Assembly: GCA_019828565.1 (NCBI GenBank) | Contig: JAHDYR010000003.1 | Location: forward strand, 186,001 to 250,000 | Direction: 5' to 3' | From: Carpediemonas membranifera BICM | Lineage: Eukaryota > Protista > Fornicata | DNA length: 64,000 nucleotides | In this document: piece after piece, positions 1 through 64,000 of the stretch | Numbering within the stretch: position 1 is the stretch's first letter | How the letters are laid out: each line of letters begins with the position of its first letter | The notes under the pieces: generated by a model | Told to the model about the DNA's origin: nothing | Databases searched by the model: none | What the model saw: only the letters and a program-made list of their open reading frames with translations | Position numbers and translations under genes: made by a program

Positions 1-3000
1 ATGCCCTCGACGGTACCCGAGAGCGTGAGGATCATGTCCAGGGCCCTGGGGACCATGGAGTTCAGCCACGTCATACTGTGGGGGGCAAAGTCAAGTCGAC
101 TGACAACTCTGTCGATCACATGGTCGACAAAGGCAGTCAGCCATAGACTGTCGGGCTTGCTGTTGAAGAAGCCGCTGTACTCTATGGACTCTGGCACTGC
201 GATCGGGGCCCACAGTTCATACCAGAGCTCGGCGACGGCCGCCATGAGGGCTGTGGGGTTCATGGTGATGGCAGACTCCGTGTTGGGCTGTGACAGGGCC
301 GCCGCAGCCACCGTCTGTGCGAGAACGGCGCTGATGCCCATGAGGATCTTGAGGGCATACGGGGAAAGATCGGGGTGGGTCATGGCCTGGTCGACCGTCT
401 GGACGGGCACCTCGTAGCCGGCATCGGGGTCGGGGTCGCTGTACTCGGACGAGTCGGAGGAGTAGTCGCTGTCGTACTCACTCGAGTCGTCTGAAGTCGC
501 CTCGAAGTCAGAGTCGGAGTCGGAGTCAGAGTCGGAGTCGAGTTGCCAGCGCTTGGCTCTGCGTCGTTCAACAATGTCGGAGTCATCTGAGTCGCTGTCC
601 GACTCGCTCGACTCGGACTCAGCAGTGGAGTCGTCCGCGGGCTTGGCTGGGATCATCTCGAAGATGTCTGTGAGGATAGAGCTGTCCAGGGCGAGCTTGC
701 AGCACATGTTGACGTCCACGGCGTTGCACATCTTTGTCAGGCGTGCGATGATGGTGACCATGGAGCATGCCGCTTGGAGGATGCGGGTGTGCTCGTTGGG
801 CTTGAGTCCGACAACTGTCTGGACGCTCTTCATCGCCATAAAGGTCGAGGCGAGCAGGACGGCGGTGGGGATGGCGCTGAGGGAGTCCTTGTCCGCCTTG
901 ATGAGGCGGACGGCGATACCGGCGGCCCGGTTCATGAGGGCGTTGGCGTTGAAGGTCTTGCCGTTGACAACCGTGGCGCACGAGACGACGTGCTTCATGA
1001 GGGCGAGCATTCCGAAGTTGGACTGGCCTACGACGGAGACGGCGGCGATGACAGCGGCGACGGACCGTTTCTTGGGCACCAGCTGGCACGCGGTCTCGGC
1101 AATAAACGTGACGAGGGCGTGGTCGTCACTCTGGAGCTGGCGGAGCAGGTCGTGGGCGTACACCGCGGCGAACTCATGCATGGCGTCGTTTCCTACTGTA
1201 ATAGCGGAGAGTTCCTTGGCGAGGTCAGACGCGCCATCCTTGAGGAAAGCCTCGAGCAGCGTCACTCTCTGGATAATGCTTTCGTGGTGCTCCATCATCG
1301 TCTCCCGCCACCGCTCAGTCTCGGCGAAGATGGCGTTGCTGAAGGGGAAGAGCAGGGTGGCGGGGCTGCGGGTGAGGGTGACCTTGAACGTCTGGCCCAT
1401 CGGGGAGGTCGAGGACTTCCCCACAGCCACAAAGACGTGGTGTTCAGCGAGCCTTGACCACAGCTCGTGCCAGGCCTTGGCGTGGCGGGCTGGTTTGACG
1501 ACAGAGGACAGGTTATGGCACGTGTCGAGGCTGGCGATGACGAACCTGAAGGCGAAGAGCACCTTGTCCATTATGACGGCCTTGAGGTGCTTCTTGAGAG
1601 AACCCTGCTTGCTGCCAGTGGCCTTGGCCTCTGCCTTCATCCAGTCATCCATAAATGACATGAAGATCTCAGCGTCTTCGGGCTGCTTGTCATGGTCCAG
1701 CACGAGCTGCTCAGCCAGATGATACACGACCCGCCTCATCCTCTTGTTCCCAGCGAGAGTCCTGGCCACTTCGTCAGCGTGCGTGCGGTCCTTGGAGCTT
1801 GGATCATGCACCGTGTGCTTCAGGGCGTCGAGGATGTCTGCCCGCACCTCGTCCGGGTTGAGGGTATCACAATCCAGCCTCTGTCTGACAATAGCGGCGG
1901 TGTCGGCCTCGCTGACCGTCCATCTGTCGCACGTGTCATCGATATGGTAGTGCTCCCACTTCCCGTCGAAGCTGCGGACGATGTCAGCTGGTCTGAACCT
2001 CGCCCGCTGGTCGACGCCCTCCCTGTGACACTCTGTCTCTACTCTGTGGCAGTGTGCGATGAGCACCAGGGCGGGGGTGCGGGTCGCCTTGATCTTGATC
2101 GGCTTGCCCGTCTTCTTGTTCTTCCAGAGATCCTCGATGCTGTGCTCGACAGTGCGGAGGAGGGCGCCGCTGGAGAATGCGAGGCTCTCCTGGTCGGCGA
2201 CGAGGACCTGGACCCCGCCCTGCTTCTCCCAGGTGCGGAGGATCTTCGTCAGGTCCTTGCGGGTGTCGACGGTGCTCAGGGGCGTGTACCGGACGGCCTC
2301 CTTGTCGACGCCGGCGCCCTCAGCGGCCTGGGCAACGATGGCTTCCTGGGCGTCGACGTCGGCGAAGGTGGTGACGAAGAGACGCACTGGCTTCATCTTG
2401 GAGCCCTCGTCATCCTGGCTGTCTTTTGCCTTCTTTCCACCGCTGGCCTTGACCTTCTTCTTCTTGGCCTCGACCACGTGGTTCTTGAGGGCGTCGGCCA
2501 GGCAGGCGGCATGGCCGTCGTTCTGACCGAGAAGCAGGCGAGCCTCCTCAGACGCCGTGCGCCACAAAGCGGCCTTGGTGAAGTCGACAACCCTCTCTGC
2601 CTCGGCGTCGGCGTCAGACGCCTCGTCGTCGAACTGGCCGTCGACGAGGTCAGCGATAGACTGCTCCAGACCGATACCGTGGCCGACGAAGAGCGGCGTC
2701 TGTGCCGTCTGTGTCCCGAACGGCCTGAGCCTTGACAGAGCTTGCTCCTGGTCGGTAACCCAGCCGATTACGGTCCTCGCAGCGTTGGCAGCGACGTCGG
2801 TCATGTTCTCGAGGGACGAGTCAAAGAGATACTTCTCGAACCTGTTGAGGAGGGGGATGGGCATGTCGCGGTAGACCTCCTGTGGCGTGGCGATTACTAT
2901 GAGGCGGAAGTTCTTGTGGACAAGCGCCTTGACCTCAATCGACCGGAAGCCGAGGTCGACATATGATCTGGCACCATATGTCGTGTAGGCGCAGTTGAAC

Positions 3001-6000
3001 AGGTCGTAGCAGGCCTCGTAAAGCTTGTCGAGGCCAGTCAGTACGACCGTCCCACCCCGGTCGAGCTGGACTTTCAGGCGCTGCAGCAGGGCGCAGTGGG
3101 CGACGTAGGTGCGGTCCTTCTCGAAGCTGGAGCCCCAGATAACCTCTGCGTTCTCGGGGACTATCTTGTACCTCACCAGGGTCTTGAGGATACCGGCGGG
3201 GTTGGATGAGATAATCATGGGGTAGCGGGCATGGCCGCCACGCTCCCTGAGAGCTGTCTTGATGAGTCGGCTCATGCGGTGCTCCTTCTTGAGGCTGGAG
3301 GCGTCAGAGATGTTGATGCGCTCAATCTCAATGACGGCGTCCTCGATCATCTTGTTCACGCGGGTCTGGGCGCCTGCCGGTAGACCGCTGAAGTTGCGGC
3401 GGACGGCTTCCACGAGGATGTCCTGGATCTGCATGCCTGGCTCCCGAAGTCTGTCGGCAATGAGCTTGCACGCAGAGAAGAAGTCGCGCTGGGCGAAGAA
3501 GTTGGAACGTGGGAATAGTGTGTTCGTCGAGCTGACGTCGTTGTGGGTGAGGGGTTTGATATCGGTCGTGCTCTCCTCCGCCATGGTCCTGACGAGGGTC
3601 TGGTAGGCCTTGGACAGGGCCTCGAGGAAGGGCCGGGTGACGTTGGGGTCGACGTCCTGCTGCTTAGCCCGCTTCTTGCCGTGGAGGAGGGTCTGGTTGG
3701 TGACCGTGATATCCACGGCCGTCTTGATGAGGTCGGCCTCGCTGGGCGTGTCTCTGAGCACCCACAGGCCGCGGTTGAGCTTGGCAGGGTCGAGTGCCCA
3801 GTTGGACATGGCCACGAACCCGATACGCTGCTCCACTGGGACGTCGAGCATGTGGTCGAACTTCTGGTGGAGGATCTTGAGCGGCATGTCGGTTGACATC
3901 TCCGCCAGACCGATCTCCTCGAGGCAAAGGGCGTAGATCATGCCCGCCGTCCTACTATTGGCGACGCTCTTCTCCACAGTCTCGAAGGCCTCGGCTAGGT
4001 CAGTTGTCCGGGTGATAGGCGAGCACTGCAGGGTCTGGAAGTGAACGGCGGGCAGCTGGGAGAATAGGGCGTCCTCGTTCCTAGTCCCGACCATGGTGTC
4101 CTTGATGACTGTCTTGGACAGCGTCTTGGACGTACCGGGGAGACCAATGATGTACATGGGGAGCCGTAGCACCAGAGTGCACACCATGAGGAAACAGTTC
4201 TCACTCAGGGCGTCGTTCATCGCTGTGCCCTTGGGGAGCTGGAGGTGGTCTGTGACGCAGCGGCGGAACACGGTGACTGTCTCGGCCACCTCCTCGCCGT
4301 TGAAGCCCGAGTCGGCGTCCACAAGGCCGGCCTGGAGGATGGCAGTGGCGACAGCGTCGTACAGCTCCGTCCTGGGGCTGACCTTGGAGCCGTACACGCA
4401 GGCAACGGCAGTGACAGCGGCGGCGTAGTCACCAAAGCCCACAGTGAGCTTGTTGACCTCAGCCTCGGCGTCGTCGGTGAAGTACTCCATGAGCCCATGT
4501 TTGTCGCCAATGGGATAGCGTGTGAAGAGGGCAAACATCTCCGCCACCATGTTGACCTCTCTGAAGGAGACGTGCCGGCATTGGGAGCTGGGGCTCGTCG
4601 TCATGTAGCTGTGGGCCGCGTGTGTCACCACTGAGAGGAAGGAGAGCTGCTCCTTGTATGTGTCCGGTGCGATGGAGCCCTTGTCGAAGGAGTGCATGCG
4701 GGAGAGCGTCTCATCAAGCCGGATCCTGATGCAGTCAGTGAGCTCATGGGCGGGCAGTGACTCAAAGGAGACGACGAAGTGGGTAAGTGTGGGAGGTAGC
4801 TTCTCCACGCGGTACACCAGCTTGGCCATCTTCTCGTCTGTCGTTGACCCGAGATCGTCGAGGTTGAGACCGGCCCTGCGAACAAAGGTGAGCTCCTCGT
4901 CAGAGCGGGAAACGTAGGGGTTGATGGCGCCGACCAGGGCGAGGATGGCACCAGAGTTGTCGAGCTTCTTGTCTCTTAGGAAGTTGCGGCCGATGACCTC
5001 GTTGATGAGGACGCCGTCGATGCGGTGCTCGCAGATGATCTCCTTGAATATGTTGATCGACTTCGTGGTGTTGAGCTCGTCAAAGAATAGGATGACGCGG
5101 CGGTTGGTGCTCTCGTAGAGGTCTCTGGCTTCAATGACCTTCTCGCGCAGCTCCTTGTAGAGCCGGGTCTCGTCATAAGCTGCGTGGATCCTCATGTGAA
5201 TGAGCTCCATGCCGGTCCGTTCGGCGATGCACTGGATGGTGTAGGTGTTGTGGGTCACCAGCATGCTCTCCGTGACAATGAAACGGCAGGTCGGGCCCTC
5301 CATGGTGAAGCCGTAGTAGTCGTCCTCGGGCTGGGGGGTGACGGTGAAGCCGACTGGGGTGGGTCCATCAGGGGAGGCCATGTCCGTCTTGTGGACGCGA
5401 CAGGGGAGGGCGCCGTGGATCATAAAGCTGGACGTCGCGGCATCAGCGCCGCTCTCCTTGACCAAGAGCCCGAGGGCGCGAGCAATGAACTTGATGTCCT
5501 CCTCGACCTGGCCCTGGGCGTGGGTGATGACGAAGGCGCCACTGTCGAGCGTGCCGTTGGTGTCGACGAACCCGGCCAGGAAGCTGAGCCGCTGCTGCAC
5601 GGAGCCGAGTTTGATGGCTGGGGGAACGTGTTTGGTGGAGCAGAGGTCGTTGGCTCGCAGCCATGTCAGGAAGGGGCTGTCGAGACCGTCGTCCCCGAGG
5701 AGGATGTAGCAATCAGCCTCGTCAGCCGGCACAAGGCGGCAGCCGACCGACTTGGCCCACAGTCTGAACCCTTCGACGACGTCTGGGTCGGCTGCAGTGA
5801 GCTGGGGCTCGCCATCGTGGCCCACGCTCCCAGTACCGAGCCAGGCGCCGAGGGTCCACTCGAACGAGGGGGCGTCAGGGACGTCATCGACCACGGCCGG
5901 CGGTGAATTAGCGAGGGCTGCAGACGTGTCGAACCGCTCGATGCGGGGGGCGTGGAACATGAAGGCCCGCTCACGGAGGTTGGGGTGCATGCATTCGTCG

Positions 6001-9000
6001 TCGAGGAAACGTCTGACTGGCATGTCGAGGATGGTGCCGTCGTGCAGGACGGGGCAGTTCTCGTGCACGGCGTCGGGCTGCTCGAGGGTGGCCTTGAATG
6101 CCTCAGCGGCGTCAAGGTCGGTGAAGGCCTCGGATCTGGCTCTGACGGCGGAGACCTCATTGGCCTCGTCGCGGCTGACGAGGACGAACTCGACACGACA
6201 GTCGCTGTCCTTGGTCAAGGTAGGTCCAGCACCGCTCATCATGAATGATATGACGTGGGACATGTTGGATGTGAACGCCCCGACGCCCGTCTCGACCCGC
6301 GCCATCTCCTCCCGGCCTCGGGCGACTGTCAGGACGCGCTTGGGGGTCCCCTCGGCGCCCATGATCATGTCGCCGGCCTGGATGTCCTCAGCGCACTGGA
6401 ACTGACCGCTGGCCATGAGGACCTTGGTGCCGCGGGCCAGGCACTTGCCCGAGCCTGTGGCGCCGCAAAGGATGGTGGGTACACCTGCCATGAGCCTCAT
6501 GGCGATGGAGACGGCCCTGTTGTACGAGTACCCCGTCATGACGAAGGGGCGCTGGCGGGTGCCGACCGAATCAGCAAGGTCGGCGAGCAGTCCGGAGAAC
6601 CTGATGTCATCGGCCTTCTCGGCGTCGGTACCGCGGCTGAGCATCATGCCGACCATCTCCGCCATGTGCTTGTGGCGGTTGGGGTCTGGGATCGTCATCA
6701 GTTCCGACCTGACAGCAGCGTCGTGGCCGTCGAGGACGATGTCCTTGGCCGCGTGGGTGATGAGGTTCTCGACGGCGTAGGCCTGATAGACGTAATTGTC
6801 TTGCATTCTGTGGTGCATGTCGTAGAAATATGCCATAAAGCGTCTGATCTGACGCTGGTACGAGTACGCCTGCGCGTTGCTGGGCAGGCAGTCTCGTACA
6901 ATGGCGTTCAGCTCAGCCACGCCGTCTGGGAAGGGGACGACATTGAGCTTGCGCTTGACGTAGTCTGGTATCCTATCCACAGTGGTCCTCATGAAATCGA
7001 ACTCGTGGAAGCGGCCGTAGCGATCAGTGCGGCCGGGGGGCTTCCTGAGCGTGCCGTCTCTCATGGCCTGGCGGTATGCTATGAGGAGGTGGTTCTCGAA
7101 AGCACTGAAGCTTCCGTTGATAACACACAGTGCTCTCTGAGACTCTGCTTCCCTCCCGACCTTGTTGTCGAACTCGTAGTGCACCAGATCAGTGCTGACG
7201 CCGTACCTGTCGTGCAGGGCCGTCCTGTCCTCCTTATGGAGCACCAACTCGGTGCAGTTGAGCATGAGGCCGAGCTTCCAGGCTCTAGTCAGACCGCCCT
7301 TGTGTCTCAGAGTGGCCTCGACAAAGGTCGACCGGTTTCTGTCGACCACCTTGCCGTTGGCCATGACTAGCCGACGGAGCACCATGAAGTCGAAGAGGAT
7401 GCCTGATATGTCCCCTGTGGCTGTGGGGGATACTTGGATGAGGTTCACCGCACCCTCTTCCAAGTTGGAGAAGAGCTCGGGCCTGATGGGGCCGTTGATC
7501 GAGATGTTGTTGGTCGGTGGGCCTCTGAACTTGCCGTCGGGCCCGTTCGACCCAAACTTGCGGAGGAGTCCGAAGATGAAGCGGGTCTTGCCAGTACCGC
7601 TGCTGCCGCTGGTGACGACGGTGACGTCTCTCACCGCGCTCTGCTTCCTCACCCACCGCTTGAGCTCTGCGAGGTTCTTGGCGGGGTCTGCGGCCTTGAG
7701 GGACCGGACGCTGGCCGTCTCGGTGAGCTGGCCGACTATGAAAGCAGCCTTGACGTCCTTATCGACCTCGATAACCGCCACTCGGGCCTTGGGAGGGAGG
7801 TCGCGCATGACCTTGATGAGGGCCACCTGCATGGCCCGGGGCATCACCGAGGGTCTGATCGCGACGAACACGGCATGGGGCTTGGCTGACCCGACCCGCT
7901 GGCCAAAGCGGGCGACGTCGTCAATGGTGGTGTCGGGCTTGCATCGGAAAACCTCAGCCGAGATGGGCAGTCTGCCGACTTCCGTCCTGAACAGGTCGAG
8001 ACAGAATACAAAGGGGTCAGTCATGTGTGTGTCGCCCACGAGGAAAACGTTGGACGCCCCCTTGAGAACTACATGGGACTCTGGCTTGCCGGGCTTGGGA
8101 ATGGTGATCTTCCCGAGCTGGGGGATGACCTTATGGATGGCAGAGATGTCGGTGCTACGACATATGGCCTGCTCGAGGTTATATACCGTGTCGCCGTCGT
8201 TCAACTTGCGGAGGAGTCGCATGACAGTCGATGACTCAGCGCAGGCCAGGTCGAAGCTCTCAGCCTGCAGCCGACGGAGCTGGACCATCCAAGTCGTCTC
8301 AACTTGGGCCAGGCGCTTGGAGATGTCGTCAATGTCGTCTGCACTGGCGTGCCAGAAGTGGAAGACGTGCCTCACTGCAAAGGCGGGGTGACCAGTCCTG
8401 GCGAGGTTATGAGCGTTACCAGCCAGCCTCCTGCACGCGGCGATGAGCTTCTTGATGTGCTTGACGTCCTTGCTCTTGCTGTTCTTGCCCTCCTCGTCCT
8501 GTTCCATCAACACAGCCCTGGCCTCGATGTCCAATAACTGGGCGAATGAGATCTTCCTGGCAGACTGTGTCTGGCTCCGGATCATGCCAATGGCGTCCCT
8601 GATGTCTGCGGGACTTGCCCCGGCGTCCATGGTCTGGGCCATCGATGACTTCAGTTGACTCACCCGGTCGACACTAGCGTCGTTTGAGTCGAACACGAGG
8701 AAAGAGACGAGCTGGGTGTTGTCCTCAAAGGCGGGCAGGGAGCGGGGGTCGAGGTCGAGGACGATGAGGCCACCCCTGATCTCGGCCAGCTGAGACATGG
8801 TCTTCTTCTTGCCCGACGCGGTGACCTTCGCCTTGAGGTCCGTGAGCTCAGTCAGGAAGGTGATCGAGTTCACCATCGACTCGGTGCTCGTCAGGATCCT
8901 GTCACACCGGTTCTTGTCCTTGACAGCCTCCCACAGTCGGTTGGTGAATGTCTGGAAGTTCGTGATGTGACTCCTGAATGATCCAATCAAATCTCTGAGG

Positions 9001-12000
9001 ACAAGGACGTCCTCGATGACGTCCTGGAGCTGGATGTTGTTCCCGTCGATGTGGTCTCTGCCGATCTCCACGAACTGCTTGAAGTTGTTCTTGAGTCTGC
9101 TGTCGGTCTTGGTCAGCTCATCGCCGGGCCCGTACGATTCGAGGGCCGGGACGAGGAAGTTGTTCTGCCGGTCGACCAGCCAGTCCACAACCTTCCACAC
9201 GTTGTCCTCGCACATGTTGGCGATGGTCTTCAGTCGTTGCTCGGCCCTGGCGTCGCCTGTCTCGCCGATAATCAGACCGCGAGAATCTGACTCGACCTCC
9301 AGTCGGCCGGTGCTAAACCCTGCGATGTCATTGAGTGGCGCGGTCGGGTCGTCGCGGCGCTTGAGGTTCTCCGTCATCATCAGGATATCCTGCACTTTAG
9401 GGTCGACCCGCATCATAGCAGGCTGGATACGGATGGCTAGGTCGCAGAGGAGCTTCATTGCAGTGCCGTTCTTGGCAGTCTCGACCAGCTGGTTGAGGCG
9501 GGTGATCGTGCTGGCGACCTCGTCGGGCAGAGTGACCGACTGTGAAAAGCGAGTCATGGTCTCGTCACAATTACCACTGATGTCTACAGACGTCAGGTCG
9601 AACTCGGGGCCAGGCGTCTGTGTGGCGACGTACAGCTGGGTAAACTGCGAAGTCAGAGTCTCAGGGTCCATATCCCAGACGGGCTTGAGGTCGCCCATGG
9701 TGATGGTGCCGAGGCGGGCCGTGTTGAGGATGAGCTGGCACTCCTCCTTGAGCTTGGCAGAGACGGAGGCCAGGTTCTCCAGGGTGATCTTGCCCGTCCC
9801 GTCTGTCGCCCGGTCGATGTGGGCCATGATACGGCGGAAGAAGAAGGCGTTCTTATGTCCCAGAACGTAGAGCGTGTGGAGGTGCGGAAGGGCCGGGGCG
9901 AGGTCGGCCAGGCGGTTGGCCCAGTCGACGTAGTTGGTTTGAGAGAGAGGATTGAAGCTCTTAGCGAATGAATCGTCGAGCTTAGCGCCAAATGTCCCTA
10001 GAATATCGACCAGGAACTTCATAACGCGCTGGTTCCTCTTCTTCTGCAGTTCGAATACGGCTGACTGCTCTCTGATGGCGTTGTAACGCGCCTGGTTTGG
10101 CGTCACGACCGCTATGATGTCTGATCTGAACCCCACCACCTCGCTATCGGCAGGGTCAGGGGTGGGGTCGGGTTGAGTGTCGTCGTCCAGGGGTAGCAGG
10201 AGGGCGCACCGGTTGAAGAATCGGAGCTGGCCGATAGGTAGCTCACCTCGGCCACTAATGTGCTTCTCCACCATTCCTTTGAAGTCCTCGACTGATCTGC
10301 AGGTCAGGCCCGTGATGCGGTGGATGAGAAGCATCAGGCTGAAGAGAGGCTGCTGGTTTTCGGGGCGTACTTGCGTCTTGGTGTAGACTACGGCGAGGGG
10401 CGAGGCATCGTCCAGTGTTGTCGTCTCGAGCGCGGTCTTGAGAGCAGCCGTGAAGTCGATGGCTTCCTCGGTGGTCTTGGTGTTCTTCATCTCGGTTGAA
10501 ATGCGCCGCTCGAGAGTGGTTACCATGGCTCCAGGGAGTCCAACCACATACGACTTTGGGTTGAGGCAGTAGAGACGCATAAGGTCCACTGGGGAGTGCT
10601 CAACGCGGGGCAAGACGTACTTTGTCGGCCAATTAGGATCCATGCCCCGCTTGTATCTCTGGAGAATACCTGATACGGCGGATGCATATTTGACGATATC
10701 GGTGATGTCGTCGACCGCAGCGATGGCCTTGTCAAAGAGGGAATTGACAACGTCAAGCAACCCAGCGGTCTTGAAGAAGTCGGTTCCGACGTCAAGCATA
10801 TACTCCTCTGTGATGGTAACGGACTTGACGGCCTGCTGAAGGGCCTGTATCTCTTCGGTGTCTGGCTTCCAGGGAGCTGGGGCGTGAGACGGGACCGGCA
10901 CTTGGGTCTCACCCTCCTTGCAGTTCTCGTTGTGCTTGATGGCCTCGGCGTAGGCCTTATCATACGACTCTTTCGCAGCAATGGCGCCTCGATATGCGGC
11001 GACGGCGCTATCGATCTTGAGACGGTCCTCCTTGCAGACGATGTCCATGAAAGGAGCGCAAACCTCGGGGTAGACCTCCTTGTAGTCGGTGACGAACCTA
11101 CGAAGCCGCTTGAAACAGGTATCAGCGAGGGCGGGAACGTAGTCGATTACGAAGGGCATAAACTGGACAGGCGCTTTCTCGAGGATGTGTCGGAAGAACT
11201 TCTCGGAGAAGAAACGAATGGGAACGTCGCAAACCTTGTGACGCTTGAAACCGGCTTCGATAGAGTCGGCAATATCGGTCTGCTGCTTCATCCACAGCTG
11301 TATGGGCGTCTCGGAAGGTATCACGGCGTCCTCGAAGAAGGCTGCCGTGCCGTCGCTCTCAGCGCCGCTATCATCAGCAGGCTGGGGCTCTGCGTCGGTG
11401 TCATCGTCCTCGGCGGCCATGGGCAGGGCGACGTAGAAGTCGGGGACCTGCGGCAGGGAGTCACATAGTGGGAGGATGTCTATGATGTTCTTCTCGCTAA
11501 CGATAAACGAGGATATGGGGTCAGGCAGCTGAGGGAACCTGAGATCCCTTTTCTCAGTCTCGTCATCGTGTAGCATCTTCCAAGCCTTAGAAATGATGTG
11601 CTCAAAGCAGTTGGGATCATCTGGAAGAGGATGATTCCACTTTGCGATCTGCTCATCATCAAGGGCCGGGAAGATCTTGGCGAGATCCTCAGGCGAGTGT
11701 TTGTTGTGCATGAGGGCGGACCAGCTGTGGCTCTTGATGTCCTTGTACTCGCTGGTGATGTGCGGGTACTGGGCTAGGAACAGGTCGACAGGGGCGTGGT
11801 TCAAGGTGAAGGATTTTGTCCTGCCCCACATCGGTCTACGAACCTCCTCATCATCAATCGAGAAGACGGCGCAGTCATCGACGAGTTTGACGTCAAGCGT
11901 TGTGGCAAGGAGCTTCTTCGTGAGCTTCAGAACCTCGGGTTTTTCGTCTTTGTTCTTCTTAGAAGAGAACACGACCTTCTGATCCTTGCTGTGTACGATG

Positions 12001-12071
12001 GTGAGAGTGCATACGCGACTTCCACCACGTTTTCCGCCACCGTTTCGGCCTTCGTTCTTTGCTTTTCTCAT
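1..12071 (-). CDS. RNF213/mysterin-like giant multi-AAA+ ATPase precursor containing an intein (more than 4000 aa, 3' end outside window)
   Basis: ATG at 12071 has an in-frame TAA just upstream. The frame appears open to the window edge, which explains its absence from the ORF track. Manual translation gives RNF213-type motifs in the expected order: VVTSGSSGTGKTRF, GVPTILCGATGSGK|TYTI, ILFFDELNTT..FKEIICEH, GAINPY, LVYRVEKLP, NDALSENCFLMV..LPMYIIGLPGTSKTL, LEEIGLAE..MPLKILH, FVAMSNWALDPAKLNRG, LYEACYDLFN..YVDLGF..VHKNFRLIVI..PIPLLNRFEK. Confidence 0.9.
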   Translation of the reverse strand, partial: MRKAKNEGRNGGGKRGGSRVCTLTIVHSKDQKVVFSSKKNKDEKPEVLKLTKKLLATTLDVKLVDDCAVFSIDDEEVRRPMWGRTKSFTLNHAPVDLFLAQYPHITSEYKDIKSHSWSALMHNKHSPEDLAKIFPALDDEQIAKWNHPLPDDPNCFEHIISKAWKMLHDDETEKRDLRFPQLPDPISSFIVSEKNIIDILPLCDSLPQVPDFYVALPMAAEDDDTDAEPQPADDSGAESDGTAAFFEDAVIPSETPIQLWMKQQTDIADSIEAGFKRHKVCDVPIRFFSEKFFRHILEKAPVQFMPFVIDYVPALADTCFKRLRRFVTDYKEVYPEVCAPFMDIVCKEDRLKIDSAVAAYRGAIAAKESYDKAYAEAIKHNENCKEGETQVPVPSHAPAPWKPDTEEIQALQQAVKSVTITEEYMLDVGTDFFKTAGLLDVVNSLFDKAIAAVDDITDIVKYASAVSGILQRYKRGMDPNWPTKYVLPRVEHSPVDLMRLYCLNPKSYVVGLPGAMVTTLERRISTEMKNTKTTEEAIDFTAALKTALETTTLDDASPLAVVYTKTQVRPENQQPLFSLMLLIHRITGLTCRSVEDFKGMVEKHISGRGELPIGQLRFFNRCALLLPLDDDTQPDPTPDPADSEVVGFRSDIIAVVTPNQARYNAIREQSAVFELQKKRNQRVMKFLVDILGTFGAKLDDSFAKSFNPLSQTNYVDWANRLADLAPALPHLHTLYVLGHKNAFFFRRIMAHIDRATDGTGKITLENLASVSAKLKEECQLILNTARLGTITMGDLKPVWDMDPETLTSQFTQLYVATQTPGPEFDLTSVDISGNCDETMTRFSQSVTLPDEVASTITRLNQLVETAKNGTAMKLLCDLAIRIQPAMMRVDPKVQDILMMTENLKRRDDPTAPLNDIAGFSTGRLEVESDSRGLIIGETGDARAEQRLKTIANMCEDNVWKVVDWLVDRQNNFLVPALESYGPGDELTKTDSRLKNNFKQFVEIGRDHIDGNNIQLQDVIEDVLVLRDLIGSFRSHITNFQTFTNRLWEAVKDKNRCDRILTSTESMVNSITFLTELTDLKAKVTASGKKKTMSQLAEIRGGLIVLDLDPRSLPAFEDNTQLVSFLVFDSNDASVDRVSQLKSSMAQTMDAGASPADIRDAIGMIRSQTQSARKISFAQLLDIEARAVLMEQDEEGKNSKSKDVKHIKKLIAACRRLAGNAHNLARTGHPAFAVRHVFHFWHASADDIDDISKRLAQVETTWMVQLRRLQAESFDLACAESSTVMRLLRKLNDGDTVYNLEQAICRSTDISAIHKVIPQLGKITIPKPGKPESHVVLKGASNVFLVGDTHMTDPFVFCLDLFRTEVGRLPISAEVFRCKPDTTIDDVARFGQRVGSAKPHAVFVAIRPSVMPRAMQVALIKVMRDLPPKARVAVIEVDKDVKAAFIVGQLTETASVRSLKAADPAKNLAELKRWVRKQSAVRDVTVVTSGSSGTGKTRFIFGLLRKFGSNGPDGKFRGPPTNNISINGPIRPELFSNLEEGAVNLIQVSPTATGDISGILFDFMVLRRLVMANGKVVDRNRSTFVEATLRHKGGLTRAWKLGLMLNCTELVLHKEDRTALHDRYGVSTDLVHYEFDNKVGREAESQRALCVINGSFSAFENHLLIAYRQAMRDGTLRKPPGRTDRYGRFHEFDFMRTTVDRIPDYVKRKLNVVPFPDGVAELNAIVRDCLPSNAQAYSYQRQIRRFMAYFYDMHHRMQDNYVYQAYAVENLITHAAKDIVLDGHDAAVRSELMTIPDPNRHKHMAEMVGMMLSRGTDAEKADDIRFSGLLADLADSVGTRQRPFVMTGYSYNRAVSIAMRLMAGVPTILCGATGSGKCLARGTKVLMASGQFQCAEDIQAGDMIMGAEGTPKRVLTVARGREEMARVETGVGAFTSNMSHVISFMMSGAGPTLTKDSDCRVEFVLVSRDEANEVSAVRARSEAFTDLDAAEAFKATLEQPDAVHENCPVLHDGTILDMPVRRFLDDECMHPNLRERAFMFHAPRIERFDTSAALANSPPAVVDDVPDAPSFEWTLGAWLGTGSVGHDGEPQLTAADPDVVEGFRLWAKSVGCRLVPADEADCYILLGDDGLDSPFLTWLRANDLCSTKHVPPAIKLGSVQQRLSFLAGFVDTNGTLDSGAFVITHAQGQVEEDIKFIARALGLLVKESGADAATSSFMIHGALPCRVHKTDMASPDGPTPVGFTVTPQPEDDYYGFTMEGPTCRFIVTESMLVTHNTYTIQCIAERTGMELIHMRIHAAYDETRLYKELREKVIEARDLYESTNRRVILFFDELNTTKSINIFKEIICEHRIDGVLINEVIGRNFLRDKKLDNSGAILALVGAINPYVSRSDEELTFVRRAGLNLDDLGSTTDEKMAKLVYRVEKLPPTLTHFVVSFESLPAHELTDCIRIRLDETLSRMHSFDKGSIAPDTYKEQLSFLSVVTHAAHSYMTTSPSSQCRHVSFREVNMVAEMFALFTRYPIGDKHGLMEYFTDDAEAEVNKLTVGFGDYAAAVTAVACVYGSKVSPRTELYDAVATAILQAGLVDADSGFNGEEVAETVTVFRRCVTDHLQLPKGTAMNDALSENCFLMVCTLVLRLPMYIIGLPGTSKTLSKTVIKDTMVGTRNEDALFSQLPAVHFQTLQCSPITRTTDLAEAFETVEKSVANSRTAGMIYALCLEEIGLAEMSTDMPLKILHQKFDHMLDVPVEQRIGFVAMSNWALDPAKLNRGLWVLRDTPSEADLIKTAVDITVTNQTLLHGKKRAKQQDVDPNVTRPFLEALSKAYQTLVRTMAEESTTDIKPLTHNDVSSTNTLFPRSNFFAQRDFFSACKLIADRLREPGMQIQDILVEAVRRNFSGLPAGAQTRVNKMIEDAVIEIERINISDASSLKKEHRMSRLIKTALRERGGHARYPMIISSNPAGILKTLVRYKIVPENAEVIWGSSFEKDRTYVAHCALLQRLKVQLDRGGTVVLTGLDKLYEACYDLFNCAYTTYGARSYVDLGFRSIEVKALVHKNFRLIVIATPQEVYRDMPIPLLNRFEKYLFDSSLENMTDVAANAARTVIGWVTDQEQALSRLRPFGTQTAQTPLFVGHGIGLEQSIADLVDGQFDDEASDADAEAERVVDFTKAALWRTASEEARLLLGQNDGHAACLADALKNHVVEAKKKKVKASGGKKAKDSQDDEGSKMKPVRLFVTTFADVDAQEAIVAQAAEGAGVDKEAVRYTPLSTVDTRKDLTKILRTWEKQGGVQVLVADQESLAFSSGALLRTVEHSIEDLWKNKKTGKPIKIKATRTPALVLIAHCHRVETECHREGVDQRARFRPADIVRSFDGKWEHYHIDDTCDRWTVSEADTAAIVRQRLDCDTLNPDEVRADILDALKHTVHDPSSKDRTHADEVARTLAGNKRMRRVVYHLAEQLVLDHDKQPEDAEIFMSFMDDWMKAEAKATGSKQGSLKKHLKAVIMDKVLFAFRFVIASLDTCHNLSSVVKPARHAKAWHELWSRLAEHHVFVAVGKSSTSPMGQTFKVTLTRSPATLLFPFSNAIFAETERWRETMMEHHESIIQRVTLLEAFLKDGASDLAKELSAITVGNDAMHEFAAVYAHDLLRQLQSDDHALVTFIAETACQLVPKKRSVAAVIAAVSVVGQSNFGMLALMKHVVSCATVVNGKTFNANALMNRAAGIAVRLIKADKDSLSAIPTAVLLASTFMAMKSVQTVVGLKPNEHTRILQAACSMVTIIARLTKMCNAVDVNMCCKLALDSSILTDIFEMIPAKPADDSTAESESSESDSDSDDSDIVERRRAKRWQLDSDSDSDSDSDFEATSDDSSEYDSDYSSDSSEYSDPDPDAGYEVPVQTVDQAMTHPDLSPYALKILMGISAVLAQTVAAAALSQPNTESAITMNPTALMAAVAELWYELWAPIAVPESIEYSGFFNSKPDSLWLTAFVDHVIDRVVSRLDFAPHSMTWLNSMVPRALDMILTLSGTVEG
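5247..6443 (-). mobile_element. Intein (399 aa, class-1 Cys...His-Asn/Thr) with a degenerate LAGLIDADG homing endonuclease domain
   Basis: Block A CLARGTKVLMASG follows GATGSGK directly. Block B is FTSNMSHVISF, block C-like WTLGAWLGTGS, block E-like FLAGFVDTNG, and blocks F/G DDYYGFTMEGPTCRFIVTESMLVTHN followed by +1 Thr. Removing it restores the Walker A GATGSGKT. Confidence 0.95.
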
Positions 12072-12407
12072 TGGCGGTAGGTTGGCGATGACGCGTTACC
12101 AATGCTATACATAGCGCGTACATATTACATAACTTTTCATCGCGTGACATCCAACTCATGGCATACCATGCATATGCCTTCATTCCCTGCATCCCTCCGC
12201 CCCAGCCCCCGAGAGGCCAGGCGGGTCAATTGAGTCTGCCAATCGGTGATACTGCCTAGGATCGCCACCATCCGTTTCAGTGCCCCCAAGGCAGCCGCCC
12301 AGCCCCTCATTCATCTATATGAGTCGAATCAATCCGTCAATTGTTTTGACAGGTCATGACCTTGACCAGACGAGACGACTTTGCCAAAGCGTCGAACTTT
12401 CTCTGTA

Positions 12408-13943
12408 ATGTCTGAGCTTGAACTGAAGATTAGCGAACTTGCTACCAAGTACCTCCCCCTTGCTTCCGAGATCCTCAAGGAGGCCATCCGTCTCCCCGCC
12501 GACCACATGGACACTGACCCCTTCTGCGGCGAGTCCAACCACGAGGGCCCCCGCATGGAGTACCTCAAGGAGTCCATCATCAAGCACGGTGCTGTTTTCA
12601 AGCCCGAGGATGTCTTCTTCGACGAGTACGGCAACATTGTCTGGTACGTTGAGGACCCCGAGGACAAGACCCCCAAGGAGCAGAAGAAGGTCGTCTACTT
12701 CGACGGTCACTGCGACACTGTCAAGGCCCTCCGCTCTGAGTGGCACAACAAGCTCGGCAAGGGTGTCGACTGCTTCAACGGCGTCACCAACCCCGATGAA
12801 GTTTCCATCGAGGCCCTCAAGGAGACCCTCGGCTACGTCCCCCCTAAGGAGGAATGGAACAACCTCATCTTCGGCCGTGGCGGTGCCGACCAGCTTGCTG
12901 GCGTCATCTCTCAGATCATTGCCACCAAGATCATGATCGAGCTCCGCTCCATGGGTGCCCTCAAGGGTGTCATTATCCGCTCTTACGGCACTGCCGCTGA
13001 GGAGGACAACGACGGCGCTGGCCCTATGTACGTCCACAAGCACGTTCTCCCCAACGCCCCCGTCGAGATGTACCCCGATGCTTACATCTTCACCGAAGGC
13101 ACTGGCGACTACACCCGCTCCGCCTGCGGCATCTACCGTGGCCAGCGTGGCCGTATGCAGATCGAGGTGTCCGTTATCGGCCGCTCCTGCCACGGCTCCA
13201 TGCCCGACCGTGGCCTCAACCCCCTCGAGTGGGGCGCCAAGATCCTCGTCGCCTGCACCGAGCAGGTCGAGAACGGCGTCGGCATCAAGGACCACGACTT
13301 CCTTGGCCGCGGCACCCGCACCGCCTCCTGGGCCACCCTCGACTCTCCCTCTGACTGCGCCGTCCCCGAGCAGTTCGTGTTCCGCTTCGATCGCCGCATC
13401 ACCTACGGCGAGGACCCCGCTCAGTGCGTCTCTATCATCGAGGAGCTCCCCGTCATCGCTGAGGCCCGCAAGGCTGGCCTGACCGTGAAGGTCTCGATCC
13501 CCCGCTACAACAACGCGTCTTGGACCGGCTACTACCCCAACAACGACGCCGTCTACCTCTGCTGGGAGACCCCTGAGGAGCACCCCACCATCCAGGCTGC
13601 CGTCAAGACCTACGAGAAGGTTACCTCCAAGACCATCACCGACGAGGACATCACCGCCAACCCCCTCCTCAAGCGCGAGCCCTATGTCGGCCGCTGGATC
13701 TTCTCCACCGACGGCGTTGGCTGCTACCGCAAGGCTGACGAGTGCTCTGATGCCGACACCGCCATCATGAAGGCGAAGGGCTGGCAGCTCGATGCCGCCG
13801 GTTTCTGGCACCCTCCCATGCTCGGCCTTGGTGCTGGCCACGAACAACACACCCATCGGATCGGAGAATATGTCTGCACGCGTGAGCTGAAGGCGGCGAT
13901 CTCCTGGATGGCCCGTTATCCTTCCCAGCTCGCCGAGCTCTAA
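12408..13943 (+). CDS. M20 family metallo-hydrolase (YgeY/ArgE/DapE-like)
   Basis: Motifs FDGHCDTV, FGRGGADQ, AEEDNDG, YRGQRGRMQI..GRSCHGSMPDRG and GAGHEQHTH. Strong C-ending codon bias. First ATG at 12408. Confidence 0.85.
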   Translation: MSELELKISELATKYLPLASEILKEAIRLPADHMDTDPFCGESNHEGPRMEYLKESIIKHGAVFKPEDVFFDEYGNIVWYVEDPEDKTPKEQKKVVYFDGHCDTVKALRSEWHNKLGKGVDCFNGVTNPDEVSIEALKETLGYVPPKEEWNNLIFGRGGADQLAGVISQIIATKIMIELRSMGALKGVIIRSYGTAAEEDNDGAGPMYVHKHVLPNAPVEMYPDAYIFTEGTGDYTRSACGIYRGQRGRMQIEVSVIGRSCHGSMPDRGLNPLEWGAKILVACTEQVENGVGIKDHDFLGRGTRTASWATLDSPSDCAVPEQFVFRFDRRITYGEDPAQCVSIIEELPVIAEARKAGLTVKVSIPRYNNASWTGYYPNNDAVYLCWETPEEHPTIQAAVKTYEKVTSKTITDEDITANPLLKREPYVGRWIFSTDGVGCYRKADECSDADTAIMKAKGWQLDAAGFWHPPMLGLGAGHEQHTHRIGEYVCTRELKAAISWMARYPSQLAEL

Positions 13944-14099
13944 AATGCATTAAACTGCTCGTTTCCAAATGATGTGAGTCTCCACAGTTGGCTGTTATTG
14001 CATCGTTCTTCGTCTAGCTTGGCCTGTTCGACAGACCAGCTATGGTGCTGAGTGCAGAAAAAATGGGGCTGAGTGAAAAAATCTTGTATTGTAGCAATA

Positions 14100-16067
14100 A
14101 TGACTGACACTGTACAAACGACACTGTGTGGCCCACTGATCGTTACAGACGATAGAACTGAAGAAGGAACTACCTATATTCTCCATCCTTCGCGGGTTCA
14201 CGGTGTTGATTTGCTTCGGCGTTGCAACGATGTGATAACAAAGGGTTTCTCGAAGATCATTGAGGTTCGGTTGGGCGAGAACAAGGATAATAACAGCAAT
14301 TCATTCGTTTTTCGTTTTCCCCTCCAAAGTACGAAGAAGAGCCCCGAGGATCAGAAGAAGAGCACAACTCAGACCCGCCAGGAGCAGAAGAAGAATGAAC
14401 GGTTTAAGCCATGCACTACTTCTAAGAAGTTTGCTGATCATCCCTCCAGAAACGACTTCGGTATGCTTACGTTTGCAGCTGCGCACAATAGTGCACGTTT
14501 TAGTAAGAAGTGGGACGAGTGGCACTATGAGAACGATGACGGGCAATACCTCGACATTTGTGGGCATCAGTCGTACTTTGCAGCCCTTCAGGCCCGTGTC
14601 AGAAACTGCCGCAATGACTACAGCCACGGCGGTCACTTGAAGCGACAGACTAACCCGGAGAACCCCTCATCTCTCACGCTCAACCGTGTGATCGGCCAGA
14701 TCAAGGACGGTATCCACCTTTTGCAGCCGTTCGCCGACGGTAAGCTTGGTGCTTCGTACAAGGCTGTTTCCTCCAACGTGGCCGAGTTGGAGAATCACAA
14801 AGCCTTCATCGACGAGTTCCGGCATTATCGTGATTTCACTGACAAGCTTGAGCCAGTCTTTTACCACCTCCTCCAGGAGAAGGCCTCCTCCAACGCCAGT
14901 CCAAGTGCTTCGGAGCCCCAGCTGAGTTCGGCAAAGATTTCTGAGAACTTGATTCGACCCTGGATCGGCCGACTGACTGCCCTTGCTGACCGGCTGGAGG
15001 GAAAGGAGCCGATGCAGGCCCAGGACAAAAAGGCCGCGGCCAACGTCATCAGTCACATGGGCGCCATACTGCTGGAAGACGTCAATGACACATTGGACGG
15101 CCTCAAAGCAGACATGAAAAAGGAACAAGTCCTCAAGGCTGACGAGGAGAAGAAGGGCGTCTCCGTCGTTACCCAGACTGCGGACATACCTGCCAACCCA
15201 CCTGCGCCTGTCAACAAAGCTCCCAGTGCCGGCAAGCAGGCCAAGCCAGCTGCCTCAGTCTGGGGCGGCAAGTTGACGATCGCGGAGTTTTTGTCGGAGA
15301 AGGAAAAGAAGAAGGGCATCTCTACTGTTGCCCAGACTGTAGCCAACCCTGCGCCTGTCAAAAGAGTTACCAGTAATAATCCGCCTGCAATGTCTGCTGT
15401 CTGCTGGCTCCAAGAGGCATACAGCGTGGGTTCTACATTCACTCTCATTCGAAGGCGGTTCTTCAAGTATCATCACATTAAGTTGCAGATCGTGGGTACC
15501 ACAAGTGGACATTGTACGGTCGACCGTCCTCCGTATTACTCTGTATGTTGGAACGATACTGACTGTGACAAGTTTTCGGATGACCCTGACGTAGCCGAAA
15601 GATGCAAGTGTCAAGGTGAACATCTCTTCGAATACTACAAGAATGGATCTAGAACGATAAGCATCGAGAGAACGTCAGGCATCGATGGATGGGACGGAAA
15701 GATTACCCTCGCCGACGCGCTGATCATCTGGTTCTGGGCAATGCACTATCCCAGCAAAGACGTCAAGCTGGATACTACGAAGAAGAAAGGCACGGCCCGA
15801 GTCTCTGGTACCCTCCCGAATGGGAAGATATGGAGGCCTGACCTTGTCAGTATTGTTGGTCGGATGCATTGTCAGGGTGAGCAGTTTAAGCTATCTGAGG
15901 CGAAGAAGGAGAAAAATGGTGCCGATAGTCGGAAACTCTTCAATAACTGGAGAGATCTGTTTGGATGGATCTGCGCCGACCTGCAGGGATTATGCAATGA
16001 GCATAACAAACAAGGCAATAAGCTGCCGCTTTCTCCCTTCCGCGTTCCGAGCAATCCTGTAACCTAA
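14100..16067 (+). CDS. Hypothetical protein (about 655 aa) with a possible HEPN-like RxxxxH motif and a short internal duplication
   Basis: Long ORF. RNDYSH at 14610-14627. EEKKGVSVVTQTADIPANPPAPV recurs as EKKKGISTVAQTVANPAPV. Confidence 0.65.
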   Translation: MTDTVQTTLCGPLIVTDDRTEEGTTYILHPSRVHGVDLLRRCNDVITKGFSKIIEVRLGENKDNNSNSFVFRFPLQSTKKSPEDQKKSTTQTRQEQKKNERFKPCTTSKKFADHPSRNDFGMLTFAAAHNSARFSKKWDEWHYENDDGQYLDICGHQSYFAALQARVRNCRNDYSHGGHLKRQTNPENPSSLTLNRVIGQIKDGIHLLQPFADGKLGASYKAVSSNVAELENHKAFIDEFRHYRDFTDKLEPVFYHLLQEKASSNASPSASEPQLSSAKISENLIRPWIGRLTALADRLEGKEPMQAQDKKAAANVISHMGAILLEDVNDTLDGLKADMKKEQVLKADEEKKGVSVVTQTADIPANPPAPVNKAPSAGKQAKPAASVWGGKLTIAEFLSEKEKKKGISTVAQTVANPAPVKRVTSNNPPAMSAVCWLQEAYSVGSTFTLIRRRFFKYHHIKLQIVGTTSGHCTVDRPPYYSVCWNDTDCDKFSDDPDVAERCKCQGEHLFEYYKNGSRTISIERTSGIDGWDGKITLADALIIWFWAMHYPSKDVKLDTTKKKGTARVSGTLPNGKIWRPDLVSIVGRMHCQGEQFKLSEAKKEKNGADSRKLFNNWRDLFGWICADLQGLCNEHNKQGNKLPLSPFRVPSNPVT

Positions 16068-16816
16068 GGTCCTGGTGTATTTGGGATCGGCTCACAGACC
16101 GAATAATTTCCTTGCGTCATTTGCCTCTGCGACAGCCAATCATAAATAGTGGGCGAGACCTTCTTTTCTGTGGAGGTTTGACCACCTGGGTTGACTCTGT
16201 GTAGTGATCCAACCAACCTGTCGAGTGCCTGTGAAGGCGACGCCGATCGGCCTCCTTCTATTCGAGATGCTCCTCCGTGACAACTAGTAGGTTTCGATCG
16301 ACAGGCTTCCACTCGTGTGATATCTTACATAGCGGGTCGTGTGCACCGTCATAAAGTTCAACTGCCCAATATCAGGATCTCGAACGGTTGATCGGAACAA
16401 AATCAATGGGAGTTGCTGGAACTGATAGTGCCCAGATTGATGAGTCTTGGGCTCACTTCTCTGCCCGGTCACGGGACAAGGCTGATCCGGCACCCAAGGA
16501 AAATGCTGAAATGCTGACCGCGAGTGACAGCATCGCAACGATAACCGTCCGGGTATCACGCTCTTGTCGCCTTCGGTGATTGCCACATGGCCCTTCTGAT
16601 TCACTGACAGTAGCTTGGGGAAACAGTGAGAATAGCTGGCTCAGTGACCCAGAGCTCTGTATCACATCTCATCGAACTTGACCGTGTCGAGTCAACAAAG
16701 AACCATAAACGCGCTATTATAACTGCCAGAGTTCCATTTGGGCCCATTTATATCAAAAGAAGGTTTACATTATACACCACCCGAAGCCCGACCAGCAGTA
16801 AAAAGGCCAAGCTGAC

Positions 16817-18166
16817 TCACCCCCTCTCCGCCAGCCTCATCTTGAGCTCTGCGATCTCCTGTGCGTACCCCCGCACCTTCCCCATTAGCTCATTCTCAGC
16901 GGCCTTCGCCCTCGCATTCGCCCGCTCCACCTGCGTCTCCAATAAATGCCGGTCACCGTCATCGACCTCCTCTACACAAGCCCGCTGCCCCCGCCTCCCA
17001 CTGTCCTCTCTGACCCGAGCCCTCTCACCCTCACCCTGCCCAGCCAAGCTGTGGCTGCCCCGTAGCGCCTCAACCAGACTGCTGACGAGCTCATTGCTGA
17101 CTCCAGGACTCTGCTGGTACATTGGAGGGCCGCCCATAAACATGTACTGCGGCTGGGGTTGTGGGGCCATCGGTGGCATGATCACGAGAGGCTGGCCCCC
17201 TGCCCCGGCGATTGTCGTCGGCTGGGGCGGGTATGAGGCCACGGGGGAGGGGGCTAGCATCGACGCCGTCATCTCCTCGTTCTTGGCTGGTCTGTGGGCC
17301 GCGGTTTTGACTCTGTCGCTCTCCTTCTGGAGCTCCTCGAAATCCTGGAGCTTCTTTTGCAAGTCACTTCTTGTGGAATTGGCCTCTTTCAGCTCAGTTA
17401 CCAGCTTCTGGAGGTAGGTCTCCAGCTTAGTAACGACCTTCTCCTGCGCCTCTATGGTCTCCTGGTACCGGGCCATCCGCTGCTTCACAGCGGCCTTGAC
17501 CTTGGTCATCCTGCTCTCCTGGTCCTTCGCCACCGCCTGTAGTTGCCCAGTAAGCTTCTTGTTCTCCACACCTACGGCCTTGATGATGGTCAGCATCTGT
17601 TCACCGCTGATGCTTCCCTCTTGCTGGAGCTGGTCTTTCAATGGAGCAGCAAGCTCGGCGGGAATTGAGGAGGAGAGCGCTGCCCACACCTCCTGGCCAG
17701 AAACAGAGCCATGCGCCGCCTGTGTGACCGTCTTCTGCGTCTCTGCAATCATAGCTGCCATCCTGCTCTCCACATCGGCCATGGCACTTTGATACTCAGC
17801 CTCTTTCGCACGGGACGCCTGTAGCTCCTCTTCCATGGCTGTGTATGACGTCTTAAGCTGCACATGCTCATCACTGAGGGCGTCGAAGTCCTCTTTCAGC
17901 GTCATGAATTCTTCGGCCAAATCTAGATCGGGGAAGTCCTCAGCGCCCTCTTCAACGGAAGGCGGCATGCCTTCAGGCATCGTATTATTCCCCATGACTG
18001 TTGCTGCCCTTGATTCCGGTGGGGAGATGGAGGTGACGGAGTATTCCTCCTCGGCAATGGGTGCTCTGAAACTGCCGACGTTGGAGACAAATGGAGGACG
18101 GGTTTCTACCTTGCTACCCTTCTTTCCCGTTGTTTTTTTGTCCTTCTTGCTCTTTCGAGAGAACAT
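16817..18166 (-). CDS. Coiled-coil protein, C-terminus reminiscent of CCDC33
   Basis: 449-aa ORF with heptad-rich segments, including YQETIEAQEKVVTKLETYL and ARAKAAENELMGKVRGYAQEIAELKMRL. Confidence 0.7.
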   Translation of the reverse strand: MFSRKSKKDKKTTGKKGSKVETRPPFVSNVGSFRAPIAEEEYSVTSISPPESRAATVMGNNTMPEGMPPSVEEGAEDFPDLDLAEEFMTLKEDFDALSDEHVQLKTSYTAMEEELQASRAKEAEYQSAMADVESRMAAMIAETQKTVTQAAHGSVSGQEVWAALSSSIPAELAAPLKDQLQQEGSISGEQMLTIIKAVGVENKKLTGQLQAVAKDQESRMTKVKAAVKQRMARYQETIEAQEKVVTKLETYLQKLVTELKEANSTRSDLQKKLQDFEELQKESDRVKTAAHRPAKNEEMTASMLAPSPVASYPPQPTTIAGAGGQPLVIMPPMAPQPQPQYMFMGGPPMYQQSPGVSNELVSSLVEALRGSHSLAGQGEGERARVREDSGRRGQRACVEEVDDGDRHLLETQVERANARAKAAENELMGKVRGYAQEIAELKMRLAERG

Positions 18167-18219
18167 GTTGAGTTGGCGAGTTGTTGTGTTCTGGATGGTT
18201 AAACTGCGCCCGACCTGAA

Positions 18220-18315
18220 TGTGGTATTTACATGACTATGTAGACGCAGTTAGAGCCATTATCACCGCGTAGGAGGTATACCCCTTAAACACTTCACACT
18301 TGTTTCCAGACTTCA
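18220..18315 (+). repeat. 5' LTR of element A (96 bp)
   Basis: TGTGGTATTT...CCAGACTTCA, identical to 26473-26568. Confidence 0.97.
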
Positions 18316-18337
18316 GTAATTACTACGGTTTGACGCA

Positions 18338-19096
18338 ATGGGAGAAGACGTAACGATAGGTCCACCGATGAAGGACCTCACGATCGAAGAGTATATGCGA
18401 GTACGAGACATCTACGACGAGTACAGCCTGGAGGCAGACGACGGCAAGCACCGTAAGCCTTTTCACTCCCTGGTCAAGCCTGCGTTGAAGAGACAGGTTT
18501 TACGCGAGACAGGGAAGTCCAGGATCGACGAGTTCGTGGAGCCGACATGTGCGACGAACGGTAACGGATCGGTGTCGACTCAGCAATACATGAAGCATCA
18601 AGACGACGTCAAGAAGGCACGACGCGCACACCAGAAGAAGGAGGACGCATTTTGGAAGAAGAGCATAGAAGAGCTCGTCCTACCCACTGAAGTGTTCGCA
18701 CGGACGCAGCTTTTGACGAATGGACCTGAGAAGAGCGTAAGCGAAGTGCTCAACAGGATTTCAGCGAGAGCGGCGGTGTTGTTCCAGAAGATAGAGGACA
18801 TCCCGATAGATGCAACGAAGAGGCTGATCTTGGAGGCGTGCAAGCACGAAGGACAACACGCAATACTCCAGGGCGTCGTTGACGCATGCACTGACTCAGC
18901 CGGAGTCATGCAATCAGTAATGCTGTGGGAGAGGAAGAAGCGCGAGGCAATGAAGCAGTTTGGGCTGTTGGAGCCCCCACATCGTCTACATCGAAGAAAG
19001 ACGTGCAGAAGCAAGAGCAGGGGCAGAAGAAGTTGCACTGCTATAACTGCGGGGGTGGGGGCCACATGGCCAAGGACTGCCCAGAGCCGAAGATAG
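18338..19096 (+). CDS. gag: Element A Gag (frame switches near the C-run at 18974-18978 into the zinc-knuckle/Pol frame)
   Basis: First ORF, starting 22 nt after the 5' LTR. The CCHC knuckles lie in the overlapping next frame. Confidence 0.75.
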
Positions 19097-21507
19097 CCGG
19101 AGGCACCCGTCGCTGTTATCGGTGTGGTAAGGTGGGGCACGTCGCGAAGGACTGTCCGGACGCCAGTAAACCCGATCAGTGTTTAGTCTTTGCCTCGGGG
19201 GTGGAAAGCAAGGTTTGGGAGTGCAGCATGAGTGTCGGGCTGAAGGAGCATGTGGTGCGGCTCGATACTTGTGCTAGCAGCAATTTCATCCCGCCGGAGT
19301 TGGCCAGAGAGTGGGGCATCCGGACGAAGTGGGCCGACCGGTGGGTCAAGCTGGGCGACAACTCGACGGCGAGAGTGCTGACGGGAGGATCGAAGAAGGT
19401 CAGACTCGCATTGAAGAAAGACGTCGACGTCACGCTCCACTGGGACGTGATCGCTGGCTGCAAACCCACAATCTGCTTCAGGACCCTTGCCGAGCTGGGC
19501 CTGATCAACGTGGAGGCCACCACGACCGACGTCGACGGCGATGAGGAGTTGCTGGCCACGATGGACGAGCAGATCCGCGAGGAGTATGCCGATTGCTTCG
19601 GCCCGGCCGACGGCGCGGCAGACCTGAAGCCGTACAAGATCAGTCTGAGTGATGATGCGGTGCCCTACTTCGAATTGCCGAGGAGGCGGCAGCCGGAGAT
19701 TGAGCAGGCACTGTCGGGGCACCTCAAGAAACTGGAAGAGGCGAAGATCATCCGTAGGTCGAAGTCGCCCTGGTCGTCGCGCGTGGTCATGGCGAAGAAG
19801 AAGGGTGGGGAGTGGCGCCCGTGCATCAACTATATCCGCTTGAACAAGTTCATCGAGGATCCCCAGCACGACCTCCCGGCCATCGACGACATCATGACGA
19901 TGCTGGAGGGCAAGGTCAAGTTCGCAGCCCTGGACGCGAGCAGCGCGTTCCACCAGGTGCCGGTCGAGGAGGGGACGCAGGAGCTGTTGGCGTTCACCAC
20001 ACCCGACGGCCACTTCACCTATAACACGATGCCGTTCGGGTTGTCGACGGCGGCGGGCCATATGCAGGCAGCGCTGGAGGAGGCGTTCGCGGACATGTTG
20101 GGGACGGCCTGCCTCATCTACGTTGACGACATCCTGGTGTTCGGGGAGACGGTGGAGGAGTACGAGGCCAACCTCCGGCATGTCATGGACCGGGTGAGGG
20201 AGCGGAAGATCAAGCTTAACGAGAAGAAGTGCGCTTTCAACCTTGACGAGGTAGAGTACTTGGGCTGGACTGTGTCGAAGGAGGGACGGTCCGTGCCTGA
20301 GTGGAGGGTGGAGGGTGTACAGAAGCTCGCCCCGGCGCACAACGTCAGCGACGTCAGGGCCCTCCTGGGTATCTTCAACTTCTTCGCGAAGTTCATCCCG
20401 GGGTACGCGGACCTGGCCGAGCCGATCAGGAGGATGGAGCTCAAGGACGCGCCGCCGTGGGGGCCGGACCAGGACAGGGCGCTCGAGGCATTGAAGAAGG
20501 CGGTCACGAGCGCGCCGGTGCTGACACACCCGGACCCGGCGAAGAGACTCGCGCTGTACACGGACGCGTCGGACAAGGGGGTCGGCGCGGTGCTGATGCA
20601 GGAGGACGAGGGCGGCAAGCGGCCGATTATGTTCTTGTCGAAGGCACTGTCCGGCTCGCAGCGCAGGTGGAGCACGTATAGGAAGGAGGCATTCGCCATT
20701 GTCCACGCGATCCGCAAGGCTCGGCGTCTGCTGGCAACGCAGGAGTTCAAGGTGTGGTGTGACCACAGGAACCTCGCGTACGTGTGGGGCGCCAATGACG
20801 ACATGGTGCAGCGGTGGGCACTCGAGCTCGCCAACTACAAATTCGACGTGGAGCACGTGCCGGGCAGCCTTAACGAGATCGCCGACGGGCTATCGAGGGC
20901 GGCGCTCGCAGAGGAGCAGGCGAAGCAGGAGCAGGAGGACATTCCGGACCAGAGTCGGACGGAGTCAGACGAGGATGGCCCAGCGGCAGCCGGCGCTGAG
21001 ACAGAAGAGAGCAAGCCGAGACCGCAGGGGCAACTGCTGTTCAGAGTAGACGAGTTCAGGACGACACAGGAGGCGAGCCCGACACTGCCGGAGAGTCAGA
21101 AGGAAGCGAGGTTCAAGGAGGTACACGGCGCTGGGAAGGGCCACCATGGGGTGCAACAGACCCTGTGGAAGCTTGAGGACATCGGACTGTCTTGGGACGG
21201 AGCCGAAGCTGACGTGTCAACGATGGTCAAACGATGCCCCGTGTGCCAGAAGTCGGGTATGGGGGGCGACCCGTACCAGTCGAGCGCCGCGCGAGCCGCT
21301 GGGACCGTATGGTCGAGTGTTCGTGGACACCATCGTCATGAAAGAGGCCGACGGCGAGTACCGGAACATCCTGACAGTTGTGGAAGAAACGTCGCGATGG
21401 GTCACCCTGGTCCCGCTGAAGACAGTGTCGTCACGAGAAACCATCGAGGCATTGCAGAGGTTCTACCTCACCCACTTCCCGATGCCGGTCGAGTGGGTAG
21501 CAGATAA
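18925..21507 (+). CDS. pol: Element A zinc knuckles, protease, reverse transcriptase, RNase H and integrase N-terminus
   Basis: [75 protein letters not shown] and H..GHHG..CPVC. Confidence 0.95.
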
Positions 21508-22297
21508 CGGGTCGCAGTTCGCATCGACCGAGTTTCACGCGTGGGCCAGGGAGACCGGGGCGCGGGTCAACCACACGACGCCGTACTACCACGAGGAGAA
21601 CGGCGTGGTCGAGCGGTGGAACAAAGAGGTCAACCGCCACCTGCGGTGCGAGATGTATGAACGGCAGACCAGGAGATGGAAGGGTCTGCTCCCGTCGATC
21701 CAGAACATCATCAACTCGGCGCGTTCGAGGGCGACCGGGTCGTCGGCGTGGAGACTGGTAGTGGCGGATGGAACCAGAGTGACCGTGGACAAGCTCAAGG
21801 AACAGAGGATGGAGGAGGTGGAGGCTGCGCGCAGGATGATCCAGAACGAAGAAAATAGAAGAAGGAATATGGAGCAGACAGCGGCGAAGAAGAAGCAGGA
21901 CAGCCAGAAGCGAGCGGCTGACATTCAGCGGCAGCACCCTGAGTCGCGCGTGGCAGCGGGTTACTGGGTCTTCGTGGATCGCGACGCGGAGATTCGCAAG
22001 AAGTACGACCTCAAGTGGCGCGGACCGTTGATGGTGGTCAGGAAGGTCCCCGGGAAGGCGAACTCGTACGTTGTGCGAGACCCAGAGACGAAGAAGACGT
22101 ATCAGAAGCACGTTTCTCACCTGAAAGTCGCCGAGGGAGAGTGGAGCGAAGAGAAGGCCAAAGTAGCATGCGCCTTAGATAGAAGCCAGGCGTATATCAA
22201 GAAGATAGTGGACTGGAGGATTAGAAGAGACGCCAACAGGACACCGGAAGTGAGGTGCAGGTGGCTGGGATTCGAAGCCAGCGAAGACACCTTGTGA
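21146..22297 (+). CDS. Element A integrase core and chromodomain, interrupted by element B and resuming at 26320-26444
   Basis: [33 protein letters not shown] and [14 protein letters not shown]. Removing element B and one ACCT restores EDTWRVATDED...QSRK*. Confidence 0.9.
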
Positions 22298-22374
22298 TCT
22301 TGTCGAGGTTAAAGGTTTCAAAACAAACTGTTTATAGGGTTCGCACGTGTAGTTGGTACCCTAAACTGCTCACA
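22293..22374 (-). repeat. 3' LTR of element B (82 bp)
   Basis: Identical to 26234-26315. Confidence 0.97.
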
Positions 22375-22382
22375 CTTCCCCT

Positions 22383-25300
22383 CTAAAGGTGCAGCTCCGG
22401 GTGAGCCTCGGCATAAATGTCGAGGGCTTCGAGGTCGCGGACCTCGTGGTACGGGAGCCACTCATCGGCGCCTGGGTAGCCATCCCAGGCGACGAGGAAT
22501 TCGAGGGTAGACTTCGTGGGGCCACCACGGTGGCGGGTGATGGCCTCGACTTCGTAGGTGTCGTCGTCAAGGGAGGCGACGGTGATGTCATCGAAGGCCA
22601 GGGAGTCGTCGTACTCCACGAGCCGGGAACCGTGATACTGGAAGGTGGCGCCGGCAGTGGGGTTGTGTACGGTGTAGATGTCGTGCTCGCGGTCAGTGAT
22701 CGTGTATGGGCCAACGAGCTTAGTAGACAGCTTGGTGGGGCGCTTCGAAGGGCGCGTGACAAGCACCTTCGAGCCAATAGGAAGGGGCTCGTCGCCGAAA
22801 GCCGGACGTTTCGAGAGGACGTTCTCTTGGTGCTGGCGTGCTGTCTCAATGAGCTTGGGCTGGGCCTGGAGAACACGGCTAAAGAAGCGGCCGTATTCAC
22901 TCTTCTCCTCCCTCAACGTGGGCGTCGGACGACAGGAAGGGGGTGACGTTCTGTGAAGCGAACATGAGCTGTGCGGGGGCAATGCCCGTGGTGGCACATA
23001 TCGTGGTGTTCATGATCCGCTGGACGACTGGGAGGTAAAGGGACCAGTTGTTAACGTCGCGCAGCTCCTGAGTGATGGTACGTAGGTGTCGTGAGAGCTC
23101 GGCGTTAGCTCTTTCGACGAGCCCGTTGGCTCTGGGGTGGTATGGAAGAGAGACAACGTGTTGGGCGCCGAAGAGCTTAATGAGCTGTTGGAAAGCGGTG
23201 GCAAGGTACTGAGAACCGCGATCACTTCGGAAAGAAGACGGAGTACCGTAGCGTCCCGTGACGGAGATAAGAGCGCGAAGGGCCTCTGCAGAAGAAGCAT
23301 CCTTGCATGGGACCAGCTCTACGAAGCGTGTGAAGGTGTCAATGAAGGTGATAACGTAGCGGCATCCGTTGGAGTCTGCAGGATAAGGCCCGACCGTATC
23401 AAACGCCCAGCAGGAGCGTGGGGTGACGCCCATGGTAGGGCGGAGGCCTGTCTGAAGGCGCTTGGGAAGTCTGGCGTTCTTCTGACATATCGGGCAAGCC
23501 TTGATATACTCGGCGACAGCGTTGCTCATTCCACGGAAGTCAAGGTTTCGTTCCTTAAGGAGGCGGAGTGTAGCCTCTCGGCCGAGGTGTCCCTCGACGG
23601 CATTGTGGACAGAGGCTATGATAAGTCGCTGGAGTGTAGGGGCATTCTCGGGGGTTGGACGATGAAGCACCTGGATATGCCATCAGTGAGGGTGTTGGAG
23701 ACGCCAGAGATGTGTTCAACGACAAAGTCGAACTCTTGGAGTCTGAGGTTCCAGCGGACGACCTTGGGTGTGGTAGAACGGCGCATATAAACTAGGTTAC
23801 GGTGGTCTGTCTGTATAGCGAACGAGTGGCCGAGGAGATAGGGGAGTACTTCTCGACAACCGCGAAGAAGATGCCGAAGGCTTCCTTTTCGATGACAGCC
23901 CAGTTGCGCTCTGCGGTGGTGAATGCGTGGCTACAGTAGGAGACTACGTGTTCAACGCCATCCTTGACGTTGAGGAGCACGCCTCCACAGCCAATGTCGC
24001 TAGCATCGGTGCGAACGATAATTGGGGCAGAGTAGTCCAGGAAGGCTAAACACGGCGTGTGGGCGGCGAGGTTCTTGCTCTCTTCGAAAGCAGTCTGGGC
24101 CTCCTTTGTCCATTTCCACCGGACCTTCCCAGAGGTGAGGGCGTATAGTGGCTGTAGGATCGAGCTGAGGTTGGGGATGAACCTACGGAAATAATTCATC
24201 GCTCCACAGAAGGCCCGCGTGGTCTTGATGTCCTTAGGAGGAGCCATGGCCTGAACGGCCTTGACCCGGGCGGGGGACATGCGGATTCCCTCGGGGGAGA
24301 TGATATGGCCGAGGTATTCCACCTGCTCAGCGTACAGACAGCACTTGCTGGGATGAAGGACGAAGCGATGTTCCTTGAGAACGGCAAGGATCTCAGCTAG
24401 GCGTGTAGCTAGTTCGTCCGTGGTTGATGCGTGAATGATGATGTCGTCTATGAAGACCTCGCACGTAGTTCCGACAAACTTGGAGAGCAATTGGGTCATG
24501 ATGGCCTGGAAGGTAGCAGGAGCCGTTTTGACGCCAAATGGAACGCGCGTATACTCATAAAGGCCGGTTGGAGTTGAAAACGCGGTTATCGGAATGGAAC
24601 TTTCGGACAGTGGGATCTGGTGGTATCCACTAACGAGATCTAACGTCGCAAAGCAACGTTGGCCTGCGAGATGCGACATCAGCTCTTCTTGGTGTGCAAG
24701 TGGGAAACTGACTTGCTTGATGCGATCATTCGCCTGACGGTAGTCCACGACGAGGCGGCGGGCACCGCCCTTTTTGGGGACAGTAAAGACGGGTGCAGCC
24801 CAGGGAGAGCGTGAGGGGCGGACGATTCCTTGAGCAAGGAGCTCGTTCACCTGGTCATCAACCTCCTGCTGGATTGCAGGGGATAGACGACGCGGCGGTT
24901 GAGCAGCCGGTGTGGCGCCCTCAAGCAGCTCTATCTCCATAGGGGGAACGTCTGCTCCGTCTGGGTGGGGACGGCTGGTGAAGACTTCGGCATACTCATC
25001 ATAGACGGCTCTGATGGCTGGCGGGAGGGCAGACGCGGTTGAACCTACGTCAGGGAGCTGCTCTCCTTCATCTAGGCGAGTGACGGGTGCGTGATCCTCA
25101 TCGATCGTCTCCCTCATCGGCCGTTGGGGCCAAGGAGAGGGAGAGATCTTGGATAGTGGAGTTTGAGAGGATCAGATCCTCCGACATAGAGGGGAGGATG
25201 TAGAATGGCCGAATGGAGCGAACGCCATCAATGAGCATGGCAAGGAACACAGCTCTCTTGATGAAAACTGGACCGTTCGCGGTATCCAAACGAACGTTAG

Positions 25301-26218
25301 CGACGGCTGGAAGAGCGCCACGTTGGATAAATGATTCGGCTATCGTGGGGAGATGAGGTCAATAGTTGCACCAGTATCAAGTACTGCACAGACCTCTGTG
25401 GCAGTACTCTCGTTGATGGGAACATAGAGAGTGGCTTGGCGACAGATGAGGCCGTCGTGATCAGTGGCGGCCAGATTCGCCTTTTCGCGCTTGACTGGCG
25501 GACCCTGGATGGGAGTCTTGCGCACGCCAGAGCGGAAGAAATCTCTGTGTCCTTGATAGGGACAGTTGGGGCGGATGTGGCCCGTATGGCCACAGCCGTG
25601 GCAGGGGGCAGACGATCGTTGGGGTAGTCTAGCCCCAGCGGCGGCGCCGGGAGTCGGGCGCTTACCAGCTGGCTGGGCCGGTTCCGGCTGCAGGAGCGAC
25701 TGGAGGTTAAGGAGTTCCTCCAGTTCATCAATGGCGTGGTCCTGCGCCTCTGCGACGTCATCTGGCTGCTCCATGCGGATACGCTCCGCAAGAGGATCTG
25801 GAAGTGCCTGCAGGTATGCCTTCACCATTAGCTTCTCTGGTGGTGTGACGTCGGCTGTGAACGAGCTCCGGATAGTTTCGAAGCGTTCGATATGGTTGAG
25901 AAGCTGTGCAGGCGTTGATAAGGGGCCCGTTCGGGCGCACCGCAGCGACTTCAGCTTGGCTAGTGCTTGAACGTTACTGCGGGGGCTATAGAATGTTTGG
26001 TAGACTGTGTCCAAGACAGTATCCGCCGGAAGATCGGCCGGATTGTCGTTGAGACGGCGTGTGATGAGAAGAAGAGGCGTAGGATCCATCAGGGCAGTCG
26101 GATGGAGAAGAGGATCGTCAAGGCGTTGAGCTCGGTACGCACGGTAGGACGATCGGAACTTGGTGAACGCCTGTTCTTCTAGTGTTAGTAAGAAAGGTCT
26201 TGGTATGTAGTCGGACAT
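22383..26218 (-). CDS. Element B gag-pol, split into several frames at G/C homopolymer runs
   Basis: CHGCGHTGHIRPNC knuckle, LDTGAT protease, PFGVKTAP and FIDDIII (RT), RTDASDIGCG (RH), HNAVEGH..CPIC, SDRGSQY and ANGLVER (IN), VGPY, and chromodomain YEVEAITRHR..FLVAWDGY..EWLP. Confidence 0.9.
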
Positions 26219-26233
26219 TAGATGAGTGTACAC

Positions 26234-26315
26234 TGTGATCTTGTCGAGGTTAAAGGTTTCAAAACAAACTGTTTATAGGGTTCGCACGTGTAGTTGGTAC
26301 CCTAAACTGCTCACA
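26234..26315 (-). repeat. 5' LTR of element B (82 bp)
   Basis: Identical to 22293-22374. Confidence 0.97.
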
Positions 26316-26472
26316 ACCTGGAGAGTGGCAACAGACGAAGACATGCGGTCCAACATCGTGTTATTGAAGTACATGGAGGACCATAGCCAACTTGCAAAGT
26401 GCGTTGACGAGCATTTGCGCAAAGTCGGTCAGAGTCGGAAATAGAAGCATGGCTCTGATGGAGGAGGGGTAG

Positions 26473-26568
26473 TGTGGTATTTACATGACTATGTAGACGC
26501 AGTTAGAGCCATTATCACCGCGTAGGAGGTATACCCCTTAAACACTTCACACTTGTTTCCAGACTTCA
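26473..26568 (+). repeat. 3' LTR of element A (96 bp)
   Basis: Identical to 18220-18315, preceded by the PPT and followed by TSD CTGAA. Confidence 0.97.
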
Positions 26569-26578
26569 CTGAAGGACC

Positions 26579-26828
26579 TGTAAGGTACCTTACCTAACCT
26601 TACCTGCCCCTCCCCGGGCAGCCCCCACCAGGCTGGTTGTCTTCTACGGAAGCGCTAGATTCAAGACGCCCCGTCGGGTGCATCCATGCGCGCCGTATGG
26701 TCGCTTTGCTACCTTACTACCACACATCATGAGAGCTTTCAACATCACTGCTGTAAGCTAGTCTTCGCTTCCGGGCAAGCTAATTGAAGTGGAGAGACGA
26801 CTTGCACTGTGCACTCTATGATACTTCA
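26579..26828 (+). mobile_element. Non-coding deleted derivative of the Fanzor locus (candidate stand-alone omega-RNA)
   Basis: 26605-26753 matches 59135-59283, and 26757-26828 matches 59612-59683 with 2 mismatches. It is flanked by the direct repeat CTGAAGGACC (26569-26578 and 26829-26838). Confidence 0.9.
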
Positions 26829-27076
26829 CTGAAGGACCCACCACCGTGCCACTATGCTCCACCTGGTCGAGAATATCACGCCCAACCCCGCATGCGGTTA
26901 TTCTGTAGAGTGTCTTGTGTCATCGTGATGCTTTTCTTGATGCTACAGCTCTGAAGGGGAATTCCGACAACAAGACGTTGGCATGTTTCGGCAGCGCCGG
27001 GGAGGACGGAGCCCATATGTATGTGTTTCCATATGTATACGATAAATGGCAGCGCGAGTCCGGCGGGTGAAAGGCA

Positions 27077-27964
27077 ATGGACAACCTCAATCTCCTCCTT
27101 GCCATTGAGGAGACAGAAGCCGCCATACGAGAAGCTGGTGAAGCGCTTAGGGCGGAAAACAACGAGCTTCGGATCCTAGAGAAGCAAGTGAAGGACGACG
27201 CGCTTGCATTCGCTCACGAGGTGGAGGTGCGTCTTGAAGTCCTTGAAGAAGACATTTCCATGCAAAGGGGCAAGCTTGCAGTGATGAAAGAGGAGAATCA
27301 AGGCATCTGCAGCGTGCTACCCCCGGATCCTGGCGCGGACATCGAACGGCTTGAAGCTCAGCTCGAGATGGTCGAGGCCGAGCGGGCGGACATTGAGAAC
27401 AAGCACGAGGCATCAGTGATCATTCTCAAGAACACCCTGACCGAGCTGCAGGCGGAGTTCGCTGAGCTGTGCCCGTCCATTGCCCATGAAGGCCTCGGCC
27501 GGCCAGTAGACGCCGCTGCATCAGACGAGGAGTCTGTGGAAGAGACAGAAGACGACGGCACCACCCTCTACATGCCCGAGCTGCCTTACCAGACCGCGGG
27601 CGAGGTCGAAGACATATGCCGCCAGTTCGTCCGCCAGTTCCATCAGGACTCCACCGTGGTCAATTCCGTCGAGAAAAACGGGAAAGTCGCCCGCGAGTTC
27701 GACTTTGGCGGAGTCGAAGTGACTCTACCCAAGTCGGTCAAGTTTGTCCTCGGCACCCGCACCGTTGTATTGTTCCAGAACGGTGACTGCCGGCTGGTCG
27801 ACCAGGGTCTATCTGCCCACGTATTTACTGCCCATGGCCTGGTTGAGATTAGGATGGATGACGGCACAATGGTGCTGTTCCCAGATCGGGTCGAGTGGCG
27901 CTCGGGCGACAGAGTTATCGTCGAGATGGATGGTAAGAGGCGGGAAGTAGTGCTGCCTGGATGA
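27077..27964 (+). CDS. Coiled-coil protein with a TCP/G-box-like C-terminal domain (SAS-4/CENPJ-like)
   Basis: N-terminal coiled coil. The C-terminus has glycine-turn beta repeats NGKVAREF, VVLFQNGDCRLV, DDGTMVLFPD and MDGKRREV. Confidence 0.55.
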   Translation: MDNLNLLLAIEETEAAIREAGEALRAENNELRILEKQVKDDALAFAHEVEVRLEVLEEDISMQRGKLAVMKEENQGICSVLPPDPGADIERLEAQLEMVEAERADIENKHEASVIILKNTLTELQAEFAELCPSIAHEGLGRPVDAAASDEESVEETEDDGTTLYMPELPYQTAGEVEDICRQFVRQFHQDSTVVNSVEKNGKVAREFDFGGVEVTLPKSVKFVLGTRTVVLFQNGDCRLVDQGLSAHVFTAHGLVEIRMDDGTMVLFPDRVEWRSGDRVIVEMDGKRREVVLPG

Positions 27965-28055
27965 TTGGTGGCCAATAATAGCACGCTTCTAGACCATGGC
28001 CGGCCTAATTACATGATTTATCGAACTTAGCCCTATCATATTTAATATAAACTGC

Positions 28056-31000
28056 CTAGAACAACTCCATCCTCCTCAGAGACGCGCTGACCCTCGCCTC
28101 CAAGCTACTCTTGGACCCCTGCCCTCCCCTGTCTCTCCCCACGGCCGCCGTCTGCTCCACCACGCCGAAAACACCGCCCCCAGCATCGGGGGTGGGTGCC
28201 GACTGCGGCTTTCTGACGGGCGAGGCAGACGCTGGGCTCTTACTCGGTGGCCTGGGCGATGAGTACCGGTTGAGCAAGGCCGCCCGCTCAATAACGAGAG
28301 TGGAGATCTGCTGCTGCAAATCTTGGATCAGATCCGCCTCCTGTGCACCCCTGGAGTCCATCTGCTCCCTCAGTGCGGTAACCTGGGCCCTGAGCGTCGC
28401 TATGGTGCCCTGCGTGGTCTCACCCTGCTCGATGAGGTCAGCCAGCTCCCGGTCCTTGGCCTCAAGGTCTGATCGGAGCTTGGCATTGTCACACTGGTCT
28501 GTCTCTAGCTGTTCGGCAGAGCTCTGGGCCCGGGCCAGCAATGACAGCTCCAGATCACGTAGCCTGGTCTTCTCTGACTCGAGTGACTCCAAATCTGACT
28601 CGAGGCGAGTCTTAGCTTCTTCCAGCTCGGCGGCGGTCTTCCCACTCTGGGCGATGCTCTCCTCGACCCTGCTCTCCCGGTCAGCAACGAGTTTCTCATG
28701 CTCGGCCACGCGGGCCTGTCTCGCCTCGAGCTCGGCCCTGTCGGCGATGAGCTCAGCCTTCTGCTCGGCAAGCTTCTCCTGCTTATGGACGACATCGTTC
28801 ATCTCAGTTTTGATTGACTCAAAATCTGAGCTGAGGGCGTTATGGATCTCGTTGATCACCGATTCTCTCGCGGCAACCTGCTCTTCAAAGAGCTTGAGAG
28901 CCCCTTCCCTGTCTTCCACAGCCTTGGCGCCGTTAGTGTAGAGGGTTTCAAGCTGATCGACGGCGTTCTCGAGCTGCAGGAGCTTGAGTTCCACCGCCTT
29001 CTTCAGCCCTTCGATCTCCGCCACGCCGGCGTCAATTGCGCTCGGTGCAGCCTTCAGCGGCGACCCGTTGCCCAACTCGTCTCTCGAATTCCTGTGCTGC
29101 CGAGACAGCTCCATCTTCAATCTCAGTAGACTTGAGTCCCGTTCTGCGATTGCATCCCTCAGGTCTCTTGGGGAGGCTGAGGGCAGGGGGGACTCGAGCA
29201 CCTTAAAGGCGGACTTGGACAAGGGAGGCAAGGTCGGTAAGAAGTCGTCAGAGTCAGTCGAGTCAAATGTGCCGGAATATGACTCATCCGACTCCGAGAC
29301 TGACTTGACTCTGGGGGTAGAGTGCCGGACTCGGGCGGGGTCACTGCTGATGAGGCGGGCCGACTGGGATGATGACCTCTCCCTCACCCCATGGTCGCTG
29401 TGCTCTGGCCTGGGCGTCACTGTGTGGGTCGTGCGGAGGAAATCGATCATCCGCTGGGCGGTGGAAAGCTTGGCCGCCGTCTTGGCGACTGAGGCCTGGA
29501 GGGAGTCGATATCCTCTCGGGCGGATGTGAGGTCTGCTTGAGCTTGAGCGAGGTCGGCGCGGGTAGTTCTGATCGTCTCGTCCTTCTCGTTCAGCTCCGC
29601 GACACATTTGTCGTTAAAGTGCGACATCGCTTCGAGACGGTCTCGCGCGGCATCGACGTCTGCGTTGCTCTGTTGCGCCTCGCTCAGCGCTGACCGAAGG
29701 GAGTCGACCTCGTCGTGCGCAGCCTCTAAGTCGCCCATCGCGTCTGCGTTGCTCTGCTGCGCCTCGCTCAGCGCTGACCGAAGGGAGTCGACCTCGTCTT
29801 GCGCGGCCTCTAAGTCTGCGCGCGTCGCCCTGATCGTCTCGTCCTTCTCGTTCAGCTCCGCGACACATTTGTCGTTAAAGTGCGACATCGCTTCGAGACG
29901 GTCTCGCGCGGCATCGACGTCTGCGTTGCTCTGTTGCGCCTCGCTCAGCGCTGACCGAAGGGAGTCGACCTCGTCGTGCGCAGCCTCTAAGTCGCCCATC
30001 GCGTCTGCGTTGCTCTGCTGCGCCTCGCTCAGCGCTGACCGAAGGGAGTCGACCTCGTCGTGCGCAGCCTCTAAGTCGCCCATCGCGTCTGCGTTGCTCT
30101 GCTGCGCCTCGCTCAGCGCTGACCGAAGGGAGTCGACCTCGTCTTGCGCGGCCTCTAAGTCTGCGCGCGTCGCCCCTGATCGTCTCGTCCTTCTCGTTCA
30201 GCTCCGCGACACATTTGTCGTTAAAGTGCGACATCGCTTCGAGACGGTCTCGCGCGGCATCGACGTCTGCGTTGCTCTGTTGCGCCTCGCTCAGCGCTGA
30301 CCGAAGGGAGTCGACCTCGTCGTGCGCAGCCTCTAAGTCGCCCATCGCGTCTGCGTTGCTCTGCTGCGCCTCGCTCAGCGCTGACCGAAGGGAGTCGACC
30401 TCGTCTTGCGCGGCCTCTAAGTCTGCGCGCGTCGCCCTGATCGTCTCGTCCTTCTCGTTCAGCTCCGCGACACATTTGTCGTTAAAGTGCGACATCGCTT
30501 CGAGACGGTCTCGCGCGGCATCGACGTCTGCGTTGCTCTGTTGCGCCTCGCTCAGCGCTGACCGAAGGGAGTCGACCTCGTCGTGCGCAGCCTCTAAGTC
30601 GCCCATCGCGTCTGCGTTGCTCTGCTGCGCCTCGCTCAGCGCTGACCGAAGGGAGTCGACCTCGTCTTGCGCGGCCTCTAAGTCTGCGCGCGTCGCCCTG
30701 ATCGTCTCGTCCTTCTCGTTCAGCTCCGCGACACATTTGTCGTTAAAGTGCGACATCGCTTCGAGACGGTCTCGCGCGGCATCGACGTCTGCGTTGCTCT
30801 GTTGCGCCTCGCTCAGCGCTGACCGAAGGGAGTCGACCTCGTCGTGCGCAGCCTCTAAGTCGCCCATCGCGTCTGCGTTGCTCTGCTGCGCCTCGCTCAG
30901 CGCTGACCGAAGGGAGTCGACCTCGTCGTGCGCAGCCTCTAAGTCGCCCATCGCGTCTGCGTTGCTCTGCTGCGCCTCGCTCAGCGCTGACCGAAGGGAG

Positions 31001-32178
31001 TCGACCTCGTCTTGCGCGGCCTCTAAGTCTGCGCGCGTCGCCCTGATCGTCTCGTCCTTCTCGTTCAGCTCCGCGACACATTTGTCGTTAAAGTGCGACA
31101 TCGCTTCGAGACGGTCTCGCGCGGCATCGACGTCTGCGTTGCTCTGTTGCGCCTCGCTCAGCGCTGACCGAAGGGAGTCGACCTCGTCGTGCGCAGCCTC
31201 TAAGTCGCCCATCGCGTCTGCGTTGCTCTGCTGCGCCTCGCTCAGCGCTGACCGAAGGGAGTCGACCTCGTCTTGCGCGGCCTCTAAGTCTGCGCGCGTC
31301 GCCCTGATCGTCTCGTCCTTCTCGTTCAGCTCCGCGACACATTTGTCGTTAAAGTGCGACATCGCTTCGAGACGGTCTCGCGCGGCATCGACGTCTGCGT
31401 TGCTCTGTTGCGCCTCGCTCAGCGCTGACCGAAGGGAGTCGACCTCGTCGTGCGCAGCCTCTAAGTCGCCCATCGCGTCTGCGTTGCTCTGCTGCGCCTC
31501 GCTCAGCGCTGACCGAAGGGAGTCGACCTCGTCTTGCGCGGCCTCTAAGTCTGCGCGCGTCGCCCTGATCGTCTCGTCCTTCTCGTTCAGCTCCGCGACA
31601 CATTTGTCGTTAAAGTGCGACATCGCTTCGAGACGGTCTCGCGCGGCATCGACGTCTGCGTTGCTCTGTTGCGCCTCGCTCAGCGCTGACCGAAGGGAGT
31701 CGACCTCGTCGTGTGCAGCCTCTAAGTCGCCCATCGCGTCTGCGTTGCTCTGTTGCGCCTCGCTCAGCGCTGACCGAAGGGAGTCGACCTCGTCTTGCGC
31801 GGCCTCTAAGTCGGCTCGCATGTCCTGCGAAGTTTGTTCCTGGACCCAGGCATCCTTCTTGTACCTCCTGATCGTCTCTTGGGCGTCGTCCATGTCCGAC
31901 CGAAGCGTACTGATCTCCTCTCGGGCGTTCATAAGAATGTTATACATCTCCTGTGACGGTACAGCTGCATTAGAGGGCTCTCGCCGGTTTTCCTCTTCTA
32001 AATTCTGCTCTAGCTGCTGTACTTTGACCTTCAAGCCTTCAAACTCAGGATCTATACGACAAACATACCATTCATAGGCCTGGAGCTGAAGCTGCAGCGA
32101 TTCAACGATCTCATTCCAATTTGCTGGAGCTATTGATCGCTGACGACTGTCATAGTATAGCGTTCGACGCGAATTCAT
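28056..32178 (-). CDS. Large coiled-coil tandem-repeat protein (one gene, apparent 1-bp frameshift near 30174)
   Basis: Two overlapping ORFs share the same repeat peptide. One unit reads CGCCCCTGAT where all others read CGCCCTGAT. Confidence 0.85.
29560..31812. repeat. Coding tandem repeat of 261-bp and 345-bp units built from an 84-bp (28-aa) subunit
   Basis: Near-identical DLEAA(H/Q)DEVDSLRSALSEAQQSNAD repeats. Spacings of 261 and 345 nt are visible in the ORF track. Confidence 0.95.
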
Positions 32179-32352
32179 CCCTCAATGAACTGAGGGTGTT
32201 CGAAAGATTCGCGGATTACGGGAATCTGCGAGAATTGAAAGTGGCGACGAGTAGAGCTTGGCGTACTCTCTGGCATGACCCAGGCCTCTCAGTCAGGCCG
32301 AGCGACCTCTGATAATTTATGCGCAAAATTTTCTTGCAGAACGGCGATCGAA

Positions 32353-32703
32353 ATGAAAACCTCCCAGGTGAAGGCTTCTTCGACTTCCAGAGGCGCTACA
32401 CTGCAGTCATATAACAACGATCTCATCAAAAGCATGGATGAGATGAACGCCAAGCGGGAAGACCTCAAGCAGGAGATTGCTGAGGCGACAGAGGAGAAGG
32501 CGAAGCTAGAGAACGACATGAAGGTCATTAGAGAGAAACTCACTCGTGTAGAGGAGAGCCTTAACAAGAAGATCGCCTCAAAGGCCGAATACGACCGGAC
32601 GATCAAGGAGGTCGAGTCAGCGTACATGCGCATCCTGGAGTCCTCCCAGGCGCTCCTGTCCGTAGTTAGGAGGGACGCTGGGATTCTGGAGAAGAAAGTG
32701 TAA
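32353..32703 (+). CDS. SSNA1: SSNA1/NA14/DIP13 microtubule-associated protein
   Basis: GATLQSYNNDLIKSMDEM..KRE..EYDRTIKEVESAYMRILESSQALLSV. Confidence 0.9.
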   Translation: MKTSQVKASSTSRGATLQSYNNDLIKSMDEMNAKREDLKQEIAEATEEKAKLENDMKVIREKLTRVEESLNKKIASKAEYDRTIKEVESAYMRILESSQALLSVVRRDAGILEKKV

Positions 32704-33032
32704 AATATTCCGCCAATTGCGGCTGTATGCTGCTCAGCTGATGTGTGTTACAGGGGACGGAGCAATTGCTGTCTTGCAGGCTTGCTGCCGCCTTAAAGTC
32801 ACGCTAGAACACGCCACATGAGTCTCAAGTCCATGTCAGAGTCCAGCCGTCTCCTTTCGAGGAATCCGGAGCTGCTGTGTGACCGTGATCGCTGATCAAT
32901 TCGGTTCAAAATGGCGAAAAGGCAGACTATACATGGTATACGTATCACATATATGGCCAGTCTCGGCCGACAATCCGGACATGACTTTGACGACTCGGGC
33001 GCGGGCAACACTTTTCTCCGCCAAACGAAAAC

Positions 33033-34266
33033 ATGCCATCTGTGCTCCTTAGCTGGAAGGACAAGACAGGTACCGCTAATGAGAAACGTCTTGAGGACGG
33101 TAGCAGCTACACGCTTGGCCGTGTCAACAAGACGAACGATGAGAGGTTTATTGTCGTGAACCACCCCGCAGTCTCAAGCAAGCATACCAAGATCAGTATG
33201 TACTCGTTTTCATACGTCTTATGTAGCCATTGATGGCGAAACCGCCCACGTGGAGGATCTCAAGTCGTCGCACGGCACACGTGTTTTCGCAGCAACCCTC
33301 GAGAAGGACGGTACGATGCTTAAGAGCAGCACCGAGGTCCTTGAGCTCCCCCTCTCCTTCAAGCTCGAGATGGGCGGCAACATGCTCGTCGCTAAGCCCG
33401 ACGACGAGGACGCTACCCAACACTCCGAGGTGGCCGAGCCTGCACCCAAAAAGAAGGCCTCTCCGAAGGCGAAGAAGGCCGCTGCTGAGCCCAAGACCAA
33501 GGCTGAGCCCAAGAAGAAGGCTGCCACCAAGAAGAAGGCAGACAAGAAGGCGGACAAGCCCAAGAAGAAGGCCAAGGTCGAGGAGGCCGAGGCTTCCATA
33601 ATGTCCGAGGAGGATGAGCCCGAGATGGACATCACCCTTGACGATGACGACGACCAGGACGCCGTGGGAGCGACCCAAGTCTTCCAGGTAGCTCTCTCTG
33701 GCCTCGGCGGCACAGAGCATGAGAAGTACCAGGCCATCGCCTCCCGGGTCGGCGAGATCGCGCTGGACAACTCCGACGCCGAGGTCATCGTCTGCCCCAA
33801 GCTCCTCCGCACCCCCGCTGTACTCGCAGGCCTGAGCCGCGGCTGCCCCGTCGTCAAACTTTCCTGGCTAACTGACAGCGACGAGGCCGGAGCTCCCCTG
33901 GCCTTTACAGACTACGCCCTGACCAAGGCCGACTACAAGACCCCCGAGGACCTCCCTGACGACTACAACACTGTCGAGGTGGCCGAGACAGCGCCCGAAC
34001 AGGGCATCATCGGCGGGTGGGATGTCGTCTTCCACCACTCCGTCAAGAAGGACGTCATGAGAGATATCGTCGAGGCAGCCGGTGGGCGGGTGCTCGCTGA
34101 CGCTCCTGAGGACCCTCGCGACCACTTGATGGTCATGGCGGTGGAGCTTGACGCGGAGCTGGAGGCTATGGTAGAGAAGGGGTTCACCGTGGTCAGCAAG
34201 GACAAGTTCAACACCGCCGTGCTGCTTCAGTCCTTCGAGCCGACGACCTGTACTCTCGGCCAATAA
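33033..34266 (+). CDS. FHA plus tandem BRCT protein (MDC1-like), two exons 33033-33195 and 33227-34266
   Basis: Splicing joins the FHA motifs LGR..VSSKHTKIT..VEDLKSSHGTRV. A Lys-rich linker precedes the BRCT segment KLLRTPAVLAGLSRGCPVVKLSWL..DIVEAAGG. Confidence 0.8.
33196..33226 (+). other. 31-nt spliceosomal intron
   Basis: GTATGT...ATGTAG. Removal joins two frames in phase within the FHA domain. Confidence 0.85.
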
Positions 34267-34321
34267 ATAATGCATGATTTATTCCGGGGCAAGAAGAAGA
34301 AGGAGTCGATCATGCCTGGTC

Positions 34322-34837
34322 TCACGCCTTGACGACAGTGATGACCACAGCCTCCCTACCCTTGTCCCATCGTGCCTTTGTACCAGACTCAACGACAGGG
34401 TGGGCGAGTGGCAGGACGAGTCGATAACGTCGGCTCATCACAGAAAGATGGGTCGCAGTCACATCAATGTCCAGGGTCGACGGGTCCTCTCCAGGCATAG
34501 AGACGATGTAGTCGACGGCCTGGCAGTCCTCAGTGGCGGAGGTGAGCATTTCGAAGCCGCCATACATCTCTGCGGCGGAGATTGATTGGTTGTAGACCAT
34601 CTCGTACGATGGAACCATGCGAGAGTCAGTAATCACGCTGTCAGCCTGCATGATCTCCGTTTCATCCTCCCAAATGGCGTTGCTCTTCGGCTTTGGCTTG
34701 GATTCGGTACTGGGCGCTGGTACAGGCTTTGGAGCGATTTTCTTTGCAGCTGCTTGCGCCTGGCGTTGCTTCTCCTCAGCAAGTTCATAGCTCTTGTCCA
34801 GAAGGTCGCTGATGTTCTGGAGTTCTTGGAAATTCAT
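34322..34837 (-). CDS. DNAAF6: Dynein axonemal assembly factor PIH1D3/DNAAF6-like
   Basis: PSYEMVYNQSISAAEMYGG..CQAVDYIVSMPG..LDIDVT..LVLPLAHPV..KARWD (CS-like domain). Confidence 0.75.
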   Translation of the reverse strand: MNFQELQNISDLLDKSYELAEEKQRQAQAAAKKIAPKPVPAPSTESKPKPKSNAIWEDETEIMQADSVITDSRMVPSYEMVYNQSISAAEMYGGFEMLTSATEDCQAVDYIVSMPGEDPSTLDIDVTATHLSVMSRRYRLVLPLAHPVVESGTKARWDKGREAVVITVVKA

Positions 34838-34997
34838 TCGGCAAGCCGTGACCGACCGACTGAATGACATAACCTGCACCTACGCTGATGAGACACAGCA
34901 GTGCTATCTACTGCTAGGCGTATGCCGTACTAGTCTCGTTCGCCTTTTTTGGTTGAATTGTCAGATTAGCTCAGGCCAAAATTCCTTCCCAAAAACG

Positions 34998-36443
34998 ATG
35001 TACGAGGAGGAATACAAGGCCGCTGCAGCGAGAACCAGTAGTGAAAATCCCGAACTAGATCGCTTAACTTGTCAGAAGATCGCGAAATTGCTTGGTTTGA
35101 AAGATGATGAGCTAATCGTTCCCAGAGCCTCCGAAATCAAGGAAGTTCCACCAATTATCATTCCAGTACGTTTTAATGTGCATTATCTCACCCAGTCTCT
35201 CTCCATAGACGCTGATTCTGCTGCCCGGACAGTACTCAGGAAGCTTGCACGCACCGAGGCCCTGCGCAGTGAGATCGACGCCCTCCCAGACGAGCAGTGC
35301 ATGGAGGCGATTACCCGCACGATAGAGAACCTGACTGTGGAGCAGAGTACCCCCAACGGTCCCGTGCGTCCCATGGATTACGATACTTTCACCCTCGTCA
35401 AGTCCTCCCTCGAGTCCGAGTTCGAGGACCAGTCCGACGTGAAGGAGTGGAAGACATACTTCAAGCCGTCTGTATTCTTTCAGTTCCCGCAGCTTGGCGA
35501 GTCGTTTGGCACCATTGACGGCAACGTACTGAGCAACTTCATTGCCCGGGACGTCGCGGTGCAGCAGACGTGCATTTCCTTGTCTTTCTATGACGCCTCT
35601 GGCAACGGCACGCTCACCGAGCAGGACCTGGAGACCTACATTTACGAGCTCATCCCCAACCTCGCCGCCCTCACCCTCGACGAAGCTTTCCTCCCCTTCT
35701 ACGTCTGCCACGCCGTCCGCCGCATCATGTTCTTCCTCGACCCGTCCAGACGCGGCCGTGTGACTATCCCTAGTCTGCTCGCTTCGCCACACCTGGCTGA
35801 GTTCTTCGAGTTGAGAGAGAAGCCCTCGCCGTGGTCAGCAAGCCTCAAGAACAACTGGTTCAGTCATACCAAGGCGCGGCAGCTGTATGATACATATCTG
35901 GCCCTCGACGGGAACAGGAACGGCCTCCTCAGCCGGGAGGAATTCTCCCGTTATGGAGACTCGAAGCTATGTCCACTGTTCGTCACGAGACTGTTCGAAG
36001 AAACTCAGACGTACGGCGGGGAGCTCGACTACAAGGCTTTCCTCGACGTCATTCTCCATCTTGAGAACAAGCACACGCCCCAAGCCCAGCGGTGGATGTT
36101 CAACCTCCTCGACGTGGAGGCGAAGGGGGTGCTGAGCAGACTGGTAATGACGGCATTCTTTACTCAGGTCAACCAGGCGATGGGCAATGAGTTCGTTGTT
36201 GCTGATGTCATCGATGAGATCTTTGATATGACTCGACCGGCTGACCCAACCAAGGGAATAACTTTTGATGACATCACAGCCTCTCAGTGTGGCCAGATAT
36301 CCTTGGGGATCCTAGTGGACGTCGATGCCTTCATCGCCTACGACACCAGGGAAGGCCAGGTCCAGGAGGAGCAGGAGCCACCGCCACAGGCCCAGCCGCA
36401 GGCCCAGGCGAAGGGGGGAACCTTCTTTGAGAGCCCTATTTGA
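34998..36443 (+). CDS. PPP2R3C: PP2A regulatory subunit B'' gamma (PPP2R3C/TON2/FASS-like, EF-hands)
   Basis: LSFYDASGNGTLTEQDLETYIYELIP, FYVCHAVRRIMFFLDP, NWFS..YLALDGNRNGLLSREE and GELDYKAFLD. Confidence 0.9.
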   Translation: MYEEEYKAAAARTSSENPELDRLTCQKIAKLLGLKDDELIVPRASEIKEVPPIIIPVRFNVHYLTQSLSIDADSAARTVLRKLARTEALRSEIDALPDEQCMEAITRTIENLTVEQSTPNGPVRPMDYDTFTLVKSSLESEFEDQSDVKEWKTYFKPSVFFQFPQLGESFGTIDGNVLSNFIARDVAVQQTCISLSFYDASGNGTLTEQDLETYIYELIPNLAALTLDEAFLPFYVCHAVRRIMFFLDPSRRGRVTIPSLLASPHLAEFFELREKPSPWSASLKNNWFSHTKARQLYDTYLALDGNRNGLLSREEFSRYGDSKLCPLFVTRLFEETQTYGGELDYKAFLDVILHLENKHTPQAQRWMFNLLDVEAKGVLSRLVMTAFFTQVNQAMGNEFVVADVIDEIFDMTRPADPTKGITFDDITASQCGQISLGILVDVDAFIAYDTREGQVQEEQEPPPQAQPQAQAKGGTFFESPI

Positions 36444-36783
36444 AGTGGTGTGTTTGGTGTGTTTATTGTGCCCCGGCGTAAAATTTTGCGTGTCTGGTGT
36501 GGAAGTATTTTGTGAGTCTGGATACGAGGAGATTTGATCGATTTGACATGGACAATGGCGTTGAAATGACCTGTCTGACAGCATGTATACCCGCTGCATC
36601 GCCCAGCTCGCGTATATCCGGGAGTTCTCCACTCGTCTTCTGCTGCCCTCAACTTTCGAGCATGACACCCGACCAACCACGCTCATACAAGCTACTGCGA
36701 TTCGGCGGAACAGGATATATTGGCGGGGGATGCTTTCATGCTTCTATTGACAGAGATTTATCACCAGATTCACTCGGGATCAC

Positions 36784-39700
36784 TTGGAATTTGGGATAAA
36801 AATCCGACGGCGACTCCACAGCAAAGTCGAACAACGAAGTTTCCCAATGGTGACGGCCGCCAACCAGTCTCTAGGCTCCACAGAAGCCTATGGAACTCCT
36901 GGCGATCTTGTACAACATCCCTCCACGTTTGGTAGCCCAACAGTTTGTCCTCCATGTCACCACAAGCTTAAACAGTATACAAACAGCCAAATTAAGTCCA
37001 CGATCCTCTATGACGAGGACAACCGCCGCCGCCTTATGGAACGTAGCGAACTTGAGAGCCGTACAATGACGGCCACGACGCAAGTCGATCTTCTTCAGAG
37101 AGCCAATGAGGAGCTCCAAAAGTCCTTCGACCAGGCCATGCTCGACATCTCCCGCCTCCGTGAGCAGAACGGCACGACCACCCGCCGTCTCCGCGAGCAG
37201 GTAACCGACATTTCTCGCCAGCTGACAGTCTCCCAGAACACCAAAGCTGACCTTGAACGCCAGCTCCAGAAGGCCGAGTCGGCGCACCTTAGAGTGACTA
37301 CTGAACTTGAGCACGAGCTTGAGAGGATGAAGCGGGCCCGTGCTCAGCAGGAGACAATCATCCGCCGCCGCAGTGAGGAGCTGAGCCAGGCGAAGTCGCA
37401 CCACCGCGAGCTCCAGGAGGCCGCCACAACCAGGGAGAGAGCCCTCGATAAGGCCATTGTGACGCACCAGGGCAAGATCCGTTCCCTCGAGGAGCAGCTT
37501 TCGGAGCAGACTCAGCAAGTGCTGCAGTTGGAGCAGCAGATCGACCAGATCAACAGAGAGCACTCGGCACAGAAGAAGAAGCTCCAGCAGGCATCAGACC
37601 GCATGAACCGCCAGGCCGAGGCCAAGGAGCGCGAGCTCAACGCCGTGATTGAGCGCCAGGCTGACCAGATCGCGGCCATCCAGGCTGACTCGAAGACTGC
37701 AGCCAACACGAACTCACAGCTGACCACTGAACGGGACAACGCCCGTGACCAGCTCTCATCCCACTCCTCTAGGGCCGCCGCTGAGCTGGCCCGTATGCAG
37801 GAGACTGTAGTTCACGAGAAGGGCGTCGCCACAGAGCTGAGGCACAAGCTCGAGCTCCAGGTGCAGCAGATGGACAGTCTCAAGGCTGAGCTCACCTCCA
37901 CCCAGCGTGAGGCTGGCATCGTAAGAGAGACGCTCACTTCCCAGAACGCCGAGCTGCAGGAGTCCCTCATGCAGGTGAAGGAGGAGGCCGCCAACCAGCG
38001 CTCTGTCCTCGAGACCACCACGTCTACCTATGAAAACGAGCTCGCCCGCATCAGGGCTTCTCTCGAGCAACGTGACGTAGTCATTGAGCAGCTGCAAGAC
38101 GAGTTGAGGTCGGCCCACGAGTCCCACGAGGCTATGCTCGACGACATGACCAGGAACCACGTCAACACGGTCACTGAGCTCCAGGCAGACCTGCAGACCA
38201 AGCTGTCGGCCATTGACGACCTCAATGACGAGCTGGCTCAGACGACGGTCCGTAGAGATGACCTCAGCGCCCAACTCGAAGATGTGCGTGTCTCTCTCGA
38301 TAAGGCATCCCGTGACGCGGCCACCAAGCACGCCGCTCTTTCTGATGAGAAGGACAGGGTCGAGTCTGAACTCCTCGAGACCCAGCAGCTCGTGTCAGAG
38401 CTCAGAGACGACTGCTCCAACCTCAGACGGACCGCGATCGCCCAGGACAAGCGGGTCCATGAGCTGGAATCGGCCCTCGAGTCGAGTGACTCTGAGCGGA
38501 ACATCAAGACGAAGGCTCTGCTCAACGCTCAGAACCAGCTCAGGGCCATGGTGGACAAGTATGACGCCCAGATCGCCGAGCTCCATGACCAACACGCGAT
38601 GACTGTGGAGAGGGAGCAGGCCAAGGGGGCCGAGCTCGAGGTGCGGGTGGAGACTCTTCGGCAGAGTGTGAAGGAAGCAGAGGACCGGCAGAGGGATGAG
38701 CAGCTCCGGTGCGAGAGACTGCAGACGGCCCTGGCCGAGACGGAGGAGCGGGCAAACAGACTCGAGGGCGAGGTGGACGCAGCCAAGGAGCAGCACGCCC
38801 TGGACGTCGCACACTGGAAGAAGGAGCTCGAGGCAGAGAGAGAGGGCGCCCACCAGTTGTCCGAGCAGACCACAGAGGAGATGGATAAGCTCAGGAGCCG
38901 CCTGGCTGCCTCGGAGAAGACACTGAGAGAAGCCAAGGCCAAGGCCCTCGACCTCGAGACCGAGAAGCAGTCCGAGTACGAGATGTACGTCGAGAAGGAG
39001 AGAGATAGCGACGCCGTCATCGCCCAACTCCGTCACGACCTCGCAGCCACCAGGGCGGACTTCAAGGTCGCCGTGGAGGATGCAGAGACCTCCCGGGCCC
39101 AGCTCACGAGAGACCTCTCCGCCGCCAGGGAGGCCCGCAAGAACGCCGAGGACGCCCTCGACATGGAGCGGCAGAACGGCGTTCTCAGCGCCAATGACAG
39201 GACCGAGGCGATCTCCACGCTCAACGCGGCAGCACTGGAGTTGAAGGAAGAGCTCGCTAAGACCAAGTCCGACGCTGAGCGGGCCACCAAGGACCTGGAG
39301 GACGCCAAGGAGCGGGCTGAGCGGGATCACGCTGCCCACAAGACCGAGATCAGCCGCCTGCTGGCCGAGAGACAGTTTGAGACCGAGCAAGGCTCCGCAG
39401 CGAAGACTGAACTCGAGAAAACCCGTGAAACCCACCGCCTCCAGCTCGAAGAGGCCTTTAGAGAAGCATCCGCCTCCTCTGAAGCCGTTACAACACTCGA
39501 ATCCAAGAGCCGTGAGCTCGAGAGCCGTAACACCGTCCTGAACAAGGAGATCGACAGCCTCAGGGGCGAACTCGACCACGTCCGGGCCCACCATGAGAAT
39601 GAGATGGTTCGCATGGGCGAGGACGCCGCCCGGGCCCACGAGGACCTCGACAGAGCCGTAGAAGAGTTCGAGGAGGAGCGGGTTCGTCTGACTGAGCAGC

Positions 39701-40665
39701 TCGACCACCTGACCAGGACGAGGGACGGATCGGAGGCCACCGCAAGGGACCTGGAGATCGAGATCGAGAGTCTGAGGCAGCAGCTCAGAGACAGCCAGAG
39801 CAGGCGGACAGCGGACCAGGAGACGGCCAAGGAGGAGTCCGCGGGCCTCAGGAAGACTGTCCGAAAGCACGAGGACCGCATCGAGCAGCTTGAGGAGGAG
39901 CTAAACGATCGGGCCCATCGGATCGCCCAGTTCGAGGAGCTCCAGACTGAGCACTCGCAGTTGCTTGACGACAGGTCCAAGCTGCTCGACGAGGTGTCTG
40001 CCCTTCACACCGAGGTCGACCGCGTCGCCTCAGAGGCAGAGAGACAGATCGCTGACCTCAGCGTGCAGCTCGATCAGGCCAATGCATCGGTCAAGGCCCT
40101 CGAGAGCGACCGGTCAGCGCACGCTGAGAAGATCCGCACTCTGGGCCGACAGGTGGATGAGCAGACAGTCGTGGCCACCAGATCCTCCGTCGAGCTCGAG
40201 ACCGAGAAGCGCCGCCTCCAGAACCAACTGGCCGAGCGTGAGCGCATGGTCGACCAGCTAACCCGCCAGCTCAACGTGCTCCAGCAGTCGAACAGCCGCT
40301 ACTCGGCCCAACTGCGGCAGACCCAGCAGCTGCTCTCCCTGCGCCACGAGTCTGCCCCCACTCCCGCACACGGCACCGACACCCGCCTCCACACCGCAGA
40401 GATGGAGCTCGCATCATCCCGTCGTCTGGTGTCCGGGCTCCAGACCCGCGTCACAACTCTAGAGGGCCGCGTGGGCCACCTCAGAACTTACGTCGCCAAG
40501 CTTCGCTCCTTTATTGACCGCCAGGGCCTCAGCCGCCTCGCCCCGCCCGAGCCCCCCGTGCTGAAGGAGACGGACTCGCGGAGCTCGAGCCCCATGAAGT
40601 ACAGCTCTGGATACCTGTCGAGATCTACCCTGAGGACCTCACCCGCCACCCCTGGTACGAGGTAA
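36784..40665 (+). CDS. Long coiled-coil protein (start uncertain)
   Basis: About 1290-codon ORF with continuous heptad pattern and no recognised globular domain. Confidence 0.8.
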   Translation: MEFGIKIRRRLHSKVEQRSFPMVTAANQSLGSTEAYGTPGDLVQHPSTFGSPTVCPPCHHKLKQYTNSQIKSTILYDEDNRRRLMERSELESRTMTATTQVDLLQRANEELQKSFDQAMLDISRLREQNGTTTRRLREQVTDISRQLTVSQNTKADLERQLQKAESAHLRVTTELEHELERMKRARAQQETIIRRRSEELSQAKSHHRELQEAATTRERALDKAIVTHQGKIRSLEEQLSEQTQQVLQLEQQIDQINREHSAQKKKLQQASDRMNRQAEAKERELNAVIERQADQIAAIQADSKTAANTNSQLTTERDNARDQLSSHSSRAAAELARMQETVVHEKGVATELRHKLELQVQQMDSLKAELTSTQREAGIVRETLTSQNAELQESLMQVKEEAANQRSVLETTTSTYENELARIRASLEQRDVVIEQLQDELRSAHESHEAMLDDMTRNHVNTVTELQADLQTKLSAIDDLNDELAQTTVRRDDLSAQLEDVRVSLDKASRDAATKHAALSDEKDRVESELLETQQLVSELRDDCSNLRRTAIAQDKRVHELESALESSDSERNIKTKALLNAQNQLRAMVDKYDAQIAELHDQHAMTVEREQAKGAELEVRVETLRQSVKEAEDRQRDEQLRCERLQTALAETEERANRLEGEVDAAKEQHALDVAHWKKELEAEREGAHQLSEQTTEEMDKLRSRLAASEKTLREAKAKALDLETEKQSEYEMYVEKERDSDAVIAQLRHDLAATRADFKVAVEDAETSRAQLTRDLSAAREARKNAEDALDMERQNGVLSANDRTEAISTLNAAALELKEELAKTKSDAERATKDLEDAKERAERDHAAHKTEISRLLAERQFETEQGSAAKTELEKTRETHRLQLEEAFREASASSEAVTTLESKSRELESRNTVLNKEIDSLRGELDHVRAHHENEMVRMGEDAARAHEDLDRAVEEFEEERVRLTEQLDHLTRTRDGSEATARDLEIEIESLRQQLRDSQSRRTADQETAKEESAGLRKTVRKHEDRIEQLEEELNDRAHRIAQFEELQTEHSQLLDDRSKLLDEVSALHTEVDRVASEAERQIADLSVQLDQANASVKALESDRSAHAEKIRTLGRQVDEQTVVATRSSVELETEKRRLQNQLAERERMVDQLTRQLNVLQQSNSRYSAQLRQTQQLLSLRHESAPTPAHGTDTRLHTAEMELASSRRLVSGLQTRVTTLEGRVGHLRTYVAKLRSFIDRQGLSRLAPPEPPVLKETDSRSSSPMKYSSGYLSRSTLRTSPATPGTR

Positions 40666-41017
40666 TTGATGTAAAACTATGTTGCTACTTGCTGTTGTAG
40701 GTCGTTTAAGTATTGCATGATACATTTATGAGCTGACTCACGTAAAGGGTGAGGGGGTGGAGTGTTTGCAGTCAAGGGCGGAGTAGCAGTTTCTTATGCA
40801 GAAAGTGATGTCCTGGTGGTCCATATGGTTGTTGGCGTGGTTGGTGCGAACCATATCCTGGAGGAAGGGTTCAGCGATGGCTGCGCGGATGTATGCCTTC
40901 TTCGGCGGTTGGGCCGGCAGCTTTGAGTGTTTTGTGAAGAGTCGTTGCGACTGAGTCCAAGTTCGCTCCATCGACACCGAGGTTGAGGAATATTGCGTCC
41001 TCCGTACCTTACAGCTT

Positions 41018-42550
41018 ATGTTGACGAGCAATCAATTGACTATTTCGCAGTTTAAGGCTACCGATTCTCACCTGGTCCAAACAAGAGTCAGACTGCTCGA
41101 TCAAGGAGAAATCATTATGGACCCAACTGTACAAACTCCATTTACTCTTATCCATGCTATGTTGGATCAATTGCGGAGTGAAGAGCCGATATTTTACGAT
41201 GCTGTGCCAAAGCAACCACAGCAACCATTGGCGAAGGTGACGGCGCAGCCAATCGATTCTCAGATAAGTGATCGTGAGGTGCAATGGTTTATTGAAGAAT
41301 TATCCCGCCTTGGGTTCAATGATGAGGCTTTCCAGTCGACCATGAGTGCCCTTGCCCCTCTGGGAAACTTCCCGAAGTTAGCGCCCGACATGCTGCAGCG
41401 CTTCAAGGACCTATCGACATCCCCATTCTTTTTTGACATTTGTGCCACTCTATCCAAGCAAAACCAGCGAAGTCTCCTCGGCGGCCGCGAGCTACGCGCC
41501 CTACTCGGCGTAAGCACCTTTCCCTGGACAGGCGCCCCCATCCCCGACGATCTGAATATCTGGTCTGACGCCACGCCCTCTCCTGCCCTGTGCGAGGAGT
41601 ACTTCAAGTCTCTCCCCGCCATCCACCAGGCCACCATCATTGCCCTGGAGACCGAGACTGTACTGAACACACTGCAGGGCCAGCGTGCAATGCTCGAGAC
41701 CAGCACCGCTGTGACTCCGATCACAGTCGTCCAGTCAAAGTTCCAGACGAAACACCCAACCTCACCCCTAGAGTCGAGGAGGCTCGAAGCCAGGTTTACT
41801 AGAATGGCCACCGCTGCCCTCAGCATCAGCAGCACTGAGCTGGCCTACACGCCCGCCTACCAGCCGGACGGGGAGCCTTGGTCCCACCTCGAGTGCCAGT
41901 TCCTATTCAACCCTGCCCTCGGCCTCACCCAGCGTATCAGGGCTGTGGCCGCTGAGTTGAAGAGACGCCCTGACTGCCAGCAGTTGTTCACCAAGTGGGA
42001 TGACATTGTGTGGCGCCGTCAAATCGTAATCACGCAGGACAAGGTCGAGGAAGCCCTCGCATCCCGTGTGGCCAACAAACGAGACGTCAAGGAGTATGCC
42101 GCTGACTTTGACTGGGCATGTAACCTCATCGGCAAGTACCCCGCCGACGAAATGCGCCGATGCTACGAGGAGATGAAGGACGAGGTGAAGCACTTCGACG
42201 TGTTCAAGCTGGTTCTGACTCTGTTCGCCCCTCTAGCTGACTCAAGCAGACCCCCGTCATCATCTGGTAGCCAGCCAATCAATTGGGCAGAATTGATCGA
42301 TGGCTATGCCGACATGGATCCAAGAAAGAAGCGGCAAGTCAAGAAGAAAGCCAGGGCTAAGCTCCAGAAGGCCAATAACCAGCAGGATAAGGACCGGGTG
42401 TTGCTTCATGTGATTGCCGCGGCCGCCCAAGACACTCTGATCGGGCTCATCCAGCAGGATCGGAGTCGGCTGAGAGAGAAGCTGCTGGCGGTGGAGAAGA
42501 ACCTATGGCACAACCTGGAGAGGATGCAGAGCAAGAGCGGGAGCACGTGA
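41018..42550 (+). CDS. Hypothetical protein
   Basis: 510-codon ORF with typical codon usage. Confidence 0.7.
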   Translation: MLTSNQLTISQFKATDSHLVQTRVRLLDQGEIIMDPTVQTPFTLIHAMLDQLRSEEPIFYDAVPKQPQQPLAKVTAQPIDSQISDREVQWFIEELSRLGFNDEAFQSTMSALAPLGNFPKLAPDMLQRFKDLSTSPFFFDICATLSKQNQRSLLGGRELRALLGVSTFPWTGAPIPDDLNIWSDATPSPALCEEYFKSLPAIHQATIIALETETVLNTLQGQRAMLETSTAVTPITVVQSKFQTKHPTSPLESRRLEARFTRMATAALSISSTELAYTPAYQPDGEPWSHLECQFLFNPALGLTQRIRAVAAELKRRPDCQQLFTKWDDIVWRRQIVITQDKVEEALASRVANKRDVKEYAADFDWACNLIGKYPADEMRRCYEEMKDEVKHFDVFKLVLTLFAPLADSSRPPSSSGSQPINWAELIDGYADMDPRKKRQVKKKARAKLQKANNQQDKDRVLLHVIAAAAQDTLIGLIQQDRSRLREKLLAVEKNLWHNLERMQSKSGST

Positions 42551-42633
42551 GTATAAAGAGCAGTTTTAGCGCTGATTCTATGCTGATGTTTACAATACGA
42601 TGCCAAGGGTGCCGTGGGGCTGACCGCGGCCTA

Positions 42634-43278
42634 TCAACGATACATAGGGCTGCCAGAGGGTTGCATGGGCATGAAAGGCATCACCATGCCACCTCCGCCC
42701 ATCATCATCATCGGCTGATGAGGTGATGGCATAACCTGTCGAACGGGTTGCATCGTCAATCCACTCGGTACTGGTTGGGGCATGTTGGCGGGCTTAGGGT
42801 GCTTCGTAGGGGCCTTCTTCTTGCCAGTGGGCTCGACAGTCTTGACCTCCCAGCTCTCCGCGCTCATCGTTACGAAGTCCGACAACGTGAGCTTGCCGTT
42901 CACGACGCCCATGTACTTGGCAGAACGGGCAGACTGTACGGCCCACGTCCCACCCTCTATCGGGGCCAGCCTCCATACGTGTTCGGCCCGCTTCTTGTAC
43001 TTGCCGCGTTTCTCGGGCTTGATTTTCTTGGCACGAATACGGCGGCCTTTGGCGAAGAGATAGGCACCTGTTGGTGGATGGACGATGTGGTAGAAGTTGT
43101 CTTGTCCGGTGGATTGCAGCATCAGCGTTGTCTTGCCCTTGCTGGTGAGTATTCGGTTCTTGAGGCTGATGTTCCCGGACTTGTTCACAGAGAGCATGCG
43201 GTGGTCAACGCAAATAAGCTTGAATGCTGCTCCGTCTCGTAGGCGGAACAGGTCCTTTGGTCGCCTCCTGAATAGCAT
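42634..43278 (-). CDS. Small basic protein, possible beta-trefoil (fascin/ricin-like) with a Met/Pro/Gln-rich tail
   Basis: Repeated motifs YHIVHPPTGAYLFA and WAVQSARSAKYMGV, ending AESWEV. Confidence 0.55.
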   Translation of the reverse strand: MLFRRRPKDLFRLRDGAAFKLICVDHRMLSVNKSGNISLKNRILTSKGKTTLMLQSTGQDNFYHIVHPPTGAYLFAKGRRIRAKKIKPEKRGKYKKRAEHVWRLAPIEGGTWAVQSARSAKYMGVVNGKLTLSDFVTMSAESWEVKTVEPTGKKKAPTKHPKPANMPQPVPSGLTMQPVRQVMPSPHQPMMMMGGGGMVMPFMPMQPSGSPMYR

Positions 43279-46155
43279 TCTTCGTCGGTTGAATTGTTGT
43301 CCACGCCGCAATTAGCCCAGCGCCCGAATTAGCTCCCCAGCTTCTCAATCGGGACACGTCTGTCGATGTATCTGTCGCTGGCATGGTTGCTTGGCATGAT
43401 CAGTTGGCTGCATGGACTCAGGTCAACTGCGGCGTCAGAGAGAGGACGATTCCTTGCGCGTAGGGGACGACCTAGACACCAGCTAGAGTCATTAGAGGAT
43501 GCTTGGCGAGGTGATACCCGGATGCCCGGATTGAGCTGTTCCGCTTGTTGCAGATCCCAAAGTGTCAGTGCGCCGGTGTCCTCACTCACAAATCACCCCA
43601 GTTTCGGCCCAAGACTCCGCCTGCTACCAACAAACGAGATGCAGCTCACTTTATTAGCCTGCTCTCCCGGGGGATAGCACAGGATGGTTAGAAGACTTGT
43701 CTGACCCTTGTGTGATAGAGGCCGGTGCCATGTGTGCCGAGATGAGCCTTGCGGCCATCAATATCAGTTGTATTGTGCTCCTCAACGTCCATTATTTGAT
43801 TGATTGGTTGTGGTGGTGTTCTGTTCGAAGAAAATCTCGCTGGATCCAAATGAATCCCAGATCATCCAGATCATGAGGTTGTCCGGTACTCATGTCAGCG
43901 TGCCATCGGCGGTGTACATGCCATAGTTACATGCAGCCGGGCAAATCTGTCAGCTTGAGATTGATGATTGCCCGTGAATACTGACCGGACATGACCTGCT
44001 TCACAAACGAACAGCGTGTCGACTCCCGTTCGCTGTGATCCCATGGGGGTCCAAGCGGTGGGCCTCTTGTCCAGGCTGGCCAGGAGGACGGACTTGATGC
44101 TGTTCTTGGAAACCATTGGACGAAAGGAAATTGTAGCACCATAATCAGGCAACGCTGCTACTACTAAACAGGTTAAGCGCATAGTTTAAACCGGTGCGGC
44201 CACATTAGGCGCACTAATGAAGACTGTTACATCGTTGAGATTCTCTGCATCTTAATGTCGCCGATCTGCACGCCAAGAGAACCACAGCCGTACCTGCGAC
44301 CATCGCACTCAGTCGTTGCGTATTCTTCGTTGAGATCCATTTTGTTTTTGCGTCTTCCTCCTCAATTGGCCGAGTCACTTTTGGGTCAGCCGATTGGTTG
44401 AGCGACAAGGCGTGTTCTCGACTGGGAACTCCTTGTATCTGGGTTGGTAGACCGGTGATCAAGTTTAAAGAGGATCTGTGCTTCACGAGTTGGCACACCA
44501 ACGATGACAAATCAAACTTGCTCCCGACGCATGAATCTCCCCAGAGTACTGACTGGAAAGGGGTCCATATTCGTGCCGCACCCCGCTAATCCCAGACAGT
44601 AATTGCATGCGGCTGTGCTGCTCCAGCCAGCCAAGGCACGGTGAAGGGAGCAACCAGTGATGCACGAGTAGGCTAAACTCACCCAATCCATCGCTCTCGT
44701 TCGCCAATGCTGCTCATGCCCCGACCATGAGCTCCTGGCTGGATATGGCACGACACAGGGCGTGTCACCATCATTGCTGCTTTCATTCCATTACTACGCT
44801 GCTCCTTTGCTGCAACGTAGCATCATCAAGGTTCTTTACTAAGGCCATTACTTCGGGAAAGAGGAGGCTAAATGAGAGCCGCCACCAATGATTTCGCCGC
44901 GTCCATCGGTGCGCACCATAGTTTCACTTTCTTCGCCAAATCCGAGGCCTTGATGCGTTGACTGTTGCTGTCCCATTTCGTTTTCGTTTCGTTTTGTGTC
45001 ATAACCTGCACCGCCCAAAGATAACTGAGCATTATCACGCCACTGGACAGTGTGCATGAGTCATAATACTTAGACTCCTAGACGTCGATCCAGCCAACCT
45101 GACGCCAGACTTTTGGAGATTCGAATGGTTGGCTGGAAATCGTATCCTGTTGCTTTCTTGGGTATCACCGGTATCTCGCTCATCACTCCGGCATGACACA
45201 TAGAATTCCAGATTCTAGGTGTGTTACTGGTGTTTATTGACGCAACTACATGCCCCCGACCGAGTATCCCCCAATGCAAGTCTTCCCGGTGGAAGGAACG
45301 GCGTAGAAGGTGTCGATGTCAGTCTTATTGTCCTCTTCACCAAAAGATACAGTGTTACTTGAACTGTTACCGTTTCCCATCGCTTTCTGCTCAATTGTGT
45401 GTCCTGTGTGTCTTGTGAGCCCCGAGATTTTTGTTCGAGTACGTAAAGCATGTAAATCAGAATAGGAGGCTGGCAGGAACAATGCGGGCTCGCCATGGAT
45501 ACCGCTGCCTCCCCCTTGAGAGAGCTATTCAGAACATGATCGGCCGGGTTAAGGGCTTAGGGCCCGAGCTTCACGAACGCTCAATCTTAATGCTCAATCA
45601 ATAGCACACGAGGAAATACGAGAATGTTAACAAGCAAGTGGGGAATCGCGCTGAGCATCCCACTCAACCTCCCGACCTGACACGAGTTGAACTGTTACGC
45701 GAAAAATTCAATGGCGAGGCTGCACGGGCACGGTGGAAATAGCAAACGTAGTCCGCCCCGTGTTCGGTCATACTGCAATCAGTGAGGCACTCAATCGATT
45801 GGAAGGCTGTGTTCATTCTTTCGTCCTTTTTCCAAAGCATACCAATACGAGGATCAGAGACATGCAATGGCCAAGCAATCAGCGTTGCAAAGCGTTTTTA
45901 ATGCCGAGTATTGCTTTAGAAGCCGCCAGTGGACTTGCGGCCGGGAGGGGCTCTAATGTAGGTGCTCAAGTAGACGTTGGAATCACGGCAATCTTTCTCA
46001 CAACCAAGATCAGAAATACCATCGCCGAGGGAAGCTGAAGCTGATCTCGAGGCGTTTCCCATTGTTTTCTTCTTCAGCTGCTAGATGCTCAAATGTTATG
46101 TGATCACACGTATTTCATCCGAGATTCATGTAACCGACTAAATTTATCTTGCAAA

Positions 46156-48606
46156 TTACTCCTTGTCGTGCTCCGCAATCCATGACTTCGCCTTCACCGT
46201 GAGATCGGCAATAATTTGCATGCTGACCTTGATCGTCTTGGTGGCAATAGTGGTAACGCCCTCGACCGAGTTGGCAACGAGGAAGCCGTCCTCGAGCACA
46301 GCGTCGATCTGCTTGGCCTCAATCATGGCCGTGGCGGTGGCAACAACAATGGCCTCCTCCACACCGAGCATGCGGGATAGGCGGGCAACACCGATGGCGC
46401 GGTAGACACCAAGGTTGGCAGCGATAAACATACCGACGGAGAGACCGGTGGGGCCGACGATGGCCTGCTTGATGTGCTCAGAGACGGCCTCCACGGTGGT
46501 CGCGGGGATCGCAGCCCAGAGGTGCGACAGGCCACCGAGGGCCTCGAGAGCCTTGGAGACGTCACCAACGAGGAGGGCGCGGGTGGCGATCACAACAGCA
46601 GCGACGGCGGCGTCCTTGGCGACGGGGACGGCGTCGTGGCCAGAGGCAGCAAGGTGGAAGGCGATCTTGCGGAAGGGCTTGGGGCCGGCGCGAGCGGCGT
46701 GGGTGGCAGTGATGGCGGCGTGGGCAAGACCGTCGCTCACCAGGGCAGCAACAAGAGCAGCGGCGGCGACCGTCTCGATGGGGATGAAGCGGTGGGTGGG
46801 CACCCCGGGCATGTCGCCGTCAGTGCGGCCGGACTGGCCGATGAGGTCGGGGAAGCGGGGGGCTGAGGTCAGGTCCGCGAGGATGTACGCAGCGTCGTCA
46901 AACTTGCCGTCCTTGAATGCGGCCAGACCGATGGCGACGATGCAGCGGTTGGCGAGCATCTGGAGGGTCGTGTCAGTGTGGACGGCGGGGATGTCGGCAG
47001 CACCGTCCGGGCCGTCGAGGAGGGCAGCCGCGCCCGTGTAGTCGCCGAGCATGGAGAGGTGGAGGCAGGTTGACAGCTTGAGCAGGGCGAGGGGGCGGCC
47101 CTCAGTGGCGAGAACACGGGCAGCGGTGGCCTTGAACGTGTTGGCGAGCACGGGGCCGAACTCTGTGCCGAGGACGTCCTTGGAGGTCTCCTGGAGGGCG
47201 ATCTGGAGGACGGGGGCGGTAGCATCGCGGGACGTGTTGGGGAGGGTGCGTCTAAAGTCGGCAACAACCTTGCGGGTAGAGCCAACGATGTCAGCGTAGG
47301 CGGCGGGGGTCATTCCGCACAGGAGCTGGACACGGGCATCGGAGAGGGTGCTCTGGCCGTTACGGAGGCGGTGGGCGACAGTCTCGTCGGCGTCCTCCAT
47401 GCGCTGTGTGAATACGGCGCTGACTCGGGCCATGAGGTAGGCAAGCAGCTTCTCACCTGCCAGCGTGTCGGCATAGGATGAGGTGCCGACGGGGACACCG
47501 ACCTGCATGTGTACAAGCTCGCGGTAGAGGCCGCTAGTGACAGCAGCGACCTTAGCCTCGAGGGAGACGGGGCCGAGGGCAGTGGTGTCGTGGGCGGCGA
47601 GCCACAGGGAAGGGGCGGCGTCCGTGAGACACATGGCGGCGTCCACAGCAGCCCAGGCGTCGAACCAGGCGTCAGGCTCCATGACCTGGTTGGTCTCGTA
47701 GTGAGCGGTGACGACAATGTCTGCCATCTCGAGCAGGCAGCGGGCCCGGCGCTGAGCAGAGTCTGTGCGGTGCAAGAGGACGTCGCACTCCTTGAAAAAG
47801 CGCTGGGGCTCGGCCTTCTGGGTGCGGGCCTTGCGGAGGACGGCGTCGAGGGCGGCGTCCCAGTCCTTCTCGGCCATGAGAGTTGGACGAAGGGCGGCAG
47901 TCTCAGACCGGGCAGACTTTGCTGCCTGGCGCTCACGGTGGCGCTTAGCGGCGCTGCGCTCCTTGATCTCGCCTTCCTCCTCGTCAGAGCTCTTGAGCCA
48001 CTTAGAATCAAACTCTTCTTCAGAGTCGGAGGACCACTCGTCCTCCTCGTCAGACATCAGGTCGTTCTCGGGCTCAAGCTGAAGGCCGAAGAAGGCCCAG
48101 ACACGGGCGTAGTCGCCAGTCTCGACTTCGTACTCGGATTCGGCGTCGGATGTGTTGCCAGCGTCTTCCTCAGCCTCGGCGGCCTCGCCAAGCCACTCGT
48201 CAACCTTCTCACTAGCAGCAGCACGGCTGGACTCCTTGATCTCGTCGCTGGCCTTGGCGTCCACAGCGGTGTGGAGCTCGGTGACGGCCTTCTGGACATT
48301 GTTGGGGAGACGGCTGCTCCAGTCCTCGGCCACGCGCTCATCCAGGTTGAAGATAACGAAGGCAGCGATGAAGATGTTCTCCTCAGTGACGTTGCTGTAC
48401 TTCCCAGACTTGATGGCAGCGGTAACGAGCTGGATCGAGCGAGCAAGATCCTTGGAGATGTTGTTGAGGCGCTGAACGCGGTTCTGAGCATCACAGTCGA
48501 TAATAGACTGATAGAACCCCTCAATGTTGCTTACAATAGTGCCGAGCTTGACCATTGCGCTGTGCTTCGTGCAAATCTTTTTTTCACAGTCACCGGAGTC
48601 ATCCAT
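46156..48606 (-). CDS. eIF3c: Translation initiation factor 3 subunit C-like (divergent, PCI domain; start uncertain)
   Basis: Acidic N-terminal region, QMLANRCIVAIGLAAFKDG..DLIGQ..PTHRFIPIE, and a C-terminal PCI-like segment VYRAIGVARLSRML..MIEAKQIDA. Confidence 0.7.
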   Translation of the reverse strand: MDDSGDCEKKICTKHSAMVKLGTIVSNIEGFYQSIIDCDAQNRVQRLNNISKDLARSIQLVTAAIKSGKYSNVTEENIFIAAFVIFNLDERVAEDWSSRLPNNVQKAVTELHTAVDAKASDEIKESSRAAASEKVDEWLGEAAEAEEDAGNTSDAESEYEVETGDYARVWAFFGLQLEPENDLMSDEEDEWSSDSEEEFDSKWLKSSDEEEGEIKERSAAKRHRERQAAKSARSETAALRPTLMAEKDWDAALDAVLRKARTQKAEPQRFFKECDVLLHRTDSAQRRARCLLEMADIVVTAHYETNQVMEPDAWFDAWAAVDAAMCLTDAAPSLWLAAHDTTALGPVSLEAKVAAVTSGLYRELVHMQVGVPVGTSSYADTLAGEKLLAYLMARVSAVFTQRMEDADETVAHRLRNGQSTLSDARVQLLCGMTPAAYADIVGSTRKVVADFRRTLPNTSRDATAPVLQIALQETSKDVLGTEFGPVLANTFKATAARVLATEGRPLALLKLSTCLHLSMLGDYTGAAALLDGPDGAADIPAVHTDTTLQMLANRCIVAIGLAAFKDGKFDDAAYILADLTSAPRFPDLIGQSGRTDGDMPGVPTHRFIPIETVAAAALVAALVSDGLAHAAITATHAARAGPKPFRKIAFHLAASGHDAVPVAKDAAVAAVVIATRALLVGDVSKALEALGGLSHLWAAIPATTVEAVSEHIKQAIVGPTGLSVGMFIAANLGVYRAIGVARLSRMLGVEEAIVVATATAMIEAKQIDAVLEDGFLVANSVEGVTTIATKTIKVSMQIIADLTVKAKSWIAEHDKE

Positions 48607-48723
48607 TTCAAACTGCTGGTCACGCTCACAAACAGACAAATATGCCCCCCTAGCTGCGTCCGATAGCCAGATAAGTACCAGTTTACTTCTGATCTCCACA
48701 TTCAGTCGTTCTTCAAAGCCGGC

Positions 48724-49518
48724 TCAATCAATCTGGAATAGTTTTCTAATGAGCCTATTGGCGAACCCTCGCCTCCTAGACCTGTGGGATGGCTCAAGCG
48801 GTGGCTCCAGATAGTAGCTGCTCGGCCTGTGATACTGTGAAAGCAACCGCTCAAAATACGCCTCTGGGTTGGCGATTGTGTCATCGGATCCTGAGAAGTG
48901 GGGGTCGAAGTAGAGCCGGGTGCACATCTCCTTCTCCAGGACGTGTGAGATGACGAAAGTCTGCATACTGCTCGCCCTATTGTGGTAGTCGATGCAGATG
49001 AGGACAAGGACGTTGTTGGAGCACAGCTTCACAACCAGGTCGAAGGGCGCGTTCTTCATGACCATTTTGCTGACGTTGAACGCCGGGTGGAAGATATACT
49101 TCACTTGATCGATCCGACAACGCTTGGGAGGGATGATTTGGATCTGAACGTTGTACCAGCCGTGTGCCCGCATACCTTGGGACAGCGATTCGGGGCTTGG
49201 CATGGTCATTACGGCCAGGTTGCTGACTCGCCAGACGCTGTCGCCGAGTTGGTTGAGGTCGATGGGCGCGTTGCAGTTGGGGCATTTGATCGCATTGAAG
49301 TGGAGCCAGCGCAGCAGACACGTGTGGTGGAACGTATGGGAGCAGGGCAGTTCATACAGATCGTCCGCGTCGGCGTCGTGCGGCCTAATCTCTTCTTGGC
49401 AAATGGTGCAAAAACCATTCGCTTCCTTTCGCTCAACGGGCTCACTGGAGACGGATAGGCTGTCTGTGGTGGTCTCTACAGCGGATATGTCGTAAATTCC
49501 GCGGCCTGTATCGGTCAT
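48724..49518 (-). CDS. RING-H2 protein with a C-terminal YEATS-like domain
   Basis: CTIC..LPCSHTFHHTCLLRW..CPNC, then IDQVKYIFHPAF..KNAPFDL. Confidence 0.75.
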   Translation of the reverse strand: MTDTGRGIYDISAVETTTDSLSVSSEPVERKEANGFCTICQEEIRPHDADADDLYELPCSHTFHHTCLLRWLHFNAIKCPNCNAPIDLNQLGDSVWRVSNLAVMTMPSPESLSQGMRAHGWYNVQIQIIPPKRCRIDQVKYIFHPAFNVSKMVMKNAPFDLVVKLCSNNVLVLICIDYHNRASSMQTFVISHVLEKEMCTRLYFDPHFSGSDDTIANPEAYFERLLSQYHRPSSYYLEPPLEPSHRSRRRGFANRLIRKLFQID

Positions 49519-49839
49519 TCAATGGTGGGAAGGGTTCGTACATCAAAGTTCGTACAGCAGGATAAAACAGCGGAACATGGGAGATGGTCGTGGTTTTGGA
49601 GAACTAAATAGGGTCGATGGGGTTCGTAACAAGGCCATTCACGGCCATCTGTCGAATCATGTCCAAACCATGGTTGCGAGGGTAATCCTGCGCTATCAGG
49701 TCACAGTCAAACCTGCACTCAGCGGGTTCGCAGCTCGTCGGGGGTGTGGTTGGGCAGAAGTACCCCATCCTTTCCTGACTCTGCCAACCACGCCCTTGCT
49801 CATGCTTGACCCGTGAACAACTTTACAGCAACTTCCCAC

Positions 49840-50892
49840 TCAGCTCTCCTGGGCTAGTTTCCTCTCCTCCATGAGCTCAGCGGCCTCCTCGTCATCATCA
49901 AACACGACTTCGTCTGACCCGACATACCGAGAGGCAGCAAAGAGTTTCTTCTCGTGCTTATCAATGAACTGGATGATGTCCTGCATCATCGAGAGCAGGG
50001 TCGACAGCTGCTCTGCGGTAACACTCTGGCTGGCAACCAATAGCGGTGCTTTCACGAAGAACCGCAAGAAATGCTCCACGCCATACACCCTGCTGGGGAC
50101 GAAAGGCGCCTTGATGTCCGGTGGTCCCTTAAACAGTGTGGCGCAGCTCTCCAACCGCTGTGGGCGTGACTGGAGGCTTTCGAACTGGTCCCACTCTTCT
50201 TTGTACAGCAGGAACTCGGAGAAGTACGTGTTGAAGCAACGGAGCAGCCCTTTGGTGAACAAGAGGTAGAGGGAACGGCGACCAGAGGCAAGCTCGGCGT
50301 CGTCGAAGTTGAGGTTCTCGAGAAGAAAATCGACTACAATCTTGTCAACCGAGTAATAATCAGTCGACCGCGGCAGGTTCAGAAGCTTGCCCAGCTCAAC
50401 GATATTGTGGTGATCAGTCGCCATCCTGGCCTGCAGCTCCGGTGTGAACTGGAGACTGAGGGGCTCAAGGGGCGAGTCCGTCACGGTGGCGCCATAGTCG
50501 GTCATAATCTCATCCATGGTGCGGGGAGCAGTGGGGATCAATTCAAGAAGGTCGGGCTCAACTGAGACTAGCTCGGTGACGGCGGTGGCAGCCAATGGAG
50601 TGGGGAGCTCCAGGAGGGAGCGGATCTCCTCAGGAAGGTTCGGTTGATCTAGAAGTGTGGTCTTGTTGCTCGTAGTGCTTGCAGATTGCTTCTGAATCTG
50701 ATTGAATGGGATCCAGGCATCATTCCTTGAGTTCCAGCCCTTGTAGTGTATCAAAGCGGTTCCTTCTTCAGCGTTGATGAGAGAAACACGCCCCTCAACA
50801 AGCTGCCCTTTCATAGCATTCATTGGACAAGCAACAAGGTCACCAATGGAAAAGGGACAGCTCATGTCGATTCTCCGCGACGATCTTGACAT
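49840..50892 (-). CDS. MRG15/Eaf3-like chromo-barrel plus MRG domain protein
   Basis: LIHYKGWNSRNDAWIP, LLNLPR, FN..LLYKEE and PSRVYGVEHFLRFFVK. Confidence 0.88.
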   Translation of the reverse strand: MSRSSRRIDMSCPFSIGDLVACPMNAMKGQLVEGRVSLINAEEGTALIHYKGWNSRNDAWIPFNQIQKQSASTTSNKTTLLDQPNLPEEIRSLLELPTPLAATAVTELVSVEPDLLELIPTAPRTMDEIMTDYGATVTDSPLEPLSLQFTPELQARMATDHHNIVELGKLLNLPRSTDYYSVDKIVVDFLLENLNFDDAELASGRRSLYLLFTKGLLRCFNTYFSEFLLYKEEWDQFESLQSRPQRLESCATLFKGPPDIKAPFVPSRVYGVEHFLRFFVKAPLLVASQSVTAEQLSTLLSMMQDIIQFIDKHEKKLFAASRYVGSDEVVFDDDEEAAELMEERKLAQES

Positions 50893-51028
50893 AAACTGCG
50901 CCGTTGAAATCCGGCAGCAAGGGTCTGGGTTGGCCGGCGTGTGTGGAACAGCGCACGCCAGAAGATGGCAGTAGTTTGACTGGTTGCCGGCGGTGCAAGT
51001 TGCACCAAGTCTAAACGACGCGCGGGCA

Positions 51029-53344
51029 ATGGATCTCGACGCAGTCCTTCGCAACCATTCCAATGACGCCTCTGCTAGTATCAAGAAGGGTGGAAATATC
51101 CAACGTCTGGACAGAAAGGTTGGTCAGCGCGTATGCGCCTCACAAGTAGTTGTTGACCTTCGTTCAGTCTGCAAAGAGCTTATCGAGAACAGTCTTGACG
51201 CTTCCTCCACATCCATCAAGGTATCATTTGCAGGCAACGGCTTTGAAAGCATCACTGTCTCCGACAACGGGACTGGCATCACCCCTCAGTTCCACGAGCT
51301 CCTCTGTCGCCGCCACACCACAAGCAAGATCGAGAACGCCGACGACATAGTCCATGCTGCATCTTTTGGGTTCAGGGGCGAGGCCCTCCACAGTCTCTGC
51401 TCCTTTGCCGACTTGGTGGTGACAACGTCAAGCACTGAGAATGGTGTGGGGCACAGGATTGTATATGACTCTGATGGGGTGCTGGTGGAGTCCACAGAGA
51501 CTGCGAGAACACGGGGGACCACAGTGACAGTCAGCAACCTCTTCCGCCCCTTCCCCGTTCGTCTCCGTGCTCTGCAAAAGAGGGCCGGGGTCGAGTTCAA
51601 CCGGGCCGTCCTGGCAATCCAAGAGTACGCCCTTGTAGCCCCCAGCGTGGCTTTCTCCGTCTCCACCATGAAGAACAGCAGGCCCACCGTAGTCTTTGCC
51701 ACTTCTCTTGGCTCGACCTTGACACAGTCGGTCGGCCGTATATTCGGGGGATCTCTACTGAAGACCCTGGTGCCCATTGATACCGGTACTGTGTCAGGCT
51801 TTATCAGTGGTGCCTCTTATGGTCGAAATACAGCTGACCGTCAATTCATATCGATCAATAATCGCCCAGTCGATGTACCAGAACTTTCAGGGGCCCTGAA
51901 CAACGCCTTCCGCGCTGTCTCCCATTACCGTTTCCCCTGTATCTTTATAACTGTCAAGGTGGCCCCCGACGCCATTGATGTGAACGTCACCCCAGACAAG
52001 AGGACAGTACTTCTCAGAGATAGACAGACAGTGGTCGGTCAGGTCGTAGCGGCGGCAGGGGCGGTGTGGGGTGTGGCTGGAGAGGCTCCCGTGGTTGGTG
52101 GGAAGCGGGCCCGGGGCGAGGGCGCTGTCGTGCTCGGGCCAGGCCAGGAGAGCGTTGAGGAGGAGGGTGAAGTCGGGGACGTTGACGAGAGCGAAGACGG
52201 CGAGAGTGTCGAGGCTGAGGCCACCAATGACAACAGCTCCGTGGCCCAACAACCGATCGCCCACGAATCCTCCGACTCCAGTGACTCCGAGCCCGACTCA
52301 CCTGGCAGTCTCGTGGACTTCGTCGAGGAGTGCGAGGCTGCGGCTGAGGCTGAATACCAGCCTAACGCCCGAGAAAGCACTGACGACGATGATCTGGGCG
52401 ATGAAGGCGTGCAGGAGAGGGAAGAGATCGACCCTATATCTCTGCCTGTAGACCCGAGACCGCTGACCCAACCCGCACTGATTCACGCGATACCCAATAC
52501 CGTTGACGTGGGGAAACGGGTGGCCAGAAGACCCACTAATGTTGTTGTTCGAAGCACTAGCAACTGTGACAACGCTGATGACGATGTTAGTGACAGTGGC
52601 TGTGCTGGTAGCGAGCCCAGTGTGGTAATCGACCAAGCCAGTGCCGAGATCGGACTGGATACTGAGATGGATCTCCATATTGACCCGAATCTCATCGATC
52701 TAGATCTAGTTGTCCCTGATGCGATCGACCATACGACAATCTCAGAAGAGATTCAGTTCACAAGATCCGATCTCGACAATCTCACAGTCATTGGTCAGTT
52801 TAACAACGGATTTATTCTCTGCCAGACACGGATAGAGGGGTCGACCCGCCGCAACATTTTTATTATCGACCAGCATGCTGCCGAGGAGGCTTATAATTAT
52901 GAGCAGCTGATGACACGACGGTCTGGCCGACAAGCTTTGGTGCAGCCGAGAGTTGTTGATGGTCTTAGTTCAGGGCAGATAGCGATAGTCCAAGAGCACG
53001 ATGAGTTATTCCGGAATGCCGGATTCGACTATGATGTTGTCATCCAGGACGGTCGGGAAGTCATGCGACTCTTGGCCGTTCCCACTGTGCAGGGTAAGCC
53101 TCTCGGTGCAGAAGATATCGAGGAGATGATCGCAAAGATTCCTGACGCTCTTGTGAGCCAGGCTGGTCCCCAGAAACTGCACGACTTCATCGCTATGAGA
53201 GCATGTAAGATGTCCATCAAGATGGGCGACGAGCTCAAGGAGGGCCAGCTCAGGAGGGTGTTAGGGCACATGAAGGCGGCCCAGAGGCCTTGGTTTTGCC
53301 CTCACGGCCGGCCGACAATCAAGTGTCTCGGTGGATTTGAGTAG
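51029..53344 (+). CDS. PMS2: MutL homolog PMS2 (yeast Pms1) mismatch-repair endonuclease
   Basis: KELIENSLDA, DNGTGI, FGFRGEAL, DVNVTPDKR, GQFNNGFI, DQHAAEEAYNYE, ACKMSIKMGD and CPHGRPT. Confidence 0.95.
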   Translation: MDLDAVLRNHSNDASASIKKGGNIQRLDRKVGQRVCASQVVVDLRSVCKELIENSLDASSTSIKVSFAGNGFESITVSDNGTGITPQFHELLCRRHTTSKIENADDIVHAASFGFRGEALHSLCSFADLVVTTSSTENGVGHRIVYDSDGVLVESTETARTRGTTVTVSNLFRPFPVRLRALQKRAGVEFNRAVLAIQEYALVAPSVAFSVSTMKNSRPTVVFATSLGSTLTQSVGRIFGGSLLKTLVPIDTGTVSGFISGASYGRNTADRQFISINNRPVDVPELSGALNNAFRAVSHYRFPCIFITVKVAPDAIDVNVTPDKRTVLLRDRQTVVGQVVAAAGAVWGVAGEAPVVGGKRARGEGAVVLGPGQESVEEEGEVGDVDESEDGESVEAEATNDNSSVAQQPIAHESSDSSDSEPDSPGSLVDFVEECEAAAEAEYQPNARESTDDDDLGDEGVQEREEIDPISLPVDPRPLTQPALIHAIPNTVDVGKRVARRPTNVVVRSTSNCDNADDDVSDSGCAGSEPSVVIDQASAEIGLDTEMDLHIDPNLIDLDLVVPDAIDHTTISEEIQFTRSDLDNLTVIGQFNNGFILCQTRIEGSTRRNIFIIDQHAAEEAYNYEQLMTRRSGRQALVQPRVVDGLSSGQIAIVQEHDELFRNAGFDYDVVIQDGREVMRLLAVPTVQGKPLGAEDIEEMIAKIPDALVSQAGPQKLHDFIAMRACKMSIKMGDELKEGQLRRVLGHMKAAQRPWFCPHGRPTIKCLGGFE

Positions 53345-53423
53345 GATGATAGAGATATCTTATTATATTGGATAAAATTTTGTGGAGGAAGAAATCTCTT
53401 GATACAAAACATATACATGCTGA

Positions 53424-56400
53424 TTATCTCAGAATCAGCACCCGGTCGTCATTATATACAGGCATATCCACGGATGGCATGACCAACGTGACATACGGCT
53501 GGTAAGGCGTCGTCTTCGAAGCCGGGAGACGCCGATAAACTCCCAAAGCAGTCAGCCCAATCACCGAAAACTCTTTGAATACGTCACCGAAAGTCAACCC
53601 AGCAAGCGATGGTGGCAGCGTCACTGTCCTGAAGCGGTGCGCGGCTTCTTGCGTGTCCTTGTTGTCCTTGGTCAGGAAGAGGCGGGTAAGCAAGCTAATG
53701 GGGGCGTATGAGGCCTTGCTCGCGGCCAATGCGGCGATGGGCCACTCCGTCGCAAAGAAGGACGATCGCATAAAGAATCCAGAGAAGAAATATCTAGTCT
53801 CAATCTCCGAGGCGGTCAGCATCGCAACCTGGGTGTCATTGGATTCGACAGTAAGGTGCGGTTGGGCGATCAGACAGTGCTCCTTGATCCCACGGGCGAC
53901 CATCAGCCCCACCAGGATCGAGTCGGGCGATGAGGCTGACACCGACATCTGGGTGCACACAATGGCCTGGGCCTCGAGGTAGCGGCACCGTTCAAAGTCT
54001 ACCAGCCGCGGTTGAGGGCTACATGGCACGATCAACACTGGTCGGTCAGAGTATTGGAGCTGGAAGTCATGGTCGACCCGCTCGGGCGTCATAAATACAA
54101 TGAGGGGGTGTAGAGCTGGCGGAGCGTACTCAATGAAGGACACGAAGCGTGCGATACGGCCGTATAGCACAGTGTGGCCGCTCACGGTCTCCGGCACACG
54201 GCCGGTTATCCTGCATCCTTTGAACTCGTCAAATTTTGACTCAACCGGGTCATGACGACTCAGCTGGTAGTTCTTGGGCAGCAGGGTTATGTCTGAGTCC
54301 ATCAGGTGGGACTCGTAGACGTCGATGACTGGACCGGCTGGCTTGGCACTGGTGGGTGGTTCGGTGGCGTCGCTCGGATCAGACATCTCCGGGTATGCCT
54401 GCCCATGGCGGTGTTGTGACGGTGGTATGATCAGCCCGCTGCCCCGCTTCGACAGCCGACTTGAGGGGATCTGCAAGGAGATGTCATGGGTGTCAAGTAG
54501 TGCGGCAATGGCTGGGGGAACGTCTTCGCGCTTGTCTGTGGTCCTATGGGTCTCGACCTCCAGGCTGCCCTCCTCTATGGCGATAATATCTGGGAGGATG
54601 GGGTCGACTGCGATCGGCTCCTCTTCCTCTTCCTCTTCCTCTGACACTGGCAGGGCAAGCTCCCGGCTCATGACTGCGGGGTCAACCTCCTTGCTGTTTG
54701 ACCCGTGACTGCCAAGGTTGAATGAAAACGATCCAGCACTGATAAAGCTACTGCTCCTGCTCCTGTCAGAGGCGGGCTCTGACTCACTGTCGGCCAAGTC
54801 ATGGATTGCACGCACGTCTGAGGCGTCTCGGGCCAGGACGATGATGATCTCACCAGGAGAGACCACCGACCGTGGGGGCGGGTTCAAGAACGTGTCGAAT
54901 GTCGGCTGGGAAGATGGCGCGAGACCGCTGAGGACATCGACACCGATAACAACGACGCCGAGTGCTAGGAACAGTTCAGTGGCGAGTACTGAGAAGTACA
55001 CGTCCCCGATGCCGTGGGGGAGCTTGGTCCGGAAGAGGGAAAGGGCCTGGCCGTCCGCATAGTGCTGCAGCCACTCTGGGGCGGCGAGCTCATCGAGTAC
55101 AAGCTGGCCCTGGTCGCCGACCTTGATGTCTACGAGGAGTCCTGCGTGCTTGAGGTGGTCGGAAACGTTGGTCTGGGTCGCGTTCTGGCGGTCAGCGTTG
55201 AGCTTGGATATTGCGAGCTTCTGCTGATGAGTGAGTGGTTCTGTTTCATGCTCGGCCGCAGGAGTGTGTAAAGGGTGCAGCAGATTGATCAGCCCAGGCA
55301 CCGCGGACGCGGTTGCGAGTATAGAGTTGGACAAGTCGTGGAAGGGAATGAGTGTCACCTTCCGTCTCTGAGCAAACCTGTTCCTCCGCCTCGCCTGTCT
55401 TGGCGATGGGAGCACCTGCGCAGTCGCCACTGTTGTTTCAAATGCCCCGGGGTCTATTGCCCTCAGCTGCCGCGAGACCACCTGACACTCTTCTTCAGAG
55501 GGCACGAGAGCAAAGAACCGTGCCCTCGTCTCTGCCTTGGCTGCTGAGAGTAGGCAGCTGACAGTATCGGTGTCCGTTTCATAGTCAGCCCCGCAGTTGT
55601 TCAAGATGAATAGCTCGGAGCACCGTCTGACGTCGGCTCGGGTGAGGGCCCCTGAGTCGCATGGAGAGCCCTGGATAAAGACCAGCGTGGCCGTCTCGGG
55701 AAGCATGGCTGCGATGCTGGCCTCGACCGTGGCTGGCCATCGTGTGGGGACGATGACGACAACGCGGCGTCTCCTGTTCGTTCTCTGGGAAAAGAACGTG
55801 GCCAGGAAAGTGGTGAGGGTGTGTGCGGTGACGGTTCCGGCCACAATCACGTGTTTCTCCGTCGTCTTCTTCGTGAATACACCGTGCTCGCTCGTGGTAG
55901 TGGTTGCATGGTATATCCTGTTCGTCTGGACGGGGATGTAAAGAACAGTCAGGAGAACCATGCCCATGATGATAGTGCGGCCAACAGTGGAGTTAACCTG
56001 CACATCCCCGTAGCCAACAAGGGTGACAGAAGAGGCGACGAAGTAGACAGCGGCCGGGTATGAAAAGGCATACTCATCTTGGACTGCGAGCAGCTCCACC
56101 TCTACGAAGTACAGCAGGCCCGCGCACGTGACTGTGGCGACCAGCATGACTGTCAGTAATCTAATGAGCAGGACAGCTAGGATGTTGCTCTTGGGAAGGA
56201 GGTGGGAAAGAATGGCGAGGAGCTGGAAGACTCGCAGGAAGGCAAAACTTGGTATGGAGTCGTTGTATGCTCGCAGGAACGCCAGTAGCAGCGGTATTAT
56301 GGTCAGAATGGTGAGTGGATGGAGGAGGTATCGGATAATGCTTGGTGAAATCGTCATCGCAAGCACGTTGTCAACCAGGCAAACCGCAGCAACTGCGGCA

Positions 56401-56738
56401 GACGCCCATGTGATGAAGCGGTGAATATGGGCCATCGTGAGCGTCTTCTCGGCGAGTGAGGGGAAGACATCCAGCACCTTTGGGTACTTCGAGGCGATGA
56501 GTTCGGGTACATCACGGCTATCGGGCCCTTGGATCGCCATAGTGTCTGTAGCAAACAGTACAATGAATGTAGCGGTGAGAGCGATGCTTGTGAGCGCGTA
56601 CAGGGCTGGTACCCACGGATATGTCTGCATGAGCTCGAGCAGGACCTTGCGATGCCATATAAAGCTCAGAAACTCAGCGAAGGACAGGTGCTGCTCACCG
56701 TGGTCCTTCTCTGGGTCCAGCTCATCGATATCAGCCAT
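53424..56738 (-). CDS. BK/Slo-type potassium channel with RCK domains
   Basis: Several TM helices, S4-like FAFLRVFQL, pore TLVGYGD, RCK segment KHVIVAG..FIQGSP, and terminal TFGDVF..GVYR..DDRVLIL. Confidence 0.88.
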   Translation of the reverse strand: MADIDELDPEKDHGEQHLSFAEFLSFIWHRKVLLELMQTYPWVPALYALTSIALTATFIVLFATDTMAIQGPDSRDVPELIASKYPKVLDVFPSLAEKTLTMAHIHRFITWASAAVAAVCLVDNVLAMTISPSIIRYLLHPLTILTIIPLLLAFLRAYNDSIPSFAFLRVFQLLAILSHLLPKSNILAVLLIRLLTVMLVATVTCAGLLYFVEVELLAVQDEYAFSYPAAVYFVASSVTLVGYGDVQVNSTVGRTIIMGMVLLTVLYIPVQTNRIYHATTTTSEHGVFTKKTTEKHVIVAGTVTAHTLTTFLATFFSQRTNRRRRVVVIVPTRWPATVEASIAAMLPETATLVFIQGSPCDSGALTRADVRRCSELFILNNCGADYETDTDTVSCLLSAAKAETRARFFALVPSEEECQVVSRQLRAIDPGAFETTVATAQVLPSPRQARRRNRFAQRRKVTLIPFHDLSNSILATASAVPGLINLLHPLHTPAAEHETEPLTHQQKLAISKLNADRQNATQTNVSDHLKHAGLLVDIKVGDQGQLVLDELAAPEWLQHYADGQALSLFRTKLPHGIGDVYFSVLATELFLALGVVVIGVDVLSGLAPSSQPTFDTFLNPPPRSVVSPGEIIIVLARDASDVRAIHDLADSESEPASDRSRSSSFISAGSFSFNLGSHGSNSKEVDPAVMSRELALPVSEEEEEEEEPIAVDPILPDIIAIEEGSLEVETHRTTDKREDVPPAIAALLDTHDISLQIPSSRLSKRGSGLIIPPSQHRHGQAYPEMSDPSDATEPPTSAKPAGPVIDVYESHLMDSDITLLPKNYQLSRHDPVESKFDEFKGCRITGRVPETVSGHTVLYGRIARFVSFIEYAPPALHPLIVFMTPERVDHDFQLQYSDRPVLIVPCSPQPRLVDFERCRYLEAQAIVCTQMSVSASSPDSILVGLMVARGIKEHCLIAQPHLTVESNDTQVAMLTASEIETRYFFSGFFMRSSFFATEWPIAALAASKASYAPISLLTRLFLTKDNKDTQEAAHRFRTVTLPPSLAGLTFGDVFKEFSVIGLTALGVYRRLPASKTTPYQPYVTLVMPSVDMPVYNDDRVLILR

Positions 56739-56832
56739 AAGCCTCTCGTCGTCAATTTTTCCAACAAATCAACGAAATCAACGAAATATCTTCTCCGACC
56801 ACACTCATCGCCCAAACACTACTCTACACACT

Positions 56833-57873
56833 TTACCGCTTCAAGTTTCTCAAGAACATGCTCTGGTAGTACAGCAGTTGCTGGTCCATTGCTCTCACTT
56901 CCTCCTGCAGTTCATGCACCGCCCTCTTCACCTCAGACAGCGGCGTTGTGTCGGACATAAGGTCGCTCCTCTCATGGATCCGCATCTTAACGTCGTCTAG
57001 GGTGCTTGTCAGCTTGTTCAGGGCGGCCGTGATCTCGCCGACCTCCGAGTCGAGCACCTGGGCCTCCTCGGATACGTTGGTGAACCGCTTCTGGAGCTCT
57101 GCACAACGAGCTACCTCCTCTGTCAGCTGGGATGCCAGGAAGTGCTCTCTGATGGCGATATTACTGTCATTACCAGCCACAGTCTGCGCCAACCTCTCCA
57201 AGCCGTCCCCTACTGCTCGACCAGCGTCCGAGAGGTTCTTGGCGTTCGACATGATCGCATGGATGGACGTGCGCCAGTTTTTAGGGTCGAGGTACAGCGG
57301 TGTTCTCAATGCCGCGGCCAACCGCCTCTTGCCGACGATGCCATGCCACTCAGCCTCGGTGACGCGGTGCTGGTCCTCTTGGACGGCCGCCTCGTCAGTA
57401 ACCTCTTCTTCAATAAGGTCGTCAAGGTCATCGAGGTCGTCATCATCATCTTCAAGATCGTCGACGACATTAGCTTCACTGTCTTCCTCAATGGTGCATC
57501 CGGGGTCCACTGGCTCGTGTGAGTCGAGAAGGTGTGCTGCTATGGCCTGGATAACCCTCTCTGTCTCCTTCCCGGTGCCCTGCTCGACGGCGCTCGCCTG
57601 AACATTGAGAGCAATGCCATTGGAGCGCGCAGTGGAAATAATTGCTGCCGCCTGGGCTCCATCGGGGATGGATATGTTGCACGCACGAAGCATATCAACG
57701 CATAGGGCACAGAACTCGTTGTATCGTGGATCACTGAGGCTGTCTATATACAATTCGGCGTCGACGAAATAACCAGGGCGTTGCATGCATAATTTGTATT
57801 GCGATTTGCTGTAAGCTTCACTAAATGAGCTCGAAATTTGCATTACATCTTGCAGAAGTGTCCGTATATCCAT
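56833..57873 (-). CDS. IFT57: Intraflagellar transport protein 57-like
   Basis: GTGKE segment, acidic linker, KNWRTSI, IAIREHFLASQL, MSDTTPLSEVKRAVHELQEEVRAMD. Likely start MDIRTLL at 57873. Confidence 0.75.
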   Translation of the reverse strand: MDIRTLLQDVMQISSSFSEAYSKSQYKLCMQRPGYFVDAELYIDSLSDPRYNEFCALCVDMLRACNISIPDGAQAAAIISTARSNGIALNVQASAVEQGTGKETERVIQAIAAHLLDSHEPVDPGCTIEEDSEANVVDDLEDDDDDLDDLDDLIEEEVTDEAAVQEDQHRVTEAEWHGIVGKRRLAAALRTPLYLDPKNWRTSIHAIMSNAKNLSDAGRAVGDGLERLAQTVAGNDSNIAIREHFLASQLTEEVARCAELQKRFTNVSEEAQVLDSEVGEITAALNKLTSTLDDVKMRIHERSDLMSDTTPLSEVKRAVHELQEEVRAMDQQLLYYQSMFLRNLKR

Positions 57874-57955
57874 TCTGCGGCGCTCTCGAGTTTCTGTGCA
57901 TAAACTGCACAAAACGTAGAAGGGGTCTCGATACAACAAGAGTCCTACTTTACTG

Positions 57956-59683
57956 CTTGCACTGTGCACTCTATGATACTTCATTACCCCTTCCCGCTCT
58001 CCCTTCCTTCTTCTTGAGAGTGATATTTCGATAGTGTGTCATCATCGTCGGGGGTCATCAATCAGTGCTTCTCCAGTCCTCTCGCCATGCAACTAGCTTC
58101 CCACCTATCGTCTACCCCATCTTACTTCCATCCGCTCTCTTCTGCTTGTCGGATTTCGGGGTCTTGATCATGACGTCTTTGCAATCATCACCATGGCCTT
58201 CCATCGCACAGCGGGCTCTTCTATGCCGCTGCCTGAAGATAAAACAGTTCAGTTCTTCTAATTCTCGCCATTATCACTGCATAGTCTCGTTCATTAAACG
58301 TCTGTCGTCTTTGATGTGTGTTGTTAACAAGTGATCGGTTCATTCACCGCAAAACGCTCTGGGAGAGCTCACGGATATGGTTGCGGCATTCAACACCGCC
58401 CATCCACCTCTTCCGGGTGACAAGCCGCTGGCTGGCCCCAAGCTTGTTCCGCTTGTCCCGATGGCTCCGGTCCGCCCCGGGTTCATGTACGTTCCCTGTT
58501 CTCTCAACGTGCTGAGCCCGGCTTGGCTTGCCCAACTTGGGGTCGACCCAGAGCATCACGCCACTGAGCGCATGACGCGAGAGCAGCTAGAGGCTCTTCC
58601 TCCGAACATCCGTCGGGTGCTGTCTGTCAAGACAGATGGGGTCGCCGTGGACCTCACGGTCCAAGTTGGTGCTCTGCCATACGTCAACAGACGTGCCAGT
58701 GGCAACCCGACGATGAAGCGAAAGGCTCGGGAGCGTCTGGGTGTGGATGACGCAGATGCTCGCCCCGCGCCAGACCCCGATGCCCAGGTCATGGGTTTCG
58801 ACCCGGGTGCTCGGGCTCTGGGTGGATTCTTCATCCGCCACCCAGATGGCACCACCAGCTCCGGTGTGGTCCCGAAGTGTGGGTACACCAAGACCCCCAG
58901 CTTCGCGTTCGATATGACTCCTGCTTCATTCAAAAGTACAAATCTAGATAGTCTACAAAACTCGATTAGGTTTGTGCTCCTCCACGAGCAGGAAATATTC
59001 GACGCTGGGATGGTCAAGAGCTTCCGCAGAGTGCGCCTGACGAACCACATCTTGCGTCAAAAGCACTTCCACAGAGCTGGGGAGCAGCTTGCTCGCACCC
59101 TAGGATGGACTCCTCGGCGACTCCCTCGCGGTATTGCCCCTCCCCGGGCAGCCCCCACCAGGCTGGTTGTCTTCTACGGAAGCGCTAGATTCAAGACGCC
59201 CCGTCGGGTGCATCCATGCGCGCCGTATGGTCGCTTTGCTACCTTACTACCACACATCATGAGAGCTTTCAACATCACTGCTGAAGTGCGGATGACTGAC
59301 GAGTTCCGAACCTCACTCGTCTGCCCCCTCTGCCGCGCGAGGTTCCGTAGAACTCGCTACACGAGGCGCACGATGCGATGCCACAACCCGAATTGTCAAG
59401 GTGCTCCATGGTACAGACAGCAACGCCTCAATTCCAATCCTACATCCACTTGGCTCAATCTCTCCCACAGAGACAAGACTGCTGCACAGAACATCTTGGA
59501 TTGCGGCCTCATGACGGATGCACAGTATCAAGCCAGTGCTTTCAGAAATCCAAGACCTCCAGCCCGTCTTCCCAACTATAACCCCAATACACCAATTACG
59601 GCTAACCAGCCGCTAGTCTTCGCCTCCGGGCAAGCTAATTGAAGTGGAGAGACGACTTGCACTGTGCACTCTATGGTACTTCA
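57956..59683. mobile_element. Fanzor-carrying element bounded by a 28-bp direct repeat with LTR-like features
   Basis: CTTGCACTGTGCACTCTATG(A/G)TACTTCA at 57956-57983 and 59656-59683. A minus-strand purine tract at 57984-58013 abuts the left copy. No TSD was found. Confidence 0.65.
58377..59642 (+). CDS. Fanzor (eukaryotic TnpB-family RNA-guided RuvC nuclease), possibly N-terminally truncated
   Basis: SVKTDGVAV, RuvC-I MGFDPG, VVFYGSARF, RuvC-II TDEFRTSLVCPLC, zinc finger completed by CHNPNC, and RuvC-III HRDKTAAQNI. The D-E-D triad is intact. Confidence 0.9.
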   Translation: MVAAFNTAHPPLPGDKPLAGPKLVPLVPMAPVRPGFMYVPCSLNVLSPAWLAQLGVDPEHHATERMTREQLEALPPNIRRVLSVKTDGVAVDLTVQVGALPYVNRRASGNPTMKRKARERLGVDDADARPAPDPDAQVMGFDPGARALGGFFIRHPDGTTSSGVVPKCGYTKTPSFAFDMTPASFKSTNLDSLQNSIRFVLLHEQEIFDAGMVKSFRRVRLTNHILRQKHFHRAGEQLARTLGWTPRRLPRGIAPPRAAPTRLVVFYGSARFKTPRRVHPCAPYGRFATLLPHIMRAFNITAEVRMTDEFRTSLVCPLCRARFRRTRYTRRTMRCHNPNCQGAPWYRQQRLNSNPTSTWLNLSHRDKTAAQNILDCGLMTDAQYQASAFRNPRPPARLPNYNPNTPITANQPLVFASGQAN

Positions 59684-59703
59684 ATAGAAGGCGATATTCC
59701 AGG
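59612..59703 (+). ncRNA. Candidate Fanzor omega-RNA (scaffold to 59683, guide from 59684)
   Basis: A 72-nt block conserved in the 26.8-kb copy, with similarity ending sharply at ACTTCA. It has two potential stems: TAGTCTTCGCC..GGGCAAGCTA and TGAAGT..ACTTCA. Confidence 0.6.
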
Positions 59704-59707
59704 CTCT

Positions 59708-62700
59708 ATGCACGCGTTCCTGGCCAAAAAGATCGCTATGCCTAATGGGCACCTCACATCAGTGGATTGGTGCAAATCAGGCCATCTCGCAGTTGGCGGG
59801 CACGACCTTTTGCGTGTTTTGCTCCTTGACAACGTTGACAGCGGCCCGAAACTCATTATGAACCAGCAGCTGGACATACGAGGTGCCGTCATTAGCGATA
59901 TTCATTGGAATCACGATAAGATCGCGCTCACGAGTGCTGATGAAAATGGACAAATCTTCGTCTGGCAGCTCGACAACGCTGGCACAGGCTTCGAGATCTC
60001 CATGGAATCCAAGCGTGAGACCAAGGACGGCGTGGTCCCTATTGCCGGCATGGAGTGGACCGCGAACGGCGACCGGGTTGCCATTGCATATACCGACGGA
60101 AACGTCGTCATGGGAACTGCAGAGGGCGCCCGAACCATGTCCGCCCAGACCGGTATCTACCTCAAGGGCATCGCTATCAGCCCAGATACCAAGACAGTGC
60201 TCCTCGTCGACACGAGCGACAACATCCACATCATGGACGCCGTAGTCAAGCCCGTAGCCCGCCTCAACCTCCCCGCAGCCATCGGCCAGCCCACCTCCAG
60301 CATCGTAGCTGTCCGCTGGAACTCTCTGAAGCAGCTTCTAGTGGTCTGGGCGAGTGGCCGTCTCCAAATCAGCAGGGACCTCGCAGACTCGGATCCAGTC
60401 ATCGTAGACGCAGGACTGGCCGTAGTAGCGGCGGAATGGTCCCCCACGTGCGAGCTGTTCGCCCTGCTCGGTGTCCCAGAGTCTGGCTCTCATGCCTCCA
60501 TCTTGTTCTTTAACGGGGCAGGACAGCACCAACAGACGCTGAACATCGCTGTTGCCTCACCCAGCGACGCCACAGACCTCACATGGAGCGAGGATGGCAG
60601 GAGACTGGCCATATCGGTGGGGAAACATGTATACTTCGCCTACGTCCACCTCTCGATCGAACACGGTTACATGTCTGACGATGGAGTGCTCGTATACACG
60701 TACCAGCAACCAGGAAGAAAGGAGGACCTGCTGGCCTTCTGGACGCCAGAGACTGGGGATGTAACGGTGAAGGGAATCACCAGCTTGAGGAAGATCAAAT
60801 GCACATCCGACCACACCCTTGTCATGTGTGCCCTGGACGCTGATACAGAGAACGCAGTCGTGCTGTTCAACTCCCTAGGTGCCCCTATCGACACGCTGAA
60901 GCTCCCATGTAGCCCTGATTGTATGGCCGCGAGCTCGACGATATGCGCAGTCACGCTGGGGCAGGACGTCATCGTGTGGAAATACCGCGCCGACGCAGAC
61001 GCCGAGACCTCAGCCAAGCCCGTGATCCAGGAAGACCCCCGCGTCAGCATGTGGGCCATCTCCGACCCGGCGACAGTCCACACCGCCCTAGCCCCAGAAC
61101 ACGCCCACCCTGTTGGCTCAGACCCTATCGTAGCAGTGGCGCTCACTGACTCCGTGCTCGCAGTGGGGCAGAGGTCGGGTCACACTTCGCTCTACTCTCT
61201 CAGCAGTGACACTGGCACTCCCGGACTCATTGGGAGAGTGGCGCTCACTGGGACCAACAAGGGCGGGGCAACCACCCCAACCCGACCCAGTAGGTTTGAG
61301 ATCAACTGTAACGGCACCCTGCTCGCGTGCATCGACGCCAACTCTGTCTTGACCGTTTTCAAGATTAGACCCGCATCCGACCCAGTACTGACCCCCTTAT
61401 TAGCAGCCGACGGGACTCCATTCCAGCGACAGGATGCGTGGGACTTCCTCTGGTCTGATACTGATCCGGGTATGATGGCTGTATGCGAGAAGAACCGTCT
61501 CATCATCGTCCAGGATACCCAGCCGGAGGAGCCGCTCGAGAGCCCTGCTAGCCTATGCTCCTTGCGCGACATGGTTGCCACGGGGGTCGACCTGGATGCC
61601 GTCAAGGCCTTGCCAGATGACCCACCCCGCGACGCTGTGGTGAAGTTTGAGGCGAAGAGTCTGCGAGATATGCGAGGCATCATGGCCAACGGAAGCCTCG
61701 TAGACGTGTCAGATTTTGTCCAAAAGCACCCCCATCCCAAACTATGGGAGCTTCATGCCGAGCTCGCCCTCACGAAGCTCGACTTCACAGTGGCCAACAC
61801 GGCCTTCACAAGGGCTCGGTCATTTAACGGACTGCAGCTCGTACGGCACCTCAAGGACATCGCAGACACAGAGGTCCAGAAGGCAGAGGTCCTCGTCCAC
61901 CTCAAGCAGTTCGACGACGCCGAGGCCGCCTTTATAAGGGCAAACCGACCCGACCTTGCCATATCCATGCGGCGGAAGATGGGGGACTTCATTCGACTCA
62001 GATCTCTGCTCAAGACATCCAAGGTGGGCGACGGCGGCCTCGCTACGATTGCCGAGGCCCAGGTGGGCGACTACTACGAGGGCAGGGGCCAGTGGGCGCG
62101 GGCAGTGAAGCACTACGAGACGGCTGGGGACTACGGTCGCATGGCGGACATGCTGCTCCGGATGGAGATGTACGAGGATGCTGCGGCATTGATTGACATG
62201 CTAGAGGCGTCTAGTCCAGTTCTTACGAGGATCGGGCACGTCATGCTGTCTGTTGGTCTCATCGATGAGGCCGCCAGAGCTTTCTTGCGCCAGGGAAACA
62301 GATCCGTCGCCATCGATGCGTGTGTCACAATGAATAGATGGCCTAAGGCTGTAGAGATCGCCGGTAACGACCCAGCCCTTGTGGAGAAGGTCAGGGAGCC
62401 CCTCGTGTCATATTGCAGCACCTTGACCGCCAAGGGCAGGGTCATGGACGCTGCGAGCCTGCTCTCCCGCTGTGCTTTCCACACGGAGGCGCACAAGGCC
62501 CTGAACGAAGCTGGTACACGTCTGATCCGGCAGGATGTGCCTCGTGTGGCCGGGACAAAGCTCTCTGCCCCACCCCTGCTGGGTAGACTCGTGCTAGCCA
62601 AGCGGATCTTCGTCCAGGCCGCCATTGAAGCGATGCTTGCCCGTACAAGGGCGCTCCAGACGTCCACACGCGGCCTCAAGGACCAGGTCCAGGGTATGGA

Positions 62701-63241
62701 TCAATGGGCCCCTGCCTTTGGAGTCCACTTCCTGCTGCTGGCTCAGACCCTGATCACAAAGGGGCGGGACTACTACCACTTCGCCCTGATCGCAGCTGAG
62801 AGGGCCAGTCTGTATAGCCAGCTGACGGATGGTCTGGTAACCAAGTCGACGGAGGCCCTTGCTGCCCTGTTGCTCGGAGACCAGGGGGCGGCCTCTGATT
62901 CAATGAGCGCGCTCGAGACTGCTGACCGTGCATCCGAGTCGCTCAGGACAGAGTACACGAAGCTCTCACTGCGGCTGTTCAGGTCGGGTGTCAAGGACAG
63001 GGAGCGGACTCCATGGACGTGCAAGCAGTGCAAAACTGTGCACAGCGAGCCGGCCGCCGCTTGTTCTCAGTGCGGCGCTGTCGTGCCTGTGTGCATGGCG
63101 TCGGCCCAGGTGATCGACGACAAGGCTCTGACGGATGTGTGTGGACGGTGCAGGCAGAGCACGATGCAGGGAATGGCGCCCAGGAACGCCAATGGCACTC
63201 CATACTGCGCACTGTGCCATGCAATGTTTATGAAACTATAA
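59708..63241 (+). CDS. IFT121: Intraflagellar transport protein 121 / WDR35
   Basis: MHAFLAKKIAMPNG start, WD40 repeats, DAWDFLWSDTDPGMMAVCEKNRL, KSLRD, HPHPKLWELHAELAL, and C-terminal zinc ribbons ending CALCH. Confidence 0.93.
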   Translation: MHAFLAKKIAMPNGHLTSVDWCKSGHLAVGGHDLLRVLLLDNVDSGPKLIMNQQLDIRGAVISDIHWNHDKIALTSADENGQIFVWQLDNAGTGFEISMESKRETKDGVVPIAGMEWTANGDRVAIAYTDGNVVMGTAEGARTMSAQTGIYLKGIAISPDTKTVLLVDTSDNIHIMDAVVKPVARLNLPAAIGQPTSSIVAVRWNSLKQLLVVWASGRLQISRDLADSDPVIVDAGLAVVAAEWSPTCELFALLGVPESGSHASILFFNGAGQHQQTLNIAVASPSDATDLTWSEDGRRLAISVGKHVYFAYVHLSIEHGYMSDDGVLVYTYQQPGRKEDLLAFWTPETGDVTVKGITSLRKIKCTSDHTLVMCALDADTENAVVLFNSLGAPIDTLKLPCSPDCMAASSTICAVTLGQDVIVWKYRADADAETSAKPVIQEDPRVSMWAISDPATVHTALAPEHAHPVGSDPIVAVALTDSVLAVGQRSGHTSLYSLSSDTGTPGLIGRVALTGTNKGGATTPTRPSRFEINCNGTLLACIDANSVLTVFKIRPASDPVLTPLLAADGTPFQRQDAWDFLWSDTDPGMMAVCEKNRLIIVQDTQPEEPLESPASLCSLRDMVATGVDLDAVKALPDDPPRDAVVKFEAKSLRDMRGIMANGSLVDVSDFVQKHPHPKLWELHAELALTKLDFTVANTAFTRARSFNGLQLVRHLKDIADTEVQKAEVLVHLKQFDDAEAAFIRANRPDLAISMRRKMGDFIRLRSLLKTSKVGDGGLATIAEAQVGDYYEGRGQWARAVKHYETAGDYGRMADMLLRMEMYEDAAALIDMLEASSPVLTRIGHVMLSVGLIDEAARAFLRQGNRSVAIDACVTMNRWPKAVEIAGNDPALVEKVREPLVSYCSTLTAKGRVMDAASLLSRCAFHTEAHKALNEAGTRLIRQDVPRVAGTKLSAPPLLGRLVLAKRIFVQAAIEAMLARTRALQTSTRGLKDQVQGMDQWAPAFGVHFLLLAQTLITKGRDYYHFALIAAERASLYSQLTDGLVTKSTEALAALLLGDQGAASDSMSALETADRASESLRTEYTKLSLRLFRSGVKDRERTPWTCKQCKTVHSEPAAACSQCGAVVPVCMASAQVIDDKALTDVCGRCRQSTMQGMAPRNANGTPYCALCHAMFMKL

Positions 63242-63611
63242 GGATGATGTAAATGACAGAGGTGCGTGTTGACGTGCTTTTTAAAGATCTGAGGCCTCTG
63301 AATCGGCACCTGGATTAATACACTGCCGATTTCAAGTTCTGTGAAGCCGCAGGTTAAGACCATGACAAATCTTTCCTCAAGCGCCTCTTTCGCCCGTTCA
63401 ATCCACACATCCCTACAGGGTCGGTGGGGGCTGGTGGTGCCTTGGACACGAGATATGAATGATTCAAAGATTGGTCAAATGATTTGGGTACATGGGTGTG
63501 GCGCCGTACACAATAAAACGGGGCTATCACCATCGTCATGGCGAATCAATCTGAATCTATTTTTGGATCGCGTCCCGCGTGTGCAGTTTTGCCCTCACAC
63601 AAACAAACAGT

Positions 63612-64000
63612 ATGGAAGACATGGACAGAACTTCTAGATTCACATTCAGCACGAACTTGCAGCGAACAACCTGGGAAGATTCTGTGAAAACTACAACTCG
63701 CCGTCTCGGAGCTGGTAACTTGCCTGCTATTGACCAGAATCTCATCGACACGGTCCTGAATGAGCTGGAGGGCAAAAGCGTCAATCGTAGCCTTACAGGT
63801 GCGCACAAGTATGCCATTTGGAGATATTCCACCAATGACTACTATGATATCAACCAACTGCTGAGATCTGACGCCGACATTGCTGCTTCGGAGTGGAACG
63901 CCATCATCCGCCACGCCAACCACGGTGTGAGAAATGTCACCTCTTCCGATCCGCACACCACCACTCTGTACCGGGGCCTCCAGATCGATCCGAACCTTGA
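63612..64000 (+). CDS. ADP-ribosyltransferase (R-S-E/VIP2/ecto-ART-like) domain protein, partial
   Basis: Open frame from ATG 63612 to the window edge, not in the ORF track: YAIWRYSTNDYYDINQLLR...TTLYRGL. Confidence 0.7.
   Translation, partial: MEDMDRTSRFTFSTNLQRTTWEDSVKTTTRRLGAGNLPAIDQNLIDTVLNELEGKSVNRSLTGAHKYAIWRYSTNDYYDINQLLRSDADIAASEWNAIIRHANHGVRNVTSSDPHTTTLYRGLQIDPNL

Follow-up and report, generated by a model that had tools for sequence, protein, structure and literature searches.

A class-1 intein with an apparently dead endonuclease in the AAA3 P-loop of an RNF213 homologue of Carpediemonas membranifera

We report a class-1 intein that splits the AAA3 Walker A motif of an RNF213 homologue in Carpediemonas membranifera BICM, found in a 64,000-nucleotide stretch of contig JAHDYR010000003.1 (hereafter the window). 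Near-copies of this intein occupy the P-loops of unrelated genes although its nuclease is apparently dead; it is thus most likely a parasite spread through the genome by host recombination and not a built-in switch. Our favoured explanation, which we consider probable, is that it is a selfish, constitutively splicing element that was copied between non-homologous genes without a nuclease of its own.

The minus strand of 5247-6443 translates without a stop into exactly 399 amino acids (CLARGTKV ... MLVTHN), in frame within an ORF extending from 12071 past the start of the window. The features of the intein are as follows:

5247-6443, minus strand: class-1 intein of the PI-SceI/VMA type, 399 aa (Pfam and structure match), comprising a Hint domain, a LAGLIDADG domain with two motifs and, at about aa 71-190, an accessory insert
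6441-6443, minus strand: Cys1, the N-terminal nucleophile
6255-6266, minus strand: block B, NMSH (Asn60, His63)
5829-5858, minus strand: LAGLIDADG motif 1 (block C), WTLGAWLGTG, with Thr204 at the catalytic Asp position
5553-5582, minus strand: LAGLIDADG motif 2 (block E), FLAGFVDTNG, with Asn296 at the catalytic Asp position
5247-5258, minus strand: block G, VTHN (His398, Asn399)

The set of splicing residues is complete (C1, H63, H398, N399 and the +1 Thr), the first four being invariant in an alignment of 100 relatives, and block B has the VMA-type form NxSH rather than TxxH. Pfam Hom_end_hint (PF05203) spans residues 1-398 (E 1.5e-19; score 71 bits, cut-off 32); a second profile, Hom_end (PF05204), spans residues 273-329. 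The AlphaFold model of the intein (pLDDT 94.5) gave a full-length match to PI-SceI (Foldseek E 9e-24; TM 0.74-0.78), with nuclease-fold helices at 194-204 and 282-296 and structure matches to I-DmoI and PI-SceI. An earlier note, made from the sequence alone, had claimed an in-frame 399-aa class-1 intein splitting GATGSGK/T and had called for Hint and LAGLIDADG profile searches; translation, Pfam, fold and splicing residues now confirm, at the sequence level, a class-1 protein-splicing element that is predicted to splice. The same note had named removal of the segment as an intron as grounds for rejection. Contigs of the public run X1, whose RNA nature is only guessed, cross both intein junctions and none skips the segment. 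A spliceosomal intron is made improbable by this absence of a skipping joint together with the DNA ends, which are TG..AC, unlike GT..AG.

The host is a protein of 4961 aa, intein included, whose frame is open for all 4961 codons and which extends about 2.8 kb past the window start, with its RZ finger in that part. Its features within the window are as follows:

1-12071, minus strand: host gene, a single uninterrupted ORF, RNF213 homologue (homology search)
6444-6464, minus strand: end of the N-extein, GATGSGK, AAA3 Walker A through the Lys that corresponds to K2426 of human RNF213
5239-5246, minus strand: start of the C-extein, +1 Thr of TYT(IQ)
5076-5093, minus strand: AAA3 Walker B, ILFFDE, intact
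3915-4145, minus strand: AAA4 from Walker A, GLPGTSKT, through Walker B, ALCLEE, intein-free and intact

Homology searches were run on separate pieces of the host; they matched RNF213 with an E value of 8e-76 and aligned the split motif to GETGCGKT, upholding the earlier assignment to an RNF213/mysterin-like ATPase. AAA3 and AAA4 both have Walker A and Walker B motifs, the AAA3 Walker A being complete only after splicing. The protein also contains an RZ-type zinc finger (PF20173, E 3.6e-12, above cut-off), and Pfam scans of the host gave no RING match; several annotated RNF213-like proteins list none either. Like human and mouse RNF213, it combines a length of about 5000 aa with a dynein-like AAA core, AAA3 and AAA4 Walker motifs and, at the C-terminus, an RZ finger that has the GEC-motif Cys. 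It differs from them in the intein at the K2426-equivalent position, the missing RING match, the intronless ORF, an RZ finger that starts CxxC where theirs has CxxxH, and a Walker A of GATGSGK/TYT in place of the usual GETGCGK/TRL. ATP binding at the AAA3 Walker A switches on the E3 activity of human and mouse RNF213 (PMC12075652) and in mammals is needed for pathogen coating by RNF213 (PMC11549300). Since the occupied site is the AAA3 Walker A and ATP binding there activates the mammalian E3, the earlier proposal that this site would be unusable before splicing is sound.

RNF213 is single-copy in the C. membranifera genome, which has no empty paralogue, and we retrieved no fornicate orthologue, so that the comparison with empty metamonad paralogues proposed earlier fails. 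No intein was found in 79 other RNF213 homologues, mostly animal. That the host is single-copy and keeps its Walker B, its AAA4 and its RZ finger intact counts in favour of an intein that splices.

In the endonuclease domain, Asn296 aligns with D326 of PI-SceI, which together with D218 we take to be its catalytic aspartates, a role that a general statement in PMC8966425 supports as well. The catalytic acidic residue is missing from the end of both LAGLIDADG helices (Thr204, Asn296), and the DNA-cutting part looks dead. An acidic residue is present at motif 1 in 110 of 121 outside relatives, and Asp at motif 2 in 113. dN/dS is 0.13-0.17 in the N-terminal Hint region versus 0.43-0.62 in the nuclease region, and this stronger constraint on Hint supports the reading as a splicing parasite.

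Sister inteins in the P-loops of an SMC6 and a kinesin gene share 86-90% nucleotide identity with the RNF213 intein from first to last codon (84-85% at the protein level). The three hosts are non-homologous; their inteins form one clade (SH-aLRT 99) with dS of 0.17-0.24, and one kinesin copy carries a 1-nt deletion. At motif 1 the catalytic codons are ACT in RNF213 and GCT in both SMC6 and kinesin, and at motif 2 AAC, AGC and AAC, respectively; most simply, these would derive from an ancestor that already had Ala and Asn. The nearest relatives of the RNF213 intein sit in SMC6, kinesin and dynein, not at orthologous sites, and the allelic rule, by which closest kin share the same site of orthologues, does not hold for it. 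A genome census, which gives lower bounds, placed P-loop inteins at at least 12 loci in ten unrelated NTPase families. Both aspartates are kept in none of the 12 P-loop copies, the sole intein in the census that has both is from a different clade and lies outside P-loops, and no active endonuclease of the P-loop clade was found. The C. membranifera genome has no free LAGLIDADG_3 genes. Outside this genome, 118 of 121 relatives occupy P-loops, and active-looking members of the same clade exist, such as P0081 on a giant-virus-like contig; a peptide-pattern search of viral and metagenome contigs, which detects close kin only, found no close relatives. Related inteins are also present in Dysnectes brevis and one further eukaryotic assembly, which would make free-living fornicates a second lineage rich in inteins. 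The earlier note was right about intein, host and P-loop site and missed the dead endonuclease and the genome-wide family; the parasitic option it had raised is supported by the SMC6 and kinesin copies, their dS of about 0.2 and the empty RNF213 homologues.

The flanks of the inteins bear on how they moved. RNF213 and kinesin share 17 exact nucleotides at the junctions (9 nt upstream and 8 nt downstream of the intein), against 3-11 nt for all other non-homologous host pairs. In favour of our explanation, the 17-mer occurs in none of five empty kinesin sites. Co-conversion of the flanks is no more than possible: no empty allele was found, SGK/TY is also native to two other RNF213 homologues, and the conditional probability of the codon match is only about 0.03. 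Nine of ten independent occupied sites end in GGCAAG, compared with 52% of Gly-Lys pairs in the genes of the window (p 0.014). Ectopic gene conversion is directly visible in a second sub-family, B, a clear mosaic in which the first 200 nt hold 56 differences and the next 796 only 18 (p 3e-27). Within the RNF213 sub-family we do not claim mosaicism, because a raw p of 5e-5 lost significance after thinning (0.055) or collapsing of clustered sites (0.18).

Under our favoured explanation, the precursor would be unable to form the AAA3 ATP site; Cys1, His63, His398-Asn399 and the +1 Thr would excise the insert and rejoin GATGSGK-TYTI, and splicing would restore an RNF213-like ATPase/E3. The intein would have arrived, or been refreshed, fairly recently by non-allelic copying among the P-loop genes of this genome, and the copied version would already have lost both endonuclease aspartates. 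The copying would therefore have run through host recombination. A break at an empty GK/T site could have been repaired from a sister intein via short flank identity, the break stemming from an active relative, of viral origin or since lost from the genome, or from chance; or ectopic gene conversion could have overwritten an older resident intein. We slightly prefer the former route and lean towards kinesin as the copying partner, in either direction. Against this explanation count the lack of significant mosaicism within the RNF213 sub-family after collapsing, the failure to find, in a census that gives lower bounds, an active P-loop-clade endonuclease in the genome that could make the break, and the flank of SMC6, whose mere 6 nt of identity to its sisters are few for an insertion driven by homology.

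An unlikely alternative is that an active ancestor of relaxed specificity homed into RNF213, SMC6 and kinesin and lost its aspartates later, either in parallel or through one dead nuclease segment spread by conversion; the loss may have been selected, since a nuclease that cuts P-loops would be toxic to haploid cells that lack NHEJ. It would fit the active-looking relatives in the clade, the Asp in motif 1 of the closest outside relative, the GGCAAG excess as a hint of sequence preference, outgroup-informative sites that give differing pairings along the intein, and the recurrence of Ala and Asn losses across separate sub-families. Parallel loss, however, would need the same changes repeatedly in three sisters that share codons at the catalytic positions, none of the 12 P-loop copies retains both aspartates, and the mosaic test of the RNF213 sub-family was not significant.

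Quite improbable is a domesticated conditional switch, in which oxygen-, redox- or metal-responsive splicing would gate AAA3, and hence the E3, of an immunity-type protein. The AAA3 dependence of E3 activation and pathogen coating in mammals, an anaerobic host, ten cysteines in the intein and the conditional splicing of some inteins, as described in the introduction of PMC10710043, would suit such a role; but a motor protein and a chromosome ATPase carry nearly the same intein, sister inteins have equal cysteine counts, the N-extein (GSGK) has no cysteine adjoining Cys1, the intein is young as judged by synonymous sites and is missing from the 79 RNF213 homologues, and an immune role of a protist RNF213 would be an extrapolation. 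We found no sequence-level support for this switch, which the earlier note had also raised. Least credible of all is a non-working intein, whether an assembly chimera of repeat copies or an insertion inactivating a decaying gene. Near-identical copies elsewhere might mislead an assembler, and one kinesin copy has its deletion, but the RNF213 copy differs by about 10% from each sister, separate contigs of run X1 cross both junctions with 0 mismatches, and the frame is open with all host catalytic motifs kept.

The RNF213 intein shares with PI-SceI (Sce VMA1) its fold, domain order, NxxH block B, an insertion inside the Hint domain, a pair of LAGLIDADG helices and an ATPase P-loop site; it differs in sequence (about 18% identity by structural alignment), in its GK/T site with +1 Thr instead of the VMA site, in the replacement of both aspartates and in its spread between non-allelic sites. 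Inteins such as PhoVMA likewise keep the nuclease fold without the active-site aspartates (PMC8966425); in the homing-cycle model these are stranded at a fixed allele, whereas here the dead version sits in unrelated genes at 86-90% nucleotide identity. P-loop hopping has been published for Anaeramoeba (Gallot-Lavallee et al. 2023, PMC10710043). As its main text describes them, Anaeramoeba clusters 1 and 15 resemble our case in a metamonad nuclear genome with many inteins, viral relatives and non-allelic spread between unrelated P-loops, with kinesin, dynein and SNF2 hosts; cluster 1, whose members all occupy P-loops, belongs to class 3 and has atypical N-termini, unlike the class-1, Cys1 RNF213 intein. 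That text suggests NHEJ or promiscuous endonucleases for the spread, whereas NHEJ is absent from C. membranifera, a predicted haploid (PMC8516963), and every P-loop copy has lost catalytic aspartates. No named Anaeramoeba sequences were among the RNF213-intein matches looked up.

As far as searched, RNF213 is a new kind of intein host. We found no relevant paper on inteins with RNF213, Carpediemonas or fornicates, in a search that covered the main text of PMC10710043, where these are absent; the C. membranifera genome paper and supplements do not mention inteins (PMC8516963). With ATP binding at AAA3 gating the mammalian E3, the Carpediemonas gene would be a natural splice-dependent RNF213, and protein engineering may profit from an intein compatible with several unrelated P-loop exteins.

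For the arrival of inteins at new, non-allelic sites, the main text on Anaeramoeba goes no further than promiscuous nucleases or NHEJ, and it raises the question of whether the genus is exceptional (PMC10710043). Young alignable copies in unrelated hosts, the lack of NHEJ, the missing nuclease residues and a visible breakpoint in a sister sub-family make the mechanism directly testable here. It is possible, although we regard this as somewhat doubtful, that dead-nuclease P-loop inteins keep colonising unrelated genes in Carpediemonas-like protists by host recombination over 6-17 nt of identical flank, at times taking flank codons of the donor into the new host, and that TGSGK/TYT of RNF213 is a kinesin-derived patch. 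If true, such spread without homing would be a route for inteins outside the classical homing cycle.

The RNF213 intein lies on the minus strand within an uninterrupted reading frame:

6443..5247, minus strand, RNF213 intein, stop-free stretch of 399 codons, CLARGTKV at its start and MLVTHN at its end

The host ORF starts at 12071 (minus strand), stays in a single frame and runs out of the window, reaching 4961 aa, insert included, with neighbouring DNA added. Pfam assigned residues 1-398 of the intein to Hom_end_hint (E 1.5e-19) and residues 273-329 to Hom_end, and a structure predicted from an alignment of 100 relatives (pLDDT 94.5) matched PI-SceI over its whole length (E 9e-24, TM 0.74-0.78). 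This alignment shows no variation at Cys1, His63 (in NMSH), His398 and Asn399, and Thr occupies the +1 position, confirming the in-frame class-1 insert described in the earlier note. These residues suggest canonical class-1 splicing, which would restore GATGSGK-TYTI. The DNA ends are not GT..AG, and contigs of one public run (RNA by guess) span both junctions, with none skipping the segment; that the insert is an artefact is scarcely credible.

The protein flanking the intein matched RNF213 structures (E 8e-76), and its split motif aligned to GETGCGKT, the lysine corresponding by construct offset to human RNF213 K2426 in the AAA3 Walker A; the proposed RNF213-like ATPase with an intein in its P-loop was thereby verified. 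The host also has the AAA3 Walker B, both AAA4 motifs and an RZ finger (PF20173, E 3.6e-12), and Pfam scans detected no RING domain. The RZ finger, located beyond the window start (contig 4, G000:C4:about 185000), opens with CxxC, animal and choanoflagellate examples having CxxxH, and a Ser/Asp-rich low-complexity stretch (window 415-635, minus strand) lies somewhere between it and the AAA core. Mammalian RNF213 must bind ATP at AAA3 and AAA4 for E3 activation (PMC12075652) and for pathogen coating (PMC11549300). Because the intein splits the AAA3 Walker A, the unspliced precursor should lack this ATP site. A domesticated switch, which the earlier note had raised in conditional form, appears very unlikely.

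In the comparison of occupied and empty alleles, all 79 RNF213 homologues, mostly animal and including no fornicate orthologue, were intein-free, with GETGCGK|TRL in most and GETGSGK|TYS in two; an empty paralogue is lacking, as the gene is single-copy in the genome searched (24.24 Mb, 69 contigs). The genome agrees with the published Carpediemonas membranifera assembly, which is predicted to be haploid and lacks NHEJ (PMC8516963), and the hosts of the sister inteins are annotated as proteins of that species.

The closest relatives of the RNF213 intein reside in SMC6 (GGNGAGK|S) and kinesin (GTTGSGK|T) of the same genome, and none in RNF213 genes. These sisters show 84-85% protein identity to it, and the three share 86-90% nucleotide identity reaching both ends, with dS of 0.17-0.24; dN/dS is 0.13-0.17 in the more constrained N-terminal Hint part and 0.43-0.62 in the nuclease part. 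The kinesin intein gene forms an inverted duplication (G000:C63:820-836 kb; L050, L051), 99.9% identical over 3.6 kb, and one intein copy has a 1-nt deletion, which an assembly error could explain. Overall, P-loop inteins occupy at least 12 loci of the genome, spread over ten unrelated host families, with about seven more Hint elements at other places:

P-loop intein hosts: RNF213, SMC6, kinesin, AAA ATPase, XRCC3, SRP-type GTPase, SNF2, DEAD-box helicase, G-alpha, Ski2

A second young group, sub-family B (SRP-type GTPase, SNF2 and two DEAD-box genes; L054, L055, L056, L057), is 91-97% identical. Between its DEAD-box copies and its SNF2 copy, the initial 200 nt hold 56 differences and the following 796 nt only 18 (p 3e-27), placing a mosaic breakpoint near nt 200 between the DEAD-box and the SNF2/SRP-type copies. 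The mosaic shows directly that inteins resident in unrelated genes have exchanged DNA.

Several other elements were observed. The Ski2-like helicase intein (L043, G000:C6:about 862600-864570, minus strand; 638 aa in total) harbours another intein within its block B region, and a host-less copy (L047, G000:C15:279763-280635) shares 67% identity with the outer Ski2 intein and meets a stop four codons after its end. In V-ATPase subunit A (L046, G000:C13:571020 onward), the classic VMA site is occupied by an intein ending in HHN, with a stop a few codons later, so that the gene is either broken or continued via an intron. A 163-aa mini-intein occupies a P-type ATPase membrane segment (L044, G000:C6:about 1605400-1605914), and a divergent 414-aa intein lies at G000:C54:about 605500-606740 (L058).

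Both LAGLIDADG helices are kept in the RNF213 intein, with Thr204 and Asn296 at the catalytic positions, the latter aligned to PI-SceI D326. The sisters carry Ala/Ser (SMC6) and Ala/Asn (kinesin), and codons point to an ancestor of all three that probably already had Ala/Asn. Loss of the catalytic aspartates accompanies inactive LAGLIDADG nucleases (PMC8966425), and the RNF213 endonuclease is likewise predicted to be inactive. Among 121 outside relatives, 118 of which occupy P-loops across a wide range of NTPases, motif 1 has an acidic residue in 110 and motif 2 an Asp in 113. No P-loop intein with both catalytic residues was found in the Carpediemonas genome; the sole intein retaining both falls in a different clade and sits outside P-loops. 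This intein (L045, G000:C8:696700-701100, minus strand) is inserted at IASR|CGVF in a CoA-activase-like gene of bacterial type, apparently directly after a short intron, and a free-standing, 45% identical copy ending in His-His lies upstream.

With anatomy, host site, young sisters in unrelated genes and replaced aspartates established for the RNF213 intein, and gene conversion for sub-family B, we consider it probable that the RNF213 intein splices by the class-1 route and arrived through host recombination, without a nuclease of its own. Homing first, with later loss of the nuclease, is unlikely. Recombination could have placed the intein into an empty site or overwritten an older resident; the former is favoured because identity is uniform to both ends and the junction matches that of kinesin over 17 nt (9 on the N-extein side and 8 on the C-extein side), more than in any other pair of non-homologous hosts (3-11 nt). 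The 17-mer was absent from all five empty kinesin sites, and a chance match of the Ser, Thr and Tyr codons, given the same amino acids, is expected in about 3%. Either insertion-guiding microhomology or the transfer of kinesin codons into RNF213 by co-conversion would fit, although the match is only suggestive since SGK|TY is native in RNF213 homologues.

Outside Carpediemonas, the nearest relative (45%) occupies the dynein heavy chain AAA2 P-loop of GCA_002919055.1 (L062), a GC-rich eukaryote with short introns. A quick tree (short search, no bootstrap, all 134 rows kept), silent on the donor, grouped (SH-aLRT 98) nine Carpediemonas inteins with this dynein intein, a kinesin intein of Dysnectes brevis, inteins of myosin and ABC-F on eukaryotic metagenome contigs, and one with an intact nuclease on a giant-virus-like contig. 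Dysnectes brevis, another fornicate, has related P-loop inteins in kinesin and an ArsA/GET3-like ATPase (P0107, P0184).

The literature searched, incomplete in coverage and lacking the Anaeramoeba host table, yielded no paper that describes an intein from RNF213, Carpediemonas or a fornicate; RNF213 is thus provisionally a new intein host. In the nuclear genome of the metamonad Anaeramoeba, inteins are reported to hop between P-loops at non-allelic sites, with hosts including kinesin, dynein and SNF2; NHEJ or promiscuous nucleases are invoked, and the all-P-loop cluster is class 3 (PMC10710043). The RNF213 case behaves in a similar way, but is class 1, NHEJ-free and, as its residues suggest, nuclease-dead.

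Follow-up and report, generated by a model that had tools for sequence, protein, structure and literature searches.

Features of the locus

We examined a 64,000-nucleotide stretch of the Carpediemonas membranifera BICM genome (assembly GCA_019828565.1, contig JAHDYR010000003.1, positions 186,001 to 250,000; hereafter the window), in which an open reading frame (ORF) at 58377-59642 on the forward strand ends in a TGA at 59640-59642. This stop codon opens a 44-bp unit at 59640-59683, which has TGAAGT..ACTTCA ends. The last 28 bp of the unit recur upstream of the ORF at 57956-57983 (27 of 28 identical), within a 30-bp core repeat (57954-57983) that is shared by both ends. On the minus strand, the left copy follows a purine tract (57984-58020) that directly abuts it, with the 57984-57997 junction reading as purines next to TGAAGTAT. 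The same window holds an autonomous Ty3/gypsy element (gypsy A) at 18220-26568 on the forward strand, with 96-bp LTRs that end in ACTTCA, a CTGAA duplication and a PPT/LTR junction at 26461-26480 that is parallel to the one described above, being alike at 12 of 14 positions. Pfam finds zf-CCHC (gag knuckle), RVT_1, RNase H, Integrase_H2C2 and rve domains in gypsy A, which is interrupted by a second, nested gypsy (gypsy B) at 22293-26315 with 82-bp LTRs. The sequence features given in a preliminary description of this locus are therefore all present, and its observation holds, although two corrections are needed with respect to the left boundary, which had been set at 57956, and to the target duplication, of which none had been found.

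Comparison with other copies in the genome allowed us to correct the limits of the element. The 1.85-kb stretch has more than 70 matches in the 24.2-Mb genome at 95-98% identity, and copies were aligned with their flanks. The right end always stops at the position of 59683, whereas the left end lies 35 bp outside the previously described repeat, at 57921 in the window, with boundaries drawn from about 25 copies and solo ends. The element thus spans 57921-59683. With these limits, a 5-bp target duplication is found at 57916-57920 (GTAGA) and 59684-59688 (ATAGA), matching at 4 of 5 positions in this copy, and perfect 5-bp duplications flank at least 16 other copies and solo ends. The left end (57921-57983) is a 3′ LTR-like unit read on the minus strand, which is 63 bp long here (variant b) and has its first three bases mutated in this copy. 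The right end (59640-59683, minus strand) is a truncated 5′ LTR-like unit consisting of the core plus an 18-nt part unlike the left end; it is 48 bp in most copies, and the window copy has lost 4 bp. A 29-bp end core occurs 119 times in the genome, against 0 for the reversed control, and we rejected chance on the basis of this copy number. Many of these occurrences are solo ends of 62-70 bp with their own 5-bp duplications, which are perfect in L049, L055, L059 and L066 (L and C numbers are our labels for individual copies and for contigs, respectively).

Full-length copies are about 2.45 kb and contain no second gene. The window copy lacks 715 bp, with the deletion junction at 58356/58357 at the end of the remaining leader (58021-58356), which removed the ATG and about 235 codons. 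The same deletion occurs in L002 with different flanks.

Target site and relationship to gypsy A

In 23 of 25 independent left junctions, TGC lies exactly at positions -15 to -13. It is part of a motif close to TAAACTGCRM, which is followed by five variable bases and then by the 5-bp duplication, placing the insertion exactly 10 bp from the motif. Both this family and gypsy A insert exactly 10 bp from the same motif (AAACTGCRM), mostly in the same orientation. The 9-mer TAAACTGCR occurs 2413 times in the genome against 269 for its reversed control, a 9-fold enrichment. Its reverse complement lies 15-42 nt upstream of an ATG that opens a long ORF on the other strand, both at most insertion sites and at 16 of 41 exact motif sites in the DNA examined, where about 9% is expected from random positions. 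In the window, the motif (AAACTGCAC, 57902-57910, forward strand) has its reverse complement about 30 nt upstream of the IFT57 start codon on the minus strand, and the left duplication lies at motif + 5 nt, as in other copies. The element fills what would otherwise be an intergenic gap of about 70 bp between the divergent IFT57 and IFT121/WDR35 genes. The motif is therefore most likely a core promoter element, with the mobile element landing just upstream of it.

Gypsy A copies also have 5-bp duplications. In 6 of about 9 gypsy A insertions the same motif is found at the same spacing (at 18201-18209 for the window copy), and in 5 of those 6 the U5 (ACTTCA) end faces the motif. The Fanzor-bearing element always has its left end facing the motif. 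Read on the minus strand, this end finishes with the same 9 nt as the U5 end of gypsy A in variant a, matches at 17 of 20 nt in variant b, and in the solo end of L049 has its outer 22 nt identical to the U5 end of the C33 variant of gypsy A; in the window copy, the outer 23 nt are homologous to U5. Whole-LTR alignment to gypsy A is weak (z 1-2.4) and not significant in either orientation (z 0.4-2.4), such that only the anchored termini and the PPT junction are convincing. On contig C68, gypsy A inserted at the very site already used by a Fanzor element and duplicated the same five bases again. Together with the PPT-like junction, these features fix the LTR sense as the minus strand. The Fanzor gene is therefore antisense, as had been proposed, and a gypsy-A-type integrase is the most likely inserting enzyme, although this last step is inferred from shared signatures only.

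The encoded protein

The ORF at 58377-59642 encodes 421 aa from an internal Met and is N-terminally truncated. It retains GFDPG, DEFRTS..CPLC..CHNPNC and HRDK..QNI, that is, split RuvC motifs (D, E, D) with a zinc ribbon between the second and third, and these are conserved across paralogues. Direct searches are weak: Pfam Cas12f1-like_TNB scores only E 0.086-0.18, below the cut-off, and PDB sequence searches give E 0.15-0.7. A word-based homologue search found relatives only in Carpediemonas, and an AlphaFold model built from a 16-row alignment was too poor to use (pLDDT 43). A profile of 16 Carpediemonas paralogues, however, found four remote proteins among 1.84 billion representatives at E 2e-4 to 9e-4, each carrying the Cas12f1-like TNB domain above Pfam's cut-off. 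Profile-profile comparison (hhalign) of the paralogue profile against that of these four proteins gives 99.1% probability and E 1.7e-18 over 182 columns. The profile of the four proteins in turn hits the solved Fanzor1 proteins SpuFz1 of Spizellomyces (8gkh, E 1.7e-26), PpFz1 of Parasitella and GtFz1 of Guillardia, at E 1.7e-26 to 2e-13. The motif pattern is also that of Fanzor1, with a Glu in DEFRTS before the CxxC..CxxxxC ribbon and RD..A..NI. We therefore file the family as Fanzor1-like, on the basis of profile comparison.

In this subfamily, every scored copy that spans the whole gene has a stop or frameshift, and no intact gene was found among the scored copies. Variable sites are spread evenly over the three codon positions, both for singletons (34/33/29) and for shared variants (16/11/13), so that no purifying selection is visible. 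Deleted copies without a working gene have nevertheless moved, including the 715-bp deletion form found at two sites with different flanks and 622-bp mini-elements with duplications. Here the gene behaves as a passenger that is not needed in cis, and the window copy itself is dead. Sister families at about 44% identity include open frames of about 640 codons, for example the open 643-codon copy at C18:237663-239564.

Mode of replication

There are several possible explanations for how this element is copied. First, a canonical non-autonomous LTR retrotransposon (LARD/TRIM-like), replicating through normal R-U5/U3-R strand transfers with helper gag-pol, would account for the TG..CA ends, 5-bp duplications, PPT-like tract, solo ends and the ends shared with an autonomous partner. 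We consider this very unlikely, as the two ends are consistently unequal. In the LTR sense, the 5′ unit (right end, 48 bp) and the 3′ unit (left end, 63-65 bp) share the first 30 bp and the last 6 bp, and the rest differs in the same way in more than 20 copies, whereas any canonical cycle would make the ends equal, whichever strand is the template. The 5′ unit also lacks the U5-like part and any recognizable PBS: no site complementary to a tRNA 3′ end and no TGG-type site follows the right unit, only a 5-6-nt resemblance to the post-LTR sequence of gypsy A is seen, and no tRNA gene was found in the window. Additionally, 12 copies are truncated on the left but keep a precise right end, on the 5′ LTR side. 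In L017, L024 and L057, and in the fragment at window positions 26605-26828, that end sits at the canonical distance from the motif with a target duplication of 9-12 bp, followed in three of the four by filler. This is what a one-ended strand transfer finished by host repair would produce, and it argues for a linear DNA intermediate that often lacks the left end. It is also the end that canonical synthesis would complete last, for which we have no explanation.

Second, a DNA-only element, in which a gypsy-type or Ginger-like DDE enzyme cuts or copies chromosomal copies and pastes them without an RNA intermediate, would explain the faithful inheritance of unequal ends, the 6-bp inverted termini, the many internal-deletion derivatives (as in MITE families) and the one-ended events. 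This is possible but unlikely. No transposase ORF is present in the element, only 6 bp are inverted while the repeats are direct, the conserved internal PPT-like junction has no role in DNA transposition, and Ty3/gypsy integrases are not known to excise chromosomal DNA. The outer part of the left end, which comes in three variants, also appears to recombine with gypsy U5 sequences. These variants do not follow the tree of the right 790 bp, where, for example, a clade with support 98/92 joins a variant-b copy with two variant-a copies, which points to exchange of this part as template switching or recombination with gypsy-like U5 sequences would give. The chimeric U5 parts and this tree incongruence are the only, indirect, hints of an RNA intermediate. 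A TIR DNA transposon is likewise not indicated, a Helitron was rejected because of the duplications and TG..CA ends, and an IS200/IS605- or IS607-type TnpB carrier, expected to have no target duplication and hairpin ends or a serine recombinase, does not fit the 5-bp duplications and the single gene of the 2.45-kb unit.

The reading that we favor, with fair but not complete confidence, is that the locus is a decayed copy of a non-autonomous, LTR-derived mobile element whose only cargo is a Fanzor1-like nuclease gene lying antisense to the LTR sense. The analysis establishes that new copies carry an integrase-type signature, namely TG..CA ends, 5-bp duplications and insertion exactly 10 bp from a host promoter-like motif. 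That a Ty3/gypsy integrase supplied in trans, most likely by the gypsy A lineage, makes the insertions is an inference, as is the non-canonical route by which the DNA intermediate would be made; an RNA intermediate, omega-RNA production and guided cleavage have no direct evidence. In this view the two ends are not regenerated as equal LTRs, and the U5-like outer part of the left end seems to be exchanged with gypsy-A-like sequences. A pair of variant-a ends lies 5.45 kb apart at C13:711515 and C13:716966. For this candidate partner at C13:711515-716991, a protein search for gypsy RT listed no hit inside the interval among the 53 of 1746 candidates scored. The preliminary interpretation of a non-autonomous LTR retroelement carrying an antisense Fanzor is thus supported only in part, as the LTR-derived, integrase-inserted carrier is well supported whereas a normal LTR pair and the guide-RNA coupling are not.

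Proposed guide-RNA coupling

It had been proposed that an omega-RNA ends at the right LTR-like end and takes its guide from the flank, so that each integrase-made insertion reprograms the nuclease. In its favor, the right end directly follows the stop codon, as in characterized Fanzor1 loci, and every deletion derivative keeps the last 380 nt, with mini-elements carrying a promoter-like GTGCAGTTTA motif some 30 nt upstream of it. Contigs from four small sequencing runs of one sample pile up over the last 250-400 nt (59264-59683) and over the leader, far above the ORF body. These contigs show presence rather than strand, ends or level, and their RNA nature is only surmised, from a 24-fold difference in depth between IFT57 and IFT121 in one run (X1). 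The contig pile-up and the promoter-like motif are weak points in its favor, and both, like retention of the last 380 nt and the conserved end, fit cis needs of mobilization equally well. Against the proposal, folding of 59430-59703 on both strands was no better than shuffles (z -0.46 and +0.43), Rfam gave no match, and the five bases that would adjoin a flank-derived target in the empty site are variable, leaving no adjacent TAM. Together with the absence of an intact gene among the scored copies and of visible selection, nothing that we computed supports this coupling, and we regard it as improbable. A related hypothesis, equally doubtful but not excluded, is that in intact members of this or sister families the Fanzor makes an RNA that runs through the LTR-derived right end into the flank, giving the nuclease a new guide against the empty allele upon each insertion. 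This would be a retroelement-derived carrier with an RNA-guided homing or drive function, which a current review considers without evolutionary rationale.

Comparison with known systems

Fanzor and TnpB nucleases are thought to pay their way by restoring or spreading transposons that excise. Bao and Jurka 2013 list only DNA-transposon carriers, a 2026 review states that no retrotransposon is known to encode a Fanzor, and we found no paper on this family in Carpediemonas. A whole Fanzor family inside LTR-derived ends with integrase insertion marks widens the known range of carriers, and raises the questions of what the nuclease does for an element that need not excise and how an element with unequal mini-LTRs can be copied. 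Separately, nucleotide-precise insertion 10 bp from a 9-nt motif points to a core promoter-like element of Carpediemonas and to a tethered integrase, comparable to Ty3, in a deep-branching eukaryote.

Among Fanzor1 elements, SpuFz1 of Spizellomyces punctatus (Saito et al. 2023, PMC10432273) likewise encodes a TnpB-like RuvC nuclease with a zinc ribbon and the same motif pattern (GxDPG, then E in xDEFxTS before CxxC, then RD..A..NI), and is multi-copy with many decayed and short ‘ghost’-like derivatives. SpuFz1, however, lies between 30-nt inverted repeats of a DNA-type element, whereas here the ends are direct, LTR-derived units with 5-bp duplications and a PPT-like tract, and no omega-RNA is shown. 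Saito et al. also saw Ty3 inserted near SpuFz1 and judged it incidental. Jiang et al. 2023 (bioRxiv 10.1101/2023.06.13.544871) reported Gypsy in the neighborhood of many Fanzor/HERMES genes; that was a within-10-kb statistic, while here the gene lies inside LTR-derived ends bounded by duplications.

Non-autonomous LTR elements (LARD, TRIM) similarly lack gag-pol, have ends and a PPT resembling those of an autonomous partner, leave solo ends and are mobilized in trans, as is inferred here. The present ends are unequal and very short (48 and 63-65 bp), no PBS was found, and the element carries an antisense nuclease gene. Ginger DNA transposons, whose transposase is reported to derive from gypsy integrase (Bao, Kapitonov and Jurka 2010), share TG-type termini, short duplications and integrase-like chemistry. 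Ginger elements have long inverted repeats and encode their own transposase, neither of which is present here. Finally, Ty3 integrates at Pol III start sites and Tf1 at Pol II promoters, and here too insertion is placed to the nucleotide beside a core promoter-like element of host genes in a compact genome, with the difference that the landmark is a 9-nt motif 15-42 nt upstream of protein-gene start codons.

Additional fragments and derivatives of the Fanzor element

A second fragment of the Fanzor element is found at 26569-26838 of the window, directly after the right LTR of gypsy A. This fragment is truncated on the left and has a 328-bp internal deletion, and it is flanked by a 10-bp duplication (CTGAAGGACC) that starts with gypsy A's own 5-bp duplication, plus about 28 nt of filler. 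The same junction is carried by contigs from the sequencing runs.

A subfamily of mini-elements was also observed, represented by the 622-bp element at locus L063 (contig C13 of the genome) and additionally by the genomic loci L053, L057, L065 and L048. These consist of the left 144 nt, an unrelated insert of about 108 nt holding GTGCAGTTTATATA, and then the last 380 nt. Another locus, L062, has the same left part and insert, followed by what looks like a host gene, and may mark the origin of the insert. At locus L055 (3030-4035), a truncated, internally deleted copy of a sister Fanzor family (P0009-like) sits right after a solo end of this family, and is flanked by a 16-bp duplication rather than a 5-bp one.

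Associated LTR and possible LTR sequences, and a separate array of repeated units

At two unrelated loci (the right flanks of L003 and L019), another LTR, which starts TGTGGTATTTAGAGGG, begins 2 nt after the right end of a Fanzor element, suggesting a further gypsy family that lands beside these ends. On contig C13 of the genome (G000:C13:711515-716991), two variant-a outer-end sequences lie on the same strand 5.45 kb apart, without the core beside them. One possible explanation is that these are the LTR ends of an autonomous partner. Similar lone ends lie about 450-700 bp upstream of sister-family Fanzor ORFs at C34:69367 and C54:1386744 (contigs C34 and C54), in the opposite orientation to that seen in this family.

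Within the window, a long array of 261-bp and 84-bp units, up to 100% alike, is present at 29396-31952 and overlaps ORFs of 675-767 aa on the minus strand.

A candidate core promoter motif

The motif present at 57902-57910 and 18201-18209 of the window was also examined genome-wide, where TAAACTGCR is 9-fold enriched (2413 against 269 occurrences) and its reverse complement lies 15-42 nt upstream of start codons. It is a candidate core promoter or initiator motif of Carpediemonas, of which we did not find a description. The nested gypsy B, on the minus strand at 22293-26315, has 82-bp LTRs and a 4-bp duplication (ACCT). Read in its own sense, its LTR begins with a near copy of the promoter-like motif (GAGCAGTTTA), which implies a U3 of only about a dozen bases.
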